A stretch of DNA of 13,693 nucleotides, from contig CATMOE010000078.1 in assembly GCA_950072105.1 (NCBI GenBank), forward strand, positions 1 through 13,693. Direction: 5' to 3'. Below the pieces are notes generated by a model that saw only the letters and a program-made list of their open reading frames with translations, did no database searches and was not told the DNA's origin. A program made the translations under genes and the position numbers. The DNA is from an uncultured Dehalococcoidia bacterium (GTDB lineage Bacteria > Chloroflexota > Dehalococcoidia > Lucifugimonadales > UBA3495). Every line of letters starts with the position of its first letter. The first letter of the stretch is position 1. Shown here in pieces: positions 1 to 13,693 of this stretch.

Positions 1-800
1 GGATCTTCCGCTTTGTAGACCCGGTGGCCAAAGCCCATGATACGGCCGCCATTGTCCAGGATGTTGCGGCAGTACTCAGCGGCGTTCTCCGGCTGGCCGA
101 TGTCCAGCGCCATCTTCATAACTTCTTCGGCGGCGCCGCCATGCCAGGGGCCTTTCAAGACACCGATACCCGTGGTGACTGCCGAGTGAAGGTCGGACAG
201 CGTGGACGCCGCGACCCTGGCGCCGAATGCGGAGGCGTTGGCCCCATGTTCGGCATGGAGAATAAAGTCCACGTCCAGTAGGTCGATGGTCTCCTGTTCG
301 GGCATCTCATTGAACAGCATGTAAAGGAAATTGCCCGCGTGGTTGAGGTCAGGGTTGGGCGCGACCGGTTCAAGGCCCTGGCGCAGCCGATGGTGGGCGG
401 CAACAATCGTGGGGCCCATGGCGCTCAATCGGATCCCCTTGCGGATGGTGGCCTCGGTCGAATTGTCCTTCACCTCGGGATCGAAGGCCGCCAAAGCCGA
501 GATGCCGGTGCGCAACGCGTCCATGGGGTGGGAAGCCTTGACCAGATCCAGAACCTGGATGACTTCGTCGGGAAGACGCCGGTTGGCACGCAAAAGAGCA
601 TCGAACTCTTGAAGCTCCTGCTTGGTGGGCAGTTTACCGTAGAATAGGAGGTAGATCACTTCTTCAAAAGTGGAATTCTCGGCCAGATCGTGGATATTGT
701 AGCCACGATACAGCAGTTTCCCCTCTTGGCCGTCGATGAAACTGGACGTTGTGGTGTCCAGATATACATCCTTGAGTCCTTTAATGATCTCGGGCGGCAT
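1..800 (-). CDS. gltA: Citrate synthase / 2-methylcitrate synthase family, 3' end truncated by the window edge (absent from the ORF track)
   Basis: Manual translation from the ATG at 800 gives MPPEIIKGLKDVYLDTTTSSFIDGQEGKLLYRGYNIHDLAENSTFEEVIYLL...LHAEHGANASAF...LKGPWHGGAAEEV...IMGFGHRVYKAEDP, containing the standard citrate synthase motifs. RBS AGGAGGA at 807-813 (minus strand). Citrate vs methylcitrate specificity is not resolved. Confidence 0.95.
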   Translation of the reverse strand, partial: MPPEIIKGLKDVYLDTTTSSFIDGQEGKLLYRGYNIHDLAENSTFEEVIYLLFYGKLPTKQELQEFDALLRANRRLPDEVIQVLDLVKASHPMDALRTGISALAAFDPEVKDNSTEATIRKGIRLSAMGPTIVAAHHRLRQGLEPVAPNPDLNHAGNFLYMLFNEMPEQETIDLLDVDFILHAEHGANASAFGARVAASTLSDLHSAVTTGIGVLKGPWHGGAAEEVMKMALDIGQPENAAEYCRNILDNGGRIMGFGHRVYKAED

Positions 801-916
801 GGACCATCCTCCTAACTGGTGTTCGGCTGGCCGGTGTCGGGACTCTCCGGCCAGAGCGATTTTATAATGAAAATGAGCCCACCACGGGCGTTAATTTTAC
901 CTTTGGGACGTGCCAA

Positions 917-945
917 ATTTTAGCATTCGCCCCTAGGGGTGTCAA
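917..945 (-). promoter_or_regulatory. sigma70-type promoter of the citrate synthase gene
   Basis: Minus strand reads TTGACA (945-940), 17-bp spacer, TAAAAT (922-917), with an extended -10 TGn. Confidence 0.75.
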
Positions 946-966
946 GCTGAACCAAGCCTGACACCC
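937..966. promoter_or_regulatory. Inverted repeat overlapping the -35 box, possible operator
   Basis: GGGTGTCAAGCT-gaacca-AGCCTGACACCC; the arms match at 11/12 positions. Confidence 0.4.
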
Positions 967-1276
967 GGTCTATGACGCACGAACGTCAGCTCGTTCCAAC
1001 CTCATGGATCAAGTCTTGGCTTAGAGCCAGCGGTTGGGAATTCGTTCGCACAGTTCAGCCTCCGGCCCGTGAGGACGATAAACGGCGTCCACGAAGGCAA
1101 GCCACAACCCGAAGGATCGAGTTGCCAGAACTGGGGGGATAAGATGACATATCTGACATATTGGCATAGGATAGTTGACCGGCAGGGTAAACCTGAGCCG
1201 GGCAATCTACCGGCCTCGGTATTTCGTAGGTAGGGATTAGCAGCCTCGACTTTGGCTCTTGCAGGAGGACTATCAC

Positions 1277-2332
1277 GTGAATCTGGGTGTGCGGCTACAT
1301 CGGACAAGCTTGGCTCTGGGCCTGGTATCCCTGACGTTGGCACTTTTTTCACTGGCATGCGTTAATGAGGCGAGCGAACTGAACAAGGCTGGGGTCGCCC
1401 TTGAGAGCCGAAACTCTTTGGAAGAGTCGATAGTAAAGTTCGACGAAGCCATCCGTCTGGACCCCAGATTGGCTTTAGCCTACTACAACCGGGGTCAAGC
1501 CTATTTCATACTTGGTCAGTTCGAGCCAGCTAAACAAGATTATGACCAAGCAGTTAATCTCGACCCTGAATCCATCCTGTTCTACACCAAAAGAGGCGAC
1601 GCGTACCTCGCCATGGGCCAGCCCGACCAGGCGGTCCAAGAACATAACGAAGCTATCAGTCGGGACCCGCAATTTGGTCTAGCGTATTACAACCGGGGTA
1701 GCGCATACGTCGCCCTTGGCCGGCGTGACGAGGCTATCCAGGACTACAATCAAGCGGTTATTCTAGACCGTCGCATCAGAATAACCACCAATATCGGAGT
1801 TCGGTGTAAGCTCTACGATGACCTTTACCCCAAGGACGTCGCTTACCAAGATTGCAGAGGTTTCTCCAGCCACGGGTCTCGGTTTGCCAACGCATTTGGA
1901 GAGCGTGCCTTTGAATATTTCGAGCGTGGCGAGTATCGAAAAGCAATTATGGACTACGATCAAGCGATCCGGTTGGATCGCGATCGTGATCTCTACAACG
2001 GCCGAGGACTTGCTTATCAGAGCATAGGCGAGTTTGACCAGGCCTTCCAGGATTTCGAGAAAGCGGCCGGCAGTTCCGGGTTTGCTCCGGCCCATTACAA
2101 CCAAGGAAAGCTGCTATATGAGATCGGTAAATATCGATTCGCCGCGAAAGAATATTCCCTGGCGATCTTGAAGGATCCCCTTTATGCGGACGCCTATACT
2201 GGCCGGGCAATGGCTTACACCTTTCTGGCAAAAGATGCACTCGCCAAACTTGACATCGATCGGGCGGTTGAGTTGGGTGTTGATCGAGTTGAGCTGGAAG
2301 GGGTGATTCAAGAGCTAGAGAAGCAAAGATAG
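1277..2332 (+). CDS. Tetratricopeptide-repeat protein, putative lipoprotein
   Basis: Many TPR units (AYYNRGQAY, AYYNRGSAY, LYNGRGLAY, AHYNQGKLL, AYTGRAMAY). AGGAGGA lies just upstream of the GTG at 1277, which is the better start than 1259. The hydrophobic N-terminus ends in SLAC (Cys28), a lipobox-like motif. Confidence 0.88.
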   Translation: MNLGVRLHRTSLALGLVSLTLALFSLACVNEASELNKAGVALESRNSLEESIVKFDEAIRLDPRLALAYYNRGQAYFILGQFEPAKQDYDQAVNLDPESILFYTKRGDAYLAMGQPDQAVQEHNEAISRDPQFGLAYYNRGSAYVALGRRDEAIQDYNQAVILDRRIRITTNIGVRCKLYDDLYPKDVAYQDCRGFSSHGSRFANAFGERAFEYFERGEYRKAIMDYDQAIRLDRDRDLYNGRGLAYQSIGEFDQAFQDFEKAAGSSGFAPAHYNQGKLLYEIGKYRFAAKEYSLAILKDPLYADAYTGRAMAYTFLAKDALAKLDIDRAVELGVDRVELEGVIQELEKQR

Positions 2333-2397
2333 TTCGGTAAGATCGCTTATAGGTCCTTCTTATACCTTCGGCGGGGTGGGGCGGTGATTCCGATTCG

Positions 2398-4110
2398 TCA
2401 GCTTCGCCCAAGTTCGAGCAACAAGCCGTGGGTCAGGGCCGACGGCTCGCTTACGGTGAGCACAGGCCGTCCTCCGGTCTGTATCTCGATCTTGGCCGAC
2501 GGCATGTCCTGATCTTCCCGGAACCGTAATACCAGGTCTCCCGAGTTCAGTTGGGTGAGAGCGGCCTGGGCCATCTCTATCACCGATGGGTCTCCCGGCG
2601 TCCCGACCACCGTGGCGATGACAGGTAAGGACAGTAACCGGGCCAAGGAATGTCCGAACCCGGCGGCAAAAGCTCCGTAGTTTCGATGGGCGTTGGGGAA
2701 GCTTTTCAATGCCCACACCGCTTGTTCCCGGTGTGCCTCTTTGCCCGTCAAGTCAGCCAACTTGACGAAGAAAGCCGCCAGCCGGGCATTCTGAGCCAGT
2801 ACCTTCATGGGCCGGCTGAGACTTGCCGGGCCGGATATGCTGATGTCGCGGAACCCCCCTTCATGGTCCCGGTGCCGCTGGGCGATGCTCTCCGCCAACG
2901 ATTCGGCTCGTCGCAAGTAGGTGTCTTCATGGAGCGTGGAGTAGGCGTGCAGCAAAGCTAAGCCGGTTTCCGTGGCATCCCCCAACAGTCCTGGCACTAG
3001 GGCCTTGCCGTCCCAATAATGGTGCATGGCGCCGTCGGGGCCACGCAGTGTCTCCCACAGCAGGTCCAGCACTTCCTTCGCCCGTTCCCGGCACCCTTCC
3101 AATCCCAAGATCCACCAGGCATCGAGATAGGCCGTCACCGCCCGGGCGTTGGCGTCGCAGTAGAGATAATCATCGATGACTGACAGCATGGCGGACGATG
3201 ATGAGTCACGATCCTCTCGAACGTAATCCTGACACCCTTGAAAAAGGCCGGCTTGCCCCCTGGACAGGGTGGTATCCAGGTATTCAACCAGCCCTAAAGC
3301 CGTTTCCCGGTGAGACGAATCTTGGGTCAGCAGAAAGGCGCGTAGGTGGTTGCTAAGGAGGGCCGCTTGGTCGTCTAGCAGCTTTTCCGGATGGGGCTCG
3401 CTCCAATCCGCCTTGGAGGAATATCGGTAAAATCCACCGCATTCGGCATCGAAGGTCTTGCTGCCGCGCATCTTGTCTAAGGTGAATCTAACGTGATCCA
3501 GGTGAGAAGACTCGCCGCTGGTCTCGTAAAGGTACATGAGGAAATCATTAGCTTCGGGATGCAAGAATTTGAACTGGGCGCCGTAGCCGCCGTTGACCGA
3601 ATCGGCCAGGCCTTCCACCATGCCGGCTATTTCGGCTACGATGGCCGGACTCAAGGGCGCCCGATCGTTGTCTGCGGCGCTATCGTCATCGGCACTTGCC
3701 TGACCCTCTGTGGGATCGACTATGGCTTCGCCCTGTTGGTGCAGCGTTACCACTTTGACCAGCAGGTTGATAAAAGGCTCGGGTTCCATGAAGTTGACGC
3801 TGAATAGGTGGCTGCCGTCGGGGGACATAAAGATGACAGTAGGCCAGCCGCCCTGGTTATACCGCAGGTCCACGTCGGGGCGTTGAGACTCCTCTACGCG
3901 GATGGGAATGAAGAAGGCGTTCAGCAAGGAGATGGTGTCGTCTTCCGACAGGGAGGTCTCGTCCATCCGCTGGCAGAACCCGCACCAGAAGGCGGCGAGA
4001 AAGACCATCACCGGTTTATTCTGGTCCTGGGCCTCTTGGAACGCCTCCGGTCCCCACTCCCGCCAATCAATCAGGTGCGCCTGGTTGGGGCGAACAGAGA
4101 ACCGGAACAT
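2398..4110 (-). CDS. DUF255/YyaL (SPATA20-like) thioredoxin-domain protein with C-terminal (alpha/alpha)6 domain
   Basis: IDWREWGPEAFQEAQDQNKPV, WCGFC (CxxC), RPDVDLRYNQGGWPTVIFMSPDG, GGFYRYS..DWSEPHPEKLLDDQA. RBS GGGGAGG; starts 23 nt after the grdB-like stop. Confidence 0.88.
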   Translation of the reverse strand: MFRFSVRPNQAHLIDWREWGPEAFQEAQDQNKPVMVFLAAFWCGFCQRMDETSLSEDDTISLLNAFFIPIRVEESQRPDVDLRYNQGGWPTVIFMSPDGSHLFSVNFMEPEPFINLLVKVVTLHQQGEAIVDPTEGQASADDDSAADNDRAPLSPAIVAEIAGMVEGLADSVNGGYGAQFKFLHPEANDFLMYLYETSGESSHLDHVRFTLDKMRGSKTFDAECGGFYRYSSKADWSEPHPEKLLDDQAALLSNHLRAFLLTQDSSHRETALGLVEYLDTTLSRGQAGLFQGCQDYVREDRDSSSSAMLSVIDDYLYCDANARAVTAYLDAWWILGLEGCRERAKEVLDLLWETLRGPDGAMHHYWDGKALVPGLLGDATETGLALLHAYSTLHEDTYLRRAESLAESIAQRHRDHEGGFRDISISGPASLSRPMKVLAQNARLAAFFVKLADLTGKEAHREQAVWALKSFPNAHRNYGAFAAGFGHSLARLLSLPVIATVVGTPGDPSVIEMAQAALTQLNSGDLVLRFREDQDMPSAKIEIQTGGRPVLTVSEPSALTHGLLLELGRS

Positions 4111-4133
4111 ATCAGGCCTCCCCAGACCGGCCT

Positions 4134-5420
4134 TTACCGGCCCGGGGCCTCGCTCTTCAGGGCTTCAAGGGCTTGGAGGACGGTTTTCCTCCGGAGTTCC
4201 TTTTCCTCATCGGGGGGGAGATCAGCGGCGCCCAAAGGGTGGACGATGCCGGTGCCCTGGACGATGCGGTTGGAGCCAACCATCTTGGCGATGGGAACCA
4301 CCGAGGTTACCTGGCAAACCGGGATACCCGCTTTTTCCAACTCGGTCGCGATCGCAGCGCCGCTGCGAGTGCTGGTCCCTCAAGCCGAGGTGAGGATCAC
4401 CGCGTCAACCCCCGAATCCTTCAACTTCTGCGCGATCTCCTGTCCCAAACGGCGGCTGTTGGCTAGTGGATTGGCCAAACCGGAGGTGGATATGAACTCG
4501 TCGTGGAGCTTGCCGACGACGCCCTCACTCTCCAATTCCCGCATTACGTCGACCGGAACCATCCGGTCCGGGTCTTGGCGCACGTAGCGTGTGTCGTAGC
4601 CCCGATGGGCCACCTCGTAGTCCTCCCCCTTCAAGTCATCGTCCTTGGATATGTCGTAGCTTCCCCAGGTGGTTGCCGCGGTATGGGCGATGTTGTCCGG
4701 GTTGCCCTGAGGCACCACCCCTCCGTCGGTGACGATGGCCACTCGGGCCTTAGAGAGGTCAATGACCGGAGGCGGCGCCGGTACTGATGGGAATGTGGTT
4801 ACTGTCAGTTCGGACTGGAAAGCGGCGCCCTGGGTCTTGGCGTACAGCATCTCAACCATGCGTTCGGCCGCCGACTTTTCCACGAAGCTGTCCCGTAGGA
4901 TGCCTCGGGGAATGTAGCCGTCTTCGGTGGGCGATCCCATCTCCTGACCCGCCGACAACTTGGCGGCGATAGCAGCCATCTTGATCAACGTGGCTTCCAT
5001 CGCCGACACGCTTTCGCCCGAATCCACGATGTATAGTTTTTGGCGGTAAAGGTCCACTCCGGGGTTTTCCAGCGCCATTCCCGTGACTGCCGGAATGCCG
5101 ATCTCAGCGCCTACGTCCACGCACAAAGCAGCAGCCGCCGCACCGTAACGGCCTGCCTCGAAGCACGGTCCGGCTACAAACAACTCGGCTTTGCAGGCGG
5201 CAACTTCCTTCAGAACGAATTCCTTCAGTACATCGGGGTTTTCGGCGGCGAAGTTGTCCCCGCAGATCACCGTTTTCACGACCTGCGAGTCCTGGCCGAG
5301 CACCCGCTCCAGCAAGCGTCCCGGCCCCACCGCGCCGTCCCGCACCTCGGGCGGAGCATTCGCCACCTCTTCACCGCCCATTCCGCCGAAAAATTGGTTC
5401 AAGTAATGTACTACCCGCAT
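4134..5420 (-). CDS. grdB: Glycine/sarcosine/betaine reductase selenoprotein B family protein; 428 aa with Sec347 (UGA at 4380-4382), joining ORFs 4380..5420 and 4134..4340
   Basis: N-terminus MRVVHYLNQFFGGMGGEE, then TVICGDNF, AGPCFEAGRYG, GMALENPG, IAIVTDGGVVPQGNPD, HRGYD...DPDRMVPVDVMRELE. The frame continues through TGA as AVILTSA-U-GTSTRSGAAIATELEKAGIPV, the family Sec position. Paralog identity (grdB/grdF/grdH) is not resolved. Confidence 0.93.
4352..4368 (-). promoter_or_regulatory. Putative bacterial SECIS hairpin
   Basis: Minus strand: TGA, 11 nt, then TCGCAGC-GGC-GCTGCGA, a perfect 7-bp stem with a G-containing apical loop. The spacing is typical of bacterial SECIS elements. Confidence 0.7.
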
Positions 5421-5469
5421 TAGTTAGACCTCACTTGGCACTGGATTTTGGCTTAGATTGATTTGGAGC

Positions 5470-5580
5470 ACGATCCCCTCTCTAACTCTCCCCCGTAAAG
5501 GGGCGAGGAGAAGTCCCTTCCCCCCTTGCGGGGGACGGTTAGAGCCTGCCCTGAGCCTAGCCGAAGGGATGAGGGGTCGT
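5470..5580. repeat. REP-like inverted pair of palindromic units with a nested second repeat
   Basis: Left unit CCCCTCTCTAACTCTCCCCCGTAAAGGGGCGAGGA (5475-5509). The right unit, reverse-complemented, reads CCCCTCAT[insert]TCTAACCGTCCCCCGCAAGGGGGGAAGGGA (5514-5576). The insert GCCTGCCCTGAGCCTAGCCGAAGGG is at ~5544-5568. Confidence 0.75.
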
Positions 5581-5583
5581 CCT

Positions 5584-6846
5584 TTAATAAACAAAACACC
5601 GCAGCTTGGAGATCCCTTGTTGGCTGGTTACGCCGCAGATTCCTCCGGCGGGTATCTCCTGGGCCACTTCAAGAGCGGCGGTCATGGCCGGGTTTCCCGC
5701 TACCACCTTCTCCACCGCCGGGAGGTCCCAATTCGTGTCGCCGCCGCCAACGTAGACGATGGCATCCACCTCCGGATAGTTAAACAGGAGCGCGGACTCG
5801 GCCTGCCGGTCCCGGGACATGTCCGATACTTGGACGGTGGTGAAGATCCCGGATTGTTCGCAAAGGCGGGCCGTCAACGCCATGTCGGCGTGGGGAGCTC
5901 CGCCGCCGTATTTTGTGAGAACAACACCATCGGCGGCCAGGTTCCACTTGGCCATCTCCGAGGCGAGCATGCAGTTGCGCTCCCTATCTGAATTGTCGGA
6001 AGCGGCCATGGTGGCGATTGTCCCCACTAGAGTAATCTTCCCCTCCCGGTGCCATCGGTAAAGCTCGCTGATGACTGGGTGATTCTGGTAGAAATAGGTC
6101 TCCACGCCCATGTTCTGGTAGCCGGACACCACTCCCCCGTCCAGCCATTCGTTGGGGTGTAGCATCACCGGCACCATTCCGGCGGTGTTGGCGCCGTAGA
6201 GTATCTGCTCATCCACCTCGGCCACTCGCTGCCTGGAGTGTATCTGGCCGATGTAGGCCACGCGGGGCAATCCGTCTCTTCCGGCCTGAGTTGGTCCATC
6301 GGACTGGAAGACTTCCGTTGCGTTGGGCATTTGGCCTAAGGCCGTTTTGGCCAGAAATACCGACGTCTTTACCGACGCCAGCCGTAGCGCGTTCTGGGCG
6401 GTGTGCCGTTCCAGGTTTGAATCAGTGTGAGGCACGATGGCCAAATGGTGCAGCACCGAGTAGGGAGACTCTTCGCTGGCCGGCCCGCTCATCTCCACGA
6501 TTTTGTTGTTGCCCAATGGTGCCGCTTCATCGACCAAGGTCACCGCCGCGCCTCTCAAGACGTGGGTGGTGCCTTGGCCTGCCGTGGCGATGGGACCGAG
6601 GATGCCCGGATAATCCGAGCCTGCTCCCGGCTCTTTGACCCTAGGCTCGATAATGTCGAATACAACGCCGATGCGGCAGGCCTCGCCGGGATTGGCGATG
6701 TCCATGTCCACGCTCTGCAGGCGTGGGTCTTCCAGCAAGTGATTCGTCAGGCTCTCCCGGTCGACGACCAAAGTAGAACCATCTAGGTAGGTCGAGTCAC
6801 CGAATCGCAAGTCGGTAATTTGATGTATCGCCAGAGTCAGTTCCAA
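5584..6846 (-). CDS. Glycine/sarcosine/betaine reductase component B alpha/beta subunit family (GrdE/GrdG/GrdI-like), lacking the pyruvoyl-forming Cys
   Basis: DIANPGEACRI..VFDIIEPRVK, GQGTTHVLRGAAV, LPRVAYI, PVMLHPNEWLDGGVVSG, TYFYQNHPVISELY, ADGVVLTKYGGGAPHADM, CGVTSQQG all follow the GrdE pattern. TTG start with a GAGG RBS; directly upstream of the grdB-like gene. Confidence 0.88.
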   Translation of the reverse strand: MELTLAIHQITDLRFGDSTYLDGSTLVVDRESLTNHLLEDPRLQSVDMDIANPGEACRIGVVFDIIEPRVKEPGAGSDYPGILGPIATAGQGTTHVLRGAAVTLVDEAAPLGNNKIVEMSGPASEESPYSVLHHLAIVPHTDSNLERHTAQNALRLASVKTSVFLAKTALGQMPNATEVFQSDGPTQAGRDGLPRVAYIGQIHSRQRVAEVDEQILYGANTAGMVPVMLHPNEWLDGGVVSGYQNMGVETYFYQNHPVISELYRWHREGKITLVGTIATMAASDNSDRERNCMLASEMAKWNLAADGVVLTKYGGGAPHADMALTARLCEQSGIFTTVQVSDMSRDRQAESALLFNYPEVDAIVYVGGGDTNWDLPAVEKVVAGNPAMTAALEVAQEIPAGGICGVTSQQGISKLRCFVY

Positions 6847-6862
6847 AGCCTTGACCTCAGGA

Positions 6863-7480
6863 TTACCAGCCCAGATTTTCTTTGATTAGGATAACACGAA
6901 CCCTATCGTCGGCCACTTCATTTTCGAAAATAGTAAGCTTGCCCATGGGCCTGGCGTTGCGGCCCTGCGCCACCAGCCATTCGTCGTGTTTGTCTACCGT
7001 GTATCCTCGAACGCGGTCGATGGCATCGGTCAGAGTGGCGCATATCTTTTGGGTGCCGGCAACCAGGATCACGTATTTGGCCCCGAAGACGAACGCGCCC
7101 AGTTGGCTGCCCGACCCGCTGGCCACCACAATCTCGCCCGTTTCGGCGATGGCCTGAACGCTGCCGATGATGTATTCCGAAACCGTGGCCAACCGCCGCA
7201 GGTCACGTTGTTTCGCGGGGTCGGTTTCCTCGGCGATTTCGTCGTGCAAGTTGCGATAGCGAGGGTTATTGTGCAGGTAGTCCGAGTAGCCGATGGAATC
7301 CAGGGTTTCGGAGGTACTGTTGAATACCTCCGCTCCATCAGGGACCATGTCCTTGAGAAGTTGCAGGGCTTGCTCGCTGGTCTCGGCTACCACCGCCGGC
7401 ATATTCCGGGCGGCCAAAGCCTCCACCGTTCGCTGGATGACCGCGTCATCAACTATCCGTGTGGAATCGCTGATTGACAT
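6863..7480 (-). CDS. LUD-domain (DUF1121/YkgG/LutC-like) protein
   Basis: TVEALAARNM, SETLDSIG, YIIGSVQAIAETGEIVVASGSGSQLGAFVFGAKYVILVAGTQKI, and C-terminal VRVILIKENLGW. Confidence 0.8.
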   Translation of the reverse strand: MSISDSTRIVDDAVIQRTVEALAARNMPAVVAETSEQALQLLKDMVPDGAEVFNSTSETLDSIGYSDYLHNNPRYRNLHDEIAEETDPAKQRDLRRLATVSEYIIGSVQAIAETGEIVVASGSGSQLGAFVFGAKYVILVAGTQKICATLTDAIDRVRGYTVDKHDEWLVAQGRNARPMGKLTIFENEVADDRVRVILIKENLGW

Positions 7481-7485
7481 GGCGG

Positions 7486-8394
7486 CTAAACCCGGTTAGG
7501 CCGGCCCAGCATCCGCTCCGCCATCTCCTTGTCGATGCCCCTAGGCCACTCCCGGTGTGACGGGTCGCTGATGCGAATGATCAAGGACGGGCCTAGTTCT
7601 TTGATCTCCATGCGGATAAGGTCTCCGTCCTGAACCGCTCCGATCTGCTGGTGGTTCACGCCGGTGGCGATGACGTCACCGGGTTCCAGGGTGGTGATCT
7701 TGGAGAACTCGGAGATCAGCTCGGGAATCTTGTGGGCCATGTCGCTGGTGGGGAAGTCGTGGCGGGCCTCGCCGTTGTTCCACAGGCGGATCTGAAGATC
7801 CTGGGGGTCGGGAATCTCGTCGGCGGTAACCAGCGCCGGCCCCATGGGCGCGAAAGTGTCCCAGCATTTGCCCAAGAAGAAGCTGTTCCCCACCGCTCCC
7901 GGCAGCCCCCTAGCCGACATGTCCAGGAAATTGCAGTAACCGAATATGTGGGACATCGCGTCTTCCTGGCTGACTTTGGTGGCGGTCTTGCCGATGACCA
8001 GGGCCAACTCGGGTTCGTGATGGAAAACCGTCGCCGGGGCTGGAGGCAGTTCGCAGGTGTCGCCGGTGCCTATCACAGCGTTGGGGGCTTTGAGGAAAGC
8101 GTCCAGGATCGCCGGTTCCCTCATGCCGAACTCCAGGTAGTTGACGGCGGCGCAGATCAGCTTGCCTGGACGGGGAACGGGGGCGCGTAGCCGCACACTC
8201 TCCAAGGACAGGCCGTCTTTGTTGTGGATCGCCGATTCAATCTTCGACTTTAATTGCTCCCATCCGATGATCAGCTCTTCCATCATGTCCTGGGGGCGGC
8301 GAAACTCACGGCCCTCGAATGAATCCGTTGCGTCCACGATCTGGCCGTCGCGAATGACCCCCAAGCGAAATTCGTTAAAAAACGCTAATTTCAT
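7486..8394 (-). CDS. Fumarylacetoacetate hydrolase family protein
   Basis: LRAPVPRPGKLICAAVNY, FLKAPNAVIG, HHEPELALVIGK, YCNFLDMSAR, GKCWDTFAPMGP, TLEPGDVIATG. AGGAGG at 8403-8408 favours the ATG at 8394 (MKLAFF) over 8487. Confidence 0.92.
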   Translation of the reverse strand: MKLAFFNEFRLGVIRDGQIVDATDSFEGREFRRPQDMMEELIIGWEQLKSKIESAIHNKDGLSLESVRLRAPVPRPGKLICAAVNYLEFGMREPAILDAFLKAPNAVIGTGDTCELPPAPATVFHHEPELALVIGKTATKVSQEDAMSHIFGYCNFLDMSARGLPGAVGNSFFLGKCWDTFAPMGPALVTADEIPDPQDLQIRLWNNGEARHDFPTSDMAHKIPELISEFSKITTLEPGDVIATGVNHQQIGAVQDGDLIRMEIKELGPSLIIRISDPSHREWPRGIDKEMAERMLGRPNRV

Positions 8395-8477
8395 TGCCAT
8401 CGCCTCCTGTTGAAAGGGAAATGTAGGCTCAAATTTAGTTAAAAATAAGGATTTTTGCAATTCCAGCGGACGCCGGG

Positions 8478-8506
8478 AGTGTAGCACACGGGCTATCCGC
8501 CATCAA
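8478..8506 (-). promoter_or_regulatory. Putative sigma70 promoter of the FAH-LUD-grd-DUF255 operon
   Basis: Minus strand: TTGATG (8506-8501), 17 bp, TACACT (8483-8478), with extended -10 TGn. Confidence 0.55.
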
Positions 8507-8665
8507 CAAGCCGCGTCTCGTCAATCCGGCGCCGGCTGGGATCCATCGCATTTCGCTTCCTCTGCATGCCCGGATACCAACACCCGCCAGCGTGACGATC
8601 AGGTTTTCTCAGATGCTGGCCGTGGAGATTCACGCGCCAGCCTGGGCTAGGCTCGGCATACCGCA

Positions 8666-8674
8666 TGCTACAAT
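8666..8674 (+). promoter_or_regulatory. Putative extended -10 promoter of the LLM gene
   Basis: TGcTACAAT about 45 nt upstream of the ATG at 8720; no good -35 box. Confidence 0.45.
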
Positions 8675-8719
8675 ACGCCTCGGACCGGGTCAGCAGGCTG
8701 GAATGAGAGAGGACATTCA

Positions 8720-9742
8720 ATGGACTTCGGCATTTTCACAATGTTCAGTGCCCGGGAGACCTCGACGCAACACGAGATATTCCACGAGTGGTTCGATGTC
8801 GTCCGGATCGCCGAGGAATCGGGCATTGATACCTTCTGGCTGGGTGAGTCCCACTTCAGGCCCCACCGGGCGATGATGGCCTCGCCTCTCATCGGAGCCA
8901 GCGCGGTGGCCTCCCGCACCCAGCGCATGCGGGTAGGCTTGGCGGTGCAAGTACTGCCCTTGGCAAACCCGCTAAGGATAGCTGAGGAGGCTGCCATCGT
9001 TGACCACATAAGCGAAGGCCGCTTGATCTTCGGCGTGGGGCGTAGTTCTTTTATAGAGTCCTACAACGGATATAACGTGGACTATAGCGAGAGCAGGGCG
9101 CGGTTCATGGAATCGTTGGAGGTGATCCAAAGGGCGTGGCGCAATGAGAACTTCTCTTACCACGGAGAGTTTTACGACTTCGAGAACGTGAACTTGGTGC
9201 CCAAACCCTACCAGACGCCCCACCCGCCCATTCGAGTGGCCGTGGAAAGCAGGGAAACCTTTTCCCTGGTGGGTGACATGGGATTTCCCATCTTTATCCG
9301 GCACCAAATGGATGTCTTAGAACTTCAAGACCTCTTAGGGGAATACGAGGAAAAGCGTCACAAAGCAGGGTTTGACGGTCCCAACGACGTGATCCTGCAG
9401 CTTGCCTGCTATGTGGCTGACACTGCGGAGGAGGCTCTCCATGAACCGGAAGCCAGCACCATGCGCCAGAGGCGGCTGGTCGCCGAGTCCCTGAACGCCG
9501 CCGCCGACGAGGAAGCCTACGAGCGGCTAAAGAAAATATCCGAAACGACTTACGAAGACGTGCTCACCAGAGTCATTTACGGCACACCTGAAATGGTGGT
9601 TGAGCGCCTGCACCAGTACCAAGAAGACCTGGGCATCACCGGCGTGTCGCTGGACGTAAATCCCGGCGGCCAAGTCCCCTACGACCGCGTCGTCAACTCC
9701 ATGCGCCTACTCACCGAAAAGGTCATGCCCCAGTTTAAGTAG
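8720..9742 (+). CDS. Luciferase-like (LLM class) flavin-dependent oxidoreductase
   Basis: MDFGIF, AEESGIDTFWLGESHF, RTQRMRVGLAVQVLPLANPLRIAEEAAIVDHISEGRLIFGVGR, PKPYQTPHPPIRVA, GTPEMVVERL, SMRLLTEKVMPQF. RBS GAGGA. Confidence 0.93.
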   Translation: MDFGIFTMFSARETSTQHEIFHEWFDVVRIAEESGIDTFWLGESHFRPHRAMMASPLIGASAVASRTQRMRVGLAVQVLPLANPLRIAEEAAIVDHISEGRLIFGVGRSSFIESYNGYNVDYSESRARFMESLEVIQRAWRNENFSYHGEFYDFENVNLVPKPYQTPHPPIRVAVESRETFSLVGDMGFPIFIRHQMDVLELQDLLGEYEEKRHKAGFDGPNDVILQLACYVADTAEEALHEPEASTMRQRRLVAESLNAAADEEAYERLKKISETTYEDVLTRVIYGTPEMVVERLHQYQEDLGITGVSLDVNPGGQVPYDRVVNSMRLLTEKVMPQFK

Positions 9743-9879
9743 AACATTGAGGCCCGCCGGCTGCGGCGAACTGAGACTCGCAGGAGTTCCATGCGAGATT
9801 TCGTCCAAGCGGCGCCGAGTTCTTCGTCTGCCGCCGGCTTAGATGGGAACGTTCTTCCTCAGGCTCGTTTCATGAGTTG

Positions 9880-11942
9880 TTATTCGTTGTTCCCGCTATT
9901 GTCCTGCGCCGCCCCTTTCTGAAACGAAAACGTGATGGCCTTCGTTGTCTTCGCGTCCGGCGACATTAGCTGATGCACGTCTGGTTGGCCGTCTTTGAAT
10001 CGTATGATGCCCAGATTGTTCTCTTTTCTAATCAGTTCCATTGCTCCGACAGGGGAAATGCCCCACACCGTATCGGTCCAGATGGAGCGGTCGTGGGCAT
10101 TTCAAGAATCAATCTCGAGCCAAATCAAGAGAGCGAATATGGGACGGAGTAAACGATGAAAGAACCCGACGTCGGAGCCTTCCCTCCACCCGAAGCGATG
10201 TTCGGTTCTTTCGGCGATGCGGCTGAATCTCTCCAATATGTCTAGGCCACCCCCTTACCGTGGAGGGGGCTGCTGGTAGCCTGCCAGACTTTCAAGGTTT
10301 TACCGTTGCTGACGAATTCCGCACGGTTGGTGAACGAGTAATGCACGTCGCCTGACAAGAATAGACACCAACTAGGGTCTATCCGTGACGTGAGAACATG
10401 CATCAAAGCCCCGAACCCTTCCCGGTTTCCGATCCACGATTCAAAATCGACTTCTGCCGGGCGCTTGATTGAGAACCGGACCAGGAATTTCTGCATAAAC
10501 TCCACAGGCTCGAAGCCGTACACGGGAGATGGGGAGACGATAATTAGGGGTAAATCCTTCTCCCTTGAGTACTCGGGTTGCTGCTTGAGGTCGGCCCACG
10601 CGGTTTGCAGCCAACCCAGGCCGTACCGGTCCATCAGCCGGGCGGGACCCCGATTGGAATCGAACTCCCTCTGCGTCCGGGTGTCCAGCACCATGGTGGG
10701 AGGATTAAAGGGCACAGTGTAGCCCCAACCGCGCTTGTTCCATAGGCGGCGGTCAAAGCGTTCGGCGGCGTTTCCATCTTGTAACTTGCCGCAAACGTGG
10801 TTTGAGATTGCGTCGATCAGCCGGGAAGAAATCCCTTCCGGATAGTTTCCCCAGCCTTGGAAAGCCCAATAAGCGGCCAGAGCGTTGGATACGACTCTGC
10901 GCCCGCAGGCGCTATCGCTTACGTGCCGGTACCAACGGCGGTTGAGATTCCAGTCGTCGGTCACATCGTGGTCGTCGAAAATCATGTATGTGGGAATATT
11001 TGCGAGGGCGCGGCGTACCTTCGGCAATGTTCCAGCGAATTTCTTTGTGTAAAGGAATTGCTCGTCGTAGATCGATTTGTGCTTGGCCGTCTCTTCATCG
11101 TCCATGTGAGGAAATAGGTCTTGGATGTCTCCTCAGTCTGTCAGGCCTACCTCGGTTCCGCCCCACACAGCAAGGTACATAGCGGCATATTCGCCAAAAG
11201 TCAGCAGGTGATTTTCCGACTCTCCGGAAGTGAATCCCGAGTTTGCGGCCTCCAAAGCTTTCCCACGTTGAGACAGCGGAATATCCGCTAGGTTTTCTAG
11301 TTCCGGAATCGATTCTTGCCAGCCGGTAATCTCCTGGCCCAATTTCATCAATGCCGGCATCAGGGGGAGACCCACGTCATCGGCGTAGATCTGGTCGCCT
11401 GTAAGGAACAGAATGGCGGGCCGTTTATCCAATGTTTGAGGCGCCTTGGCGATGATTCGATCGGCAACGGCCAGGCGGTCCTCGGTAGGACCTCCGTCTT
11501 CCATATAACCCGCGTGAGGCTTACGGCAAGAACCGTGAGCCAGCGTGCGAAGTTCGCTTGGAAGGAAGAAACTGGGTAACTCCAGGCCATCGTAGGCGAT
11601 GCTGTATTTGCCTTCTAATAGTTTCAATCCGGCGAGGTTGTCTGTCTCTACCGTGACGTCGTAACCGAGCAAAGTGTCACGGGGGAATTGGCCGTTCTTC
11701 GGTGGTTTGACCTCAAGCAGATGAACGAAGAGGTGATCCCCAAGACGAACAGGAGTCTCGCGCCCGCCGCGATCAGGATCGCTAGTCCCGATCGGGTCTT
11801 GGCTTTGGGAACCGCTGCCTCTTGGATCAGCGAAGACCTCTCCCCTCACGCCGATCTTTTCGCTGGTAGCGAGCCAGATACATACCCGTCCCGGATCCGC
11901 CCGTCTCAGAATCGGTCCGGCTAACACTAGTGGAAGCGGCAT
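9880..11942 (-). pseudogene. PhoD-like (alkaline phosphatase D family) metallophosphatase with two in-frame TGA codons and one frameshift
   Basis: Motifs LPLVLAGPILRR, HGSCRKPH, FLTGDQIYADDV, PTYMIFDDHDVTDDWN, LSGDVHYSF, QATSSP, ENNLGIIRF are spread over three ORFs. TGA at 11133-11135 is in frame with ORF 10242..11105; a 1-nt shift occurs at the G5 run (10250-10254); TGA at 10102-10104 is in frame with ORF 9880..10068. Confidence 0.8.
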
Positions 11943-12146
11943 GTTCCCTCCCTAGGTTAAGGCAGGATCGGTGGTAAACTCGGCTTTAGCTCGATAGCCA
12001 CTCATGTTTTCCTGAATCCTCACATAATCGATGAAGGATTCCGTGCGAATCCTGTTAGCTAGACTAGGTTTCGCATATTATCGCCTGGATTGAACGTTAC
12101 TTTACCATATGTGCGTAGATACGACTGAGGTCATTTTCGTGGCGAC

Positions 12147-12168
12147 GGTTCCAAAAAGGTGCCGAAAA
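12147..12168 (+). repeat. Imperfect tandem 11-bp repeat, possible integrase arm-type site
   Basis: GGTTCCAAAAA GGTGCCGAAAA, about 125 bp upstream of the tRNA fragment. Confidence 0.35.
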
Positions 12169-12290
12169 AGCGTCGATACTGGCGCAGATAGCCGAATCGC
12201 CCGTGATCTCCGTAAGGCGGGTTGATGGACGATAGTGAATTGGCAATACCCCAGGCGACAAGGGGACTAAACAGATATAGAATAGCCGTA

Positions 12291-12329
12291 GGAGGGATGG
12301 CCGAGCGGACGAAGGCGGCGGTCTTGAAA
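12291..12329 (+). tRNA. 5' half of tRNA-Ser(TGA), truncated after the anticodon loop (probable att-site remnant or pseudo-tRNA)
   Basis: GGAGGGATGGCCGAGCGGACGAAGGCGGCGGT-CTTGAAA gives the acceptor 5' strand, D-arm, anticodon 5' stem and loop. The next bases are TTCGA rather than the ACCGC needed to close the stem. No canonical GTTCGAATC T-arm follows. TAGAAT (-10) at 12278-12283. Confidence 0.8.
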
Positions 12330-12446
12330 TTCGATGGTGGCTGTCCTACCTTGTGTCATCGTATCTGAGCCAGTATCCTCCAGTTTGAGTTGAATCACTT
12401 CGTTGTGTCTGGAAGAACCAACAAGTGTTGTTCCGTATCATTGCTT

Positions 12447-12468
12447 ATGTTGCCAAAAATGTTGCCAA
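12447..12468 (+). repeat. Perfect 10-bp direct repeat, possible integrase arm-type site
   Basis: ATGTTGCCAA-aa-ATGTTGCCAA, about 120 bp downstream of the tRNA fragment. Confidence 0.5.
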
Positions 12469-12796
12469 CTTTGCTGGTAATTTTCATAGCTGGTTCAGAT
12501 ACGGCTGCGCAAAAAGTAAACACTTCAATTCTCTCTAATACATTTCGCTCGATAGGGCCTTTACCTGCTGAGAATTCCAGTCCGATTCTAATATAACGTA
12601 ACTAGCCTCCAGGTCGCCCCAGACTCCTTTGTGCCTTAGTAAAAAAGCGGGAGTGAAAAATTTACCATCTTAAGGTATATTCTCCACGCCTTTTTTCTGG
12701 CGCTTTTTTGTATTATCTTCAGATAATATCCACTATTGTGGCATCGCTAGCCAGACGGTGGACAAGCATCACCCACGGACGTAATATTCCCCCATA

Positions 12797-13146
12797 ATGG
12801 CTAGTGACCGTATACAGAGGCGAATTGAGCGCCTGTTTGATCAAATCGAGCAGGAAGCCGACCAGCAGAACTGGCAGCTGGTGCGTGACCTCTCGGATGA
12901 GGTCCTCAGGCTCGATCCTGACAACGGGGACGCATTGGCCTTTCTGTCGGCTGCGGAGCGAAACCGTGATGTCATCCGCAGCTACCAAGAGGTCTGCGCG
13001 GGCGCTGTGGCTTGTTTTGAGGGGTATATAGCCCAAATACCAAGGGAAGAGAGGGGCTCCTAATCTACTTTGGCCATCCTCAAGCCCATGAAGACGATCC
13101 TCAACGGGGGGCTGACTACGATGAGTTGGTTGAAAAACTAACCTGA
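12797..13146 (+). pseudogene. Remnant of a class III adenylate/guanylate cyclase domain protein (internal deletion, frameshift, truncation)
   Basis: A helical N-terminus MASDRIQRRIERLFDQIEQ..LDPDNGDALAFL is fused straight to RDVIRSYQEVCAGAVACFEGYIAQ. In another frame it continues GLLIYFGHPQAHEDDPQR, matching cyclase-ATPase proteins (..IAQYLGDGLLVYFGYPQAHEDD..). The first metal-binding FxD strand is missing. Confidence 0.75.
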
Positions 13147-13216
13147 TTTTCTTATCGGGGCCCTGTTTGGCCCGACTTTACTTACCGGTATTTCGATACG
13201 CAAAGGAGACTAAGCG

Positions 13217-13540
13217 ATGTACCTCTTGAGAAGGATCACCAAGACCCAGCAAGGCAAGGCATGGGATGTGGCCAACCTGATGTCCAAAATATGCGCTGCC
13301 TATGAGGAGAATGGGCGTAACAAGGCTCAGGTGTTCGTGTCACAGGGCCTTCCTGGCACGCCGAACGTCGTGTACACCGAGTGGACGCAAGAATCCATAG
13401 AGCCCAACTGGCCCTCGAAGGTGCCCGAGGCAGTTAGGACCCTCAACGCGCAGATGTTCCCTATGCTGACGGAGCCTTGGAGCATAGAGTTCTTTGAACT
13501 GGTGACGCCTCAGAAGCTCGAGGAGCGGAACCTAACCTAA
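13217..13540 (+). CDS. Hypothetical protein, possibly dimeric alpha/beta barrel (NIPSNAP/ABM-like)
   Basis: Strong RBS AAAGGAG; 107 aa with a beta-alpha-beta-beta-alpha-beta-like pattern (MYLLRRITKTQQGKAWDVA...NVVYTEW...IEFFELV). The fold is inferred. Confidence 0.7.
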   Translation: MYLLRRITKTQQGKAWDVANLMSKICAAYEENGRNKAQVFVSQGLPGTPNVVYTEWTQESIEPNWPSKVPEAVRTLNAQMFPMLTEPWSIEFFELVTPQKLEERNLT

Positions 13541-13542
13541 AA

Positions 13543-13693
13543 TCAATCTCGTCCACTTGGTCTAAGCGTACGTTTACCACCCTCACCAACCAGGGGGACG
13601 CTGTAGCTGGCGGAGTATTCCTCCGGAAAGTCCACGGTCTTCTGGAACACGGAGCTGTCCACGACGCCGGTGCAGCCATTGTAGCGACCTGCG
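13543..13693 (-). CDS. 3' end of a small KOW/SH3-like hypothetical protein, possibly frameshifted; 5' part outside the window
   Basis: The frame from 13692 reads AGRYNGCTGVVDSSVFQKTVDFPEEYSASYSVPL, with a KOW-like GxYxGxxGxV. A protein-like VVNVRLDQVDEI tail sits in an adjacent frame. Confidence 0.35.
   Translation of the reverse strand, partial: AGRYNGCTGVVDSSVFQKTVDFPEEYSASYSVPLVGEGGKRTLRPSGRD

Follow-up and report, generated by a model that had tools for sequence, protein, structure and literature searches.

Glycine-reductase-type enzymes are taught as oxygen-sensitive systems of anaerobes that need a UxxCxxC motif and end in acetyl phosphate, and in clostridia a cysteine of GrdD carries the acetyl group. 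In the account given in PMC10838667, the selenocysteine (Sec) of protein B attacks the substrate carbon and the resulting carboxymethyl-selenoether is then handed to proteins A and C; the CxxC of protein B is described there and in PMC6778437 as guarding Sec against oxidation. The fluoroacetate reductase FarB is described as lacking this CxxC, and its partner FarE as lacking the pyruvoyl cysteines (PMC10838667). According to PMC13188914, the CxxU motif of GrdA is redox-active and GrdA is a likely interaction partner of the UxxCxxC of GrdB, for which some role in transfer is left possible by that source. The selenenylsulfide is reported to arise when the acetyl thioester is formed on protein C (PMC10298544), and a title cited in PMC12674515 names Se-carboxymethyl-selenoprotein A as the cleavage target of protein C.

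The gene described here lies in a stretch of 13,693 nucleotides from an uncultured Dehalococcoidia bacterium (the window). It encodes a grdB-family predicted selenoprotein B (4134..5420, minus strand) of 428 aa with one in-frame TGA read through, and it scored 441.7 bits against PF07355 (cut-off 22) and 480 bits against TIGR01918 (cut-off 65.45). The hallmarks of the selenoprotein B family were found: the in-frame UGA stands at STU-G and is followed by a SECIS element, the genome carries selA, selB and tRNA-Sec, a gene for a GrdE-family partner adjoins, and GrdA and GrdC are encoded elsewhere in the genome.

The UxxSxxS motif and its SECIS stem

The active-site motif reads U347-G-T-S350-T-R-S353 (4362..4382, minus strand) and is encoded by TGA (4382-4380), GGG, ACC, AGC (4373-4371), ACT, CGC and AGC (4364-4362), after which follow GGC and GCT (4358-4356), the latter for A355. 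The codons bear out the sequence-only reading that both cysteines of the motif are replaced by serines encoded by AGC, each one base from TGC. That UxxCxxC is the usual state held for 28 of 29 new Bacillota loci, taken from a sample of the 30 best-scoring matches that is hence biased towards the query, and for the annotated GrdF (L161) and GrdH (L162). Three GrdB genes, including that of the window, are present in the genome; a paralogue on another contig (61% identical) also reads UGTSTRS, and the third copy (39% identical) reads UGTCNRC. The motif was read from DNA loci because protein databases end the serine-branch genes at UGA: of the 120 nearest database proteins, 119 were 346-347 aa long or ended at the T-S-T/A position of a TGA-truncated call. 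The database labels of these genes as glycine or betaine reductase are probably wrong. Elsewhere in the window, a PhoD-like phosphatase frame of 566 codons (10242-11942, minus strand) contains a single in-frame TGA at 11133-11135, which could be either a nonsense change or recoding.

A SECIS-type stem-loop with a 7 bp stem and a 3-nt loop (4352..4368, minus strand) begins 11 nt past the UGA, a spacing that agrees with bacterial SECIS elements. In this stem the codon for S353 contributes its A, which is paired with the final U of the A355 codon GCT (4364:4356), just as had been proposed from the sequence. Support for the hairpin comes from covariation, since its folding was no more stable than that of shuffled sequences (z = 0.00; 93 of 200 shuffles folded equally well). 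Across 122 non-redundant genes the pair was Watson-Crick in 119 and U-G in three. In the 47-member branch to which the window gene belongs, AGC was combined with GCT in 40 genes and TGC with GCA in the remaining seven, so that the codons for Ser/Cys353 and Ala355 change together, while GCT accounted for only 268 of 2199 other alanine codons in the branch. The motif change is therefore tied to SECIS pairing, and the hairpin covariation that the sequence-only reading called for was found.

The same reading held that the serines are a fixed change rather than a sequencing error, and here the paralogue, the 40 UxxSxxS genes, the SECIS covariation, TCC codons and RNA-derived contigs agree. Values of dN/dS were 0.07-0.19 in all seven gene pairs, and the branch gene is, by these substitution rates, under purifying selection. 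Twenty public runs, drawn from 15 studies and including six marine metatranscriptomes, contained at least half of the words of the gene; the 14 DNA runs were set aside as possibly stemming from the source sample. In contigs from RNA libraries of two separate studies (four RNA runs compared), both serine codons were covered and showed no other letter, all differences from the window gene falling outside them; these are assembled contigs rather than raw reads, and DNA carry-over is possible. A sequencing error was rejected on the UGTSTRS motif of the paralogue and the agreement of the RNA contigs from both studies, and a pseudogene is effectively refuted by purifying selection and the compensated SECIS. 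In the intergenic region between grdE and grdB (window ~5475-5575), all four RNA runs showed a sharp peak in depth and numerous contigs with loose ends, which suggests a multi-copy repeat element; an internal repeat within this region was not found.

Distribution of the serine branch and its companion genes

From 143 intact frames, 122 non-redundant ones were kept after removal of duplicates; frameshifted copies (L043, L044 and L048, of which L044 and L048 read UGTSTRS) were left out. The sampling was built around the query, and the following counts do not give family-wide frequencies: UxxCxxC 57, UxxSxxS 40, UxxGxxS 11, UxxSxxC 10, UxxCxxS 2 and UxxGxxC 2. When tabulated by clade, all 40 UxxSxxS genes fell inside one branch of 47 members (SH 99), which was recovered in an IQ-TREE run of 38 rows, 18 of them from the branch, with UFBoot/SH-aLRT of 100/99. 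The branch comprises the window's own family together with Binatia and other deltaproteobacterial records. Its seven other members form one nested genus (L013-L015, L017-L020) with UxxSxxC, which by its position in the tree has returned to Cys353, with a compensating GCA in the SECIS stem. Since the nearest outgroups of the branch are UxxSxxC genes from Bacillota, Cys350 appears to have been lost before Cys353, the root of the tree being assumed. Ser350 occurred in all 47 members and was encoded by AGC in 44 and by TCC in three, so it seems to be held as an amino acid. The genomes are 67-100% complete and mutually related.

A second cysteine-free lineage, UxxGxxS, is separate from the serine branch and makes up 11 of the 122 rows (L030, L031, L055, L067, L075, L165-L168, L170, L173). 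Its members come from the window's family, from Entotheonella and from Formimonas DCMF, whose copy (L075) has an uninterrupted frame and may be that labelled a likely pseudogene in PMC6778437.

A loss of grdA along with UxxSxxS, as considered from the sequence alone, was not borne out. In the window's own genome grdA lies on another contig behind grdC and has an intact CFVU motif, and in the 28 family genomes that carry the serine branch GrdA was found in 26, GrdC in 26, GrdD in none, acetate kinase in none and a DUF255 orthologue in 13. The two genomes without GrdA and GrdC are 85% and 67% complete. Among 150 family genomes GrdA and GrdC each occurred in 29, the same 29 for both. Neither in the own genome (92% complete) nor among the 150 family genomes was GrdD found with the profile model, which returned only two fragment matches there (47 and 66 residues, E 4e-4 and 9e-4) and detected GrdD in two of five control genomes, both Bacillota. 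In 121 genomes of the class Binatia, GrdC was present in 11 and GrdD in none. Acetate kinase was encoded in one of the 150 family genomes, which has no GrdB. The lack of grdD belongs to the host system rather than to the serines, since grdD is also missing from genomes that hold only UxxCxxC or UxxGxxS copies (G009, G015, G020, G152, G154). The single GrdA and GrdC of the own genome must also serve its UxxCxxC paralogue. The own genome further encodes COX1. To judge by its gene content and by the named Chloroflexota close to it in the tree, the host is probably a SAR202-type Dehalococcoidia.

Divergent grdC-grdA and grdE-grdB-DUF255 units adjoin in six genomes. GrdC matched FabH models weakly, and its F-C motif was kept in all rows compared. 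A two-gene grdC-grdA unit without grdD was seen at C28:1989-4004 of genome G000 (L060). GrdC of the family mostly reads FCCGP (usually FCAGP or FCAAP), and GrdA mostly THCFVU (usually TECFVU).

The grdE-family partner (5584..6846, minus strand; 420 aa, PF09338 275.9 bits) has no GNCVxxCD and reads GYQNMGVETY instead. The pyruvoyl-forming cysteines of GNCVxxCD were absent from it and from all 34 branch partners with an extractable site, the pattern not having extracted 13 further partners. Four proteins of 774-798 aa (P0137, P0146, P0152, P0223), whose C-terminal half matches GrdB 1-345, are probably GrdE-GrdB fusions, judging by these alignments.

The genes around grdE-grdB differ between sub-branches. 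Upstream of grdE the window carries LUD-domain, FAA-hydrolase and luciferase-like genes (6863-8487, minus strand; 8720-9742, plus strand), which are probably outside the module because their order is kept only in the closest relative compared (L032). In a sister sub-branch (L061:7032-7601, in the own genome on C45, and sister loci) a thiol-dioxygenase-like cupin stands directly upstream of grdE, with fumarase-like and 2Fe-2S genes on the other side. The best solved relative of this cupin is mercaptosuccinate dioxygenase (E 1.8e-4). The cupin gives a weak hint at a thioether substrate, and no more than that because it is common in family genomes without Grd (found in 99 of 150, most of them without Grd).

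Mechanism and rival explanations

The reading that we prefer, at a probability of roughly 0.55, is that the window GrdB acts as protein B of a distinct branch, which would work with a pyruvoyl-free partner on a non-glycine X-CH2-COO- substrate and feed GrdA and GrdC. U347 would serve as the nucleophile that displaces the leaving group from such a substrate together with the pyruvoyl-free GrdE, and the carboxymethyl group would pass from GrdB to GrdA; a cysteine pair on protein B is not predicted to be necessary. The leaving group would need no Schiff base and could be of the onium, the thioether or the halide kind, like those of the betaine and fluoroacetate reductases. Ser350 and Ser353 may hydrogen-bond the selenolate or the substrate. 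A deep-alignment model of GrdB (pLDDT 92.3, pTM 0.84) consists of two flavodoxin-like alpha/beta domains and places U347 between strand 340-344 and helix 348-363, whose first turns contain both serines; a single-sequence model (pLDDT 37.8) was discarded. Solved relatives of GrdB were not found by sequence search, and fold searches returned generic flavodoxin-like matches alone (best TM-score 0.23; best Z 11.1 across 124 residues, mostly of the N-domain), which do not make the fold new.

Without GrdD, the FabH-like GrdC could use its conserved cysteine to carry the acetyl thioester, which it would then transfer to CoA. The system would in that case support the use of carbon by a cell that respires oxygen, rather than ATP synthesis from acetyl phosphate. 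That the relay would probably end in acetyl-CoA we infer because GrdD and acetate kinase are absent and GrdC is weakly FabH-like with a conserved cysteine, in the light of the chemistry generally associated with FabH. Oxidized GrdA might be re-reduced by thioredoxin or by a DUF255 CxxC domain. Several points count against this preferred reading: it gives no reason why an organism that respires oxygen should lose a protective motif, the neighbouring genes, which vary by sub-branch, point to no substrate, GrdC would have to act alone, and the lack of grdD is not peculiar to the serine motif.

It had been argued from the sequence that Sec without a local selenenylsulfide must be resolved in trans, or else that the chemistry differs. 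The first conclusion is not forced. The CxxC of protein B is described as protective, the CxxU of GrdA as redox-active and FarB as working without CxxC (PMC10838667, PMC6778437, PMC13188914); a selenenylsulfide on protein B is thus not required, and resolution in trans therefore does not follow. The second is probably right, but on other grounds, namely the missing pyruvoyl site in GrdE and the missing GrdD.

A wider version of the preferred reading is tentative, and we would sooner doubt it than rely on it. In SAR202-type Dehalococcoidia and in Binatia, aerobes of ocean and soil, the genes would form an oxygen-tolerant, GrdD-free Stickland selenium reductase, in which a serine-tuned protein B breaks a bond (C-S, C-N+ or C-halogen) in some dissolved organic compound, the C2 unit is passed on by GrdA, GrdC alone makes acetyl-CoA and DUF255 (YyaL/SPATA20-type) is the dedicated dithiol reductant. 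If true, it would provide first functions for GrdC and for a DUF255 protein.

Of the competing explanations, the one that survives best, unlikely though we take it to be, is a different chemistry or direction, for example detoxification by one-step dealkylation or dehalogenation, or a synthesis that takes the carboxymethyl group from an acetyl thioester. Such a reaction would fit an aerobic host that has neither GrdD nor acetate kinase, some 15 other substitutions specific to the branch (D232, W252 and N317, close to the substrate loops, among them) and the failure of every substrate-specific model. However, GrdA and GrdC occur together in the same genomes and are often adjacent, as the canonical relay predicts, and nothing points directly to another reaction.

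Rather improbable too is resolution in trans by the DUF255 protein, in which U347, oxidized in turnover or by oxygen, would be reduced by the CxxC domain of its neighbour. This protein (2398..4110, minus strand; 570 aa, PF03190) has a thioredoxin-like N-domain with WCGFC at 3973-3984. Its gene directly follows grdB as a conserved neighbour in the window's sub-branch and in 10 of 15 Binatia and deltaproteobacterial loci (L033-L043, L045-L048) is no more than ~4 kb away from grdE-grdB, WCxxC was kept in all 24 rows compared, and all 13 family genomes with an orthologue carry the serine branch; FarC, moreover, is proposed in PMC10838667 to reactivate the oxidized Sec of FarB. Yet 15 of the 28 branch genomes yielded no orthologue (cut-off E 1e-90; more distant paralogues exist), on which ground DUF255 was rejected as an obligatory partner. 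Besides, DUF255 also adjoins grdC-grdA in two Binatia loci (L185, L187), and serine-branch clusters lack the trxA and trxB of canonical clusters, which makes GrdA an equally fitting target. The link between UxxSxxS and DUF255 suspected from the sequence thus stands for the sub-branch and many Binatia copies, where DUF255 is a true neighbour, but not as a rule across the branch genomes. A stand-in for the thioredoxin missing from the clusters is a plausible role for DUF255, and the motif does not need it.

Still more doubtful is a resolving thiol moved in cis, with Cys86 of the N-domain reaching U347 in place of the lost CxxC. Cys86 (AGPCF; 5163..5165, minus strand) is diagnostic of the branch: it was found in all 47 members and in 119 of the 120 nearest database proteins, against one of 75 other GrdB, the remaining 74 having Ala or Ser. 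Its loop is bordered by invariant G84, P85, G90, R91 and Y92, and in a comparison of the two GrdB domains it was matched to the U347 loop in what would be an internal repeat, a weak match (hhalign E 0.019, probability 2.4%; BLASTP E 7.2). Against this, Cys86 was gained along with the loss of the otherwise invariant Cys96, present in all 75 GrdB outside the branch and in one of the 47 members (Ala96 in the window; 5133..5135, minus strand). In a coupling analysis (Meff 200, confounded by phylogeny) the pair 86-96 ranked 14th strongest, and this analysis gave no link from position 86 to the Sec loop and no credible inter-domain contact for Cys86. Furthermore, none of the 11 UxxGxxS proteins, which also lack both motif cysteines, has gained Cys86. 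The Cys86/Cys96 exchange and its coupling would fit a local packing swap.

The least probable explanation by far, a sequencing error or a decaying pseudogene, could appeal to serine codons one base off TGC and to the label given to a GrdB without UxxCxxC in PMC6778437, but it fails against 40 separate genes across several phyla, the compensatory SECIS change, the TCC codons, dN/dS below 0.2 and the RNA contigs.

Comparison with described selenoprotein B reductases

Judged by sequence scores and motifs, the window GrdB belongs to the selenoprotein B family, yet does not pass the tests specific to the glycine, sarcosine, betaine, proline and fluoroacetate reductases. A description of the serine branch was not found in the openly licensed literature, to which the search was confined. 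With GrdB/GrdE (TIGR01917) and GrdF/GrdG (NF040794/NF040793) the locus shares the families, the STU-G-T core, the SECIS position, the grdE-grdB order, the CxxU of GrdA and GrdC. It differs from both in UxxSxxS, the Cys86/Ala96 swap, the lack of a pyruvoyl site and of GrdD, and a cluster without trxAB. Window GrdB reached 445.8 bits against the glycine GrdB model TIGR01917 (cut-off 602.2) and lacks its UxxCxxC; it reached 486.5 bits against the sarcosine GrdF model NF040794 (cut-off 800) and does not match the GrdF motif, and GrdE reached 217.5 against the GrdG model NF040793 (cut-off 780). None of the 47 branch members matched the GrdB or GrdF motifs as given in PMC9751293, whose GrdB motif was matched by 30 of the 57 UxxCxxC rows. 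A two-subunit protein C including GrdD, as in the glycine, sarcosine and betaine systems, was not found in the own genome or in the family and Binatia-class genomes searched.

The betaine reductase GrdH/GrdI (NF040795) is similar in that its partner is not a pyruvoyl proprotein (as described in PMC10838667; L162). GrdH, in contrast, keeps UxxCxxC (L162), lies on another branch of the tree and has a BCCT transporter and grdD beside it, and the window protein scored 429.7 against its model (cut-off 775). The D-proline reductase PrdB (TIGR04483) has a homologous Sec domain (residues 200-421), but window GrdB scored 100.6 against a cut-off of 300 bits, carries an additional N-terminal domain and is accompanied by GrdA and GrdC.

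The closest functional analogue appears to be FarB/FarE of Cloacibacillus porcorum MFA1 (NF053623), which we set beside window GrdB/GrdE by their description in PMC10838667, without a claim of orthology. In that description protein B lacks CxxC and its partner the two pyruvoyl-forming cysteines, and a direct attack by Sec followed by hand-over to proteins A and C is proposed. The window GrdE, however, scored 173.5 bits against the FarE cut-off of 675, none of 89 GrdE rows being closer than E 3.8e-61; orthology to FarE was rejected on this equivalog cut-off. In place of the farA transporter and farC radical SAM genes, the neighbours in the window are DUF255, LUD and FAA hydrolase.

A published genome paper used loss of the motif to label a GrdB copy a pseudogene (PMC6778437). 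The natural variants UxxSxxS, reverted UxxSxxC and independent UxxGxxS offer a handle on the purpose of CxxC, on GrdC without GrdD and on the role of DUF255, and the branch may reveal a new breakdown route for marine dissolved organic matter. Since FarB is already without CxxC, the motif change on its own is modest; a branch that extends over several phyla, occurs in marine RNA libraries and does without the cysteines, the pyruvoyl site and GrdD departs from the taught picture of these reductases.
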